Shown here: positions 1 through 8,071 of the stretch, piece after piece
Position numbering within the stretch: the stretch's first letter is position 1
Layout: the number at the start of each line of letters is the position of its first letter
From: a virus
Taxonomy: Duplodnaviria > Heunggongvirae > Uroviricota > Caudoviricetes
IMG/VR virus record: IMGVR_UViG_2778261570_000006
Direction: 5' to 3' (one strand)
DNA: 8,071 nt
Position numbers and translations under genes: made by a program
Notes under the pieces: generated by a model
Databases searched by the model: none
The model's input: the letters and a program-made list of their open reading frames with translations, nothing else
What the model was told of the DNA's origin: nothing

Positions 1-1360
1 GAATCGCTGATCGGACTTCGATGCCAATCCGTGATCGAATAGAGCGGAATACGCACTGCGTGTCCTGATGATGTTCAGTTGCGTCCGGTTCCATTGTTTC
101 AGCCTCTCCCTGTTCATCTGCCGTTGTTTCAGATGGTTGCGGTTTTTCTTCATCATCCTGTTTTCCTTCTTCTGTTACACGCTGCGGCATCGGGGCAGAG
201 GAGCGACCGCAGGCAATATCCACGATTTCCGGATCAGGGTTGGCATGATCGGTTTCAGTCAGTACTTTGTTCAGATATTCAGTGACGTGTGCGGGGATGA
301 CCTCGATCCCAATTGGTGCTTCTTTCACGGACGCAACCACGATGGCGCGGGAATAATCCAGCCCGCCAGGCATGGTGATGAATTTGTCGCGGAAAACAGA
401 AAAGGGTGGTTTATTTTCAGCGATAATTTCCTCAATGCGTTTAGCGTGTGCCGGATGAAGGTTATAGATGTCCACGTCCATTGAACGGGCCAGTACGCCA
501 GTGGCTACATCGCGCGCCAGTGACGTCAGATCGTGGACGAAACCTTCGCCGCGATCGGTGAGGTTCCCGCCGCCAGCATTAGCACCGGAAGCCGTGCGAG
601 TGATGCGTGAAACACGATTCCCTTTTCGCCATTCTTTTGTCAGAAGACCGCGATCAATGTGTTCGGTATCCAGCCAGGCTGAAATGAAATTCTTAAATTC
701 ATAGGGCTGATGTTTTTTCGTGATAGAGAACACTGCCTTAATTGCATCAGTCAGGCGGAGCAGGGCGGCATTATCCAGAGTTGTCGGTTCTGCCATGCTG
801 CGTATGGCCAACAGCAGATTCTGGACATAGCTGTTTTCCTGATCCATCTCAAGAGCAGTAATGTGTTTGCGTTGTTCACGGGTGGCATGATGCAGGTATT
901 TTCGATCCCCGGCTGCATACGTAAAAATGTGCAGAAGACGCTGTGTGAACCGCAAAGTGGCTACAGAGACTTCGCAATCCTGGCAATCCTCGTGGGCGTC
1001 TGCCTGCGCGTTTTCTTCCTGGCCTCCCGTCGGTTCTTCGGTTTCCGGTGCATCCTCCTGATGGTGAACGTCGTCTGGCGCTGCTCCCGGTTTTAGTTCC
1101 CAGGTCATGGAGTCTTTGCTGAGTTGATAGCGTTCACTCCAGGTAAAATCGATCTCACCTTCAGGGGGAAGGTCATTAACGACAGGAAAATTTGTGGCAA
1201 CAGTTTTAAAATAGTTGCTCAGTTTTTTACCTGACTTAACGATCAGGTAGTCCAGAGTGGCACAGGTTGATTCAAAATCGTCGCTTGCCCACAGGACGAC
1301 GTCAGGTTCACCGGATGATTTTTTCGCTTTCCGTAAAAGGAAGAGTGGTTTTGTGCTCAT
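1..1360 (-). CDS. recE: RecE-like exodeoxyribonuclease VIII, N-terminal ~453 codons; partial, 3' end lies beyond the window start
   Basis: Hand translation of the minus strand gives a stop-free frame from ATG 1360..1358 to position 1 (absent from the supplied ORF track because it has no in-window stop). GAGG sits about 10 nt upstream. The N-terminus [26 protein letters not shown] and the block [35 protein letters not shown] match my recollection of Rac RecE; not verified by alignment. Confidence 0.7.
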
Positions 1361-1430
1361 TGTTTTTTAACCTCATCTCAGATTAAAATTACTGCAAGTG
1401 ATGAATAAATGTCCCAGGTTCTTCACTCAG

Positions 1431-1460
1431 GCCTGCACGTTGTGCAGGCTTTCTTTTTTC
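1431..1460 (+). terminator. Intrinsic-terminator-like hairpin oriented for plus-strand transcripts
   Basis: GCCTGCAC (1431-1438) pairs with GTGCAGGC (1442-1449), followed on the plus strand by TTTCTTTTTTC (1450-1460). In the minus direction the hairpin is followed by CTGAGTGAAG, so it is not a leftward terminator. Confidence 0.45.
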
Positions 1461-1487
1461 AGATTTCACCTTTTAATTTCATTGCAA

Positions 1488-1733
1488 TCAGAGTTGCCAG
1501 AAATCCGGCTTTTTTTCTGCGGGCAGATTCTTTCCGATGTGAACCAGGCACATTTTTGTGACACCTTCATCAAGTGTTTTTACGTTGCCTGATGGACCGT
1601 CGATATCAACCACAGTGAATGGGGTTTCTTTATTTTCTGTTTTAATCACGTAGCCAATACGCTTTCCTTCCAGATTAACCTCGTGAACAATGTCATCGGT
1701 CGTTACAACAGTGGATTCATAACTGGTAATCAT
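1488..1733 (-). CDS. Small hypothetical protein (81 aa) in the racC position of Rac-like prophages
   Basis: Track ORF 1488..1781; the start is moved to ATG 1733..1731 because AAGGAG (complement of 1740-1745) lies 6 nt upstream. Translation MITSYESTVVTTDDIVHEV... Assigned by position only, not by recognised sequence. Confidence 0.6.
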   Translation of the reverse strand: MITSYESTVVTTDDIVHEVNLEGKRIGYVIKTENKETPFTVVDIDGPSGNVKTLDEGVTKMCLVHIGKNLPAEKKPDFWQL

Positions 1734-1807
1734 GTTTTTCTCCTTAATTAAGGTTGAGCGAATCCCTGCCATTGCTGGCATAAATTCAGTTTCGAATAGT
1801 CAGTTAA

Positions 1808-1978
1808 TTAAAGTTCGTGTGCCATCTGGTCTTTTTCGGCACAACTTTCACTACAATATTTTTTCATTTCCGTCGTTGGGATAACTCCACGCATGAAATG
1901 AAGTGGTCTTTTAATGGTTTTGCTTTCTTCAACGTCTTTATTGCAAAGGTGGTAAGCACATTTTATTTTCTTAGTCAT
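1808..1978 (-). CDS. ydaE: YdaE-like small cysteine-rich (probable zinc-binding) protein, 56 aa
   Basis: ORF below the track's size cut-off, found by hand: [60 protein letters not shown] lies 8 nt upstream. Its ATG overlaps the upstream stop in a TAATG junction. Length and Cys pattern fit my recollection of Rac YdaE, and it sits between the kilR-like and racC-position genes. Confidence 0.55.
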   Translation of the reverse strand: MTKKIKCAYHLCNKDVEESKTIKRPLHFMRGVIPTTEMKKYCSESCAEKDQMAHEL

Positions 1979-2199
1979 TACCATGACTCCGCCTTTACAG
2001 GTAAACCATCACGACCGAGGAAGACTTTAATCATGCAGTCAGTAATGCATGTTTTTGTGGTCAGGCTACGGATATAAAGTTTTCGCTTTTTAATATTGTT
2101 TGCCGAGGCAATATATGTCCGGCCTTCATGAAGAACATAATCGCCAGGAGTCACACACTGACGTGGTATTTCATCAGTTCCGAAGTGATGTGCAATCAT
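1978..2199 (-). CDS. kilR: KilR-like cell-division inhibitor (killing protein), 73 aa
   Basis: Track ORF 1978..2211; the start is moved to the second ATG (2199..2197), which has GGAG 6 nt upstream (GGAGATAATTATG). Translation [35 protein letters not shown]... The 73-aa length and position match my recollection of Rac KilR. Confidence 0.6.
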
Positions 2200-2385
2200 A
2201 ATTATCTCCATTTTTACAAATGAACTTTGTTGATGCGGTGCCTGGTGCCTCCAGGTGACGTTAACCAGTTAACAATTAACGCCGGATACAGAGAACCCAC
2301 CCATAAGAACCAATACGGAAGTCAACTGGCCTTTTTAACTGTTCCGCGTGCGCTGAGCCGCATTCACCGCATCACAAAATTCACT

Positions 2386-2428
2386 TTAAAAAGGGCGGAC
2401 ATCAGCCAGCAATGAAACTGATGCCGCC
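2386..2428 (-). terminator. Intrinsic terminator oriented leftward, upstream of the kilR-like gene
   Basis: Minus strand reads GGCGGCATCAG - 12-nt loop - CTGATGTCCGCC (about 11 bp with one bulge), then CTTTTTAAAGTGAATTTTG. On the plus strand the stem is followed by AAAAAGG, so it is unidirectional. Confidence 0.5.
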
Positions 2429-2652
2429 AAAAAGGTAATCAACATGGGTTGTTGCAGCGGGGTTGTCACTCAGGCGTATGGTCAACCTGACAACCCGGTG
2501 TTATCTCGAGGAAAGGATAGCCTCGCCATACTTACCACCGCGCCATTTCGCGGATTGCCACAACCGGAAGCGCACGGTCGAAGAAATTTAACGACAAGCC
2601 TTCTAAGGGAAAAACACCTCCTCCGTGCGCCTTCGTGTTGTGTGCCTGTCTT

Positions 2653-2680
2653 TTTACCACTTCAGGCTCGGTGGTATACT
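2653..2680 (+). promoter_or_regulatory. Sigma70-type promoter with extended -10 driving the zinc-ribbon gene
   Basis: -35 TTTACC (2653-2658), 16-bp spacer, TG at 2672-2673, -10 TATACT (2675-2680). Predicted start near 2687, then SD AAGGA (2701-2705) and ATG 2713. Confidence 0.5.
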
Positions 2681-2712
2681 GGAGTTCTCACACAACCAGT
2701 AAGGAATTTAGT

Positions 2713-2991
2713 ATGGTAATTACTTCACTCTGCCCTGTTTGTTTGGCTACATCTTCTGTGCAGACTTTAGTTGAAGGACAGCGCGAATTTTTGAAAATTT
2801 ATCATTGTCCAAATCATGGTAGTTTTGCCGTTCTTCCTGATCTGGACGTGAAATTGCAAGCAATGAGGTGTTCGTCGGGTTATAAGATTGAGCATTCGGA
2901 AGAGGCTATCAGGCTCGATGCACGCTTACGTGAAAGCATACGCCCAGTAGATGGTCCTCAGTCGAAAATTCCAGTATTCCGCTCTGTCTAG
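2713..2991 (+). CDS. Small zinc-ribbon-like protein (92 aa), unknown function; rightward gene in the sieB position
   Basis: In frame with track ORF 2635..2991; start set at ATG 2713 with SD AAGGA 7 nt upstream. Translation MVITSLCPVCLATSSVQTLVEGQREFLKIYHCPNHG... has a CxxC ... HCPxH arrangement. Family not recognised. Confidence 0.6.
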   Translation: MVITSLCPVCLATSSVQTLVEGQREFLKIYHCPNHGSFAVLPDLDVKLQAMRCSSGYKIEHSEEAIRLDARLRESIRPVDGPQSKIPVFRSV

Positions 2992-3000
2992 TTTTCCCCG

Positions 3001-3022
3001 ACTGGCACCCTGTGGTGCCGGT
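3001..3022. other. Hairpin between convergent genes; possible bidirectional 3'-end structure without a U-tract
   Basis: ACTGGCACC (3001-3009) / CTGT loop / GGTGCCGGT (3014-3022), 9 bp including one G-U pair. It lies between the stop at 2989-2991 and the minus-strand stop at 3022-3024. No T-run on either side. Confidence 0.3.
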
Positions 3023-3321
3023 TACATCTCCTCGATCATCGCATTTGCTACGGCCCGCAGATCTTCCAGTGCACTTTCAACTTTTGGATCTTTTGCGGTC
3101 TCACTGACTTTTTTCATGGCATCAGCCATTCTTTTAATCAGATCATTTGGAGTCTCTTTCGGGTTAGCAGACACCCTGCTGGCCAGCTCCAGTGCAAGAC
3201 GTGCATCTTTTGGTGTAATGCCTTTATCTTTTGCCATCTCTGCTGCCAGCTCAGAAAGCTCGGATGCAAGAGTGAGAACGCTTCTTCCCGTTTTTGACGG
3301 ATATATATCGTGTGTGAACAT
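3022..3321 (-). CDS. Hypothetical acidic, Lys/Glu/Ala-rich helical protein (99 aa); first gene of the leftward early operon
   Basis: Track ORF; ATG 3321..3319 with SD GGAGAGGA ending 5 nt upstream. The antisense ORF 2951..3340 is Ser/Ala/Leu-rich and looks like shadow sequence. No arginine-rich N-terminus, so it is not N-like by sequence. Confidence 0.65.
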   Translation of the reverse strand: MFTHDIYPSKTGRSVLTLASELSELAAEMAKDKGITPKDARLALELASRVSANPKETPNDLIKRMADAMKKVSETAKDPKVESALEDLRAVANAMIEEM

Positions 3322-3389
3322 TGTTTTCCTCTCCCCTTAACGCCGGGTGGCGGAACTAAAACCTACAGCGCCGTGCTGCTTCTGTAATA

Positions 3390-3418
3390 ATATTAGTTAT
3401 GTTCATATTGATGATCAA
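3390..3418 (-). promoter_or_regulatory. pL-like leftward early promoter with overlapping palindromic operator-like site
   Basis: On the minus strand: -35 TTGATC (3418..3413), 17-bp spacer, -10 TAATAT (3395..3390). The 13-bp palindrome ATTGATGATCAAT (3407-3419) overlaps the -35. TTGATAAAAA recurs at 3436-3445 and 3479-3488. Confidence 0.45.
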
Positions 3419-3511
3419 TAGAAATATGCATTTTGTTGATAAAAATGTACTATCCTAATGAAATTTTTAGTGTTTTTTTTGATAAAAAGTAAGGCGGGGC
3501 GGGCGGAGGGG

Positions 3512-3539
3512 ACAAAAAAACCGCCAAAAATGGCGGTTT
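3512..3539 (-). terminator. Intrinsic terminator of the repressor gene
   Basis: Stem CCGCCA (3521-3526) / TGGCGG (3531-3536), extendable with A-T pairs, loop AAAA. On the minus strand it is followed by TTTTTTT (complement of 3514-3520), starting 20 nt after the repressor stop at 3559-3561. Confidence 0.6.
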
Positions 3540-3558
3540 AGTTACGAGGTGGTGGGAG

Positions 3559-4023
3559 CTATTTCTTCATGCGTTTTTGAGCTGCCAGCATATTTTCAAA
3601 TGCTTCTTTGTAGAGTTCATTCTGACCTTTAAGTCTTTCGATTAGTTTTGCTTTTTCTGATTCGGGAAGGATATCAAAAAGATCTAGTAAATCAGCTTGT
3701 TGCTTGTTAACCATCCGCCAACCTTCGCCTTCGAAACTTTCGTCATAAGTTCCTGAGGAACGGACGTAATTCATCAGATCAGCTAAATCAGGCCTCAACT
3801 CTTCAGGCTTAACTCTTAGTAATACAGCGAATTTTAATGCCGCATCAGTATTAAGTGGAGCCTTTCCGTTGAGATAATGGCTAACCGCAGATTGCGCCTC
3901 AAAACCCATTAGCTCGGCAGCAAGCTCCTGAGTCAGTTTGAGCTCTCTTTTTTTTGCATCCCAGATTGCGCGCAGACGTTGCGTAGCTTCCGGCGATGCG
4001 ATTTCTTCGCGTTTTCTTCTCAT
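3559..4023 (-). CDS. racR: XRE-family HTH prophage repressor (RacR/DicA-like), 154 aa
   Basis: Track ORF. The segment LTQELAAELMGFEAQSAVSHYLNGK looks like an HTH. The C-terminal LPESEKAKL...LAAQKRMKK resembles my recollection of the DicA tail. It is divergent from the Cro-like gene and has its own terminator. The racR symbol is given by synteny; orthology is unverified. Confidence 0.6.
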   Translation of the reverse strand: MRRKREEIASPEATQRLRAIWDAKKRELKLTQELAAELMGFEAQSAVSHYLNGKAPLNTDAALKFAVLLRVKPEELRPDLADLMNYVRSSGTYDESFEGEGWRMVNKQQADLLDLFDILPESEKAKLIERLKGQNELYKEAFENMLAAQKRMKK

Positions 4024-4070
4024 ACCATCATCTTATGAATACAGTTCATAATCTCAAACTGATATAGGTA

Positions 4071-4099
4071 TTGATCATTTAAATTAGTATGGTTAATAT
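4071..4099 (+). promoter_or_regulatory. pR-like rightward early promoter
   Basis: -35 TTGATC (4071-4076), 17-bp spacer, -10 TAATAT (4094-4099): the same hexamers and spacing as the leftward promoter. Upstream inverted repeat TTATGAA-N5-TTCATAA at 4033-4051. Confidence 0.45.
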
Positions 4100-4127
4100 T
4101 TTGGTGAGCATTACTGAGGTGACACTT

Positions 4128-4403
4128 ATGACATTAGATGAATATTTGAAAAAAAATCGTGTACGACAGTCTTGTTTGGCCGCGCTGGCTGGTTGTTCGC
4201 AATCAATGATTAGCCTCGCTGCTACTGGACGTAGTCAGTTAAGCCCTGAAAAGGTATTGCGTATCGCAGAGGCTACGAATTTCGAGGTTACACCTCATGA
4301 ACTCCGGCCTGATATCTACCCGAATCCGACCGATGGTTTACCTGTTGGATGTAAGGCTAACACACAAAATACACAGGAGTTGATTCATGAAAATCAGGCA
4401 TGA
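4128..4403 (+). CDS. ydaS: Cro/YdaS-like HTH regulator, 91 aa
   Basis: In frame with track ORF 4089..4403. Start set at ATG 4128 because GAGG (4116-4119) lies 5 nt upstream and the track's ATG 4089 falls inside the predicted promoter. Translation MTLDEYLKKNRVRQSCLAALAGCSQSMISLAATG... The ELRPDI motif fits my recollection of the YdaS family. Confidence 0.6.
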   Translation: MTLDEYLKKNRVRQSCLAALAGCSQSMISLAATGRSQLSPEKVLRIAEATNFEVTPHELRPDIYPNPTDGLPVGCKANTQNTQELIHENQA

Positions 4404-4809
4404 GCACATTGAGTCAGTGCTGTTAGCCCTGGCCGCTGAAAAAGGGCAGGCATGGGTAGCCAGTGCAATTACTGAAGAATATCTGCGCCAGGGAGGCGGC
4501 GAATTGCCCCTGGTACCAGGCAAGGACTGGAACAATCAGCAGAATATCTATCATCGTTGGTTGAAAGGTGAAACGAATGCGCAAAGGGAAAAAATTCAGA
4601 AACTGATCCCAGCAATTCTGGCAATCCTTCCGCGCGAGCTGCGTCACCGACTCTGCATCTTCGATACCCTGGAACGCCGTGCATTACTGGCGGCGCAGGA
4701 AGCGTTGAGTACGGCAATTGATGCGCATGATGATGCAGTCCAGGCCGTTTACCGGAAAGCACATTTCAGCGGTGGTGGAGCGTCCGACGATTCTGTTGTA
4801 GTGCATTGA
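4387..4809 (+). CDS. ydaT: YdaT-like protein (cII-position regulator/toxin family), 140 aa
   Basis: Track ORF; SD AGGAG (4375-4379) 7 nt upstream; overlaps the preceding gene by 17 nt. Translation MKIRHEHIESVLLALAAEKGQAWVASAITEEYLRQGGG... matches my recollection of Rac YdaT; not alignment-verified. Confidence 0.65.
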   Translation: MKIRHEHIESVLLALAAEKGQAWVASAITEEYLRQGGGELPLVPGKDWNNQQNIYHRWLKGETNAQREKIQKLIPAILAILPRELRHRLCIFDTLERRALLAAQEALSTAIDAHDDAVQAVYRKAHFSGGGASDDSVVVH

Positions 4810-4828
4810 TTGAATAGGGTATCCAATA

Positions 4829-5242
4829 ATGAAAATCAAACCGTACATAAATGCCGGAAATCTTACTCCCGGCGAACTACGAGACTGGATCCTGAAACTT
4901 GCAAAAAATGCAGAAATTGCGGGTTGGGGTACAGAAACTTCGGTTCGGAAGCTTCAGAGCGCAGAACTTAGCCTGCGCTCAGTTATGGACGATTTATCCC
5001 CAAGAATTAATTTTCTGGGGTCAGAGCAAATAATTCGTTCGGAAGGTCACTCCAGCGAAGTTGCGGAAGTTCTGAATACTCTGAGGATAACGTTTGCTGC
5101 CGTTCGCGATATTCAACGAACCATTCTCTCATTGATTTCTCAGCTTCAAGAAATTGATAGTCGCATTCCTGGCGGGGGTCATAGAGAGCGTCTTCCAGAA
5201 TGTGAAGAGCAAGGACAGGGGAAACAGATAAGGGATCAGTAA
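4829..5242 (+). CDS. Hypothetical protein (137 aa), candidate; its 3' part overlaps a convergent ORF
   Basis: Track ORF starting 19 nt after the ydaT-like stop, with a weak SD (AGGGT, 8-nt spacer). Hand-counted first-codon-position composition over about 60 codons is G/A-rich and T-poor, which is coding-like. Rare AT-rich codons. No recognisable family. Confidence 0.45.
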   Translation: MKIKPYINAGNLTPGELRDWILKLAKNAEIAGWGTETSVRKLQSAELSLRSVMDDLSPRINFLGSEQIIRSEGHSSEVAEVLNTLRITFAAVRDIQRTILSLISQLQEIDSRIPGGGHRERLPECEEQGQGKQIRDQ

Positions 5243-5462
5243 TACGTTTTTCACTTGCCTGGTATAGCAATCTCGCCAGCGAATCATAGCTACTGGGGCT
5301 CAGGAGAGAATCCCGTGAGTGATTTGTAAGAATCAGGTGGAAGCGGGTGAGAACTATAGCCCTGCATGTTACCAGGTTAACCATGTCGTGGTCGTGCTGG
5401 TTAATTTTGTACACAGTGCGCATGTGATTTTTAATTTTTTGGCAAACAGCCATTAAAGACAT
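5007..5462 (-). CDS. Hypothetical protein (151 aa), candidate; convergent with and overlapping the 137-aa ORF by 236 nt
   Basis: Track ORF. A perfect SD AAGGAGGT (complement of 5468-5475) lies 5 nt upstream of ATG 5462..5460, and a perfect -10 TATAAT (complement of 5502-5507) lies upstream of that. No recognisable family. Confidence 0.5.
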   Translation of the reverse strand: MSLMAVCQKIKNHMRTVYKINQHDHDMVNLVTCRAIVLTRFHLILTNHSRDSLLSPSSYDSLARLLYQASEKRITDPLSVSPVLALHILEDALYDPRQECDYQFLEAEKSMREWFVEYRERQQTLSSEYSELPQLRWSDLPNELFALTPEN

Positions 5463-5501
5463 GTCGAACCTCCTTTGGTTCTGTTGATTGGGGAATCACA
5501 G

Positions 5502-5530
5502 ATTATATCCGGAGGAAGGTTCGACACCAG
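5502..5530 (-). promoter_or_regulatory. Candidate promoter for the 151-aa minus-strand ORF
   Basis: Consensus -10 TATAAT on the minus strand, 39 nt upstream of the ATG. The -35 region (CTGGTG) is a poor match. It shares the intergenic space with the RBS of the plus-strand initiator gene. Confidence 0.3.
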
Positions 5531-5541
5531 ATGAGGCAATT

Positions 5542-6678
5542 ATGGTTAAGGCTAAAAACATGCCAAATCCCATGCCAAATCCCATGCCAAAAACTAAGGC
5601 AAACAACGAGCCTTATCGCAAGGTAAAAATAACGATATGGGATGATCCCAAATTTAGGGCGTTATCTCCTCTGCCTCCAAGTGGACAGAGTTTGTTTATT
5701 TATCTGCTGACCAGTCCATTTACCGGGATTATTCCTGGGTTGTTTAAAGCCGGGCGGGCAGCAATGGCTGAAGAGTTGGGGTGGGATATCGAAGCCTTTG
5801 ACTTAGCCTTAGGCGAAGCCATGAATCTTGGCATGGTGAAAGCAGATATCAAAGCCAGAGTTTTTTGGCTCCCGAATGCTGCGAAACACAATCCGCCAAA
5901 CTCGATAAATGTCATTAAATCCTGGGCAAAGGCATTCGCTTTAATTCCTGATTGCCCTCTCAAATGGGAGGCCAGGGAATCGCTGAGAGCCGCGTCCTAC
6001 GGGGTTTCTGAGGCTTTGGGGATGGCATTCGATAAGGCAATCCCTTTGCCTGAGGATAAGCCTAAGGATAAGGCTAACGCTTTGTCATGCGGTATCCAGA
6101 TAACAGATAACAGATATATAAACCCCACACATAACGCGCGCGTGCGCGAGAGTGTTCCGGCCAGTGAGGCAAATGGCGTGCCGTTGCAGACAGCGGAACC
6201 TGATTACCTGGAAGGCCTGAGCGAACCCATCGGGAAATTTCCGATGACCGATGGCTGGCATCCGTCGCCGGATTTTCGACGACGGGCTGCGCTGTGGGGC
6301 GTGGCTCTTCCTGAGCCGGAATTTACACCAGCTGAACTTGCCGCCTTCCGGGACTACTGGACAGCGGAGGGGAAAGTTTTCACGCAGGTTCAGTGGGAGC
6401 AGAAATTCGCCCGTCACGTACATCACGTCAGGGCGCAGGTTAAACCAGTCAGCAAGGGGGGGAACCATGCAGCAACGCCAGGTGGCACCGCATCACGGGC
6501 AGTTCAGGAAATTCGGGCAGCACGTGAGCAGTGGGAACGTGAAAACGGATTTATCCTCGACGGAAACGGCGTGGAAGCTGTGGGAACTCATGGGGGAGGT
6601 TTATTCGAACCGCTGGACCCAGAAGAACGGGGCCGCACCTTCGAAGCTCTGGATTGCACAGATTGGTGCGATGACTGA
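5542..6678 (+). CDS. Phage replication initiator / replisome organiser with DnaT-like C-terminal domain (O / YdaU-position), about 378 aa
   Basis: Track ORF 5488..6678 begins at TTG. The first in-frame ATG with an SD is 5542 (GAGG at 5533-5536, 5-nt spacer). The C-terminal block [43 protein letters not shown] resembles DnaT-like domains as I recall them. The last 212 nt overlap the P-like frame. Confidence 0.6.
5560..5594 (+). repeat. In-frame 12-bp tandem repeat ATGCCAAATCCC, about 2.9 copies, encoding [11 protein letters not shown]
   Basis: Exact copies at 5560-5571 and 5572-5583, and a partial copy at 5584-5594. Each unit starts with an in-frame ATG. Confidence 0.85.
6031..6148. repeat. 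Iteron-like GATAA repeats, AT-rich tract and GC palindrome inside the initiator gene; candidate replication origin
   Basis: GATAAGGC at 6031-6038, GATAAGCCTAAG / GATAAGGCTAAC at 6055-6078, CAGATAA x2 plus CAGATAT at 6097-6117, ATATATAAA, then ACGCGCGCGTGCGCG at 6134-6148. This sits in the predicted linker between the N-terminal domain and the DnaT-like domain. Confidence 0.35.
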
Positions 6679-7132
6679 GCAGCAAATCCGACAGGTCTGC
6701 CGCCAGTGCATGGACCGCTGCCGGGCGGGTGAAACATGGCCTCCGGACCTGGCTGAGTTTGTTGCGCTGATTTCGGAGAGTGGGGCAAATCCATTTGGTC
6801 TGACGGTGGATAACGTGATGGAGGAGTACCGCCGCTGGCGCAACGAGTCCTGGCGATACGACGGGAGCGATAAATACCCGTGGTCTCAGCCCGTGCTGTA
6901 TCACATTTGCCTCGAGATGCGGGCAAAAGGGATTGAGCGTCAGATGACCGAAGGGGAGTTAAAACGACTTGCAGAACGGCAACTAGCGAAATGGGCAAAG
7001 CATGTTGGTGACGGCTTCAGCGTTCCGCCCGTCCGGCGGCAACTGGTAGCACCAAAACGCCCGTCGGGGCCAACTCCAATTGAGTTGCTGAAACAGGAAT
7101 ATGAACGCCGGAAAGCGGCTGGGTTTGTTTGA
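6467..7132 (+). CDS. Lambda P-like replication protein (helicase loader), about 221 aa
   Basis: In frame with track ORF 6251..7132. Start set at ATG 6467, preceded by AAGGGGGGG. The segments [21 protein letters not shown] and the C-terminal part resemble lambda P (ESYPWKS, TMEQV) as recalled. Frame-2 translation upstream of 6467 is Arg-rich junk. ATG 6590 and ATG 6671 are alternative starts. Confidence 0.6.
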
Positions 7133-7166
7133 GTTGAGAAGTAATTTTTACCGGGAGGAAATTTTA

Positions 7167-7910
7167 ATGGAGACCGTTTTTGACACACTGAAAGCGATGG
7201 GAAAAGCCACGTCGGTAGAACTGGCTGCGCGACTTGATATCAGTCGTGAAGAAGTGCTGTGCGAGCTGTGGGAACTGAAAAAAGCTGGTTTCGTGGATAA
7301 AAACGCCTACACCTGGCGTGTGGCTGATAACAACGTTCAGCAGGAACAGCCAGTGCAGGCTGAACTGCCGGAAGAAACCACCACGGCAACAGTCGCTAAA
7401 ATTTCGGAGAGCGATTTAACTGCGACGATTGAACAACGTGGACCACAAACGGCGGATGAACTGGCTACGCTGTTCGGTACCACATCCCGCAAAGTGGCGT
7501 CAACGCTGGCAATGGCAATCAGCAAAGGTCGTCTGATTCGTGTAAACCAGAACGGTAAATTTCGTTACTGCATACCGGGTGATAATTTACCAGCAGAGCC
7601 GAAAGCAGCATCGGTAGCGGAAACTGATGGTAAAGCCTTTCCTCAGCCAGCAGGTGTTGCGTTACCAGTACAGGAAGTTGCAACACAGGAAGATATTAAA
7701 ACAGAAACTGTGGCGGACATTGTGCAGCCGCTTGAGAAGCGAGTGGATAATCTGGTTCTGCCATCGCTGCGACAGGCAAACCGCGAACTGCGTCGGGCGA
7801 AAAATCATGTCCAGAAGTGGGAGCGAGTCTGCGCCGCGCTGCGGGAGCTGAATAAATATCGCGATATTGTCGCCCAGCTTTGCCAGGAGGCAACCAGTGA
7901 GCAAGATTGA
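7167..7910 (+). CDS. Two-winged-helix DNA-binding protein (DUF1627-like), about 247 aa
   Basis: In frame with track ORF 7101..7910. Start set at ATG 7167 with GGGAGG (7153-7158) 8 nt upstream. Two repeated blocks ([17 protein letters not shown] and [19 protein letters not shown]) look like winged-helix units. Confidence 0.6.
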
Positions 7911-8071
7911 CTATCAGGCACTGCGTGAGGCAGCAGAAGCAATAAAAATAGCAGCCACACCACAAAAATTGCTGGCATTTCGTATGAAAGCCACACCTCA
8001 GGTTGTGCTGGCACTACTTGATGAACTGGAAGCCAAAGACAAGCGCATTGCAGAACTGGAGGCAAGGGAAG
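7897..8071 (+). CDS. Hypothetical coiled-coil protein, N-terminal fragment (partial, runs off the window end)
   Basis: GTG 7897 with AGGAGG (7885-7890) 6 nt upstream, overlapping the previous stop. Stop-free to 8071. Translation [58 protein letters not shown]. Confidence 0.45.

Follow-up and report, generated by a model that had tools for sequence, protein, structure and literature searches.

A predicted antisense RNA at the racC-recE junction of a Rac-like Escherichia coli prophage: second allele of the K-12 transcript t29 and candidate for OOP-like control

The DNA analysed here, referred to as the window, is a stretch of 8,071 nt from the viral record IMGVR_UViG_2778261570_000006. Over positions 1300-1560 it matches E. 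coli strain E9 (NZ_CP104500.1) with 100% identity, compared to only ~85% for K-12 strains. A previous reading of this DNA from its letters only (the sequence-only reading) had assumed that the window is the Rac prophage of K-12, and these matches contradict that assumption. Judged by sequence comparison, the window is a Rac-like prophage from a non-K-12 E. coli, with a locus orthologous to that of K-12 Rac. The gene order in E9 is int, xis, ralR, recT, recE, a frameshifted racC-like gene, ydaE and kilR, all of them on the minus strand of the window, and the order in the K-12 Rac prophage is the same. The recE-recT pair is the classic silent recombination system of Rac. Translation of recE starts at an ATG at 1360-1358 (minus strand) with the Shine-Dalgarno sequence GAGG at 1374-1371, as seen by direct reading, in the E9 recE annotation and in K-12. 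In the K-12 frame, racC ends with a stop codon at 1459-1461 (minus strand), as established by comparison with the annotation of E9 and K-12. Relative to K-12, the racC-like gene of the window is frameshifted, and it is annotated in E9 as a frameshifted pseudogene. A run of seven T residues near 1503-1509, where K-12 has eight, shifts the racC frame, so that the open reading frame of the window ends at 1488-1490. The length of this 3′ homopolymer varies between loci, with T8 in 162, T7 in 27 (including the window) and T9 in 7, and the tract may be prone to slippage.

The gap between racC and recE contains an intrinsic terminator hairpin on the plus strand (1429-1451), which was ranked first among the 16 terminator-like sites found by a terminator scan of the window. 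Its arms and loop read AGGCCTGCAC-GTT-GTGCAGGCTT and form 10 base pairs, 6 of them G-C, around a 3-nt loop; the tail reads TCTTTTTTCA. Directly after the stem at 1429-1451 comes TTTCTTTTTT. The T-run (TCTTTTTT), identified by direct reading and in the scan, occupies 1452-1459 of the plus strand, and all but its last base lie outside the racC reading frame. A G+C-rich hairpin, a short loop and a T-run on the transcribed strand, by which an intrinsic terminator is recognised, are all present in the window, and for the K-12 orthologue a Term-seq end in the U-run is given in the data of Adams 2021 (PMC7815308). On the opposite strand no T-run comes after the stem, so the terminator is unidirectional and serves plus-strand transcripts only. 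The sequence-only reading had likewise proposed a plus-only terminator made of this hairpin and T-run, and both its top rank in the scan and the lack of a T-run on the minus strand agree with that proposal. The stem core GCCTGC/GCAGGC is invariant and common to the window and K-12. The T-run is longer in the window than in the K-12 counterpart, and the window terminator is the stronger of the two. In the terminator scan of the window, no minus-strand terminator-like site was found between racC and recE. Further plus-strand terminator-like hairpins are located at 2032-2051, antisense to kilR, and at 991-1008, antisense to recE. Terminator-like sites are somewhat enriched across the whole window (16 found, 9.3 ± 3.1 expected).

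A putative plus-strand promoter overlaps the translation start of recE. By direct reading, a -35-like hexamer, TTGTTT, is present at 1360-1365 (3 of 6 positions match the consensus), followed after an 18-bp spacer by a -10 hexamer, TAAAAT, at 1384-1389 (5 of 6). The first base of TTGTTT, at 1360, is the complement of the A in the recE start codon. Both hexamers are identical in K-12 and are spaced in the same way. TTGTTT is also unchanged in the 87 loci compared, with L037 as the only exception, and TAAAAT is missing in two loci, L035 and L036, which lack the RNA and racC as well. The promoter region of the window deviates from that of K-12 at one spacer base (1376) and, by a purine change, at 1396, where the RNA is expected to start. 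With 8 of 12 consensus matches, the pair scores below the threshold of the promoter scan, and sites of equal quality were found 16 times in the window compared to 21.9 ± 5.5 times in dinucleotide shuffles. On sequence alone, the promoter is not above chance. Of the promoter proposed in the sequence-only reading, the positions of the hexamers and the 18-bp spacer were confirmed, but the consensus match is no better than chance.

For the K-12 orthologue, the ends of a transcript from this promoter have been published. A class I primary transcription start site (TSS), FWD_(I)-1415447, is listed in NC_000913.2 coordinates in Table S2 of Romero 2014 (PMC4681348). The recE coordinates give an offset of +1976 from NC_000913.2 to NC_000913.3, which places this TSS at 1417423 in the latter. 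It lies 8 nt past the last base of the TAAAAT that is identical in the window, close to the ~7 nt characteristic of a primary (triphosphate) 5′ end made from a sigma-70 promoter, and we infer a sigma-70 start site in the window by transfer from K-12. The paper's list of small RNAs (Table S5, "Small RNAs in E. coli") contains an entry "t29" in the recE-racC gap with the start 1415447 and the orientation <- -> <-, for which no database entry is given and Raghavan et al. 2011 is cited (Romero 2014, PMC4681348). An annotation of t29 is absent from the MG1655 RefSeq record. In supplementary file 1 of Adams 2021 (PMC7815308), a plus-strand Term-seq 3′ end at 1417486 is classed as "antisense racC". 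The file spans three growth conditions and this end is entered three times; the two scores displayed for it are 185664 and 146140, compared to 92121 and 36200 for the terminator of Spot 42 in the same file. Position 1417486 falls within the T-run. Taken together, the TSS at 1417423 and the 3′ end at 1417486 delimit a discrete, abundant RNA of 64 nt, which folds with -24.9 kcal/mol (z = -4.9). Additional antisense TSSs, of class II, were mapped inside K-12 recE at 1415269 and 1414535 (Romero 2014, PMC4681348). In the alignment, flanking genes, orientation, promoter and terminator core all identify the window locus as orthologous to t29, with an RNA body that represents a second allele.

As the promoter hexamers are identical, the prediction of the RNA can be transferred from K-12 to the window. 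With the ends carried over from the K-12 TSS and Term-seq position, an antisense RNA of ~62 nt, allele A of t29, is predicted at 1396-1457 of the plus strand; its 5′ end is expected at A1396 or A1397 and its 3′ end at ~1456-1458. It seems very likely from this comparison that the RNA exists in the window allele. The segment 1396-1457 folds into two hairpins with -22.9 kcal/mol (z = -3.6). In folding, the 5′ hairpin spans 1397-1427 of the plus strand, with 1397-1401 paired to 1423-1427, 1403-1406 paired to 1418-1421 and a loop of 11 nt, and the second hairpin is the terminator (1429-1438/1442-1451). The sequence-only reading had suggested that the plus strand yields a short RNA with its 5′ end past TAAAAT and its 3′ end at the hairpin and T-run, which is in line with both published ends of the K-12 orthologue. 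The additional hairpin that it had placed at 1397-1405/1419-1427 was recovered by folding, in which 1397-1406 is paired with 1418-1427. In the window the plus strand folds better than the minus strand (-22.9 versus -18.0 kcal/mol), and in K-12 the two strands are nearly equal (-25.3 kcal/mol for minus versus -24.9 kcal/mol for plus). No Rfam match was found within 1360-1460 of the window at E ≤ 1, nor in the K-12 gap. A search for small open reading frames opposite or inside the RNA gave none that is conserved, and the plus-strand frames extend past the terminator. A GTG-initiated minus-strand frame is present in both alleles (1389-1469 in the window, 26 aa; 5410-5499 in the K-12 locus L002, 29 aa). 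It begins inside the last racC codons and spans the whole gap to just before the -10 hexamer. Only the first four residues (MKSE) are in common and the rest is unrelated; this frame is probably due to chance.

To compare the locus across Rac-like elements, 8 genomic and 80 viral-contig loci were collected via RecE and 120 more via the flank pattern. Across ~200 Rac-like loci, the RNA body occurs in only two deeply separated alleles, A (window type) and B (K-12 type). Wherever the promoter block and the end of racC are both present, the body is either A or B, and no third allele was seen among ~200 viral-contig loci with exact flanks. The two alleles are ~55-65% identical to each other, compared to ~97% in the flanks. 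Measured against K-12 in 30-nt windows, identity is 60-67% in 1381-1440 and ~97% in recE (1081-1380) and racC (1471-1860). The resulting island of allelic divergence, at 1392-1455, coincides with the RNA body. What both alleles have in common is the promoter, a similar length (62 versus 64 nt), a 5′ hairpin, the terminator and the T-run. The 5′ hairpin of allele B differs in sequence, and its AGUG/CACU base is present in both. The block of promoter and -10 hexamer is conserved across the alleles right beside the sharply diverged body, and the T-run is present in both although it is without coding constraint. Elsewhere in the window, a second and bigger block of low identity to K-12 (27-80% per 30-nt window) was observed at 600-1080 inside recE, which is otherwise ~97% identical to K-12 around this block; it likely reflects mosaicism in the part of recE that encodes the N-terminus. 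Smaller divergent blocks are located at 1861-1920, in ydaE, and at 2281-2340.

Comparison of the terminator stems of alleles A and B shows two base pairs that are altered on both sides (A-U to U-A and A-U to G-C). Stem cells are paired in 96% of cases, compared to 22-44% when the partners are slid. Since these compensatory changes represent only two lineages, the evidence they provide is modest. The terminator loop (1439-1441 in the window, same position in L003-L210) is highly variable, far more so than the sequence on either side of it, and the stems are largely kept. The loop forms are GTT, ACT, AGT, ACA, GTC, TCT and TGA and, in allele B, CCATA, TATGG, GCATA and TCATA. Some of them are exact inversions of each other (CCATA/TATGG, ACT/AGT), as template switching at an inverted repeat predicts. 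Four point variants of the stem were found, of which two keep wobble pairing on the plus strand only and two on the minus strand only. Because these variants do not discriminate and the K-12 sense strand folds alike, the assignment of the element to the plus strand rests on the T-run and the mapped ends.

Of 5426 complete E. coli genomes, 1781 carry the element, mostly as the K-12 type, and it is also present in sequenced Rac-like phages such as Rac-SA53. In L035 and L036 (region 1133-1500), an unrelated 114-aa gene is found in the place of racC, 23 nt upstream of recE. Similarity of these two loci ends just past the Shine-Dalgarno region, and they contain no -10 hexamer, RNA or terminator. 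From this distribution, the module appears to travel with racC and the gap. As L035 and L036 carry recE without the module, recE does not require it. A Citrobacter relative of RecE (L010, 42% identity) was also considered as a carrier and rejected, as the sequence upstream of its gene shows no relationship and contains nothing that is a convincing counterpart.

The arrangement suggests how such an RNA might act. A sigma-70-type promoter over the ribosome-binding region of recE would start a non-coding RNA of ~62 nt directed against the early-left genes, and transcription would end at the intrinsic terminator directly next to the stop codon of racC. Without a single mismatch, the predicted RNA could pair with the leftward transcript at the racC-recE junction, where it would cover roughly -37 to -97 counted from the recE AUG. 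No terminator-like site is present on the minus strand in the gap, so the sense transcript probably crosses this region, and pairing of the two RNAs could form a duplex of ~60 bp for RNase III to cleave. At the same time, polymerase bound to or firing at the antisense promoter might interfere with leftward transcription at the start of recE. The net effect would be that expression is damped across the racC-recE junction, or that recE-recT is uncoupled from racC. In the sequence-only reading, such an RNA had been suggested as a possible contributor to the silence of recE in Rac. Direct masking of the ribosome site is unlikely because the RNA starts ~22 nt upstream of the recE Shine-Dalgarno sequence. 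Several observations argue against this cis-antisense action. Neither the Shine-Dalgarno sequence nor the AUG of recE is covered by the RNA, the hairpins fold on the K-12 sense strand about as well as on the antisense strand, the promoter matches the consensus at chance level only, and recE is present without the module in L035 and L036. Additionally, the sense operon is mostly off in the lysogen, so that an abundant antisense RNA would have little to pair with. That the RNA is made from the window and also acts in cis at the junction in the manner of lambda OOP RNA is a tentative joint claim, to which we would give slightly less than an even chance.

A rather unlikely alternative is that the A/T-rich ribosome site of recE fires by chance and that the resulting short RNA regulates nothing, the terminator being kept only to stop antisense transcription from entering racC, ydaE and kilR. 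The sequence-only reading had likewise named, as its alternative, a terminator that insulates recE from antisense transcription. Chance promoters in A/T-rich stretches are common in horizontally acquired DNA, and the consensus match of the promoter is indeed no better than chance. The further class II antisense TSSs in K-12 recE (1415269 and 1414535), the dispensability of the module in L035 and L036 and the fact that a function of the RNA is unreported in the literature searched point in the same direction. On the other hand, the -10 block is conserved in both alleles beside a highly diverged body, and both have a two-hairpin shape of similar length. Its 3′-end signal is also very high and exceeds that of the well-known sRNA Spot 42 in the accessible part of the Term-seq file. 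Selection on the hairpins could alternatively operate in the racC-recE mRNA, where they might serve as a stabiliser or processing site at the 3′ end of racC, and the plus-strand T-run and RNA would then be incidental. In K-12, folding does not favour the plus strand over the minus strand, the compensatory changes do not separate the strands, and two of the four stem point variants keep pairing on the minus strand only, all of which is compatible with such a sense-strand element. We nevertheless regard it as improbable: the mapped TSS and 3′ end in K-12 demonstrate transcription and termination on the plus strand at this site, the T-run is found in both alleles without a coding reason, and in the window allele it is the plus strand that folds better.

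The same low probability is assigned to a trans-acting sRNA that would be made constitutively in the lysogen and pair with host or phage mRNAs elsewhere, possibly via a chaperone such as ProQ. ProQ prefers short, highly structured RNAs, and the two-hairpin fold with its terminator is stable. According to the accessible Term-seq entries, the K-12 RNA is abundant in all three growth conditions sampled, and the same prophage encodes the antitoxin sRNA RalA, which has been described as trans-encoded. Against a role in trans, the alleles share little sequence in their unpaired parts, and when the window and 10 kb of Rac were scanned for duplex energies, a crude method, only the RNA's own locus rose above background. 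Furthermore, the accessible part of the Hfq RIL-seq candidate tables of Bar 2021 contains no racC entry and no genuine recE entry.

Returning to cis-antisense control, the two alleles might be specificity variants of an antisense control over the RacC:RecE ratio, possibly acting also in trans against an incoming Rac-like phage of the same allele. In that case, the RNA of the resident prophage would hit the early-left transcript of the incoming phage. This reading resembles the specificity groups that antisense RNAs form in plasmids and in phages P1 and P7, and we consider it very improbable.

Since the start, the 3′ end and a catalogue name of the K-12 RNA have already been published, the transcript is not a new discovery; so far, it is known only from supplementary tables. 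In the literature searched, three points had not previously been noted: that the RNA delimits a two-allele structure, that its geometry is OOP-like and that it sits between a reported blocker-trigger gene pair. The last point refers to a preprint in which racC and recE are described as a linked blocker-trigger pair for retron defence, where RacC blocks the retron toxin and RecE triggers it. If the RNA controls the junction, this could bear on the poor expression of recE and could explain the sharply bounded two-allele polymorphism.

Among known RNAs, the closest to the RNA of the window is t29 of K-12. Position, orientation, promoter hexamers, terminator core and two-hairpin layout are the same, with lengths of 64 nt for t29 and ~62 nt for the window RNA. 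The two differ in the body, which belongs to another allele and is ~55-65% identical, and in the T-run, which is longer in the window. Like the type I antitoxin RNAs Sok, Rdl, Sib and RalA, the predicted RNA is small and structured, with its own putative promoter and its own terminator, and would be expressed in the lysogen. An assignment to type I toxin-antitoxin systems was rejected, as no conserved small toxin frame lies opposite the RNA, and RalA sits elsewhere in Rac. The Hfq-dependent prophage sRNAs DicF, KilS and HnrS are likewise encoded by prophages, 50-100 nt in length and equipped with an intrinsic terminator, whereas the U-tail of the K-12 RNA is short. In the Hfq RIL-seq candidates (Bar 2021), as far as the tables are accessible, the locus is not represented by a racC entry or a genuine recE entry. 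HnrS, a 66-nt multicopy prophage sRNA, is another RNA: it is encoded among late genes, binds Hfq and is found mostly in EHEC and EPEC. The DicF-like/KilS element is located ~1 kb from the RNA, upstream of kilR. There, sub-threshold Rfam matches were obtained to DicF (32.4 bits in the window, 39.1 bits in K-12; gathering score 48) and to STnc100 (33.2 bits in the window, 28 bits in K-12; gathering score 47), at 2192-2444 of the window and 6223-6466 of L002, both on the minus strand. The K-12 DicF-like match lies inside the annotated sRNA kilS (b4833), and a DicB fragment is annotated nearby in E9; KilS may be a relative of DicF.

The mode of action proposed here is modelled on lambda OOP RNA (77 nt, promoter pO), which is likewise a short RNA directed against an early operon of a lambdoid phage. 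OOP acts on cII mRNA in an RNase III-dependent manner. There is no sequence similarity between OOP and the window RNA, and the operon opposed here is that of the left arm with its recombination genes. OOP overlaps ~50 nt of the cII coding sequence, whereas the window RNA reaches at most the racC stop codon. The geometry of the two loci is nevertheless alike, as in each a discrete antisense RNA, a predicted one in the window, spans the junction of two genes and its promoter covers the point where the downstream gene begins. The pO promoter of lambda has its -10 over the start codon of O, and here the antisense promoter overlaps the start of recE; OOP crosses the cII-O gap and has its terminator in the 3′ end of cII, and here the terminator is found at the racC stop codon. 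If the RNA indeed controls the junction, an OOP-like control point would be added to the left arm of a lambdoid prophage.

Follow-up and report, generated by a model that had tools for sequence, protein, structure and literature searches.

DicF is a classic prophage small RNA (sRNA) that affects cell division, metabolism, phage resistance and EHEC virulence. In K-12 it is annotated as a 53-nt RNA about 175 nt upstream of dicB in the Qin prophage, and it represses ftsZ via its 3' region and xylR via its 5' end. DicF binds Hfq (PMC5069750) and has validated targets (PMC5069750, PMC8175672). RNase III generates the 5' end of its 190-nt form and RNase E that of its 53-nt form, with no internal promoter detected in Qin (bioRxiv 10.1101/2023.04.14.536235). 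The 3' end arises either by Rho-independent termination, which gives the 53-nt form, or when RNase III cuts transcripts that have read through (PMC5069750). Partial read-through and RNase III processing have both been described for Qin (PMC5069750; bioRxiv 10.1101/2023.04.14.536235).

The Rac prophage of K-12 carries a barely studied neighbor of DicF, the 98-nt ncRNA kilS (b4833), which is annotated about 175 nt upstream of kilR. KilS accumulates in stationary phase, and its own transcription start was assigned from global TSS data (Bar et al. 2021, PMC8175672); only three RIL-seq interactions are reported for it, yncL being a RIL-seq partner (PMC8175672). The paper that named KilS mentions neither DicF nor prophages (PMC8175672), and the kinship between the two RNAs may be undescribed in the searchable literature. 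Expression of kilR in K-12 Rac is subject to NusG-dependent silencing and goes up when OxyS depletes NusG (PMC5793797).

The window analyzed here is the whole stretch of 8,071 nt from the IMG/VR record. We consider it likely that the element described below is the 3' end of a DicF/KilS-family prophage sRNA gene, situated in the early-left leader of the kilR-ydaE-racC-recE operon of a Rac-like E. coli prophage. The features of this region are as follows, in the order of leftward transcription.

2567..2634, minus strand: long stem with arms 2634-2623 and 2577-2567 (fold; position of the Qin RNase III site by alignment).
2451..2565, minus strand: structured leader in which GGUUGUGGC/GCUGCAAC is predicted to form a helix enclosing three hairpins; its homologue in Qin is the body of the 190-nt DicF precursor.
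2429..2450, minus strand: single-stranded 5' segment AACCCAUGUUGAUUACCUUUUU, a candidate seed unlike those of DicF and KilS; contains the mini-ORF ATG.
2386..2445, minus strand: 19-codon mini-ORF, judged a chance frame (translation MLITFLAASVSLLADVRPF followed by a stop; no SD; frame not conserved).
2394..2428, minus strand: terminator hairpin, sRNA 3' module, with loop UCAUUGCU at 2415-2408 (scan, fold, and Rfam DicF model over 2444-2393).
2388..2392, minus strand: terminator U run, predicted sRNA 3' end (sequence; tail matches K-12 dicF and kilS).
2192..2391, minus strand: STnc100-like conserved leader from the sRNA to kilR (Rfam RF02076, 33.2 bits, E = 2.3e-4, gathering score 47).
1978..2199, minus strand: kilR, 73 aa, cell-division inhibitor behind the terminator (phrog_294, "Kil protein for bacterial septation inhibition", E = 2.7e-36).

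The early region is Rac-like. It comprises an HTH repressor gene at 3559-4023(-), YdaS/YdaT-like genes, an ORF of 99 aa and a zinc-ribbon ORF on the plus strand, downstream of which lie the sRNA and then kilR, ydaE, racC and recE. The kilR gene is annotated by RefSeq in near-identical genomes, and its ATG at 2199, preceded by GGAG at 2209-2206, is the K-12-type start of the 73-aa protein. The zinc-ribbon ORF (92 aa, 2713-2991(+), weak match to PF23545) is found where K-12 Rac has sieB, with a TG-extended −10-like promoter site ahead of it at 2653-2680(+); since it lies on the opposite strand, leftward transcripts run antisense through it. A clean terminator was seen 3' of the repressor gene (region of 3390-3418(-) and 3518-3539(-)), and the AT-rich stretch after it, ahead of the 99-aa ORF, holds a candidate early-left promoter (TTGATC, 17 nt, TAATAT) with 8 of 12 matches, under the scan threshold. 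Two plus-strand ORFs over the region of the element (62 and 91 aa) were discarded, being broken by single-base indels relative to Qin. Elsewhere in the window, a 396-aa ORF at 5488-6678(+) carries a short PNPMPNPMP repeat at its N terminus.

The initial annotation had placed a strong leftward intrinsic terminator about 190 nt upstream of kilR, and this terminator proved to be real, on the basis of fold statistics and of homology to the hairpins at the mapped 3' ends of DicF and KilS. The terminator scan revealed a 13-bp leftward hairpin at 2428-2394(-), in which GGCGGCAUCAGUU (2428-2416) pairs with GGCUGAUG-U-CCGCC (2407-2394), leaving U2399 bulged in the 3' arm and a loop of 8 nt (2415-2408(-)). 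On the 3' side follow C2393, UUUUU at 2392-2388 and then AAAG. The hairpin has an MFE of −21 kcal/mol (z = −4.66), with none of 200 dinucleotide shuffles as stable, and when it is folded with 255 nt of upstream context all stem pairs have probabilities of 0.975 or more. The terminator scan of the whole window was not significant overall (16 found versus 9.3 ± 3.1 expected), and the evidential weight therefore comes from the fold statistics and the homology. The plus strand reads AAAAAGG 3' of the hairpin, with no T run, which indicates that termination is leftward only. The kilR ATG (2199) lies 189 nt beyond the last U of the run (2388).

The U tail has just five U's, and those of DicF and KilS are identical to it; indeed, the same CCGCCCUUUUU tail is found at the annotated 3' ends of K-12 dicF (Qin locus L003, position 4435) and kilS (Rac locus L002, position 4406). 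The hairpin is most likely more than a bare operon terminator, namely the 3' module of a DicF/KilS-family sRNA gene. The T run just before the hairpin (2429-2433) is polymorphic, with five T's in the window and in its exact (60/60) complete-genome matches and four in TUM1881 and most IMG/VR relatives, so that the distance from the 5' segment to the hairpin differs.

The Rfam DicF model (RF00039) matches 2444-2393(-) with 32.4 bits (E = 4.5e-4), below its gathering score of 48. In a calibration with the same model, K-12 DicF scored 76.7 bits and K-12 KilS 39.1 bits, which puts the window RNA at a distance from the DicF consensus similar to that of KilS, an experimentally verified sRNA. KilS itself, at L002 4411-4466, has this score together with the flanks and the slot of DicF.

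A three-way alignment of the window with Qin and Rac showed where the loci agree. About 120 nt upstream of the core are near-identical between the window and Qin, whereas about 45 nt directly downstream (CCGCCCUUUUUAAAGUGAAUUUUGUGAUGCGGUGAAUGCGG...) are near-identical between the window and both Qin and Rac, as is the leader just before the start codon. Differences are confined to a core of about 45 nt, in the 5' segment and the loop. KilS has exactly the same stem as the window, GGCGGCAUCAG/CUGAUG-U-CCGCC. A short form of the RNA would carry the same 3' module as two Hfq-dependent sRNAs, and may bind Hfq as they do.

An independent promoter of the KilS type is doubtful in the window, judging from its letters. 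The window keeps the TTAAAT box (2591-2586(-)), but it has CG where the presumed extended −10 of KilS has TG, and its −35 is poor; the promoter scan detected none at the position equivalent to the KilS start.

The upstream leader is approximately 90% identical to that of Qin. The 255-nt upstream fold (−92 kcal/mol, z = −3.2) is made up of the long stem and then the closed three-hairpin junction, so that the order from 5' to 3' is long stem, junction (2565-2451), a small CAACA/UGUUG hairpin, the free segment UGAUUACCUUUUU and the terminator. By alignment, the RNase III end of Qin maps near position 2570 of the window, in the 3' arm of the long stem. The 5' end mapped in Qin and the folds together lead us to expect two forms that both end at 2388-2392, one long (about 183 nt) and one short (about 45 to 60 nt). 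An RNase E consensus (RN|WUU) is not evident by eye where the Qin site aligns. K-12 Rac has a short leader that does not contain the three-hairpin junction.

For the leader at 2451-2634(-) no Rfam family was matched. Covariation in an RNAalifold alignment of 84 unique sequences is dominated by indels and near-identity, leaving too few informative pairs. A tRNA-like nature, suggested by the junction shape, was rejected because ARAGORN gave no match. Antiterminator RNAs of the put type are elements of about 70 nt with two stem-loops just downstream of an early promoter, which act in cis on RNA polymerase. Compared with this element, known from HK022, the leader has a different predicted architecture, a closed three-hairpin junction of about 115 nt rather than two stems, and no HK022 record is among the 30 listed of 77 phage matches.

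The position occupied by this RNA is a widespread and variable slot. At least 120 IMG/VR contigs contain a match to the 29-nt downstream flank, and a 23-nt version of it was found among species-representative genomes only in Escherichia and Shigella, plus four metagenome bins of unrelated taxa that are probably contaminant contigs. More than 100 prophage loci carry at least 32 distinct cores in the slot, and all 32 end in a terminal hairpin with a five-U run. Seeds, hairpins, leaders (long or short) and downstream genes (dicB, kilR, an MLNVAIEN... ORF or others) are combined in many ways: the DicF seed is found with a KilS-like stem and the KilS seed with a DicF-like stem. The 5' segment of the window, CCCAUGUUGAUUACCUUUU, is kept intact next to two hairpin types that are unrelated to each other, and the gene downstream of it can be kilR or dicB, although seed invariance in these flank-filtered loci is partly by construction. 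Of the 120 matches of a 14-mer seed scan of IMG/VR most were due to chance, and the analysis was restricted to those that also have the downstream flank.

A count over 5426 complete E. coli genomes gave 3947 with the DicF core, 1331 with the KilS core and 77-85 (~1.5%) with that of the window; in the INPHARED set of sequenced phages the window core was not found. UMNF18 is one of the strains with an exact 60/60 match, SE11 (NC_011415.1, near 1781402) matches at 98.3%, and the slot as such is present in ~4700 E. coli genomes. No RefSeq feature lies under the core matches, canonical DicF included, so that this absence says nothing specific about the window allele.

sRNA-17 of E. coli K1 (PMC7719688) was considered as a further member and set aside, given its different prophage context (ymfK-yfdP), different flanks and lack of a match to the DicF model. 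This 193-nt RNA is reported on the strand that reads AAAAGAGCGGTACCAG... (PMC7719688). In the sense of the operon, the region (2391-2590(+) of locus L260, E. coli 120899) has a DicF-like terminator, UUUGGCGGUACCAG...CUGGUACCGCUCUUUUU, at its end. The arrangement is analogous, and homology to the DicF slot was not detected.

We tentatively propose, as a possible reading, that the core of about 60 nt, flanked by conserved processing and leader blocks and placed upstream of prophage division-inhibitor genes, is a recombining sRNA cassette site, at which Escherichia prophages swap seed, hairpin and loop, leader type and toxin gene, and that the window allele is functional and has moved from ftsZ to other targets. 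If this were the case, related prophage sRNAs would differ in their host targets behind a single scaffold for biogenesis and termination.

A simpler explanation is that the hairpin is a mere intrinsic terminator or insulator that keeps kilR silent in the early-left operon, the terminated RNA being a by-product with no function in trans. It would account for the hairpin and U run being the best-conserved part of all 32 cores while the rest varies freely, and it fits the finding that searches of ftsZ, yncL and the window itself predicted no target of significance for the window RNA, as well as the three RIL-seq interactions that are all KilS itself has. Set against this are the two RNAs that end at the homologous hairpin, both Hfq-dependent sRNAs, with validated targets in the case of DicF (PMC5069750, PMC8175672), and the persistence of the same 5' segment over two unrelated hairpin types and two downstream genes. 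We therefore regard the by-product explanation as unlikely.

Less likely still, and in our view improbable, is that the window RNA works as an orthologue of DicF and continues to repress the translation of ftsZ through antisense pairing. It shares the slot and the family of DicF, it adjoins a second FtsZ inhibitor, kilR, and by inspection its loop starts with GUUUC, the complement of GAAAC just upstream of the ftsZ AUG. The searches speak otherwise. The accessibility-corrected scan recovered the control duplex of DicF (nucleotides 32-53) with ftsZ (−28 to −7), with a hybridization energy of −22.7 and a net energy of −7.9 kcal/mol, whereas the window RNA gave only a 6-bp contact at −46 to −39 (hybridization −5.4), off the RBS. 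A plain duplex search of ftsZ with the window RNA did no better than shuffles, 65% of which equaled it. With nothing at the RBS in either search and a positive DicF control, ftsZ was rejected as a target. The weak scan beside the working control shows that this allele has lost the ftsZ antisense region of DicF.

Two other candidate targets were rejected. The 5' segment of the window RNA pairs with the yncL SD (hybridization −9.7, net −6.4), but DicF scores yncL as well or better (−7.6), which makes the result uninformative. CCUUUU is generically anti-SD-like. A 10-nt perfect complement of the sRNA loop and 3' arm, GCCAGCAAUG, was also observed at 1766-1779(-), just upstream of racC. In K-12 Rac this match is interrupted, and across loci it is not associated with the sRNA motif; it was put down to chance.

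The 19-codon frame at 2445..2386(-), which had been noticed in the initial annotation as running through the terminator stem, translates as stated there. It was described there as lacking an SD and as most probably fortuitous, and both points were borne out: the best anti-SD duplex at −21 to −1 has an energy of +1.9 kcal/mol, versus −6.4 for the kilR start, and the frame of the window is kept in 0 of 28 related IMG/VR loci (17 distinct sequences). All of these have the ATG and the 5' segment in common, yet only MLITF is shared between the frames, as four versus five T's and the hairpin swaps alter the rest. In the common four-T allele, to which TUM1881, the closest relative among complete genomes, belongs, the frame is MLITFWRHQFHCWLMSALFKVNFVMR; with the other hairpin type it is MLITFWRVSVFCFPL. 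The ATG is absent from DicF and KilS, and in the fold of the window RNA the UG of the AUG is paired in the CAACA/UGUUG hairpin. That the frame encodes a leader peptide and that translating it adjusts termination (attenuation), as the initial annotation had thought conceivable, is extremely improbable in spite of the ATG and first five codons being conserved wherever the 5' segment occurs and the frame ending inside the U run, since the fold of the hairpin with 255 nt of upstream context predicted no alternative structure competing with the terminator, and the start has neither an SD nor a conserved peptide behind it.

The relation of the terminator to kilR was also examined. The initial annotation had concluded that kilR, ydaE, racC and recE would depend on antitermination or on a separate promoter. 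The position of kilR behind the terminator was confirmed; the need for antitermination or for a promoter of its own is logically plausible but found no support, and the promoter scan detected no promoter-like site between the terminator and kilR. The hairpin would therefore double as a gate on the toxic gene. The 99-aa ORF was not retained as an antiterminator, having no match to any Pfam or PHROG family. Passage of the polymerase through partial read-through, NusG-dependent effects or a dedicated factor is possible.

The roughly 200 nt between the terminator and kilR contain a long-range helix, 2375-2365/2240-2230. The STnc100 model matches full length in the window, in Qin (L003 4433-4642) and in Rac (L002 4223-4409), with scores of 28-34 bits, all below the gathering score of 47. 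Relative to the Qin and Rac leaders, the window has an insertion of about 13 nt around 2322-2300, which includes TTGACT. A partial "DicB" pseudogene is annotated by RefSeq within the non-coding kilR leader of TUM1881 (L001 4327-4401, corresponding to approximately 2226-2300(-) of the window); it is probably an annotation artefact arising from N-terminally extended DicB entries.

By homology with dicBF of Qin and kilS of K-12 Rac, the following course of events may be envisaged. Early leftward transcripts would traverse the structured leader, and many of them would stop at 2392-2388. The released RNA would be trimmed at the RNase III-type stem to the long form of about 183 nt, with a 5' end near 2570, and a cut in the AU-rich stretch 2445-2430 would yield the short form of roughly 45-60 nt, consisting of the free 5' segment, the internal U run, the GC-clamped hairpin and the U tail. 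This short form may act in trans through its 5' segment, its loop or both, on targets other than the ftsZ site of DicF. Transcripts that read through, in whatever fraction, would carry the STnc100-like leader and kilR, and the same hairpin would limit expression of the toxic gene.

DicF, KilS, the window allele and dozens more share one conserved slot, and it is chiefly the target-selecting parts that vary among them, which makes the slot a simple comparative handle on the diversification of prophage sRNAs. The RNA described here is of the kind that is missed by annotation with model thresholds. For the locus itself, the oddity of a terminator with an ORF in it is replaced by an ordinary explanation, and the hairpin is identified as a probable gate before a toxic gene.

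The known systems resemble this locus to different extents. The region from the terminator to kilR fits the full model of STnc100, a Hfq-bound RNA of Salmonella, including the long-range helix; this part is a neighboring leader, distinct from the terminator and sRNA element. The control of Rac kilR by NusG and OxyS (PMC5793797) follows the general logic of the initial annotation, in which termination upstream of or within the operon sets expression. That control acts via NusG (PMC5793797).

With DicF, the window RNA shares the slot after a conserved structured leader, about 175-190 nt upstream of a division-inhibitor gene, as well as near-identical flanks, the STnc100-like leader downstream and the GGCGG...CCGCCC-U5 terminator. 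In contrast, DicF precedes dicB while the window RNA precedes kilR, the loop and upper stem are unlike, and the ftsZ-complementary 3' region is lost. The 5' segment of DicF, UUUCUGGUGACG, which is the xylR-pairing end, is absent; the window has (A)UGUUGAUUACCUUUUU in a region about 9 nt shorter.

KilS differs from the window RNA in its short body of 48 nt with the seed region ...CAUUGCUGUGUGUAGUCCU, in place of which the window has a Qin-type junction of about 115 nt and a different 5' segment, and in its loop, for which this comparison gives 19 nt versus 12 nt in the window. The two have in common the downstream gene kilR at a similar distance, the same downstream leader, the GUGCGC(C/U)UCCGGUUGU box that makes up the first ~16 nt of the KilS RNA, and an identical terminator stem and tail (GGCGGCAUCAG...CUGAUGUCCGCCCUUUUU), which in both lies in the kilR 5' UTR.

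What the first reader, a model, noticed from the sequence alone, without database searches (positions are those of the whole stretch)
2653..2991. Promoter-equipped zinc-ribbon gene in the sieB position, opposed to the leftward early operon
A 92-aa protein with a CPVC ... HCPNH arrangement is transcribed rightward from its own strong-looking promoter (extended -10 TGgTATACT) and ends at a shared hairpin against the 99-aa gene. From memory, Rac carries sieB (superinfection exclusion) in this slot on the opposite strand to kilR. An unrelated, independently transcribed small gene here is a candidate lysogen-expressed exclusion or defence factor.
Basis: partly seen in the sequence, partly recalled or inferred. 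Interest (0 to 1): 0.5.

Follow-up and report, generated by a model that had tools for sequence, protein, structure and literature searches.

The report
Orphan zinc-ribbon gene in prophage sieB slot
A real but uncharacterised 92-residue zinc-ribbon protein gene sits where Rac and lambda prophages carry the exclusion gene sieB, behind a 64-base promoter/leader shared by many prophages that each carry a different small gene there. That makes it a plausible but untested lysogen-expressed accessory or anti-phage factor.

Summary
ORF 2713-2991 (+) encodes a 92-aa soluble protein. It has an SD (AAGGA) 7 nt upstream and a TTTACC-16-TGgTATACT promoter. A 10-bp hairpin (3000-3023) separates it from a convergent 99-aa gene. 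The window is a Rac-like prophage early region, and the gene occupies the sieB slot of K-12 Rac and lambda.

It is a real gene: dN/dS is 0.12-0.21 against Salmonella and Cronobacter orthologues. C7, C10 and C32 are invariant, and H35 is kept in two of three subfamilies. AlphaFold (pLDDT 84) gives a four-stranded zinc ribbon plus two helices.

The family is tiny (about 26 clusters among 5.8 billion proteins), confined to enterobacterial prophages and always in this slot. It has no informative match in Pfam, PADLOC, PHROGs, PDB or BFVD, and it is unrelated to SieB and not Lar-like.

The main new result is the 64-nt promoter/leader island (2643-2706). It is near-identical in about 960 of 5426 complete E. 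coli genomes and in phages of four genera, next to at least 7 repressor types. Behind it lie at least 8 unrelated small cargo families, with junctions 1-9 nt (SD to start codon) before the start codon.

Function is not shown. The best guess is a lysogen-expressed moron, possibly anti-phage. Novelty is a new member of a known kind, and interest is moderate.

The parts
2643..2706 (+). Conserved 64-nt promoter/leader island: -35 TTTACC 2653-2658, extended -10 TGGTATACT 2672-2680, SD AAGGA 2701-2705.
   Evidence: 89-100% identical in all 38 IMG/VR loci found with a 36-nt exact string, and in Citrobacter and other loci, while both flanks vary. About 960 of 5426 E. coli genomes match it. Its left half is shared with the sieB upstream region of lambda, P22 and HK620.
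2713..2991 (+). 92-aa zinc-ribbon protein gene (WP_134873539.1, 'hypothetical protein'). Zinc ribbon is residues 3-40 (2719-2832). Ligand codons: C7 2731-2733, C10 2740-2742, C32 2806-2808, H35 2815-2817. Helices at residues 42-55 and 63-75.
   Evidence: conservation; AlphaFold pLDDT 84, pTM 0.76; dN/dS 0.12-0.21.
3000..3023 (+). Stem-loop between the convergent genes. It forms best in the rightward transcript and has no U tract. Probably a 3'-end stabiliser or weak terminator of the cargo mRNA that still lets leftward early transcription pass.
   Evidence: three compensatory pairs; 10 bp on +, 6 bp on -; not terminator-like.
3022..3321 (-). 99-aa helical acidic protein, the first gene of the leftward early operon (lambda N position, but not N-like). 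It is inherited together with the 92-aa gene.
   Evidence: Adjacent to the orthologues in Salmonella and Cronobacter. dN/dS 0.10-0.13. Same pair next to at least 3 repressor types.
3329..3357 (-). Right junction of the variable cassette: the conserved 5'UTR/SD region of the first leftward gene.
   Evidence: BLAST junctions in loci carrying other cargos (L003, L004, L045).
3399..3488 (-). Putative leftward early promoter/operator region: palindrome ATATTGATGATCAATAG centred at 3413, and repeats TTTT(G/T)TTGATAAAAA at 3431-3445 and 3474-3488.
   Evidence: This is inference only.
2393..2500 (-). KilS/DicF-like sRNA in the kilR leader. The leftward transcript reaches it only by reading antisense through the 92-aa gene.
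   Evidence: searches (DicF 32.4 bits, below the gathering score of 48; KilS annotated at the same place in K-12), (fold z -2.7), PMC8175672.

Best explanation
The 92-aa gene is the payload of a moron-type cassette in the sieB slot of a Rac-like lambdoid prophage.

Shown:
- It is a genuine gene under purifying selection. It encodes a soluble protein with an N-terminal Cys3-His zinc ribbon and a two-helix C-terminal part.
- It belongs to a small orphan family with three subfamilies. All sit in this slot, on the strand opposite the recE-kilR early operon.
- It is preceded by a portable 64-nt promoter/leader island that stays near-identical while the cargo, the left flank and the prophage repressor all change.

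Inferred:
- The extended -10 promoter is not under immunity control, so the protein is made in the lysogen while the leftward operon is repressed.
- On induction, leftward transcription has to read antisense through the gene to reach the sRNA, kilR and recET. By collision and antisense pairing this would shut the cargo off.

Most likely role (inferred, not shown): a lysogen-expressed accessory factor that interferes with other phages. It would act in the cytoplasm, binding a phage or host macromolecule through the zinc ribbon. This is unlike the membrane protein SieB.
For: - Gene reality: dN/dS 0.12-0.21; conserved SD and start; C7, P8, C10, C32 and G36 invariant in 23 sequences; confident zinc-ribbon model.
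- Slot: K-12 Rac sieB, lambda sieB and HK620 hkaP occupy the homologous position and orientation.
- Family synteny: subfamilies B (Citrobacter) and C lie between ydaE/kil and the repressor on the opposite strand, behind the same exact 36-nt string.
- Hypervariability: at least 8 unrelated cargo families plus sieB, with junctions 1-9 nt (SD to start codon) before the start codon. The island sits next to at least 7 repressor types.
- The island also occurs in inducible phages Rac-SA53, phiES15, SfII and a Klebsiella phage, each with a small ORF behind it.
- The only characterised cargo of the slot is a superinfection-exclusion gene, expressed from the prophage in P22 (annotated promoter and RNA start).
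Against: - No transcript, protein or phenotype data exist.
- There is no PADLOC hit for this or any other cargo of the slot, and all PHROG matches are 'unknown function'.
- The core promoter differs from the mapped P22 sieB promoter, so its activity is inferred from consensus and conservation only. As a bare consensus match it is no better than chance.
- Small prophage morons have many functions other than defence.
Confidence: 0.45

Rival explanations
1. It is a lysogenic-conversion or host-modulating moron unrelated to phage defence. For example, a small zinc-ribbon regulator that binds a host protein, RNA polymerase or a nucleic acid and changes host physiology or prophage maintenance.
For: Own promoter, small soluble protein, no defence-family hit. 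Zinc ribbons are generic interaction modules, with weak hits only to generic zinc-ribbon models. Five of the 7 complete genomes carrying it come from pigs, which could hint at a niche trait.
Against: The one characterised occupant of the slot is an exclusion gene. The extreme turnover of unrelated cargos behind one promoter is more typical of conflict genes. The near-neutral pI (7.7) gives no sign of nucleic-acid binding.
Confidence: 0.22
2. It is a two-gene conflict cassette. The 92-aa protein (made in the lysogen) and the convergent 99-aa early protein (made on induction) form a functional pair, either factor plus self-immunity like SieB/Esc, or toxin plus antidote.
For: The pair is inherited as one cassette bounded by the two translation-initiation regions. 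It is kept together in E. coli, Salmonella and Cronobacter, and next to at least 3 repressor types. Both genes are under purifying selection.
Against: Subfamilies B and C lack any 99-aa homologue. A 101-aa homologue (52-56% identical) is paired with an unrelated 77-aa cargo. Simple linkage within a 650-bp cassette explains the co-occurrence.
Confidence: 0.12
3. The functional unit is the promoter, not the protein. Convergent transcription from the island damps leaky leftward expression of toxic kilR/recET in the lysogen, and the ORFs are passengers.
For: The island is far more conserved than anything downstream of it. It faces the leftward operon head-on, and the hairpin lacks a U tract, so read-through into the 99-aa gene is likely.
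Against: The ORF shows dN/dS of 0.12-0.21 and invariant metal ligands. Every locus keeps an intact ORF with a correctly spaced SD.
Confidence: 0.08
4. It is a Lar/Ral-type restriction-alleviation zinc-ribbon protein.
For: Three family members give weak PF14354 hits (best E 0.0016). One BFVD neighbour is named 'restriction alleviation protein' (E 0.12). ral lies next to sieB in lambda and P22.
Against: Scores are 16-20 bits against a gathering score of 28.6. The window protein itself does not hit. hhalign against Rac RalR gives probability 5.6% over 12 columns. A bona fide ralR is present elsewhere in these prophages.
Confidence: 0.04

Closest known systems
SieB (superinfection exclusion B) of Rac, lambda and P22, and HkaP of HK620
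   Same: Same slot and orientation: on the strand opposite the leftward early operon, between kil/cIII-side genes and the first early gene, and convergent with that gene. The roughly 35-nt upstream block GCCTGTCTTTT(A/T)ACCAC.TCAGGCTCGGTGGT is shared.
   Different: No sequence or fold relationship. SieB is 162-192 aa, basic and membrane-spanning, whereas this protein is 92 aa, neutral, soluble and zinc-binding. The core promoter and leader differ from the point GGTGGT onward. There is no internal Esc-type start.
Morons and prophage variation hotspots (HK97/HK022 morons; P2/P4 hotspots, PMC9122126; review PMC3594210)
   Same: An independent promoter-gene unit inserted among co-transcribed phage genes. 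It is present or absent or replaced among close relatives. The flanks are conserved and the content is variable.
   Different: The cargos are all very small single ORFs (59-136 aa). None matches a known defence system. The conserved anchor is only a 64-nt promoter/leader, with the junction at the SD, and the swapped unit also includes the first convergent early gene.
Generic zinc-ribbon domains (PF23545 N-terminal ribbon of GDGT-MAS-type radical SAM enzymes; Lar PF14354)
   Same: Two CxxC/CxxH knuckles in beta-hairpin turns and a four-stranded ribbon. The best hits are PF23545 (23.4 bits) and PDB 7tom/7tol.
   Different: All hits are below the family thresholds. This is a stand-alone 92-aa protein with its own helical extension, not an enzyme domain, and the Lar relationship was rejected.

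Membership tests
SieB superinfection exclusion protein | Sequence homology to SieB of lambda, P22 or Rac | tested here: not met
   No Pfam, NCBIfam or PHROG SieB hit. The homologue searches return only hypothetical zinc-ribbon proteins.
SieB superinfection exclusion protein | Membrane protein with hydrophobic segments | tested here: not met
   Highest 19-residue hydropathy is 1.57 (0.74 in the Salmonella orthologue) against 2.19 for SieB. pI is 7.7 against 9.9.
SieB superinfection exclusion protein | Genomic slot and orientation, opposite to the leftward early operon | tested here: met
Zinc ribbon (fold class) | Two metal-binding knuckles conserved across homologues | tested here: met
   C7, C10 and C32 are invariant in 23 sequences. 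H35 is kept in subfamilies A and B and replaced by Asp (with a nearby extra Cys) in C.
Zinc ribbon (fold class) | Knuckles located in the turns of two beta-hairpins | tested here: met
   The AlphaFold model (pLDDT 84) has strands 3-6, 13-21, 24-32 and 36-40, with CPVC and C-x2-H in the connecting turns.
Zinc ribbon (fold class) | Actual zinc binding | not testable with these tools
   Needs metal analysis of purified protein.
PF23545 Zn_ribbon_HMPTM | Score at or above the Pfam gathering threshold, and N-terminal position in a radical SAM enzyme | tested here: not met
   23.4 bits against a threshold of 27. It is a stand-alone 92-aa protein.
PF14354 Lar restriction alleviation | Profile match at threshold, or profile-profile similarity to RalR | tested here: not met
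Moron | Own promoter upstream of the gene | tested here: inconclusive
   There is a consensus extended -10 promoter, strongly conserved, but no transcript data.
Moron | Own terminator downstream | tested here: inconclusive
   There is a covarying hairpin but no U tract.
Moron | Presence, absence or replacement among closely related phages | tested here: met
Moron | Expression from the repressed prophage | not testable with these tools
   Needs RNA-seq or a reporter assay in a lysogen.
Anti-phage defence hotspot | Known defence systems among the alternative cargos | tested here: inconclusive
   Only sieB is known. Ten alternative cargos have no PADLOC hit.
Toxin-antitoxin pair with the 99-aa gene | Obligate co-occurrence across the family | tested here: not met
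   Subfamilies B and C lack the partner.

The most novel reading that the evidence does not exclude
The sieB/N position of Rac-like and related lambdoid phages holds a library of exchangeable conflict cassettes. Each cassette pairs a lysogen-expressed small effector (here a cytoplasmic zinc-ribbon protein that aborts or blocks a superinfecting phage) with a first early gene (here the 99-aa protein) that neutralises it during the prophage's own induction. That would be a two-gene equivalent of SieB/Esc. Cassettes would be swapped by the phage's own RecET recombinase, using the 64-nt promoter island and the opposite 5'UTR as short homology arms.
Probability: 0.1. Interest if true: 0.7.

Novelty: new member of a known kind. 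Interest (0 to 1): 0.42.

Why it matters
If the protein proves to be an exclusion or defence factor, it would add a very small, single-gene, cytoplasmic zinc-ribbon mechanism to prophage-encoded immunity. The 64-nt island would then be a simple sequence handle for harvesting many more candidates. At least 8 unrelated small-ORF families were found behind it, and several are unannotated in published phage genomes such as phiES15 and a Klebsiella phage. Even without a defence role, the locus is a clean example of lambdoid mosaicism with junctions placed exactly at translation-initiation regions.

Tried and rejected
- Homology: Pfam, NCBIfam, PHROGs and PADLOC gave only a sub-threshold generic zinc-ribbon hit.
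- Exhaustive HMMER against 1.84 billion representative proteins gave 3 hits, all small hypotheticals.
- tblastn against 50,697 phage records found no match. Against plasmids there was one match, a 47.7-kb circular Rac-like element.
- The Lar/RalR relationship was rejected.
- The partner hypothesis for the 99-aa gene was weakened.
- RNA structure does not explain the conservation of the island: z is about -0.3 on both strands. Rfam finds nothing on the + strand there.
- An exact-string scan of the GTDB species representatives found no island. A protein-pattern scan there found only one Salmonella genome.
- Literature searches found no paper on this gene, this family or the slot as a hotspot. 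Brenes and Laub 2025 on E. coli prophage defence is not held.
- The longer 118/122-aa gene models were rejected as upstream extensions that run through the promoter.

Full report
**Context**

The window is the early region of a Rac-like lambdoid prophage. Reading leftward it carries:
- the recE N-terminus (1-1361)
- racC-like, ydaE and kilR genes (1488-2211)
- a kilR leader with STnc100-like and DicF/KilS-like RNA signals (2192-2444, both below the Rfam gathering scores)

Further right are a RacR/DicA-like repressor (3559-4023, -), ydaS/cro-like and ydaT genes (4089-4809, +), and DnaT/P-type replication genes. A near-identical arrangement in E. coli ETEC1747 is flanked by intR, xisR, ralR, recT and recE. 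There the target ORF is annotated WP_134873539.1, 'hypothetical protein'.

**Observation**

- A 92-aa ORF (2713-2991) with CPVC and HCPNH motifs.
- An SD (AAGGA) 7 nt upstream of the ATG.
- A TTTACC-16 nt-TGgTATACT promoter (2653-2680).
- A hairpin (3000-3023) abutting the convergent 99-aa gene (3022-3321).

Two qualifications apply. As a bare consensus match the promoter is no better than chance in this region (4 sites found, 3.7 expected). The hairpin has no U tract and is not terminator-like on either strand.

The hairpin does appear to be selected. Three of its ten pairs show compensatory changes among E. coli, Salmonella and Cronobacter. In E. coli it forms fully only in the rightward RNA, because a U-G pair becomes a C-A mismatch on the other strand.

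**It is a real gene**

Orthologues in Cronobacter sakazakii (89% identity) and Salmonella enterica (70%) give dN/dS of 0.12-0.21, with dS up to 1.9. Upstream of the ATG these genomes carry indels, so the longer 118/122-aa gene models are artefacts.

**The family**

A profile search recovered only about 26 clusters among 5.8 billion proteins. An exhaustive HMMER scan of 1.84 billion representatives found 3 hits. The sequences fall into three subfamilies:
- A: 92 aa, in E. coli, Cronobacter and Salmonella.
- B: 88-91 aa, in Citrobacter and Enterobacter.
- C: 95-99 aa, including Pantoea; it matches PHROG 31519, 'unknown function'.

The subfamilies are 10-35% identical to each other. C7, P8, C10, C32 and G36 are invariant. 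H35 is kept in A and B.

With this alignment AlphaFold gives pLDDT 84 and pTM 0.76. The model is a four-stranded zinc ribbon (residues 3-40), with the two knuckles in hairpin turns, followed by two helices. The protein is soluble and near-neutral.

No structural or profile search gave a significant or informative neighbour. The best hits are the N-terminal ribbons of radical SAM enzymes. A suggested Lar/RalR link fails both the Pfam threshold and hhalign.

**The slot**

K-12 Rac aligns with the window on both sides and has sieB where the window has this gene. Lambda has the same geometry, with sieB on the + strand and convergent with N. So does HK620/HK630 hkaP, annotated 'putative superinfection exclusion protein'.

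The left half of the sequence upstream of the window gene (about 2640-2675) is roughly 92% identical to the block just upstream of sieB in lambda and P22 and of hkaP in HK620. 142 phage records hit it.

In P22 the annotated sieB promoter and RNA start lie downstream of that block. The window diverges from lambda and P22 exactly after GGTGGT, and this divergence creates TGGTATACT. So the slot is homologous, but the core promoter, leader and SD are a different module. What the shared block does is unexplained (note 4).

**The promoter island and its cargos**

An exact 36-nt string spanning the -10 to the SD occurs in 38 IMG/VR contigs and 4 metagenome contigs. It also occurs in the Citrobacter and other loci that carry subfamilies B and C. 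About 960 of 5426 complete E. coli genomes match the island, but only 7 carry this cargo, and 5 of those are from pigs.

The conserved unit is 64 nt (2643-2706). Sequence differs on both sides of it.

Downstream, the first ORF belongs to at least 8 mutually unrelated families of 59-136 aa. The junction lies 1-9 nt (SD to start codon) before the start codon. A KilR-anchored sample adds sieB and further small ORFs, including other zinc ribbons.

None of the cargos matches Pfam or PADLOC. Their PHROG matches are all 'unknown function'.

The island sits next to at least 7 different repressor types, so immunity control of it is unlikely.

It is also present in inducible phages: Rac-SA53, Cronobacter phiES15, Shigella SfII and a Klebsiella phage. 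Each has a small ORF behind it, and the ORFs in phiES15 and the Klebsiella phage are unannotated.

**The cassette**

The right-hand junction of the variable segment lies at 3329-3357, in the 5'UTR/SD of the first leftward gene. The exchanged unit is therefore the two convergent ORFs, lying between two conserved translation-initiation regions.

The 92-aa and 99-aa genes stay together in three genera and next to at least 3 repressor types. However, subfamilies B and C have other neighbours. A 101-aa homologue of the 99-aa protein is paired with an unrelated 77-aa cargo. Linkage is therefore the simpler explanation for the pairing.

**Mechanism**

Shown: gene reality, the zinc-ribbon architecture, the fixed slot and orientation, and the portable conserved promoter/leader with interchangeable cargos.

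Inferred:
- The gene is transcribed constitutively in lysogens.
- It is shut off on induction, when leftward transcription reads antisense through it on the way to the KilS/DicF-like sRNA, kilR and recET.
- It has an accessory role, most plausibly anti-phage, carried out in the cytoplasm by zinc-ribbon-mediated binding.

The defence inference rests on the slot's one characterised occupant (sieB) and on the conflict-like turnover of cargos. Nothing tests it directly.

The rivals are a non-defence moron, a pair with the 99-aa gene, promoter-only transcriptional interference, and Lar-like restriction alleviation. They are listed with their tests.

**Novelty and score**

The protein family is uncharacterised and very rare. 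The class to which it belongs, a moron or hotspot cargo in a lambdoid prophage, is well known. I found no paper describing this gene or this slot as a hotspot, although one relevant paper is not held.

I rate it a new member of a known kind, with interest 0.42. It is a well-defined candidate that is cheap to test, and the 64-nt island is a useful handle for finding many more.

Noticed in passing
window 2393-2500 (-) and 2192-2391 (-): The kilR leader carries a DicF-like hit (32.4 bits, gathering score 48) and an STnc100-like hit (33.2 bits, gathering score 47). It lies at the position of the Hfq-bound sRNA KilS of K-12 Rac. The terminator half is conserved among loci, while the 5' (seed-side) part, about 2431-2625, is variable.
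   Followed up: partly
window 2640-2675; lambda NC_001416 ~34,397-34,432; P22 NC_002371 29,651-29,686; HK620 AF335538 6379-6414: A block of roughly 35 nt (GCCTGTCTTTT(A/T)ACCAC.TCAGGCTCGGTGGT) is conserved upstream of sieB-slot genes in 142 phage records. In P22 it lies upstream of the mapped sieB promoter, so its function is unexplained. It shows no strong RNA fold.
   Followed up: partly
L146 (Cronobacter phage phiES15 JQ780327) 1586-1873; L148 (Klebsiella phage MK416007) 1577-1771: Unannotated small ORFs (95 aa and 64 aa) lie directly behind the island in published phage genomes. The 95-aa ORF resembles the 94-99-aa cargos that match PHROG 8894 (not scanned itself).
   Followed up: partly
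window 4810-5490: Between ydaT and the DnaT-like replication gene lie two largely overlapping ORFs on opposite strands (4829-5242 +, 137 aa; 5007-5462 -, 151 aa). Neither has a Pfam hit. Other Rac-like loci have different genes here, so this is probably a second variable slot.
   Followed up: no
window 3399-3488: A palindrome (ATATTGATGATCAATAG) and two TTTT(G/T)TTGATAAAAA repeats lie between the repressor terminator (3518-3539) and the 99-aa gene. They are candidate operators and promoter of the leftward early operon.
   Followed up: no
CP100067.1 (L007), E. coli EC727A3 'plasmid' p727A3-47K: This 47.7-kb circular, non-mobilizable record carries ralR-recT-recE-kilR, the 92-aa gene and the 99-aa gene. 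It looks like an excised or episomal Rac-like phage genome rather than a plasmid.
   Followed up: no
[not shown]
   Followed up: no
window 5571-5600: A short tandem repeat, CCAAATCCCATG in two and a half copies, encodes NPMPNPMP near the N-terminus of the DnaT-domain replication protein.
   Followed up: no
L005 (E. coli A34) 1718-1795 (-): One related prophage has a 'tRNA-OTHER' and a Rha-family regulator between kil and the cargo slot.
   Followed up: no

Follow-up and report, generated by a model that had tools for sequence, protein, structure and literature searches.

Three described immunity regions are closest to the locus analyzed here: those of phage lambda, of the prophage CP-933P in E. 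coli O157:H7, and of the Rac prophage in E. coli K-12. In CP-933P, the -35 and -10 hexamers of PR are identical to those of a putative PL, the two promoters share operators, and the repressor is leaderless (Jurenas et al. 2021, PMC8630535); both the activity of the putative PL and its repression by PaaR2 and YdaS were shown using a gfp fusion (PMC8630535). YdaS acts as Cro in this prophage, and YdaT acts as CII via a TTGATT-N6-AATCAA box (PMC8630535; PMC9986795), as defined in PMC9986795 and PMC11879457. In Rac, the experimentally mapped promoter PydaST (TTGACA-18-TAATAT) is overlapped by a RacR operator (PMC9638921, PMC11879457), and a PL-like TTGACA-17-TATAGT with RacR half-sites can be read from the sequence to the left of racR. 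The paaR2 and racR transcripts are both reported to be leaderless (PMC8630535, PMC9638921).

The window (the whole stretch of viral DNA that was analyzed, 8,071 nt) encodes an HTH repressor, a YdaS-type Cro, YdaT and a DnaT-domain replication protein, in the same gene order as in lambda. Based on sequence features, homology, and patterns of conservation and substitution, we propose, with a probability of roughly 0.7, that a Rac-like lambdoid prophage has its immunity switch here, with a lambda-like PL-cI-PRM/OR/PR-cro layout and 17-bp dyad operators. As a phage lysis/lysogeny switch it is ordinary, and its immunity type is without prior characterization. We compared it with 41 loci of the same immunity type, in 39 of which the PL region is readable, and with more distant relatives. 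The relevant features are as follows.

3022–3321, minus strand: first gene of the leftward (PL) operon, an open reading frame of 99 aa with a GGGGAGAGG ribosome-binding site upstream
3329–3389, minus strand: PL leader with two small hairpins, 3365–3379 and CGCC-ACCC-GGCG at 3343–3354
3390–3395, minus strand: PL -10 hexamer TAATAT, invariant in 39 of 39 readable loci
3391–3407, no strand: OL1 candidate, TATTAG-TTATG-TTCATA, over the PL spacer and 5 nt of the -10 hexamer
3406–3420, no strand: GATC palindrome TATTGAT-G-ATCAATA, a variant-specific rather than a conserved element
3413–3418, minus strand: PL -35 hexamer TTGATC, containing GATC (TTGATC in 34 of 39 loci, TTGATT in 3, TTGCTC in 2)
3425–3441, no strand: distal OL candidate, TATGCA-TTTTG-TTGATA (10/12), containing the first TTGATA of the earlier note
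3518–3539, minus strand: intrinsic terminator 3' of the repressor gene, a 9-bp stem followed by a T run
3559–4023, minus strand: repressor gene, 154 aa, with a lambda-CI-like N-terminal HTH (HTH_3 domain and structure matches)
4030–4057, minus strand: predicted PRM, TTGAGA (4057–4052), a 16-nt spacer and TAAGAT (4035–4030), 9/12 in the promoter scan
4034–4050, no strand: OR3 candidate, TATGAA-TACAG-TTCATA, a perfect dyad (12/12) in the PRM spacer
4058–4076, no strand: conserved block ACTGATATAGGTATTGATC between PRM and PR, in an OR2-like position, with two possible registers
4071–4076, plus strand: PR -35 hexamer TTGATC, containing GATC (TTGATC in 38 of 41 loci, TTGATA in 3)
4082–4098, no strand: OR1 candidate, AATTAG-TATGG-TTAATA, over the PR spacer and 5 nt of the -10 hexamer
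4094–4099, plus strand: PR -10 hexamer TAATAT, invariant in 41 loci
4128–4403, plus strand: Cro-like gene (YdaS family), 91 aa (PF15943, E = 5e-10; phrog_35 match)
4380–4397, no strand: YdaT box TTGATT-CATGAA-AATCAG (TTGATTCATGAAAATCAG) over the ydaT start codon, 11/12 to TTGATT-N6-AATCAA
4387–4809, plus strand: ydaT, a CII-like regulator, 140 aa (PF06254 match)

The repressor and the Cro-like gene are divergent with 104 bp between them. Residues 12–82 of the repressor match structures of the lambda CI N-terminal domain (3kz3, 1lmb, 3bdn and related entries; E = 5e-9 to 4e-7), and the homology extends to the recognition pair, Gln44-Ser45 in the lambda CI alignment, and to a basic N-terminal arm, MRRKRE in the family alignment, both of which lambda CI has as well. 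The domain search returned HTH_3 and HTH_31 only, with no S24 peptidase domain, and for the last 70 residues the aligned homologues are short and helical. Within the repressor family, PF00717 is present solely in two distant relatives (P0034 and P0035). Induction must therefore follow another route, the repressor having neither an S24 peptidase nor a RecA-cleavable C-terminal domain.

In lambda, Cro and CII occupy the places taken here by the unrelated YdaS and YdaT families, and a YdaS-family Cro and a YdaT-family CII analogue downstream of PR are features of Rac-type switches. The Cro-like gene has a GAGG ribosome-binding site at 4115–4118. Compared with Rac of K-12, the repressor has no similarity to RacR, the Cro-like protein is just 42% identical to YdaS, and YdaT is 95% identical, a combination that reads as the usual mosaic swap of an immunity module. 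The genes flanking the region in sister genomes (kilR, ydaE, ydaF) are the same as in Rac. RacR operators have the form T/A-TAGGC-n3-GCCTA-T/A, and no TAGGC-n3-GCCTA operator is present in the window sequence. Relative to CP-933P, also a Rac-like prophage, the repressor and operator sequences differ, the CP-933P operators being 18-bp repeats with the consensus half GTTTAGTAA, and the repressor gene is followed by a terminator instead of the paaA2-parE2 toxin-antitoxin genes. As in CP-933P, a YdaT box is found, at 4380–4397, which we predict to be a PRE-like activator site. The TTGAT motifs in OR and OL were considered as further YdaT boxes and rejected; there is no match of at least 9/12 in these regions, leaving 4380–4397 as the sole strong box.

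The earlier note had called two promoters of the form TTGATC-17-TAATAT, and exactly two matches are indeed found in the window, at 3390–3418 (minus strand) and 4071–4099 (plus strand). Its reading of these as leftward and rightward early promoters is very probably right, the immunity region being of lambdoid type. The promoters are 681 bp apart, on opposite sides of the repressor gene and its terminator, just as PL and PR flank cI in lambda, and the identity of their hexamers is what is seen for PR and PL of CP-933P. Each fits the sigma-70 consensus at 8/12 positions, which is below the 9/12 cut-off of the scanning tool and explains why neither appeared in the promoter scan. Relatives down to ~50% identity retain a TAATAT-type -10 hexamer at the same place relative to cro and the PL leader (TAGTAT in one relative) and, also in the same position, TTGATC, TTGACA or a related hexamer as the -35 element; at PR, TTGACA is the form found in more distant relatives. 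Transcription is predicted to start near 4106 (plus strand) from PR and near 3383 (minus strand) from PL.

PR would drive the Cro-like YdaS homologue, YdaT and the replication genes, and PL (3418–3390) the leftward early operon. Beyond the repressor gene, PL is accompanied by related dyads and followed by a conserved leader and operon. The leader recurs at ~92% identity in over 200 E. coli genomes with other immunity regions, and this homology stops at the -10 hexamer. The 99-aa product of the first gene of the operon has no Pfam or PHROG match. In sister genomes the PL operon includes a Rha-family gene, a candidate antirepressor. An Rfam scan of 2900–4500 yielded nothing other than two sub-threshold chance matches.

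The repressor itself is probably transcribed leftward from PRM, a weak and probably leaderless promoter: transcription from it is predicted to begin on the A of the repressor's start codon, ATG, at 4023, and a -10 hexamer TAAGAT or TAAAAT is located at a fixed distance from this ATG in all relatives. The lambda repressor mRNA is likewise leaderless. The distance between the predicted starts of PR and PRM is 83 bp, close to the 82 bp of lambda.

The candidate operators are 17-bp dyads whose half-sites begin with TAT, as in lambda, where the half-site is TATCAC; here the candidate is TATGAA. The best of them was already visible to the earlier note as TTATGAA-N5-TTCATAA at 4033–4051; it is present and is a strong operator candidate, but it covers PRM in the manner of OR3 and not PR. 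All five of its central positions vary among the loci, and its half-sites are almost invariant. The OR1 candidate matches the strict dyad at 8/12 positions and has one mismatch to the degenerate dyad. In two relatives (L025 and L028) the corresponding site reads TATGAA-N5-TTAATA or GTAATA, and in a separate immunity group of 70% identity the OR1 17-mer that the geometry predicts keeps AATTAG and CTAATA fixed around a hypervariable centre. The OL1 candidate, which reads leftward as TATGAA-CATAA-CTAATA, is a 10/12 match to TATGAA-N5-TTCATA with no mismatch to TATKAR-N5-YTMATA, and its half-sites are conserved around a hypervariable centre in 20 unique sequences. The distal OL candidate also has conserved half-sites and a variable centre; Salmonella-type relatives have TATGCA-N5-ATCATA at this position. 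OR1 and OL1 overlap their -10 hexamers in identical geometry, comparable to the operators over the -10 hexamers of both PR and PL in lambda and, in Rac, to the operator over PydaST, whose -10 hexamer TAATAT is that of PR here. The expectation that operators overlap both early promoters appears to be borne out, although not by the GATC elements to which it had been attached. Two reasons are proposed for the hexamers that PL and PR have in common: TAATAT also serves as the outer half of a candidate operator (xTAATA is the reverse complement of TATTAx), and both -35 regions belong to one kind of promoter module.

In the two intergenic regions, three sites (3391, 3425 and 4034) reach at least 9/12 to TATGAA-N5-TTCATA, against 0.4 expected, and four match the degenerate dyad, against 0.43; these figures are optimistic because the consensus was partly derived from the same sequences. 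Substitutions are concentrated in the centres of the sites. Among seven close sequences, 5/48 half-site positions vary compared with 13/20 central positions (p = 1e-5) and 39/110 positions elsewhere; among the 20 unique sequences, the figures for half-sites and centres are 2/24 and 7/10 in OR (p = 7e-4) and 5/24 and 7/10 in OL (p = 0.015), although these counts are not independent events because the loci share ancestry, and at two of the four sites the half-sites extend into -10 hexamers, whose conservation is in any case accounted for by their promoter role. Recognition residues and operator also covary between immunity types: helix residues QS in CI and SQS in Cro accompany G at operator position 4 in the type of the window, and T is found there with QA and SQG in one related type (L008) and with QG and SQV in another (L005).

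Based on these observations, we propose that repressor dimers, and probably Cro as well, bind 17-bp dyads with TAT-first half-sites and the consensus TATGAA-N5-TTCATA. Occupied OR1 and OL1, each covering the spacer and five -10 bases, would exclude RNA polymerase from PR and PL, occupancy of OR3 in the PRM spacer would shut off repressor synthesis; the distal OL site lies upstream of the PL -35 hexamer. The centres of OR1 and OR3 are 48 bp apart, twice 24 bp and the same distance as in lambda. The arrangement differs from lambda in that: (i) the best dyad is at OR3 and not at OR1; (ii) there is no clear OR2 dyad; and (iii) in place of three OL sites there are two clear ones, spaced by 34 bp. 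With OR1 the weakest match (8/12) and OR3 perfect, the ranking of the sites is the reverse of the lambda CI affinity order, so that the perfect dyad may be mainly a Cro or autoregulatory site.

The OR2-like position deserves separate consideration. The ACTGATATAGGTATTGATC block is the best conserved across all relatives of 78–100% identity, with variation confined to 4066–4070, yet it contains no convincing dyad and matches the consensus poorly. It can be read as 4058–4074 on the 24-bp lattice of lambda, where the halves ACTGAT and TATTGA are neither symmetric nor TATGAA-like, or as 4063–4079 on a 19-bp lattice. The latter register would correspond to a weak middle operator over each -35 hexamer, TATnnn-TATTG-ATCATn, at 4063–4079 and in the reverse complement of 3409–3425, with each site 19 bp from OR1 or OL1 and filled cooperatively. 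ATTGATCAT would then be the centre and right half of an operator, with the GATC cytosine as the partner of the specificity-determining G in TATGAA. The two 17-mers agree at 13/17 positions, a good dyad in exactly this register, TATGCA-TATTG-ATCATA, covers the PL -35 hexamer of two relatives (L025 and L069), and one lineage changed the C of GATC in both promoters at once. We nevertheless consider such an operator rather unlikely: each 17-mer matches the dyad at only 7/12 positions (8/12 for the degenerate form), the left half and its flank are not conserved at PL, the PL 17-mer would overlap the better-supported distal site at 3425–3441 by one base, and in L025–L028 the right half at PR is ATCGAT or ATCGTT, in which the TCAT core is lost.

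GATC is present at both -35 regions, at 3413–3416 and 4073–4076, as had been claimed, and these are the sole GATC sites in the two intergenic regions. Dam methylation of the two sites, through hemimethylation after replication or the level of Dam, might tune PR and PL. A GATC in a promoter hexamer makes some promoters Dam-sensitive, among them IS10 pIN, dnaA P2 and P1 cre; here it is found at both promoters, each regulatory region having one, inside the -35 hexamer. Both sites are kept in 34 of the 39 loci in which both promoters are readable, and both are lost in three; in one lineage (L051, L059, E. coli RM9088) the two losses are two of only three differences from a near-twin over ~1800 nt, with repressor and Cro unchanged. 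Against this, and in a further difference from the Dam-sensitive promoters named above, natural variants dispense with the GATC. It is lost at PL alone in the two remaining loci (L004 and L062, TTGCTC), L026 and L028 also lack it at PL, and related immunity types carry TTGACA or TTGACT at the same positions; the Rac -35 hexamer, TTGACA, has no GATC either. Nor is GATC enriched in the window (25 observed, ~31 expected from composition). An effect of methylation on these promoters appears unlikely, and no more likely is the stronger proposal that the two GATC sites are a functional pair whose methylation or hemimethylation tunes PR and PL together, coupling the switch to host replication or the Dam level. 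If the latter were true, the parallel loss in the RM9088/L051 lineage would be a selected escape from Dam control.

That the GATC palindromes centred on the -35 hexamers, ATTGAT-G-ATCAAT at PL and ATTGATCAT at PR, are themselves the operators, as first suggested, is very unlikely. The 13-bp palindrome does occur at 3407–3419, and extends to a 7-1-7 form (3406–3420); the PR element is present as well, one base to the right of where it had been placed (4070–4078, not 4069–4077), and is invariant among the seven closest sequences. The two -35 regions further have the 10-mer TATTGATCAT in common. Such palindromes are weakly significant on their own, since a perfect inverted repeat with arms of at least 7 appears in ~9% of shuffles of the AT-rich OR segment. 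Among the 39 loci, which all encode the same repressor and Cro recognition helices, only 5 keep the perfect PL form (2/20 unique sequences). Its left arm varies at 5/6 positions, with 3408–3412 the most variable stretch of the region (TTAAT, TAAGT and GTATA among natural variants), and its right arm ends in C instead of T in most variants. PR has no comparable palindrome, ATTGATCATT being symmetric at 8/10 positions, and a palindrome of 13 to 15 bp with a 1-bp centre misfits the 17-bp geometry of a lambda-CI-type domain. The TTGATAAAAA element does recur, at 3436–3445 and 3479–3488, in both cases as part of a 15-nt direct repeat (D3). Its second copy is not conserved outside E. coli, being absent in Salmonella and in a metagenome-assembled relative, and was rejected as an operator half (7/12 as a 17-mer).

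Finally, the notion that the shared hexamers are mere chance matches in AT-rich DNA, for which one could cite the 8/12 fit to consensus and the omission from the promoter scan, is extremely improbable given two matches where 0.01 are expected even with one mismatch allowed, at positions conserved across genera, with a PR -10 hexamer identical to, and about as far from cro as, that of the mapped Rac promoter PydaST (PMC11879457) and a mosaic boundary in the PL leader exactly at the -10 hexamer. Two or more matches to the promoter pattern arose in 0/200 shuffles, and the pair is strongly non-random.

Of 5426 complete E. coli genomes, 75 carry this immunity type, O157:H7 among them; it also occurs in Salmonella, Hafnia and other enterobacteria. 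A nucleotide search of phage records retrieved no phage with this immunity region; at the protein level the sole full-length homologue is that of Rac-SA53 (69.5% identity), and we found no characterization of either the 154-aa repressor or Rac-SA53 in the literature. The locus thus adds an uncharacterized immunity type to the Rac-like prophage family, together with a concrete operator model; otherwise it is what a lambdoid prophage leads one to expect. Because the repressor joins a DNA-binding domain of the lambda-CI kind to a C-terminal part that is non-cleavable, it offers a useful natural case for comparing how lambda-type operator recognition is put to use again under another mode of induction. 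In K-12, host viability is known to depend on Rac-like repressors, whose loss sets toxic early genes free; the operators therefore need to be known if cross-immunity and lethal cross-talk are to be predicted.

The window represents the immunity region of an E. coli prophage, lambdoid and Rac-like, and carries the following features:

3022-3321, minus strand: 99-aa gene
3390-3418, minus strand: proposed leftward early promoter, PL
3518-3539, minus strand: intrinsic terminator
3559-4023, minus strand: gene of the 154-aa HTH repressor
4024-4127: 104-bp regulatory region
4128-4403, plus strand: YdaS-family Cro-like gene
4387-4809, plus strand: ydaT
5488-6678, plus strand: DnaT-domain replication gene

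Of 5426 complete E. coli genomes, 75 carry the module at 93-99% identity, O157:H7 among them. YdaT is 95% identical to YdaT of the K-12 Rac prophage, Cro is no more than 42% identical to K-12 YdaS, and a comparison of the repressor with the Rac repressor RacR found no similarity; these identities indicate a classic mosaic replacement of the immunity module. A 137-aa ORF between ydaT and the replication gene (4829-5242) matches phrog_37051, of unknown function, over its full length (E = 2e-91). The element TTGATTCATGAAAATCAG (4380-4397) overlaps the ydaT start codon and agrees at 11 of 12 positions with the YdaT box TTGATT-N6-AATCAA, which implies a predicted leftward promoter of the PRE kind, activated by YdaT, like those of Rac and of CP-933P, the Rac-like prophage switch of O157:H7.

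The proposed early promoters do not share one intergenic region; the repressor gene stands between them, as cI stands between PL and PR in lambda. The TTGATC-N17-TAATAT pair itself is present at 3390-3418 (minus) and, for the rightward promoter PR, at 4071-4099 (plus), with no further match in the window; 0.01 matches are expected even at one mismatch, and none of 200 shuffles contained two or more. Both promoters score 8/12 against the sigma-70 consensus, just under the scan cut-off, and are therefore missing from the promoter-scan list.

We compared related loci from species-representative genomes (L003-L024), metagenome contigs encoding intermediate homologues (L025-L031), E. coli variants (L001, L032-L034) and IMG/VR viral contigs (L035-L114). 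Forty-one loci (L003, L004, L035-L068 and the E. coli variants) are of the same immunity type, with repressors 88-100% identical, a common Cro recognition helix (CSQSMIS), and gap-free alignment of the regulatory DNA between repressor and cro (OR) and at PL (OL). The -10 hexamer TAATAT is found at PR in 41/41 of these loci and at PL in all 39 with a readable PL region. Relatives down to ~50% identity keep a TAATAT-type -10 in the same place (TAGTAT in one relative), with TTGATC, TTGACA or a related hexamer as the -35. PR also matches the experimentally studied PydaST of K-12 Rac, TTGACA-18-TAATAT, in its -10 hexamer and in how far that hexamer lies from cro (PMC11879457). Over 200 E. coli genomes with other immunity regions share the PL leader (3329-3397) at ~92% identity, and the homology breaks off at the -10 hexamer, as expected if the immunity-specific part begins at the promoter. 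Together, these comparisons support PL and PR as promoters. The leader contains two small hairpins, one at 3365-3379 with a T-rich tail after it and the other, CGCC-ACCC-GGCG, at 3343-3354; L008 and L028 instead have lambda boxB-like hairpins with GAAAGA loops. The leader hairpins may serve as an antitermination site of the nut or put type, or as an attenuator.

The earlier note placed repressor operators over both early promoters, which appears right in outline, and identified them with GATC palindromes at the -35 hexamers, which appears wrong. The motifs themselves exist: ATTGAT-G-ATCAAT at PL (3407-3419, extending to 7-1-7 at 3406-3420), ATTGATCAT at PR (4070-4078, a base further right than first given), TTGATAAAAA at 3436 and 3479 (repeat family D3) and TTATGAA-N5-TTCATAA at 4033-4051. 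However, shuffling the AT-rich OR segment yields a perfect inverted repeat with arms of at least 7 in ~9% of cases, and palindromes by themselves are weak evidence, whereas the promoter pair is not. The perfect 13-bp form at PL is found in 5 of 39 same-type loci (2 of 20 unique sequences); its left arm (3408-3412) varies most in OL (TTGAT, TTAAT, TAAGT, GTATA, GTTTT, TGAGT and others), and its right arm ends in C rather than T in most variants. The copy of TTGATAAAAA at 3479 is not retained outside E. coli, and although ATTGATCAT is conserved at PR, so is almost all of the block around it. As judged by these alignments, the conserved elements lie elsewhere than in the GATC palindromes.

A better operator model is provided by dyads of the form TATGAA-N5-TTCATA, which predict four candidate operators (matches are to the strict dyad; PRM is the predicted repressor promoter):

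4034-4050: OR3 candidate, TATGAA-TACAG-TTCATA, 12/12, in the PRM spacer
3391-3407: OL1 candidate, TATTAG-TTATG-TTCATA, 10/12, in the PL spacer and 5 nt of the -10
3425-3441: distal OL candidate, TATGCA-TTTTG-TTGATA, 10/12, upstream of the PL -35
4082-4098: OR1 candidate, AATTAG-TATGG-TTAATA, 8/12, in the PR spacer and 5 nt of the -10

The dyad is 17 bp long, as are the lambda operators, and shares its outer TAT with lambda TATCAC. OR1 has one mismatch to the degenerate dyad TATKAR-N5-YTMATA. The two intergenic regions hold three dyads of at least 9/12 (0.4 expected) and four degenerate-dyad sites (0.43 expected), figures that are optimistic because the consensus was derived from those same sites. 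The substitution pattern is more telling: among the seven closest sequences, 5/48 half-site positions vary against 13/20 central positions (p = 1e-5), with 39/110 variable elsewhere in the regulatory DNA. For the 20 unique sequences, the corresponding half-site and central values are 2/24 and 7/10 in OR (p = 7e-4), and 5/24 and 7/10 in OL (p = 0.015). As an independent check, we examined a separate immunity group (45 loci, repressor ~70% identical), where the OR1 17-mer predicted from geometry is AATTAG-N5-CTAATA, with fixed halves and a centre in nine forms.

Other immunity types keep the geometry with other half-sites, TATTCG (L008 type) and TATTnG (L005 type). Repressor residue 45, the matching Cro helix residue and operator position 4 covary across three groups: Ser, Ser and G in the window's type, Ala, Gly and T in the L008 type, and Gly, Val and T in the L005 type. 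In lambda, base pair 4 is contacted by CI Ser45 and Cro Ser28. The covariation, drawn from these three groups, would fit operators common to CI and Cro.

OR1 and OL1 each overlap their own -10 hexamer by the same five bases, xTAATA being the reverse complement of TATTAx; this overlap with an operator half would explain why TAATAT, an unusual hexamer, is fixed in the family and common to PL and PR. From centre to centre, OR1 and OR3 are 48 bp (2 x 24 bp) apart, and the predicted PR and PRM starts 83 bp, compared with 82 bp in lambda. The stretch from the terminator to the distal OL site (3442-3517) contains long A/T tracts (3470-3488), a G-rich run that differs among E. coli strains (3494-3512), and CAAAAAAAACACT, conserved as far as Salmonella.

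The most conserved block (4055-4076, variable at 4066-4070 only) lies between OR1 and OR3, at the OR2 position, and could not be fitted to the dyad in a 24-bp or 19-bp register. A secondary possibility is a weak operator over each -35 in the 19-bp register, at 4063-4079 for PR and at 3409-3425, read in reverse complement, for PL: ATTGATCAT would be its centre and right half, and L025 and L069 have a good dyad, TATGCA-TATTG-ATCATA, over the PL -35 in exactly this register.

Modulation of PR and PL by Dam methylation is speculative. OR and OL each contain one GATC, within the -35 hexamer (25 in the whole window, ~31 expected). Both promoters are readable in 39 of the 41 same-type loci: 34 have TTGATC at both, two have TTGCTC at PL only, and three have lost both GATC sites (PR TTGATA, PL TTGATT). 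L051 differs from its near-twin L052, which has an identical repressor and Cro, at three positions in ~1800 nt, two of them the C of each GATC. The double loss, which is odd, marks one lineage: L051, L059 (IMG/VR) and E. coli RM9088 (NZ_CP042298.1, ~1548122-1548845). RM9088 has both changes, and no other complete E. coli genome has either. Tuning of the operators, tuning of the promoters or selection related to Dam could lie behind the loss. Against a general role for Dam, the PL GATC is missing in relatives with the same regulators (L004, L062, L026, L028), and neighbouring immunity types have TTGACA or TTGACT instead.

Repressor residues 12-82 align with the lambda CI N-terminal domain (PDB 3kz3, 1lmb, 3bdn; E = 5e-9 to 4e-7), keeping Gln44-Ser45 at the start of the recognition helix, and the basic arm MRRKRE is reminiscent of lambda STKKKP. 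A domain search found no S24 peptidase domain in the repressor; PF00717 is fused to the same N-terminal domain only in the distant relatives P0034 and P0035. The repressor would therefore be a lambda-CI-type DNA binder that is not inducible by RecA-stimulated self-cleavage, and its induction probably needs an antirepressor. In the sister prophage of O157:H7, a Rha-family gene (L001 3421-4269) is part of the PL operon. At full length, the window is matched most closely (99.3% identity) by E. coli ETEC1748 (L034), whose repressor gene (4738-5201) is annotated as frameshifted, with operator and promoter sequences unchanged.

The promoter scan placed PRM at 4057-4030 (minus), TTGAGA-16-TAAGAT; its -10 is TAAGAT or TAAAAT at a constant distance from the ATG in all relatives. 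The predicted +1 is the A of the repressor ATG (4023), which would leave the mRNA without a leader, a property already known from lambda cI. Leaderless transcripts have been reported for paaR2, the CP-933P repressor gene (PMC8630535), and for racR from PracR3 (PMC9638921).

In CP-933P, PR and PL are reported to have identical -35 and -10 elements and similar operators, and the repressor gene to be leaderless (PMC8630535); the K-12 Rac prophage has a RacR operator over its ydaS promoter (PMC9638921). Left of racR (L002 3630-3690, minus), K-12 Rac has TTGACA-17-TATAGT with RacR half-sites ATTAGGC inside and flanking it, a PL/OL-like copy of the racR-ydaS operator region whose layout parallels the window. 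The locus is a new immunity type within the experimentally described Rac/CP-933P arrangement, one that pairs a lambda-CI-like DNA-binding domain with a predicted lambda-like 17-bp operator.

What the first reader, a model, noticed from the sequence alone, without database searches (positions are those of the whole stretch)
4810..5541. Convergent, 3'-overlapping ORF pair inserted between the ydaT-like gene and the replication genes
Two ORFs face each other and share 236 nt (5007-5242): plus 4829..5242 (137 aa) and minus 5007..5462 (151 aa). The minus ORF has a perfect SD (AAGGAGGT, 5-nt spacer) and a consensus -10 TATAAT. The plus ORF has the more coding-like first-position composition. Neither product resembles anything I recognise. 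As I recall, K-12 Rac has ydaU directly after ydaT, so this looks like an inserted cargo island of about 650 bp. Such an antisense-coupled pair could be a small toxin/antitoxin-like or abortive-infection-type accessory module, or a single gene with a shadow ORF.
Basis: partly seen in the sequence, partly recalled or inferred. Interest (0 to 1): 0.65.

Follow-up and report, generated by a model that had tools for sequence, protein, structure and literature searches.

The report
Two prophage genes sharing opposite strands
Two previously uncharacterised prophage genes are written on opposite strands of the same 236 bases, and both have stayed protein-coding and overlapping through very deep divergence, which is rare in bacteria and phages and suggests the overlap couples their expression.

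Summary
Its "shadow ORF" alternative is rejected.

- **Island:** window 4811-5475 is a 665-bp island, absent from K-12 Rac and from a close relative.
- **Gene A:** 4829-5242 (+), 137 aa, phrog_37051. It reads with the early lytic operon.
- **Gene B:** 5462-5007 (-), 151 aa, confidently modelled as all-helical, with no family or fold match. It reads against that operon from a strongly conserved leader with a promoter-like layout (5463-5530).
- **Conservation of the pair:** every intact B homologue I could read carries an A homologue overlapping its 3' end by 194-272 nt. This holds down to 24% identity, in E. coli, Salmonella, Serratia and uncultured viral contigs.
- **A is a real gene:** its N-terminal 60 residues lie outside B and are conserved as protein while synonymous sites are saturated. 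Most lineages have a ribosome-binding site before A.
- **Double constraint:** synonymous change is suppressed in both frames within the overlap.
- **Orientation:** in three operon contexts A is sense and B antisense to early transcription.

Function is unknown; neither protein matches a known toxin-antitoxin or defence family. My inferred reading is a lysogen/lytic toggle in which B is made when early transcription is off and A when it is on, perhaps an exclusion-plus-antidote pair.

An O157:H7 prophage pair (ECs1072) has the same architecture.

The parts
4811..5475 (.). Inserted island that carries the two-gene module
   Evidence: An island-less relative (L052, E. coli NCTC9112) aligns to window 4627-4810 (85%) and 5476-5545 (90%), with only about 20 unrelated nt between them. 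In K-12 Rac, ydaT and ydaU are 12 nt apart.
4829..5242 (+). Gene A, 137 aa, sense to the early lytic (pR-type) operon, directly after the cII-like ydaT gene (4387-4809)
   Evidence: It matches phrog_37051 full length, E 1.9e-91. Homologous ORFs occur in every intact divergent locus (alignment A3). In the unique N-terminal 59 codons, aa identity is 0.32 while identical-codon use is only 0.36, so synonymous sites are saturated. dN/dS is 0.1-0.5 among close relatives, against about 1-3 in control frames. GGAGG-type SD sequences precede the ATG in most lineages. PGAP does not annotate this gene.
5007..5462 (-). Gene B, 151 aa, antisense to the early lytic operon
5007..5242 (.). 236-nt doubly coding 3'-3' overlap (A position 1 opposite B position 1, A position 2 opposite B position 3, A position 3 opposite B position 2)
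   Evidence: Identical-codon fraction at conserved residues rises from 0.43 (unique part) to 0.60 (overlap) in B, and from 0.36 to 0.76 in A, in 35 of 36 lineage pairs. A-frame identity over B's last 50 codons is 0.41, against 0.21-0.22 (sd 0.012) when B is resampled synonymously. Overlap length is 194-272 nt in other lineages.
5463..5530 (-). Conserved leader of B with a promoter-like layout: -35 CTGGTG (5530-5525), 17-nt spacer (5524-5508), -10 TATAAT (5507-5502), untranslated leader, SD AAGGAGGT (5475-5468)
   Evidence: This block is much more conserved than either coding region across 13+ lineages (alignment A4). A TAnnnT hexamer, often with a TGn extension, is kept at the same place in every lineage. 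The simple sigma-70 scan does not pick it up, because the -35 is weak. The same block lies in front of the ECs1072 gene in O157:H7.
5461..5528 (.). Imperfect inverted repeat or long hairpin. The promoter spacer (CGAACCTTCC, about 5514-5523) is complementary to the SD/start region (GGAGGTTCGACAT, 5461-5473), with an inner hairpin (5480-5500)
   Evidence: Minus-sense RNA folds at -31.6 kcal/mol (z -3.8) and plus-sense at -36.3 kcal/mol (z -5.0). 80% of cells are paired, and the covariation score is 0.138 against 0.094 in shuffles (0 of 500 reach it). The inner helix has 5 of 9 pairs changed on both sides. Which strand matters is undecided.
4853..4873 (-). Weak terminator-like hairpin downstream of B, inside A's codons 9-15
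   Evidence: Found by the simple scan. The stem is weakened in the 85%-identical relative L048 and absent in others, and L032 has no terminator-like site inside the module. It is therefore not a conserved feature.

Best explanation
Window 4811-5475 is a mobile two-gene prophage module.

**Shown**
- Gene A (4829-5242, +) and gene B (5462-5007, -) are both real protein-coding genes.
- Their last 236 nt are the same DNA read on opposite strands.
- Pair and overlap are kept together through divergence to about 24-30% identity.
- Wherever the module sits, A points the way early lytic transcription runs and B points against it. B has its own conserved promoter-like leader.

**Inferred**
- While the repressor keeps early transcription off (lysogen), B is made from its own promoter and A is silent.
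- After induction or infection, early transcription crosses the whole of B in antisense and produces A. RNA polymerase collision and a duplex of at least 236 bp between the two mRNAs push B expression down.
- The two proteins are therefore expressed in opposite states.
- The most likely purpose is an accessory function of the lysogen carried out by B (exclusion or abortive-infection-like, or a regulatory brake). A, an early protein, relieves or replaces it. The logic is that of P22 sieB/esc or lambda rex/ren, but the biochemistry is unknown.
For: **Both genes are real**
- B homologues align without gaps over 151 aa at 49-58% identity. The wider family reaches 22-31% identity.
- B gives a confident AF2 model (pLDDT 91.4).
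- An A homologue is present and overlapping in every intact locus read: L003, L004/5, L006, L032-L045, L089/90 and L091/92.
- A's N-terminal domain, outside B, carries the conserved motif KPYI-AG-L-P-EL--W (alignment A3). Synonymous sites there are saturated (identical-codon fraction 0.36).
- dN/dS in A's unique part is 0.1-0.5, against about 1-3 in control frames.
- SD sequences precede A's ATG in most lineages.

**The overlap is doubly constrained**
- Open-frame probability under synonymous reshuffling of B is 1e-11 to 4e-8 jointly over 9 lineages.
- Synonymous variation is suppressed in both frames inside the overlap.
- A-frame identity is 0.41, against 0.21 expected from B's constraint alone.

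**Orientation rule across contexts**
- After cro or a cII-like gene in pR-type operons (window).
- In 186/P2-like early regions (L006; L037).
- In the pL arm between cI and kilR (L091/92).
- In all of them A is sense and B antisense to the early operon.

**B has its own expression signals**
- A conserved -35/-10/SD block precedes B.
- No conserved intrinsic terminator separates the genes, so convergent transcripts should overlap.

**Lysogen expression of the slot**
- The ECs1072 gene sits behind the same leader in O157:H7. It is among the genes that change more than 4-fold at the stationary-phase transition in uninduced cultures (PMC2241611, Table 2).
Against: - There are no expression data for this locus. 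The promoter is inferred from conservation only: its -35 is weak and the consensus scan does not report it.
- The inner hairpin, which shows covariation, would be cut by a start site 7 nt after the -10. Either the start site or the strand on which the structure matters is not yet understood.
- A's last 25 or so residues are poorly conserved (identity 0.21) and its stop position varies. Part of the overlap may therefore be tolerated read-through rather than function.
- Nothing links either protein to exclusion, toxicity or regulation: there are no Pfam, NCBIfam, PADLOC, PDB-sequence or fold matches.
- An A-B protein interaction was not testable here.
- The lineages are related, so the joint probabilities are upper-bound impressions rather than exact P values.
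Confidence: 0.5

Rival explanations
1. Both are real genes, but the overlap is a frozen accident with no regulatory role. A is simply an early lytic gene and B an independent moron-like gene. One gene's 3' end once extended into the other, and separation is now difficult.
For: - A's C-terminal tail is poorly conserved and variable in length. The overlap ranges from 194 to 272 nt, and is 317 nt in the ECs1072-type pair.
- In B's C-terminal motif, B's sequence is held while A's residues change in distant lineages.
- An overlap, once formed, is mechanically hard to undo.
Against: - The pair has moved between at least three operon contexts and several replication modules, always as a unit and always in the same orientation relative to early transcription.
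- No intact B homologue without A was found.
- A's core inside the overlap (residues 60-112) is conserved beyond what B's constraint imposes.
Confidence: 0.25
2. A toxin-antitoxin or abortive-infection module with type I-like logic. One product is toxic, and the convergent transcript (and perhaps its protein) neutralises it through the 3' RNA duplex, as in par/fst, bsrG/SR4 or txpA/RatA.
For: - It has a convergent 3'-overlapping architecture on a prophage island.
- The two genes are strictly co-inherited.
- It sits among other TA and kil genes of Rac-like prophages, namely relBE, hokD, kilR and doc.
Against: - Neither product is a small hydrophobic peptide. Both are acidic, soluble proteins of 137 and 151 aa with no membrane segment.
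- Both transcripts are protein-coding under selection, so neither is a plain antitoxin RNA.
- There are no PADLOC, Pfam or NCBIfam hits.
- In the lysogen only one partner is expected to be expressed, which does not fit a constitutively balanced TA pair.
Confidence: 0.12
3. A lysis-lysogeny control device equivalent to lambda cII/oop. The leftward promoter just upstream of the replication gene is the pO equivalent. B's mRNA acts mainly as a long antisense RNA that lowers the upstream early message (A and the cII-like gene) and interferes with read-through into O/P. B's protein is secondary.
For: - The position is exactly that of pO/oop: a leftward promoter abutting the O-like gene, antisense to the 3' end of the preceding pR-operon gene.
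- The promoter part of the block (5476-5545) is also present in island-less relatives, where it faces ydaT directly.
- In several phages A occupies the place of cII, straight after cro.
Against: - B is a well-conserved, confidently folded protein, not a by-product.
- The pair also occurs in the pL arm, far from cII/O, with a different leader.
- A shows no helix-turn-helix or CII-like signal.
Confidence: 0.1
4. Only the minus ORF (B) is a gene. The plus ORF is a chance shadow ORF that annotation pipelines sometimes pick up.
For: - PGAP annotates only B.
- The word-indexed protein search with A found only close relatives, at 85% identity or more.
- A's SD in this window is weak (AGGGT).
Against: - A's unique N-terminal 59 codons lie outside B and are conserved as protein in 12+ divergent lineages with saturated synonymous sites.
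- The frame stays open in every lineage.
- Good SD sequences are found elsewhere.
- An independent gene caller called both genes in L091/92.
- The lack of distant hits is explained by gene callers suppressing one of two genes that overlap this much.
Confidence: 0.03

Closest known systems
Antisense overlapping gene pairs described in E. coli O157:H7 and Pseudomonas (e.g. PMC9927249, PMC8850804)
   Same: Two protein-coding frames lie on opposite strands of the same DNA, and the overlapping partner is missed by standard annotation.
   Different: Those cases are taxonomically young: the 'mother gene' is always more widely distributed than the overlapping gene (PMC9927249). They rest mainly on expression data. 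Here the two partners co-occur across the whole family down to about 24% identity, the overlap is tail-to-tail rather than embedded, and the evidence is comparative, with no expression data yet.
Lambda cII / oop RNA (pO promoter)
   Same: A leftward promoter lies directly upstream of the replication initiator gene, and its transcript is antisense to the 3' end of the preceding pR-operon gene (established lambda biology; position shown).
   Different: oop is a 77-nt non-coding RNA with its own terminator. Here the antisense transcript encodes a conserved 151-aa protein, the sense target is a new gene (A) rather than cII, and no sequence similarity is claimed.
Type I toxin-antitoxin loci with convergent 3'-overlapping transcripts (par/fst of pAD1; bsrG/SR4 and txpA/RatA of B. 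subtilis prophages)
   Same: Convergent transcription units that overlap at their 3' ends, located on mobile elements or prophages, with the two partners inherited together.
   Different: In those loci the toxins are small hydrophobic peptides and the antitoxins are RNAs. Here both partners are soluble acidic proteins of about 140-150 aa and both frames are under protein-level selection.
P22 sieB/esc and lambda rexAB/ren (a prophage exclusion function plus the phage's own escape function)
   Same: The proposed logic is the same: a lysogen-expressed function is opposed by an early lytic product of the same phage, and in sieB/esc the two are encoded by overlapping DNA (established knowledge).
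   Different: esc is an in-frame internal product on the same strand. There is no sequence or fold similarity to A or B, and the exclusion function of B is only a hypothesis.
ECs1072 family phage-associated protein (NCBIfam NF033230) of O157:H7 prophages
   Same: It occupies the same slot between the ydaT-like and replication genes, on the same strand, has the same length (151 aa) and sits behind the same leader at 92.7% identity. An unannotated antisense ORF of 169 aa overlaps its 3' end by 317 nt and carries an A-like N-terminal motif.
   Different: B does not match NF033230. The profile comparison of B with ECs1072 is weak (probability 6.5-13%). Only the A-like partner shows suggestive homology (probability 57%, E 1e-4).

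Membership tests
phrog_37051 (phage protein family of unknown function) | Full-length match to the family profile | tested here: met
   A matches over 1-137 of 137 positions, E 1.9e-91. All 12 divergent A homologues also match.
ECs1072 family (NCBIfam NF033230) | Score above the curated cut-off (70 bits) against the family model | tested here: not met
   B and three divergent homologues give no hit at E <= 1. The O157:H7 protein itself scores 105.7 bits.
ECs1072 family (NCBIfam NF033230) | Same genomic slot, leader and overlapping antisense partner | tested here: met
   This is a shared architecture, not proof of homology.
Type I toxin-antitoxin (3'-overlapping class) | Toxin is a small hydrophobic, membrane-active peptide | tested here: not met
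   A is 137 aa and B is 151 aa. GRAVY is -0.45 and -0.42, and the maximum 19-residue hydropathy is 0.9 and 1.5, so neither has a membrane segment.
Type I toxin-antitoxin (3'-overlapping class) | Antitoxin is a non-coding antisense RNA | tested here: not met
   Both strands carry ORFs under protein-level purifying selection.
Type I toxin-antitoxin (3'-overlapping class) | Convergent transcription units overlapping at their 3' ends | tested here: met
   The overlap is 236 nt here and 194-272 nt in relatives.
Type II toxin-antitoxin | Co-directional two-gene operon with a recognisable toxin or antitoxin domain | tested here: not met
   The genes are convergent, and there are no Pfam, NCBIfam or PADLOC domains.
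Known anti-phage defence systems (PADLOC-DB 2.0) | Match to any defence-system protein model | tested here: not met
   There are no hits at E <= 1 for A, B or three divergent B homologues.
Genuine antisense overlapping gene pair | Both frames intact and under purifying selection across homologous loci | tested here: met
Genuine antisense overlapping gene pair | Transcription and translation of both frames demonstrated | not testable with these tools
   No expression data are available for this locus. The only evidence is an indirect microarray signal for the ECs1072 gene (PMC2241611).
Moron (prophage accessory gene with its own promoter and terminator) | Autonomous promoter upstream of the gene | tested here: inconclusive
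   A conserved TTGGTG - 17 nt - TAnnnT block precedes B, but the consensus scan does not report it and there is no start-site mapping.
Moron (prophage accessory gene with its own promoter and terminator) | Intrinsic terminator after the gene | tested here: not met
   Only lineage-specific weak candidates were found: window 4873-4853 and L040 3476-3490. L032 has none inside the module.
Lambda oop-type antisense RNA | Leftward promoter abutting the replication initiator gene, antisense to the preceding pR-operon gene | tested here: met
   The promoter segment is also present in an island-less relative.
Lambda oop-type antisense RNA | Short non-coding transcript ending at its own terminator | tested here: not met
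   The transcript carries a conserved 151-aa ORF, and there is no conserved terminator.

The most novel reading that the evidence does not exclude
A/B, and probably the ECs1072-type pair found in about a tenth of complete E. coli genomes including O157:H7, represent a new class of prophage module. In it, two proteins with opposed roles are encoded on opposite strands of the same DNA, and the coding overlap itself is the switch. Early lytic transcription makes A and at the same time silences B, so a lysogen-state function (exclusion, abortive infection or a replication brake) is turned off and neutralised exactly when the phage commits to lytic growth.
Probability: 0.3. Interest if true: 0.85.

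Novelty: new variant of a known kind. Interest (0 to 1): 0.72.

Why it matters
**For the overlapping-gene debate.** Long antisense coding overlaps in bacteria and phages are disputed. Most reported cases are young, lineage-restricted and supported mainly by expression data. This pair offers the opposite kind of evidence: two protein families of unknown function that have stayed overlapped, both under protein-level constraint, through divergence to about 25% identity and through relocation between operons. That makes it a clean test case for whether, and why, antisense dual coding is maintained.

**For annotation.** Standard pipelines report only one partner. RefSeq drops A, and other callers drop B. 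A whole gene family is therefore systematically missing from E. coli and Salmonella prophage annotation, probably including a partner of ECs1072 in O157:H7.

**For phage biology.** If the toggle model holds, this is a new way for temperate phages to tie an accessory function to the lysogenic/lytic state.

Tried and rejected
**Family searches found nothing beyond phrog_37051**
- Pfam, NCBIfam and PADLOC scans of A, B and divergent B homologues gave nothing.
- PHROGs recognises only A, as phrog_37051 of unknown function, and nothing for B.
- Profile searches against PDB sequences gave only compositional hits: designed coiled coils for A (E 2.7e-4) and nothing below E 0.3 for B.

**Structure**
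- The first AF2 model of B, from a shallow alignment, was poor (pLDDT 63). The deeper alignment fixed it.
- AFDB50 was unavailable.
- A's structure could not be predicted.

**Other searches**
- Rfam gave no hit for the leader or anything else in 4700-5700.
- The genome-contig scan gave only one extra locus, a degenerate copy in Trabulsiella.
I therefore could not ask directly whether A ever occurs without B.
- tblastn against 50,697 phage records found the module in only one record.
- Literature searches for the pair, for ECs1072 and for WP_000273724 found no functional study.

**Readings considered and dropped**
- LexA box, lambda CII TTGC-N6-TTGC site, and sigma-54 or sigma-E type promoter readings of the leader: by eye, the spacings or invariant bases do not fit (my own inspection, no tool).
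- B's C-terminal motif as a disordered peptide ligand such as a clamp-binding motif: the model places it at pLDDT 83-93, so it is structured rather than disordered.
Full report
**Observation**

They share 5007-5242, which is 236 nt.

B is preceded by AAGGAGGT (5475-5468), a 5-nt spacer and ATG. A TATAAT lies on the minus strand at 5507-5502.

The setting is the early region of a Rac-like lambdoid prophage:
- a DicA/RacR-like repressor (3559-4023, -)
- a YdaS/Cro-like gene (4089-4403, +)
- a YdaT/CII-like gene (4387-4809, +)
- then A and B
- then a DnaT-domain O-like gene, a lambda-P-like gene and a DUF1627 gene

**It is an inserted island**

K-12 Rac has ydaU 12 nt after ydaT. A closer island-less relative, E. 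coli NCTC9112, aligns to window 4627-4810 and again to 5476-5545, with about 20 unrelated bases in between. The island is therefore about 4811-5475, 665 bp.

It is rare. 22 of 5,426 complete E. coli genomes hold at least 80% of 4700-5600. Only one of 50,697 phage records holds it.

**Is the plus ORF a shadow?**

At first sight the evidence pointed that way. PGAP annotates only B, one phage record annotates both, and a protein search with A found only relatives at 85% identity or more. B, in contrast, has full-length, gapless 151-aa homologues at 49-58% identity in Salmonella and Serratia prophages.

I then read the DNA of the divergent loci directly. Every one has an antisense ORF that starts beyond B's stop codon and ends inside B.

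Its first 60 or so residues lie outside B, so B cannot constrain them. They are conserved as protein: M..KPYI(N/S/D)AG(N/D)L(S/T)P.EL..W(I/L), followed by further conserved positions (alignment A3).

This holds for:
- distant loci from viral contigs where B is only 29-37% identical
- Salmonella loci where B is 24% identical

GGAGG-type ribosome-binding sites sit 5-9 nt before A's ATG in most lineages. The window's own site is weak.

The lack of distant hits has a simple cause. Gene callers suppress one of two genes that overlap by more than about 200 nt. Public protein clusters contain B in some assemblies (138 members) and A in others (118 members).

**Selection tests**

| Test | Result |
|---|---|
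| dN/dS among relatives 84-98% identical, A's unique part | 0.1-0.5, against about 1-3 in the two control frames |
| dN/dS in B's unique part | about 0.1-0.7 in most pairs; the two L050 comparisons with only one synonymous difference gave 2.3 |
| dN/dS inside the overlap, both frames | about 0.15-0.7 |
| Identical-codon fraction at conserved residues, B (9 divergent lineages) | 0.43 unique, 0.60 overlap |
| Identical-codon fraction at conserved residues, A | 0.36 unique, 0.76 overlap; higher in the overlap in 35 of 36 pairs |
| Antisense frame stays open when B's codons are reshuffled synonymously | 2-30% per lineage; about 1e-11 to 4e-8 jointly over nine lineages |
| A-frame identity over B's last 50 codons | 0.41 observed, 0.21-0.22 (sd 0.012) expected from B's protein alone |

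Synonymous sites outside the overlap are close to saturation, so the protein-level conservation there is selection, not shared history. Inside the overlap each gene's silent sites are held by the other gene.

The lineages are related, so the joint probabilities are not exact. The direction is unambiguous: both frames are coding.

The constraint is uneven:
- In B's invariant C-terminal pattern LPELxWxDLPxELF, B wins and A's residues drift in distant lineages.
- A's last 25 or so residues are poorly conserved (identity 0.21) and of variable length.
- The overlap is 194-272 nt elsewhere.

**The proteins**

B belongs to a small family, with 23 cluster representatives among 1.8 billion proteins. 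With a 32-sequence alignment, AlphaFold gives a confident all-helical model (pLDDT 91.4, pTM 0.87), including the C-terminal motif at pLDDT 83-93.

A matches phrog_37051, of unknown function. A profile of the A family hits only designed coiled coils in the PDB, which is compositional.

Neither protein hits Pfam, NCBIfam or PADLOC. Both are acidic and soluble, without membrane segments.

**Context and orientation**

The pair accompanies different replication modules:
- DnaT/P type
- DnaC-like
- DnaB plus IstB
- Phg_2220

It follows either a cro-like or a cII-like gene. It also occurs in 186/P2-like early regions. In one lineage it lies in the pL arm, between the cI repressor and kilR. There an independent gene caller called both genes, overlapping by 194 nt.

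In all of these, A runs with the early lytic operon and B runs against it. The only B homologue found without a recognisable A N-terminus is a degenerate copy on a 5-kb Trabulsiella contig, where the public annotation calls only an 89-aa B fragment.

**B's leader**

The 68 nt before B's ATG (5463-5530) are far better conserved than either coding sequence, even where B is only about 25-30% identical.

The block reads as a promoter:
- (T/C)TGGTG as the -35
- a 17-nt spacer
- a TAnnnT hexamer, TATAAT here and often TGnTAGCCT elsewhere
- then a leader with a perfect SD

The -35 is weak, and the simple consensus scan does not report this site. The promoter is therefore an inference from conservation.

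The spacer (CGAACCTTCC) is the reverse complement of the SD/start region (GGAGGTTCGACAT). Either strand can fold into a long hairpin, at -31.6 and -36.3 kcal/mol with z-scores of -3.8 and -5.0. The inner helix shows compensatory changes in 5 of 9 pairs, and the overall covariation score exceeds all 500 shuffles.

A transcript started from the inferred promoter would lack the 5' arm and so have a free SD. Read-through transcripts from upstream, and the early-operon RNA on the other strand, would contain the whole hairpin. I could not decide which of these matters. There is no Rfam match.

The promoter half of the block (5476-5545) is also present in the island-less relative, where it faces ydaT directly. 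That is the position of lambda's pO/oop promoter relative to cII and O.

**A wider family of the same design**

The 91-nt leader query matches 635 of 5,426 complete E. coli genomes. In O157:H7 prophages it sits in front of the "ECs1072 family phage-associated protein". That protein is also 151 aa, on the same strand, in the same slot.

An unannotated 169-aa ORF runs antisense to it and overlaps its 3' end by 317 nt. It is kept in a relative whose ECs1072 protein is 74% identical. Its N-terminus resembles A's motif: GGLSDVELAEWLIHKA, with hhalign probability 57% and E 1e-4.

The ECs1072 protein itself aligns to B only weakly, though in register (probability 6.5-13%), and B does not match the ECs1072 model. 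I therefore treat this as the same architecture and possibly a distant homologue, not as membership.

ECs1072 is listed among genes changing more than 4-fold at the stationary-phase transition in uninduced Sakai cultures (PMC2241611, Table 2). This is weak evidence that the slot is transcribed in lysogens.

In another E. coli prophage the same leader precedes an unrelated 97-aa gene.

**How it most likely works**

*Shown:* there are two real genes, an obligate overlapping pair, a fixed orientation relative to early transcription, B's own conserved expression signals, and no conserved terminator between the genes.

*Inferred:*
- With the repressor on, B is expressed and A is not.
- When early transcription fires, it must cross all of B in antisense to reach the downstream genes. 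It makes A, and it should depress B by polymerase collision and by a duplex of at least 236 bp between the mRNAs.
- The simplest purpose is to tie a lysogen-state function of B to an early lytic product A that relieves or replaces it. This is the logic of P22 sieB/esc or lambda rex/ren (established knowledge, used as analogy only).

My confidence, step by step:
- about 0.9 that both genes are real and co-selected
- about 0.5 for reciprocal expression
- about 0.25 for an exclusion-plus-antidote function

**Rivals**

1. A frozen-accident overlap between two independent genes (0.25).
2. A type I-like toxin-antitoxin or abortive-infection module (0.12). The convergent 3' overlap fits, but the small hydrophobic toxin and the non-coding antitoxin are both tested and not met.
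3. An oop-like antisense control in which B's RNA is the effector (0.10).
4. The shadow-ORF reading (0.03).

**Comparison with what is known**

Published antisense overlapping genes in E. coli and Pseudomonas are taxonomically young, and their "mother genes" are more widely distributed than the overlapping partner (PMC9927249; PMC8850804). Here the two partners co-occur over the whole depth of both families.

I found no paper on this pair or on ECs1072 function.

I rate it a new variant of a known kind: a genuine antisense overlapping gene pair in a prophage accessory slot. It is unusual in its depth of conservation and its orientation rule, and both proteins lack any family or fold assignment.

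Noticed in passing
window 5463-5530 (and L003-L090 upstream of B homologues): The 68-nt block before B is far more conserved than the coding DNA. Its promoter-like spacer is complementary to the SD/start region, giving a long hairpin on either strand with some covariation in the inner helix. There is no Rfam family, and the strand and role are unresolved.
   Followed up: partly
L053 2809-3544 (E. coli O157:H7 TR01; the same arrangement in L055-L088): The ECs1072 family gene (151 aa) sits in the same slot behind the same leader. An unannotated 169-aa antisense ORF overlaps its 3' end by 317 nt and is kept at 74% divergence. The leader is found in 635 of 5,426 complete E. coli genomes.
   Followed up: partly
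L054 2629-3003 (E. coli 88-3493): An 80%-identical copy of the leader precedes an unrelated 97-aa gene right after a cro-like gene. A 117-aa ORF on the other strand overlaps it almost completely. The slot may take different cargo.
   Followed up: no
L091 3001-3844 and L092 2477-3320: A 38%-identical B homologue and a 194-aa A homologue (with an N-terminal extension) lie in the pL arm between cI and kilR. The leader there lacks both arms of the inverted repeat but keeps the -10.
   Followed up: partly
window 5560-5595: A 12-nt unit ATGCCAAATCCC is repeated about three times at the 5' end of the O-like gene ([11 protein letters not shown]). On the minus strand it gives TTGGCA repeats, one of which forms a promoter-like site with CATAAT (5566-5539). 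That site would start a transcript just upstream of the conserved block.
   Followed up: no
window 5488-5752: The start of the O-like replication gene is ambiguous. The longest ORF begins at TTG 5488, the phage record uses ATG 5542, and PGAP in the identical E. coli sequence starts at the equivalent of 5752.
   Followed up: no
L002 (PP818812.1, 'Actinobacillus phage vB_Apl-pPE4'): This record is 98.9% identical to the window over 880 nt and has a typical E. coli Rac-like gene order (recE, kilR, dicA, ydaT). The stated Actinobacillus host looks doubtful.
   Followed up: no
L052 2611-2700 (E. coli NCTC9112): In the island-less relative, the leftward promoter-like segment faces the 3' end of ydaT directly. 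This is the geometry of lambda pO/oop relative to cII, so an oop-like antisense RNA may exist in Rac-like prophages.
   Followed up: no
L007 1427-1957 (Trabulsiella guamensis): This is a degenerate copy. The public annotation calls only an 89-aa fragment of B, A's N-terminal domain is replaced by unrelated sequence, and the leader carries changes in both arms of the repeat (CTGA/TCAG).
   Followed up: partly

Follow-up and report, generated by a model that had tools for sequence, protein, structure and literature searches.

Genes read out of frame within other genes are well known in viruses, as in the A/B/K and D/E genes of φX174 and the L gene of MS2, and regions that have been overprinted generally encode disordered protein. 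In phage λ, the C-terminal part of the O protein contacts P. Domain I of λP, known as the 'N-terminal lasso', is a disordered segment of about 29 residues that precedes the compact domains of the protein (PMC12661323). A related arrangement is represented by DopC/DopE and their kin, in which a P-like protein accompanies an O-like protein that has a DnaT C-terminal motif (Brézellec et al. 2017, PMC5509034). No overlap, helix or acidic tail is mentioned in that report.

The window analysed here (the whole stretch of DNA, 8,071 nt in length) features the same order of genes as λ O-P, i.e., an initiator gene followed by a gene for a P-type loader, and the loader has the λP fold. As in the DopC/DopE type (PMC5509034), an initiator carrying a DnaT motif is encoded directly upstream of the λP-like gene. 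The two genes, both on the plus strand, overlap out of frame over 212 nt. The most probable reading, to which we assign a probability of about 0.8, is that they belong to a Rac-like lambdoid prophage replication module and are translated separately, without any recoding. A search of literature titles and abstracts retrieved general work on overprinting and no description of this overlap, an absence that is no proof of novelty; the dual-coding overlap is apparently undescribed before.

The gene for the replication initiator, a 'replisome organizer' that has a DnaT-like domain, spans positions 5542–6678, as delineated from the ORF list and from Pfam, PHROG, PDB and RefSeq data. The reading frame is open from a TTG codon at 5488; the ATG codons at 5542 and 5560 are candidate starts, and PGAP selects a start at 5764. 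Residues 251–317 match the Pfam DnaT family PF17948 (E = 1e-17), which identifies the C-terminal single-stranded DNA (ssDNA)-binding domain of DnaT. The protein is also assigned to PHROG families of replication initiation and primosomal proteins, and a profile of its C-terminal fragment matches the DnaT structures 6aep, 2ru8 and 4ou6 in the PDB, with E values of about 1e-22. The DnaT-like ssDNA-binding domain (6238–6438) is predicted by AF2 to be helical, with pLDDT values of 70–87, and shows the codon-phase signature of the initiator frame. The gene ends at a TGA codon (6676–6678), which is found at the same position in 12 of the 17 lineages listed.

Positions 6545–7132, which include the stop codon at 7130–7132, encode the folded portion of the P-type helicase loader. 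Residues 56–188 match Pfam PF06992 with a score of 60.8 bits (cut-off, 26), and residues 19–220 match the 'P-like helicase loader' family phrog_109 (E = 2.4e-61). The AF2 model has a mean pLDDT of 76.7 and adopts the λP fold. The only significant PDB matches obtained with this model in Foldseek are λP chains (9oa1, 9oa2 and 8v9s); domain III superimposes on that of λP with a TM score of 0.90 and an rmsd of 1.1 Å, and the hhalign probability for the pair is 92%. On grounds of homology, P would bind DnaB and deliver it to the complex formed by the initiator at the origin.

The overlap extends from the P-frame ATG at 6467–6469 to the initiator TGA at 6676–6678, with the P frame at +1 relative to the initiator frame. 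Both the 212-nt length given in the earlier note and its suggestion that this is a true long overlap are upheld by the homologues. Both ORFs, the Shine-Dalgarno (SD) sequence with its ATG and the overlap are kept in 27 of 29 Enterobacterales loci, drawn from 13 genera, and both frames are under selection. In these 27 loci, the initiator ORF ends 29–101 nt downstream of the codon of the invariant Trp50 of P. The conserved SD and ATG lie 149–221 nt upstream of the initiator stop, distances that correspond to the length of the overlap across loci. Among close IMG/VR relatives, the overlap measures exactly 212 nt in 78/78 cases.

Openness of the second frame exceeds chance across diverged homologues. 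The probability that all 69 overlapping codons of the initiator frame remain open, computed by exact dynamic programming for the given P protein and local codon usage, is 0.039 in this locus and 0.008–0.10 in 16 other lineages; these figures are conditioned on the observed stop and are circular in that respect. They were replaced by a fixed-length test, in which the initiator frame had to contain no stop over a minimum of 22 codons counted from Ala36 of P and the stop density was taken empirically from the P-only region (0.054 per codon, 115/2121). Every lineage is open over at least 22 codons, and the joint probability for 14 representatives is 3e-7, a value that, like the other joint probabilities and z-scores, is overstated because the lineages share ancestry. 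When the set is reduced to the roughly 8 lineages that are effectively independent, p is still about 0.004 in a sign test. An orphan P gene with no overlapping ORF (L026), used as a control, has stops in the initiator frame.

The earlier note had described both frames as open from 6251 to 6678. The P frame is indeed open throughout, but the 6251–6466 portion is incidental, with selection acting there on the initiator frame alone. This upstream extension of the P-frame ORF, which is non-coding in that frame, is a by-product of a run of seven G residues (G7) located just upstream of the P start. In homologues that carry GGGGGT(A/G) in place of the run, a TAA or TGA codon occurs two codons upstream of the P ATG, and the T-to-G change that forms G7 removes it.

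Within the overlap, the frame under selection at the amino acid level changes at about 6550–6560, from that of the initiator to that of P. Up to about 6550, the most variable codon position is the third position of the initiator frame (0.45–0.6), and from about 6560 it is the third position of the P frame. The upstream half of the overlap encodes, in the initiator frame, a C-terminal helix of 19 residues (6487–6543), supported by codon phase, AF2 and recurrence behind unrelated initiator bodies. In the AF2 model, the helix spans fragment residues 84–102 and has modest confidence (block-mean pLDDT about 47–59), the input alignments being shallow (10–20 sequences). In the P frame, the same DNA encodes a leader of residues 1–26 (6467–6544), which is variable in sequence and polar, has pLDDT values below 50 and shows no P-frame codon signature. 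The first AF2 helix of P spans residues 25–46. Downstream, the situation is reversed. The initiator ends with a distal tail of about 43 residues (6547–6675; fragment residues 104–146), acidic and glycine-rich, which overlies the first helices of P and is predicted to be disordered, with pLDDT values below 50.

Both extensions are under compositional selection. In the initiator tail, Asp and Glu residues are in excess (115, compared to 83.6±5.2 in stop-free synonymous recodings of P), as are Gly residues (72 vs 48.5±3.7), whereas Lys and Arg residues are depleted (40 vs 72.3±5.8). The P leader likewise contains fewer hydrophobic (71 vs 109) and basic (41 vs 70) residues than synonymous recodings of the initiator, and more Ser, Thr, Asn and Gln (173 vs 125). 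At four-fold degenerate third positions of P, when the next codon starts with a purine, G occurs in 66% of cases in the overlap and in 32% in the P-only region, whereas the two values are identical (30%) when the next codon starts with a pyrimidine. This enrichment in G is found in 14/14 lineages (Wilcoxon p = 6e-5). Synonymous sites of P are not significantly depressed in the overlap, where the fraction of differences is 0.519, as opposed to 0.576 in the P-only region (Mann-Whitney p = 0.15). Position-specific dual constraint on the overlap was considered and dropped, this difference being small. The weakness of the position-by-position constraint indicates that the tail is constrained in composition and not in sequence.

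The same tail is found behind initiators of the Phage_rep_O, HTH_36 and DnaT types, as well as behind initiators lacking any Pfam domain, and a DnaT-domain initiator devoid of the tail also exists (P0168). The tail moves together with P across unrelated initiator bodies. By analogy with the C-terminal domain of λ O, which binds P, the helix may be the element that recruits the P-DnaB complex, i.e., a proposed loader-docking helix, since P and the helix are inherited together downstream of at least three initiator bodies that differ in their Pfam domain, and of several others that have no Pfam match. The acidic tail, by the same kind of analogy, may have a charge-dependent role. In an exhaustive search with the 74-residue tail, 27 matches were obtained, and the tail is C-terminal in full-length initiators of 317–360 residues. 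Several of the matches are spurious and correspond to glycine-rich repeat proteins. Protein searches with the C-terminal fragment and the tail profile returned mostly short partial proteins, which were unhelpful for counting initiator architectures.

The G7 run maps at 6456–6462 and is read as AAG GGG GGG in the initiator frame, as the earlier note had it, where it contributes (K)-Gly-Gly to the initiator linker. It is the sole run of six or more G or C residues in the window; as 0.42 runs of at least seven G residues are expected in 8071 nt, the occurrence of one is unremarkable. The proposal that the run doubles as the SD sequence of the P gene is supported by the energy of the duplex formed with the anti-SD, which is -11.0 kcal/mol compared to a background mean of -3.0. 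Across lineages, mean duplex energies are -9.1 kcal/mol at M1 and -5.0 kcal/mol at M42, against a background of about -2.8 kcal/mol. Homologues spell this site differently. The G7 run is present in 3 of the 29 loci of the first set and in 6 of 78 close IMG/VR relatives, 68 of which have GGGGGT(A/G). The latter is the SD spelling in most E. coli relatives, and GGAGGT is found at the same place in other genera. In the 78 IMG/VR loci, G7 and GGGGGT(A/G) differ in every case by base substitution and never by a ±1 indel. The run is one strain's ordinary SD variant, and the emphasis originally placed on it is unsupported.

The run had also been proposed as a site of programmed -1 frameshifting, of transcriptional slippage or of phase variation, which would generate truncated or fused products. 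In this locus, G_GGG_GGG formally fits the X_XXY_YYZ slippery pattern in the initiator frame, and loss or gain of one G would yield either a fusion or a truncated initiator. The predicted effects of such changes are correct in part: deletion of one G joins the initiator and P into a single protein (529 aa from ATG 5542), but the stop reached upon addition of one G lies at 6525–6527 and not at 6522. Some database entries point in the same direction, as P0160 reads the -1 frame past the run, P0106 and P0190 switch frames inside the overlap, and the phrog_15931 profile covers both initiator and P. These three proteins and the merged profile were examined as natural initiator-P fusions and rejected; each carries several other frameshifts, which indicates sequencing errors. 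The heptamer is not conserved, being replaced by the non-slippery GGGGGT(A/G) or GGAGGT in most relatives, and the tract varies by substitution alone while the length of the overlap stays constant. The -1 frame is non-conserved and a dead end, terminating after 21 codons, and P is read in the +1 frame. Among pseudoknot-free folds, RNAalifold predicted no frameshift-stimulating structure downstream of the run (-4.7 kcal/mol, with no support from covariation, +0.25), the single-sequence z-score of -0.59 indicates that the downstream RNA is not unusually stable, and no conserved RNA structure was found around the P start and the run. No ±1 variants in tract length occur among the closest E. coli genomes or the 78 IMG/VR loci, and the top E. 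coli matches to G6, G7 and G8 queries are all exactly 101 nt long. Recoding or switching at this site is extremely unlikely. The probability that the overlap is an indel artefact of sequencing or assembly is close to nil. Homopolymers are prone to errors and some database entries are visibly frameshifted in this region, but a 101-nt stretch around the run is matched with 100% identity in one complete genome, and G7 gives both ORFs the exact lengths and ends observed in over 100 independent loci where this place is taken by a non-homopolymer sequence. The artefact is excluded because seven is the exact run length that leaves both conserved ORFs intact. Moreover, the extended C-terminal tail of the initiator is conserved in homologues that have no G run, a finding that the earlier note had named as evidence against its own readings of the run. 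What the locus contains is an ordinary SD sequence inside a true, conserved dual-coding overlap.

The start of P is the second point on which alternatives had to be weighed. The ATG at 6467–6469 is kept in all lineages, always with an SD upstream, even though the initiator residues encoded across it change (xAT Gxx encodes His, Asn or Asp followed by Ala, Val or Glu). The conserved SD and ATG support translation of P from 6467, which we infer to be the initiation site from sequence conservation. RefSeq and PGAP place the start at Met69 (ATG 6671–6673), which yields a 153-residue protein and an 8-nt overlap (ATGACTGA) with the initiator stop; translation would then proceed by termination-reinitiation, and the P frame upstream would be untranslated. 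The inspected RefSeq genomes of E. coli and two phage records carry this start, and its location 2 nt before the initiator stop is typical of translational coupling. The codon, however, falls within the conserved core of P and is itself unconserved, with Leu or Phe in its place in 5 lineages, and the SD energy at 6671 is that of the background (-3.1 kcal/mol). In addition, purifying selection in the P frame leaves its signature from about 6560 onwards, already 110 nt ahead of 6671, and the stretch upstream of Met69 is covered by Pfam and PHROG profiles and AF2 helices and includes, within residues 36–68, the invariant Trp50, Lys53, Asn54, Gly55, Pro58 and Trp62. Stop-start coupling of the ATGA/TGATG type was not found at the supported start, 6467, which lies 209 nt upstream of the initiator stop. 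We consider it very unlikely that the RefSeq/PGAP model is right; the 153-residue protein is almost certainly too short. Initiation at Met42 (ATG 6590–6592), which would reduce the overlap to 89 nt and leave the SD and ATG at 6467 little used or unused, has more in its favour. Met42 is invariant in 20/20 aligned homologues, many database entries of about 180 residues begin there, and in several lineages it is preceded by a GGGAG-like sequence, as reflected in the mean duplex energy at M42 given above. This SD-like sequence, however, is merely 2–3 nt from the ATG, and the helix formed by residues 25–46 runs across Met42. The motif AWxLWE directly upstream is kept in the P frame (AWxLWExM with Met42 included), and it is kept also in the orphan gene L026, where no other ORF explains it. 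Finally, the M1 ATG and its strong SD are conserved as nucleotides while initiator residues vary. Met42 is unlikely to be the main start, and could be a secondary start that yields a shorter isoform.

Under separate translation of the two overlapping genes, the initiator would be read to the TGA at 6676–6678 and would end with a C-terminal module composed of a glycine-containing linker, the 19-residue helix and the disordered tail. P would start at ATG 6467, from an SD embedded in the codons of the initiator linker. Its first 26 residues or so would form a disordered polar leader, followed from about 6545–6560 by the folded, λP-like core. In this arrangement, each protein would have its structured element encoded on the same DNA as the disordered extension of its partner, and the extensions would be held to composition only. 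The overlap may keep two interacting partners genetically linked through mosaic recombination. We advance tentatively, as a possibility that we do not favour, the further idea that the overlap is an adaptive genetic interlock, in which the docking helix and the acidic tail share the 5' nucleotides of the loader gene and both disordered segments are functional. If so, lambdoid mosaic recombination would swap initiator bodies, and with them origin specificity, and never split the interface between initiator and loader. The acidic, glycine-rich tail would then serve, by virtue of its charge, as a hook or DNA mimic, the polar leader of P would be a λP-like 'lasso', and the core replication module would harbour a previously unrecognised case of reciprocal overprinting.

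These results bear on annotation as well as on replication. As regards the G run, the outcome is deflationary, the run being neither a frameshift site, nor a switch, nor an error. The P loader of a widespread prophage family is probably about 221 residues long, and not 153 residues as in RefSeq, or about 180; the region is present in about 1170 of 5426 complete E. coli genomes. The locus offers a clean natural example of reciprocal overprinting between two essential replication proteins, with a sharp hand-over across many enterobacterial genera. The compact, transferable C-terminal helix-plus-tail is a likely initiator-to-loader adaptor, and provides a handle on the recruitment of a λP-type loader by diverse initiators.

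Comparison with known systems places the overlap in context. The likeness to phage and bacterial -1 frameshift sites, such as A_AAA_AAG in dnaX and G/GT G_GGA_AAG in tail-chaperone genes, is limited to an X_XXY_YYZ heptamer at a frame junction; unlike at those sites, the heptamer here is unconserved and is not accompanied by a stimulatory structure, and the gene that follows is read in the +1 frame from an ATG preceded by an SD of its own. In λ, the O and P genes (38686–39585 and 39582–40283) overlap by 4 nt, in contrast to 149–221 nt in the loci described here. The λ O C-terminal domain is replaced in this initiator by a DnaT-like domain, and no similarity was detected between the initiator tail and the C-terminus of λ O. 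The position of the P leader in the protein corresponds to that of the disordered domain I in λP. As in viral overprinting, the overlap is out of frame, spans tens of codons and is conserved between evolutionarily distant lineages, and the imposed region is predicted to be disordered and is biased in composition in both products. Whereas φX174 and MS2 carry an entire new gene inside an older one, overprinting here is reciprocal and terminal, and the two frames hand over to each other in the middle of the overlap.

The window corresponds to the early region of an E. coli prophage of the Rac-like lambdoid type. Positions 6100-6800 share 99.7% identity with the chromosome of E. coli TUM1881, and similar DNA is found in approximately 1170-1300 of 5426 complete E. 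coli genomes. In the matching region, RefSeq annotates recE, kilR, a RelBE pair, a CI-like repressor, a Cro-like regulator and a YdaT-family gene. Next come a "DnaT-like ssDNA-binding domain-containing protein" and "replication protein P". The former, hereafter the initiator (5488/5542-6678, + strand), carries a DnaT domain (PF17948) at residues 251-317; the downstream P ORF, on the same strand, encodes a λP-type helicase loader (PF06992). Several starts are conceivable for the initiator (TTG 5488, ATG 5542 or ATG 5560; PGAP selects ATG 5764), and the tandem repeat CATGCCAAATCC (5559-5603; 12-nt unit, ~2.6 copies) encodes 11 residues near the N-terminus. Further into the gene, GATAAGGCnAnCsCTTTG occurs twice (6031-6048, 6067-6084) and, in weaker form, a third time (5926-5943), and GCCTrAGGATAA occurs in tandem at 6048-6071; an A+T-rich stretch, ATAACAGATAACAGATATATAAACC, and then a G+C-rich block, CGCGCGCGTGCGCGAG, follow. 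The segment 5926-6142 has possible origin-like features. In λ, the ori iterons are located within O; the origin-like repeats of the window likewise lie within the initiator gene.

The initiator and P genes overlap by 212 nt, and the initiator stop codon is at 6676-6678. A true long overlap, one of several readings offered in an earlier note, is borne out by homologues, as it is kept in 27 of 29 loci from Escherichia, Salmonella, Citrobacter, Enterobacter, Klebsiella, Phytobacter, Scandinavium, Pectobacterium, Erwinia, Serratia, Samsonia, Yersinia and Pluralibacter. In these 27 loci, the initiator ORF extends 29-101 nt beyond the invariant Trp50 codon of P. The initiator stop is preceded, at a distance of 149-221 nt, by a conserved Shine-Dalgarno (SD) sequence and ATG. 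The exceptions are a Leclercia locus, which is apparently frameshifted, and an Erwinia chromosomal locus (L026), in which an orphan P lacks an upstream initiator and the former initiator frame contains stops, providing a natural control. In this strain (Erwinia sp. MMLR14_017; L026:2459-3043), P follows an A+T-rich spacer and adjoins a PTS EIIC-like gene; it is possibly the remnant of a prophage or a loader that has been domesticated. Given the P protein, an initiator frame open over 69 overlapping codons, as in the window, has a chance of approximately 0.04 and is unusual.

The earlier note had drawn attention to a G7 run (6456-6462, read AAG GGG GGG) upstream of the P-frame ATG at 6467, and to a P frame open back to 6251. 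All are present, and removal of one G fuses initiator and P into a 529-residue protein, as had been suggested; the addition of one G, however, ends the initiator at 6525-6527 and not at 6522. Programmed frameshifting or slippage, phase variation and an indel artefact had accordingly been considered. One G7 run is unremarkable in 8 kb (0.42 expected). Comparisons included nine aligned homologues, 21 additional loci from one-genome-per-species contigs and 80 IMG/VR loci. The site reads GGGGGT(A/G) in most E. coli relatives and GGAGGT in other genera. Among 78 close relatives, the run is G5 in 68, G7 in 6 and G6 in 1, but the overlap measures exactly 212 nt in 78/78, which indicates that the runs differ by substitution and not by slippage. 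The T found in the majority form introduces an in-frame stop (TAA or TGA) two codons upstream of the P ATG; a P frame open as far as 6251 is accordingly confined to G7 variants.

Frameshifting is further disfavoured because the -1 frame stops after 21 codons, P being in the +1 frame, and the RNA 3' of the run showed neither conserved nor unusually stable structure. A phase-variable switch is hard to reconcile with the fixed overlap, and when G6, G7 and G8 queries were searched against the 5426 E. coli genomes, the best matches were all 101 nt long, and only the G7 query was matched perfectly. Conservation of the 212-nt overlap among homologues with other spellings of the site likewise argues against an indel artefact. 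Database proteins that switch frame in or near the overlap (P0106, P0160 and P0190), or in which a deletion has brought the P C-terminus directly behind the initiator helix (P0157), were considered as natural fusions and rejected, as they carry further frameshifts; sequence errors (homopolymer or long-read) or prophage degradation seem to explain them. One profile, phrog_15931 (482 positions, "unknown function"), aligns with the initiator (positions 164-347) as well as with P (262-482); the family was apparently assembled around initiator-P sequences that are fused or frameshifted, or chained via the overlap. The proposal that the G run serves as the P SD stands: the duplex with the 16S 3' end has an energy of -11.0 kcal/mol in the window, and the mean at P starts of 17 lineages is -9.1 kcal/mol, against a background of approximately -2.8. 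G7 is an ordinary SD variant, and the frameshift, switch and artefact readings are all unsupported and judged wrong. The SD and ATG of P also set the Gly-Gly of the initiator linker (KGG, TGG or RGG) and the ensuing His/Asn/Asp-Ala/Val/Glu residues (6466-6471 in the window, and homologues); the upstream protein sequence is shaped by the translation signal of P.

The start of P is annotated inconsistently. RefSeq/PGAP place it at ATG 6671 (153 residues, ending at 7132), many other records at Met42 (~180 residues) and older ones at 6467 (221 residues). The evidence, drawn from alignments and models, favours 6467. There, conservation extends to the A-T-G but not to the initiator residues that overlap it (His/Asn/Asp, then Ala/Val/Glu), and a strong, properly spaced SD precedes it in nearly all lineages. 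The conserved P core (AWxLWExMxEIYSNRWxxKNG), also found in the orphan L026, begins at residue ~36, upstream of Met42 and of the non-conserved Met69; the PHROG P-loader profile alignment begins at residue 19, and the first AlphaFold helix spans residues 25-46. The 6671 start is likely a mis-annotation, removing ~68 residues, including the invariant core positions Trp50, Lys53, Asn54, Gly55, Pro58 and Trp62, and likely a widespread one, because of the number of E. coli genomes carrying the region. In Serratia montpellierensis (L023:2407-2470), a weak SD precedes the first P-frame ATG and AGGAGGT the second, five codons on; lineages may differ by a few codons in the exact start.

Per-site variability by codon phase in nine lineages reveals how the two frames share the overlap. 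From 6230 to ~6550, a stretch that reaches ~85 nt into the P ORF, the initiator third position is the most variable phase (0.45-0.6); from ~6560 onward, where ~120 nt of the initiator ORF remain, it is the P third position. Amino-acid-level selection therefore passes from the initiator to the P frame in mid-overlap. Structure predictions from shallow alignments are consistent with this hand-over. The initiator-selected part includes a predicted 19-residue helix (6487-6543, + strand; modest confidence, block-mean pLDDT ~47-59), and the P-selected part is the beginning of the λP-like fold, the P model matching only λP chains in the PDB. The P leader (residues 1-26, from 6467, + strand; pLDDT <50) and the last 43 initiator residues, the tail (6547-6675, + strand), are predicted to be disordered.

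Position-specific constraint in the overlap is weak: P synonymous differences amount to 0.519 in the overlap vs 0.576 elsewhere (p = 0.15). Where only P is encoded, initiator-frame stops have a density of 0.054 per codon, and at least 22 codons are open from P Ala36 in every lineage (joint probability ~3e-7 in 14 representative, partly related lineages, this and the other selection figures being upper bounds on significance). One P-synonymous change would be enough to truncate the tail, so frozen accident does not account for the open frame. Relative to stop-free synonymous recodings of P, the tail is rich in Asp+Glu (115 observed vs 84 expected) and Gly (72 vs 48) and poor in Lys+Arg (40 vs 72), with z-scores of ~6 in magnitude. 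The specific cause is third-position G in four-fold P codons preceding a purine-starting codon (66% in the overlap vs 32% elsewhere; 30% vs 30% before pyrimidine-starting codons), enriched in 14/14 lineages (p = 6e-5). Conversely, compared with recodings of the initiator, the P leader has fewer hydrophobic and basic residues and more Ser/Thr/Asn/Gln. Tail and leader are both compositionally selected, and the direction of the signals is identical in every distant lineage. Together with the open frame, these tests show that the overlap is truly dual-coding, the second-frame constraint being compositional and not positional.

The helix-plus-tail follows initiator bodies of different types: Phage_rep_O (L020), HTH_36 (L021), DnaT (the window, L015, L016 and L023) or no recognised domain (L022, L024, L025 and L029). 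In contrast, P0168 is a DnaT-domain initiator without it. In an exhaustive protein search, the tail was at the C-terminal end of matched full-length initiators (317-360 residues). The tail thus goes with P and not with the initiator body. In λ, O contacts P through its C-terminal part. By analogy, the helix at 6487-6543 likely would act as a docking element for the loader, although no sequence similarity was found between the tail and λ O.

The N-terminal segment of P that is predicted to be disordered (residues 1-26) has a counterpart in λP, the domain I of which (~29 residues) is disordered (PMC12661323). The λ O and P genes, however, overlap by 4 nt, compared with 212 nt in the window. An O-like protein with a DnaT C-terminal motif is paired with a P-like protein in DopC/DopE, as in the window; no overlap is mentioned in that report (PMC5509034). 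Titles and abstracts in the literature, the coverage of which is incomplete, gave no account of such an overlap, and an earlier description is possible; the overlap is conserved, dual-coding, apparently undescribed and likely mis-annotated systematically. Overprinted viral genes in which the imposed regions are disordered are well known. What is unusual here is that overprinting is reciprocal and terminal, lies within a core replication module and is kept across genera.

Follow-up and report, generated by a model that had tools for sequence, protein, structure and literature searches.

A probable replication origin built on 12-bp repeats within the initiator gene of a Rac-like lambdoid prophage of Escherichia coli

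The replication initiator gene of this prophage raises the question of whether it carries the origin at which its own product would act and, if so, which DNA motif the product would recognise. A sequence-only reading of the window (the whole stretch of 8071 bases that was analysed) had proposed a lambda-like origin at 6031-6148, composed of at least five GATAA-containing repeats, an AT-rich tract and an alternating GC palindrome, all of them inside the part of the gene that encodes a low-complexity linker. Our analysis indicates that the element is probably a Rac-like lambdoid prophage replication origin of E. coli, embedded in its own initiator gene. The succession of repeats, AT-rich DNA and GC-rich DNA was supported by every computational test that was run, but the initiator is no homologue of lambda O. 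The two genes concerned are given below.

5542-6678, plus strand: initiator gene (378 aa), encoding a winged-helix domain (aa ~35-166), a disordered linker (aa ~171-220) and a DnaT-like ssDNA-binding domain (aa 226-301).
6671-7132, plus strand: lambda-P-family helicase loader gene, identified by Pfam PF06992, phrog_109 and BLASTP to lambda P.

The N-domain of the initiator has an H-S-H-H-S-S topology and is similar in fold to solved winged-helix domains, and is classed as a winged helix on these grounds; its N-terminal arm is at aa 25-39 and its wing at aa 100-109. It has no match in Pfam or NCBIfam; the absence of a Phage_rep_O (Pfam) match in this domain leaves the protein outside the lambda O family, and BLASTP gives no detectable sequence similarity between the initiator and lambda O (E = 1.1). 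Neither does the protein qualify as a full-length DnaT equivalog (NCBIfam NF002770). Weak but significant similarity of the N-domain was found to 'replisome organizer' and DnaD-like phage families, over ~90-120 residues with 26-38% identity. Helix 3 of the winged helix is without basic residues, which counts against the predicted DNA binding by the N-domain. The last N-domain helix of the AlphaFold model is made up of residues 157-166 (nt 6010-6039), and the confidence declines from residue ~171, with a mean pLDDT of 50 for the 171-180 block and values below 50 at residues 176-216 (nt 6067-6189). The downstream gene product belongs to the P family, with 60.8 bits against Pfam PF06992 (cut-off 26), a match to phrog_109 'P-like helicase loader' and a BLASTP alignment to lambda P (E = 6e-7). 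The two genes overlap by 8 nt, the stop of the initiator gene with the start of the loader gene (ATGACTGA); the loader start is the one annotated in homologous records, and the frame is open upstream to 6251.

The five GATAA copies that had been reported are present on the plus strand, at 6031, 6055, 6067, 6099 and 6106, so that 5 of the 19 copies in the window fall within 80 bases. The probability of finding at least five in 80 nt is ~0.001 when 19 sites are placed randomly (4e-7 under a Poisson model for one 80-nt stretch). The copies do not however form one series, as they are split over two elements: three are the GAT-AAG junctions of an array with a 12-bp period, and two lie within a tandem repeat of the 7-mer CAGATAA. 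Because the literal GATAA is retained only in part of the enteric clade, it was rejected as the iteron in favour of a 12-bp-phased core, which reads WWGSCW in the window and AAGSCTT, a 7-bp palindrome, in distant relatives. With its flank included, the core has the variants WWGSCWWW, in enterics, and AAGSCTTC. The core is arranged in three arrays.

5548-5619, no strand: array A, six cores (AAGGCT, ATGCCA three times, AAGGCA, GAGCCT) at exact 12-bp spacing, codon phase 0.
5792-5839, no strand: array B, four cores (AAGCCT, TAGCCT, AAGCCA, TTGGCA) at 12-bp spacing, codon phase 1.
6010-6093, no strand: array C, the main iteron array, seven 12-bp units, in register with 35 relatives.

Array A begins 6 nt into the initiator gene and was found in enterobacterial relatives only. 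Array B encodes helix 3 of the winged helix and is kept in nearly all relatives as GAAGCCTTCGAC AAAGCCTTCGGG GAAGCCTTC. The units of array C are GAGGCTTTGGGG, ATGGCATTCGAT, AAGGCAATCCCT, TTGCCTGAGGAT, AAGCCTAAGGAT, AAGGCTAACGCT and TTGTCATGCGGT, the final one being degenerate; they hold three of the GATAA copies and encode aa 157-184, at the junction of the N-domain and the linker. The element thus lies only partly in the linker-encoding sequence in which it had been placed, since the start of array C (nt 6010-6039) encodes the last helix of the N-domain. Similarly, the element extends beyond 6031-6148, since array C starts at 6010 and arrays A and B, ~220-245 bp apart, lie further upstream in the same gene. 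WWGSCW-N6-WWGSCW-N6-WWGSCW occurs 15 times, always inside A, B or C, where 0.01 matches would be expected, and 3 chains of at least three cores at 12-bp spacing were observed against 0 in shuffles. TRF independently recovers period 12 in all three arrays (at 5559-5591 for array A and 6048-6077 for array C) and period 7 in the tract that follows. The seven units of array C make up 84 bp, or 8 helical turns; its lag-12 autocorrelation is 0.56 (null 0.28 +/- 0.07) and its 12-mer logo contains 9.2-9.3 bits, compared to 2.1 in the control. The repeat is a previously undescribed one. It differs from that of lambda, as had been noted: it combines a 12-bp period with a 6-7-bp core, where lambda has 18-bp iterons.

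The relatives considered are 35 anchorable loci which encode the same N-terminal winged-helix domain (39-83% identity) and range from Enterobacterales to Burkholderiales and Desulfovibrio. Array C stands in the same register in 35 of the 35, and is then followed by a CAG-repeat tract. Conservation in N-domain homologues, weighed against synonymous drift, was the check that the sequence-only reading had suggested for its repeats, and the repeats are conserved. They could nevertheless be the by-product of a repetitive, low-complexity linker peptide (DKPKDKA; KPSGKAS in relatives) whose uniformity is maintained by replication slippage, with no function at the DNA level. The repeats do encode short repeated peptides, and slippage does occur, since the unit number varies by 12-bp steps between loci and since the window and phage vB_Apl-pPE4 have versions of array A that are one unit apart. 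Against this explanation, codon usage inside the arrays is very different from that elsewhere in these genes, and it deviates in opposite directions in B and C. Among 25 non-enteric loci, array C prefers GCT for Ala (67% vs 14% in the rest), CCT for Pro (72% vs 14%) and AAG for Lys (98% vs 47%), with Fisher p-values of 1e-19 to 1e-21 that overstate independence because the loci are related by descent. Array B prefers GAA for Glu (96% vs 41%), GCC for Ala (91% vs 45%) and AAA for Lys (88% vs 42%). Dual coding is seen here in unusually clean form, one DNA heptamer being written in two codon phases through opposite synonymous choices. Third positions are also more conserved than amino acids, with values of 0.82-0.96 in array C where amino-acid conservation is 0.54-0.70; in array B they reach 0.80-0.93 over a baseline mostly of 0.55-0.75. 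Third-position conservation peaks in arrays B and C and in the tract, and amino-acid conservation is lowest in array C and the tract. Furthermore, the 7-bp repeat of the tract is out of codon phase and encodes the non-repetitive peptide QITDNRY, so that a peptide repeat cannot be its source. Selection acts at the DNA level on the arrays and the tract, and the by-product explanation, very improbable in our estimation, appears largely refuted by these comparisons.

The association also holds in the reverse direction. With the pattern AAGSCTT-N5 three times as a query in IMG/VR, 79 of the 120 matches listed encode this N-domain and the array lies in or adjoining it in 78 of the 79, figures which describe a sample and not a census. 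The arrays are strictly co-inherited with the N-domain. The best reading is that the initiator and its repeats would form part of a new initiator/iteron family, one without a Pfam family for its DNA-binding domain. This phage initiator family is an uncharacterised one, with members in prophages of many Proteobacteria and of some Desulfobacterota; the locus would give it a probable origin and a binding motif, as well as a simple DNA pattern with which such origins could be annotated.

The same data bear on two other possible uses of the repeats. Arrays B and C might pair with each other in mRNA or ssDNA (AAGCCUU with AAGGCUU), giving a long-range structure that regulates expression, and 5792-5814 and 6060-6082 are indeed complementary at 83% over 23 nt. 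Such complementarity is however automatic with a palindromic core, and the centre of array C switches between G and C among loci while array B is C-centred in nearly all of them, so that no compensatory change takes place; this highly improbable pairing was rejected, as there is no covariation. A role for the repeats as sites of a host protein, DnaA for example, seems to us scarcely credible. GGATAA is similar to the TTATCCACA DnaA box read as its reverse complement, and a single mismatch separates TTATCCTCA (6051-6059, minus strand) from such a box. On the other hand, TTATNCACA boxes with at most one mismatch are not enriched (10 vs 6.3 expected) and only one falls in the region, which does not make a DnaA-box origin, and the site at 6051-6059 is altered (TAAGGATAA) in a 97.7%-identical phage. 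The arrays instead track the phage N-domain in hosts as far apart as Enterobacterales and Desulfovibrio, and E. coli prophages with a different N-domain lack them.

The DNA to the right of array C comprises three further features.

6094-6124, plus strand: candidate unwinding element, also the right mosaic junction (ATCCAG, CAGATAA, CAGATAA, CAGATAT at 6097-6117, then ATAAACC).
6120-6167, plus strand: conserved DNA block AAACCCCACACATAACGCGCGCGTGCGCGAGAGTGTTCCGGCCAGTGA, start of the shared right-hand module, encoding part of the disordered linker.
6134-6148, no strand: alternating purine/pyrimidine GC run of 15 nt, containing the palindrome ACGCGCGCGT (6134-6143).

The AT-rich tract that had been described is borne out, the 25-nt window from 6098 being the most AT-rich of the gene (80% AT). 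Duplex stability within the gene is lowest at 6092-6124, where the 30-nt value reaches -32.3 kcal/mol near 6092-6093 against a gene mean of -43.5 (sd 3.6), and an easily unwound A/T-rich tract beside the repeats is what a lambda-type origin layout calls for. The CAGATAA repeat (TRF period 7, 2.9 copies, 100% matches, 6097-6116) includes the two remaining GATAA copies, and relatives have CAGWWAR repeats or AATCAG(GARCAG)n at this position. It counts against the origin reading that the AT-rich tract is short (~30 bp) and that non-enteric relatives have (GARCAG)n instead, with ~50-67% GC. The alternating GC palindrome could likewise be verified as a perfect 10-bp palindrome, but it is not conserved in relatives sharing the N-domain, which also counts against an origin; the GC run is shortened in PPompW and TL-2011b, and does not alternate in relatives L006-L010. 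The palindrome itself accounts for the 'terminator-like' matches at 6126-6148. A promoter and terminator scan of 5200-6700 gave nothing bearing on the origin finding above shuffled expectation, and an Rfam search of the window gave no RNA family.

Similarity to Rac-SA53 begins at 6094, and similarity to PPompW and TL-2011b at ~6114-6116. Within the block, AAACCCCACACATA and CGCGAGAGTG.TCCG.CCAGTGA are invariant in five loci with four N-domain types, and the following ~50 nt are far more divergent. A corresponding junction is found on the left.

5480-5545, plus strand: conserved leader and left mosaic junction, common to E. coli prophages with a different (DUF1376) initiator N-domain; the similarity ends at the start codon.

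Of the 820 E. coli records with a match, the majority have it at the left end only (query 1-57 or 1-66, i.e. window 5480-5545) with 89-97% identity, and a smaller group at the right end only (query 615-671); the alignment with strain 2013C-3513 and Rac-SA53 is identical through ATGG and divergent beyond. What E. coli prophages with a different N-domain have in common with the window is the leader, as far as the ATG, and the right module, which starts at 6094-6116. At the place of the arrays they have repeats of another kind, ACCCAAA in PPompW, GTAACGC palindromes in TL-2011b and TGTTCAAACA/TGTTTGAACA in Rac-SA53, and no 12-bp core chain was found in these three. The stretch from 5546 to ~6113 may thus be regarded as an exchangeable specificity cassette in Rac-like replication modules, including those of Stx-phage-associated prophages. 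This raises the possibility that the block and tract (6094-6167) are a mere recombination joint between modules, conserved through recent exchange. Similarity to three other initiator types begins exactly here and a second joint is found at the start codon, which is typical lambdoid mosaicism. We consider a mere joint quite unlikely, as it leaves the arrays and their conservation in distant taxa unexplained, and as the 7-bp or 6-bp CAG-repeat tract is found beside array C even with a different C-terminal module (L011, non-enteric loci). In lambdoid phages the recombination joint coincides with the origin, and the joint and origin readings are therefore compatible.

As an origin, the element resembles ori-lambda in gene O in several respects. 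It is found midway along the initiator gene, between the DNA-binding and loader-recruiting parts; a tract rich in A/T and purines comes after an array of initiator-specific repeats; these repeats contribute additional residues to a flexible region of the protein; and a P-family loader is encoded immediately downstream. The lambda-type layout is present in that the element falls within the initiator coding sequence at the boundary of the DNA-binding domain, with direct repeats that go with the N-domain. However, the four iterons of lambda are 18 bp long, have internal dyad symmetry and lie 20-24 bp apart (annotated spacings of 20, 24 and 23 bp), while the 6-7 units found here have a 6-7-bp core and an exact 12-bp spacing, and are not iterons of the ori-lambda kind. 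Lambda O has its own C-domain and a single array, compared to a DnaT-like C-domain and two extra upstream arrays in the present case, and the easily opened tract is a 7-bp tandem repeat (6-bp in relatives), unlike in ori-lambda. The layout is also like that of the 6-iteron origins of Stx phages 933W and P27 (PMC7466680).

Alongside the observed anatomy of the element, the winged-helix and DnaT folds, the P homology of the loader and the stability minimum, we infer that the initiator would bind the arrays, that melting would start in the tract and that replication would start here. The winged-helix N-domain would bind arrays of short sites 12 bp apart, WWGSCW in this prophage and AAGSCTT in distant relatives. 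Loading of the array would distort the DNA and open the adjacent tract at 6094-6124 (7-bp CAGATAA repeats and ATATATAAA), with the GC-rich block at 6120-6167 limiting the opening to the right, and the DnaT-like C-domain and the lambda-P-like protein would bring host DnaB to the opened DNA, in the manner of lambda O and P.

Ori-lambda has nothing that corresponds to arrays A and B, which might have some other function, and this counts against the origin reading. The arrays might even be initiator-binding sites mainly for control (autoregulation, roadblock, handcuffing or titration), with the origin elsewhere. Plasmid initiators commonly autoregulate via their own repeats, ori-lambda has a single array, and the positions of array A, on the start codon and first 25 codons, and of array B, inside the coding region, are odd for origin iterons. 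We nevertheless find this explanation unlikely, considering that array C adjoins the least stable duplex of the gene and occupies the position where other prophage initiators of the mosaic family have their own repeats, in an ori-lambda-like layout; regulatory and origin roles are moreover not mutually exclusive. A more ambitious form of the origin reading, put forward tentatively and in our view doubtful, would have all three arrays form one origin over ~550 bp of initiator coding sequence. Initiators phased at 12 bp could line up only by untwisting the DNA, the strain would be transmitted to a sequence-specific tandem-repeat unwinding tract, and the tract would be read as ssDNA like DnaA-trios; the unwinding tract would be CAGWWAR in enterics and (GARCAG)n elsewhere, with array B overlapping the helix 3 codons. 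If true, this would be a distinct and widespread design, in phages of Enterobacterales, Burkholderiales, Xanthomonadales, Methylococcales and Desulfovibrionales.

The Rac prophage oriJ/ydaU-ydaV region (E. coli K-12, Rac-SA53) has the same gene order of repressor, ydaS, ydaT, initiator and loader. The ydaU gene of Rac-SA53 shares the right-hand module from 6094 on with 92.6% identity, and K-12 ydaU has the same layout, with TGTTCAAACA/TGTTTGAACA palindromes, then GATACAGATAAAGATCTAAAAACAGATC, then a G/C block. The Rac initiators differ in their DUF1376 N-domain and in their repeats, which form no 12-bp core chain, and K-12 has the DnaC/IstB-like YdaV loader in place of the P-like one. The oriJ region is reported to be an active origin (PMC3945230; Potrykus 2000, cited in PMC11014345). 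A literature search on oriJ and iterons found no match, and a paper on non-lambdoid Stx replication regions makes no mention of DnaT-like initiators or repeats. An initiator which binds direct repeats within its own gene, beside an AT-rich unwinding element, is also known from SPP1, where gp38 acts on oriL in gene 38 (PMC6316719), although the host phylum, the repeats and the loader (gp39) are different. DopC/DopE, a domesticated pair that resembles O and P (Brezellec et al. 2017, PMC5509034), consists of an initiator-like protein with an HTH N-domain and a DnaT C-terminal motif, and a P-family partner. DopC is chromosomal and has an HTH_36 N-domain, and its authors found no iteron-like sequences in the locus (PMC5509034), whereas the arrays are prominent in the locus described here.

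The window is from a Rac-like lambdoid E. coli prophage, of which it forms the immunity and replication region, with the following genes.

3559-4023, minus strand: repressor gene
4089-4403: ydaS-like gene
4387-4809: ydaT-like gene
4829-5242, plus strand: ORF, function not known, matching phrog_37051 (unknown function) end to end
5007-5462, minus strand: ORF, function not known, with no Pfam or PHROG match
5542-6678: initiator gene, 378 aa
After the initiator gene: lambda-P-family gene, then a DUF1627 gene

The two ORFs between ydaT and the initiator gene lie on opposite strands and overlap by about 235 nt, and both are included in the annotation of phage vB_Apl-pPE4 (PP818812.1). This phage, deposited as an Actinobacillus phage with Actinobacillus pleuropneumoniae as host, is 97.7% identical to the window over 5400-6800 and to E. 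coli prophage DNA, and contains the E. coli Rac-like ydaS/ydaT/initiator module; its host attribution looks doubtful. At least 80% of a query covering 5480-6150 (leader, N-domain coding part and candidate origin) is present in 38 of 5426 complete E. coli genomes.

A sequence-only reading had placed a candidate replication origin in the linker-coding part of the initiator gene, composed of GATAA repeats, an AT-rich tract and an alternating GC palindrome. This was essentially right and the finding is real, while its anatomy needed correction and extension. The GATAA copies are all present (6031, 6055, 6067, 6099 and 6106), and their clustering is unlikely to be due to chance (P ~0.001 by random placement). 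The AT-rich tract, at ~6092-6124, is the part of the gene with the lowest stability and highest AT content, and the perfect palindrome ACGCGCGCGT (6134-6143) falls within an alternating run of 15 nt. What does not hold is GATAA as a single repeat family, as the five copies are split between two periodicities: Tandem Repeats Finder detects one repeat of period 12 bp at 6048-6077 and, apart from it, a perfect one of period 7 bp (CAGATAA x2.9) at 6097-6116. GATAAG is the junction between two 12-bp units, GAT being the last three bases of one and AAG the first three of the next.

The window was aligned with 35 relatives carrying the same N-domain (the N-terminal winged-helix domain of the initiator; 39-83% identical), from Salmonella, Citrobacter, Serratia, Stenotrophomonas, Variovorax, Paraburkholderia, Methylomicrobium, Desulfovibrio, Bilophila and others. 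In this alignment the DNA 3' of the N-domain part falls into a single register of 12-bp units, which read AAGSCTTYCG in non-enteric loci, AAGSCTT being a 7-bp palindrome, and WWGSCTWW..G.T in enteric ones. The unit logo holds 9.2-9.3 bits, whereas in-frame 12-mers of the N-domain give 2.1 bits, and the lag-12 autocorrelation is 0.56 at the main array (C) versus 0.28 +/- 0.07 elsewhere. A weight matrix for the core, trained on the relatives with the window left out, found two extra core runs (A and B) with exact 12-bp spacing.

Arrays of 12-bp units and adjoining tract in the initiator gene
5548-5619: array A, six units, beginning six bases into the gene
5792-5839: array B, four units
6010-6093: array C, units starting at 6010, 6022, 6034, 6046, 6058, 6070 and 6082
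6094-6124: tract, candidate unwinding element

All 15 occurrences of WWGSCW-N6-WWGSCW-N6-WWGSCW in the window (0.01 expected) fall within arrays A, B or C. Array B is conserved in almost all relatives, in the form GAAGCCTTCGAC AAAGCCTTCGGG GAAGCCTTC, and array A in the enteric clade only. Array A also varies in unit number: three ATGCCAAATCCC-type units lie at 5559-5603 of the window, and vB_Apl-pPE4 (3160-3190 of its locus) and E. coli TUM1881 are one unit, or 12 nt, shorter, a difference which presumably arose by slippage.

Four results, consistent in direction and size even though p-values are not literal for loci that share descent, point to a constraint on the repeats that would act on the DNA. 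Over the 72 nt of array C in each of 25 non-enteric, mostly GC-rich loci, Ala is encoded by GCT in 67% of cases (14% in the N-domain), Pro by CCT in 72% (14%) and Lys by AAG in 98% (47%). Array B is read in another codon phase (xAA GCC TTx, against AAG SCT Txx in array C) and has the opposite preferences (Lys AAA 88%, Ala GCC 91%, Glu GAA 96%), so that opposite codon choices yield an identical heptamer. Weighing conservation against synonymous drift, a check proposed with the original reading, gave an outcome that supports it: third positions are most conserved in two places, array B (0.80-0.93 among enterics) and array C together with the 7-bp repeats (0.82-0.96), over a baseline mostly of 0.55-0.75; in the same codon alignment, amino-acid conservation has its minimum at array C and the tract. 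The 7-bp repeat does not keep to the codon phase, and the peptide it encodes, QITDNRY, is not repetitive. That the arrays and tract function at the DNA level is close to certain.

The arrays also follow the N-domain. No chains of the 12-bp core were found in the examined loci with other initiator N-domains. In the Rac-SA53, PPompW/Stx2a and TL-2011b prophages, similarity to the window begins at 6094-6116 and extends rightwards only, and each has its own N-domain with its own repeats just left of the junction.

PPompW: ACCCAAA-type repeats
TL-2011b: 19-bp GTAACGC...GCGTTAC palindromes
Rac-SA53: TGTTCAAACA/TGTTTGAACA

On the other side, the leader (5480-5545) is common to hundreds of E. coli genomes, where it leads up to the ATG of an initiator of DUF1376 type, beyond which the sequence diverges. 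Since both flanks are shared and the interior is swapped, the stretch from 5546 to ~6113 is a single exchangeable cassette comprising the N-domain and arrays A-C, and, judged by sequence, it fits a classical initiator specificity module moving with its own binding sites. In a reverse scan of IMG/VR with AAGSCTT-N5 x3, among the matches listed, 79 of 120 stretches encode the N-domain, the array lies in or beside it in 78, and most of the remainder are unrelated perfect tandem repeats of a 12-mer. Because the arrays are co-inherited with the N-domain, their binding by the cognate N-domain would be the simplest explanation, and we predict it with good confidence.

To the right of the tract come AAACCCCACACATA and, after it, CGCGAGAGTG.TCCG.CCAGTGA, both invariant in five loci with four N-domain types; this block codes for disordered linker, and the next ~50 nt diverge among the five. 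The alternating GC palindrome lies inside it. As the palindrome is shortened in PPompW and TL-2011b and not alternating in the Citrobacter and Serratia relatives, its role is the least secure element of the original description. At the end of the 7-bp repeats (6111-6119), most enteric relatives and Rac-SA53 have AGATCT, with a Dam GATC site; the window, vB_Apl-pPE4 and two further relatives (L005, L011) have AGATAT or AAATAT, without GATC. Directly 3' of array C, non-enteric relatives have AATCAG(GARCAG)n, with n = 2-10 in the 55 of 65 loci that show the hexamer form; the hexamers, 2 to 10 copies among relatives (L012-L041 and IMG/VR loci), encode EQEQ.... Because GARCAG copy number varies and the spacing between array B and the tract differs across relatives in exact 12-bp steps, both repeat types gain and lose whole units.

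We consider it rather likely that the array C region is a replication origin opening at 6094-6124. Since seven units of 12 bp span eight helical turns, aligned initiator binding might untwist the DNA, a speculative proposal drawn from arithmetic. Arrays A and B may serve cooperativity, looping or autoregulation. The layout is analogous to that of known origins, which the element may resemble in how it works. Ori-lambda is annotated as four 18-bp iterons (39034-39118) lying in gene O, after which comes an A- and purine-rich tract; O binds the iterons and the DNA opens at the AT-rich tract (PMC7466680). SPP1 oriL, within gene 38, joins direct repeats to an AT-rich unwinding element and is bound by gp38 (PMC6316719), and oriJ is an active origin in E. 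coli K-12 Rac (PMC3945230), whose ydaU has the same order of elements as the window. The likeness to ori-lambda first proposed thus stands for layout but not for membership by sequence in the lambda O/ori-lambda family: the window initiator has no lambda O homology, the period is 12 bp against ~21 bp, and the window differs in its short palindromic core, three arrays and tandem-repeat opening tract. The element would be a new variation on the well-known origin-in-initiator-gene design, of moderate interest to phage-replication specialists and of use in annotation and dual-coding studies. In K-12 ydaU (L165 3040-3160), TGTTCAAACA/TGTTTGAACA palindromes are succeeded by GATACAGATAAAGATCTAAAAACAGATC, with two GATC sites, and that by a C7...C7G5 block; this may be the position of oriJ.

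The AlphaFold model of the initiator (77-sequence alignment) has pLDDT >90 with winged-helix topology at residues 40-170, confidence <50 at 176-216 and a confident C-domain (DnaT-like, ssDNA-binding). A Pfam search assigned the N-domain to no family; its PHROG matches are to 'replication initiation protein', 'DnaD-like helicase loader' and 'replisome organizer' families. The gene after the initiator is a member of the lambda P family. The DopC/DopE pair described earlier combines an initiator-like protein, bearing a C-terminal DnaT motif, with a P-like partner, and no iterons were found in its locus (PMC5509034). The frame of the P-like gene is open from 6251, far 5' of the homologues' annotated start (6671), and overlaps, in another frame, the 3' end of the initiator gene. 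The Pfam match to P starts at about nt 6632, and a single PHROG profile, phrog_15931 (482 positions), hits the C-terminal part of the initiator as well as the P-like protein. The open frame 5' of the start may have arisen by chance in GC-rich sequence, or some phages may have the two genes joined. Finally, a perfect 10-bp inverted repeat, TGTCGAACCT / AGGTTCGACA (5462-5471 and 5517-5526, 45 nt between arms), sits in the short intergenic leader just 5' of the initiator gene, its right arm within the leader kept in hundreds of E. coli genomes ahead of a different initiator type.
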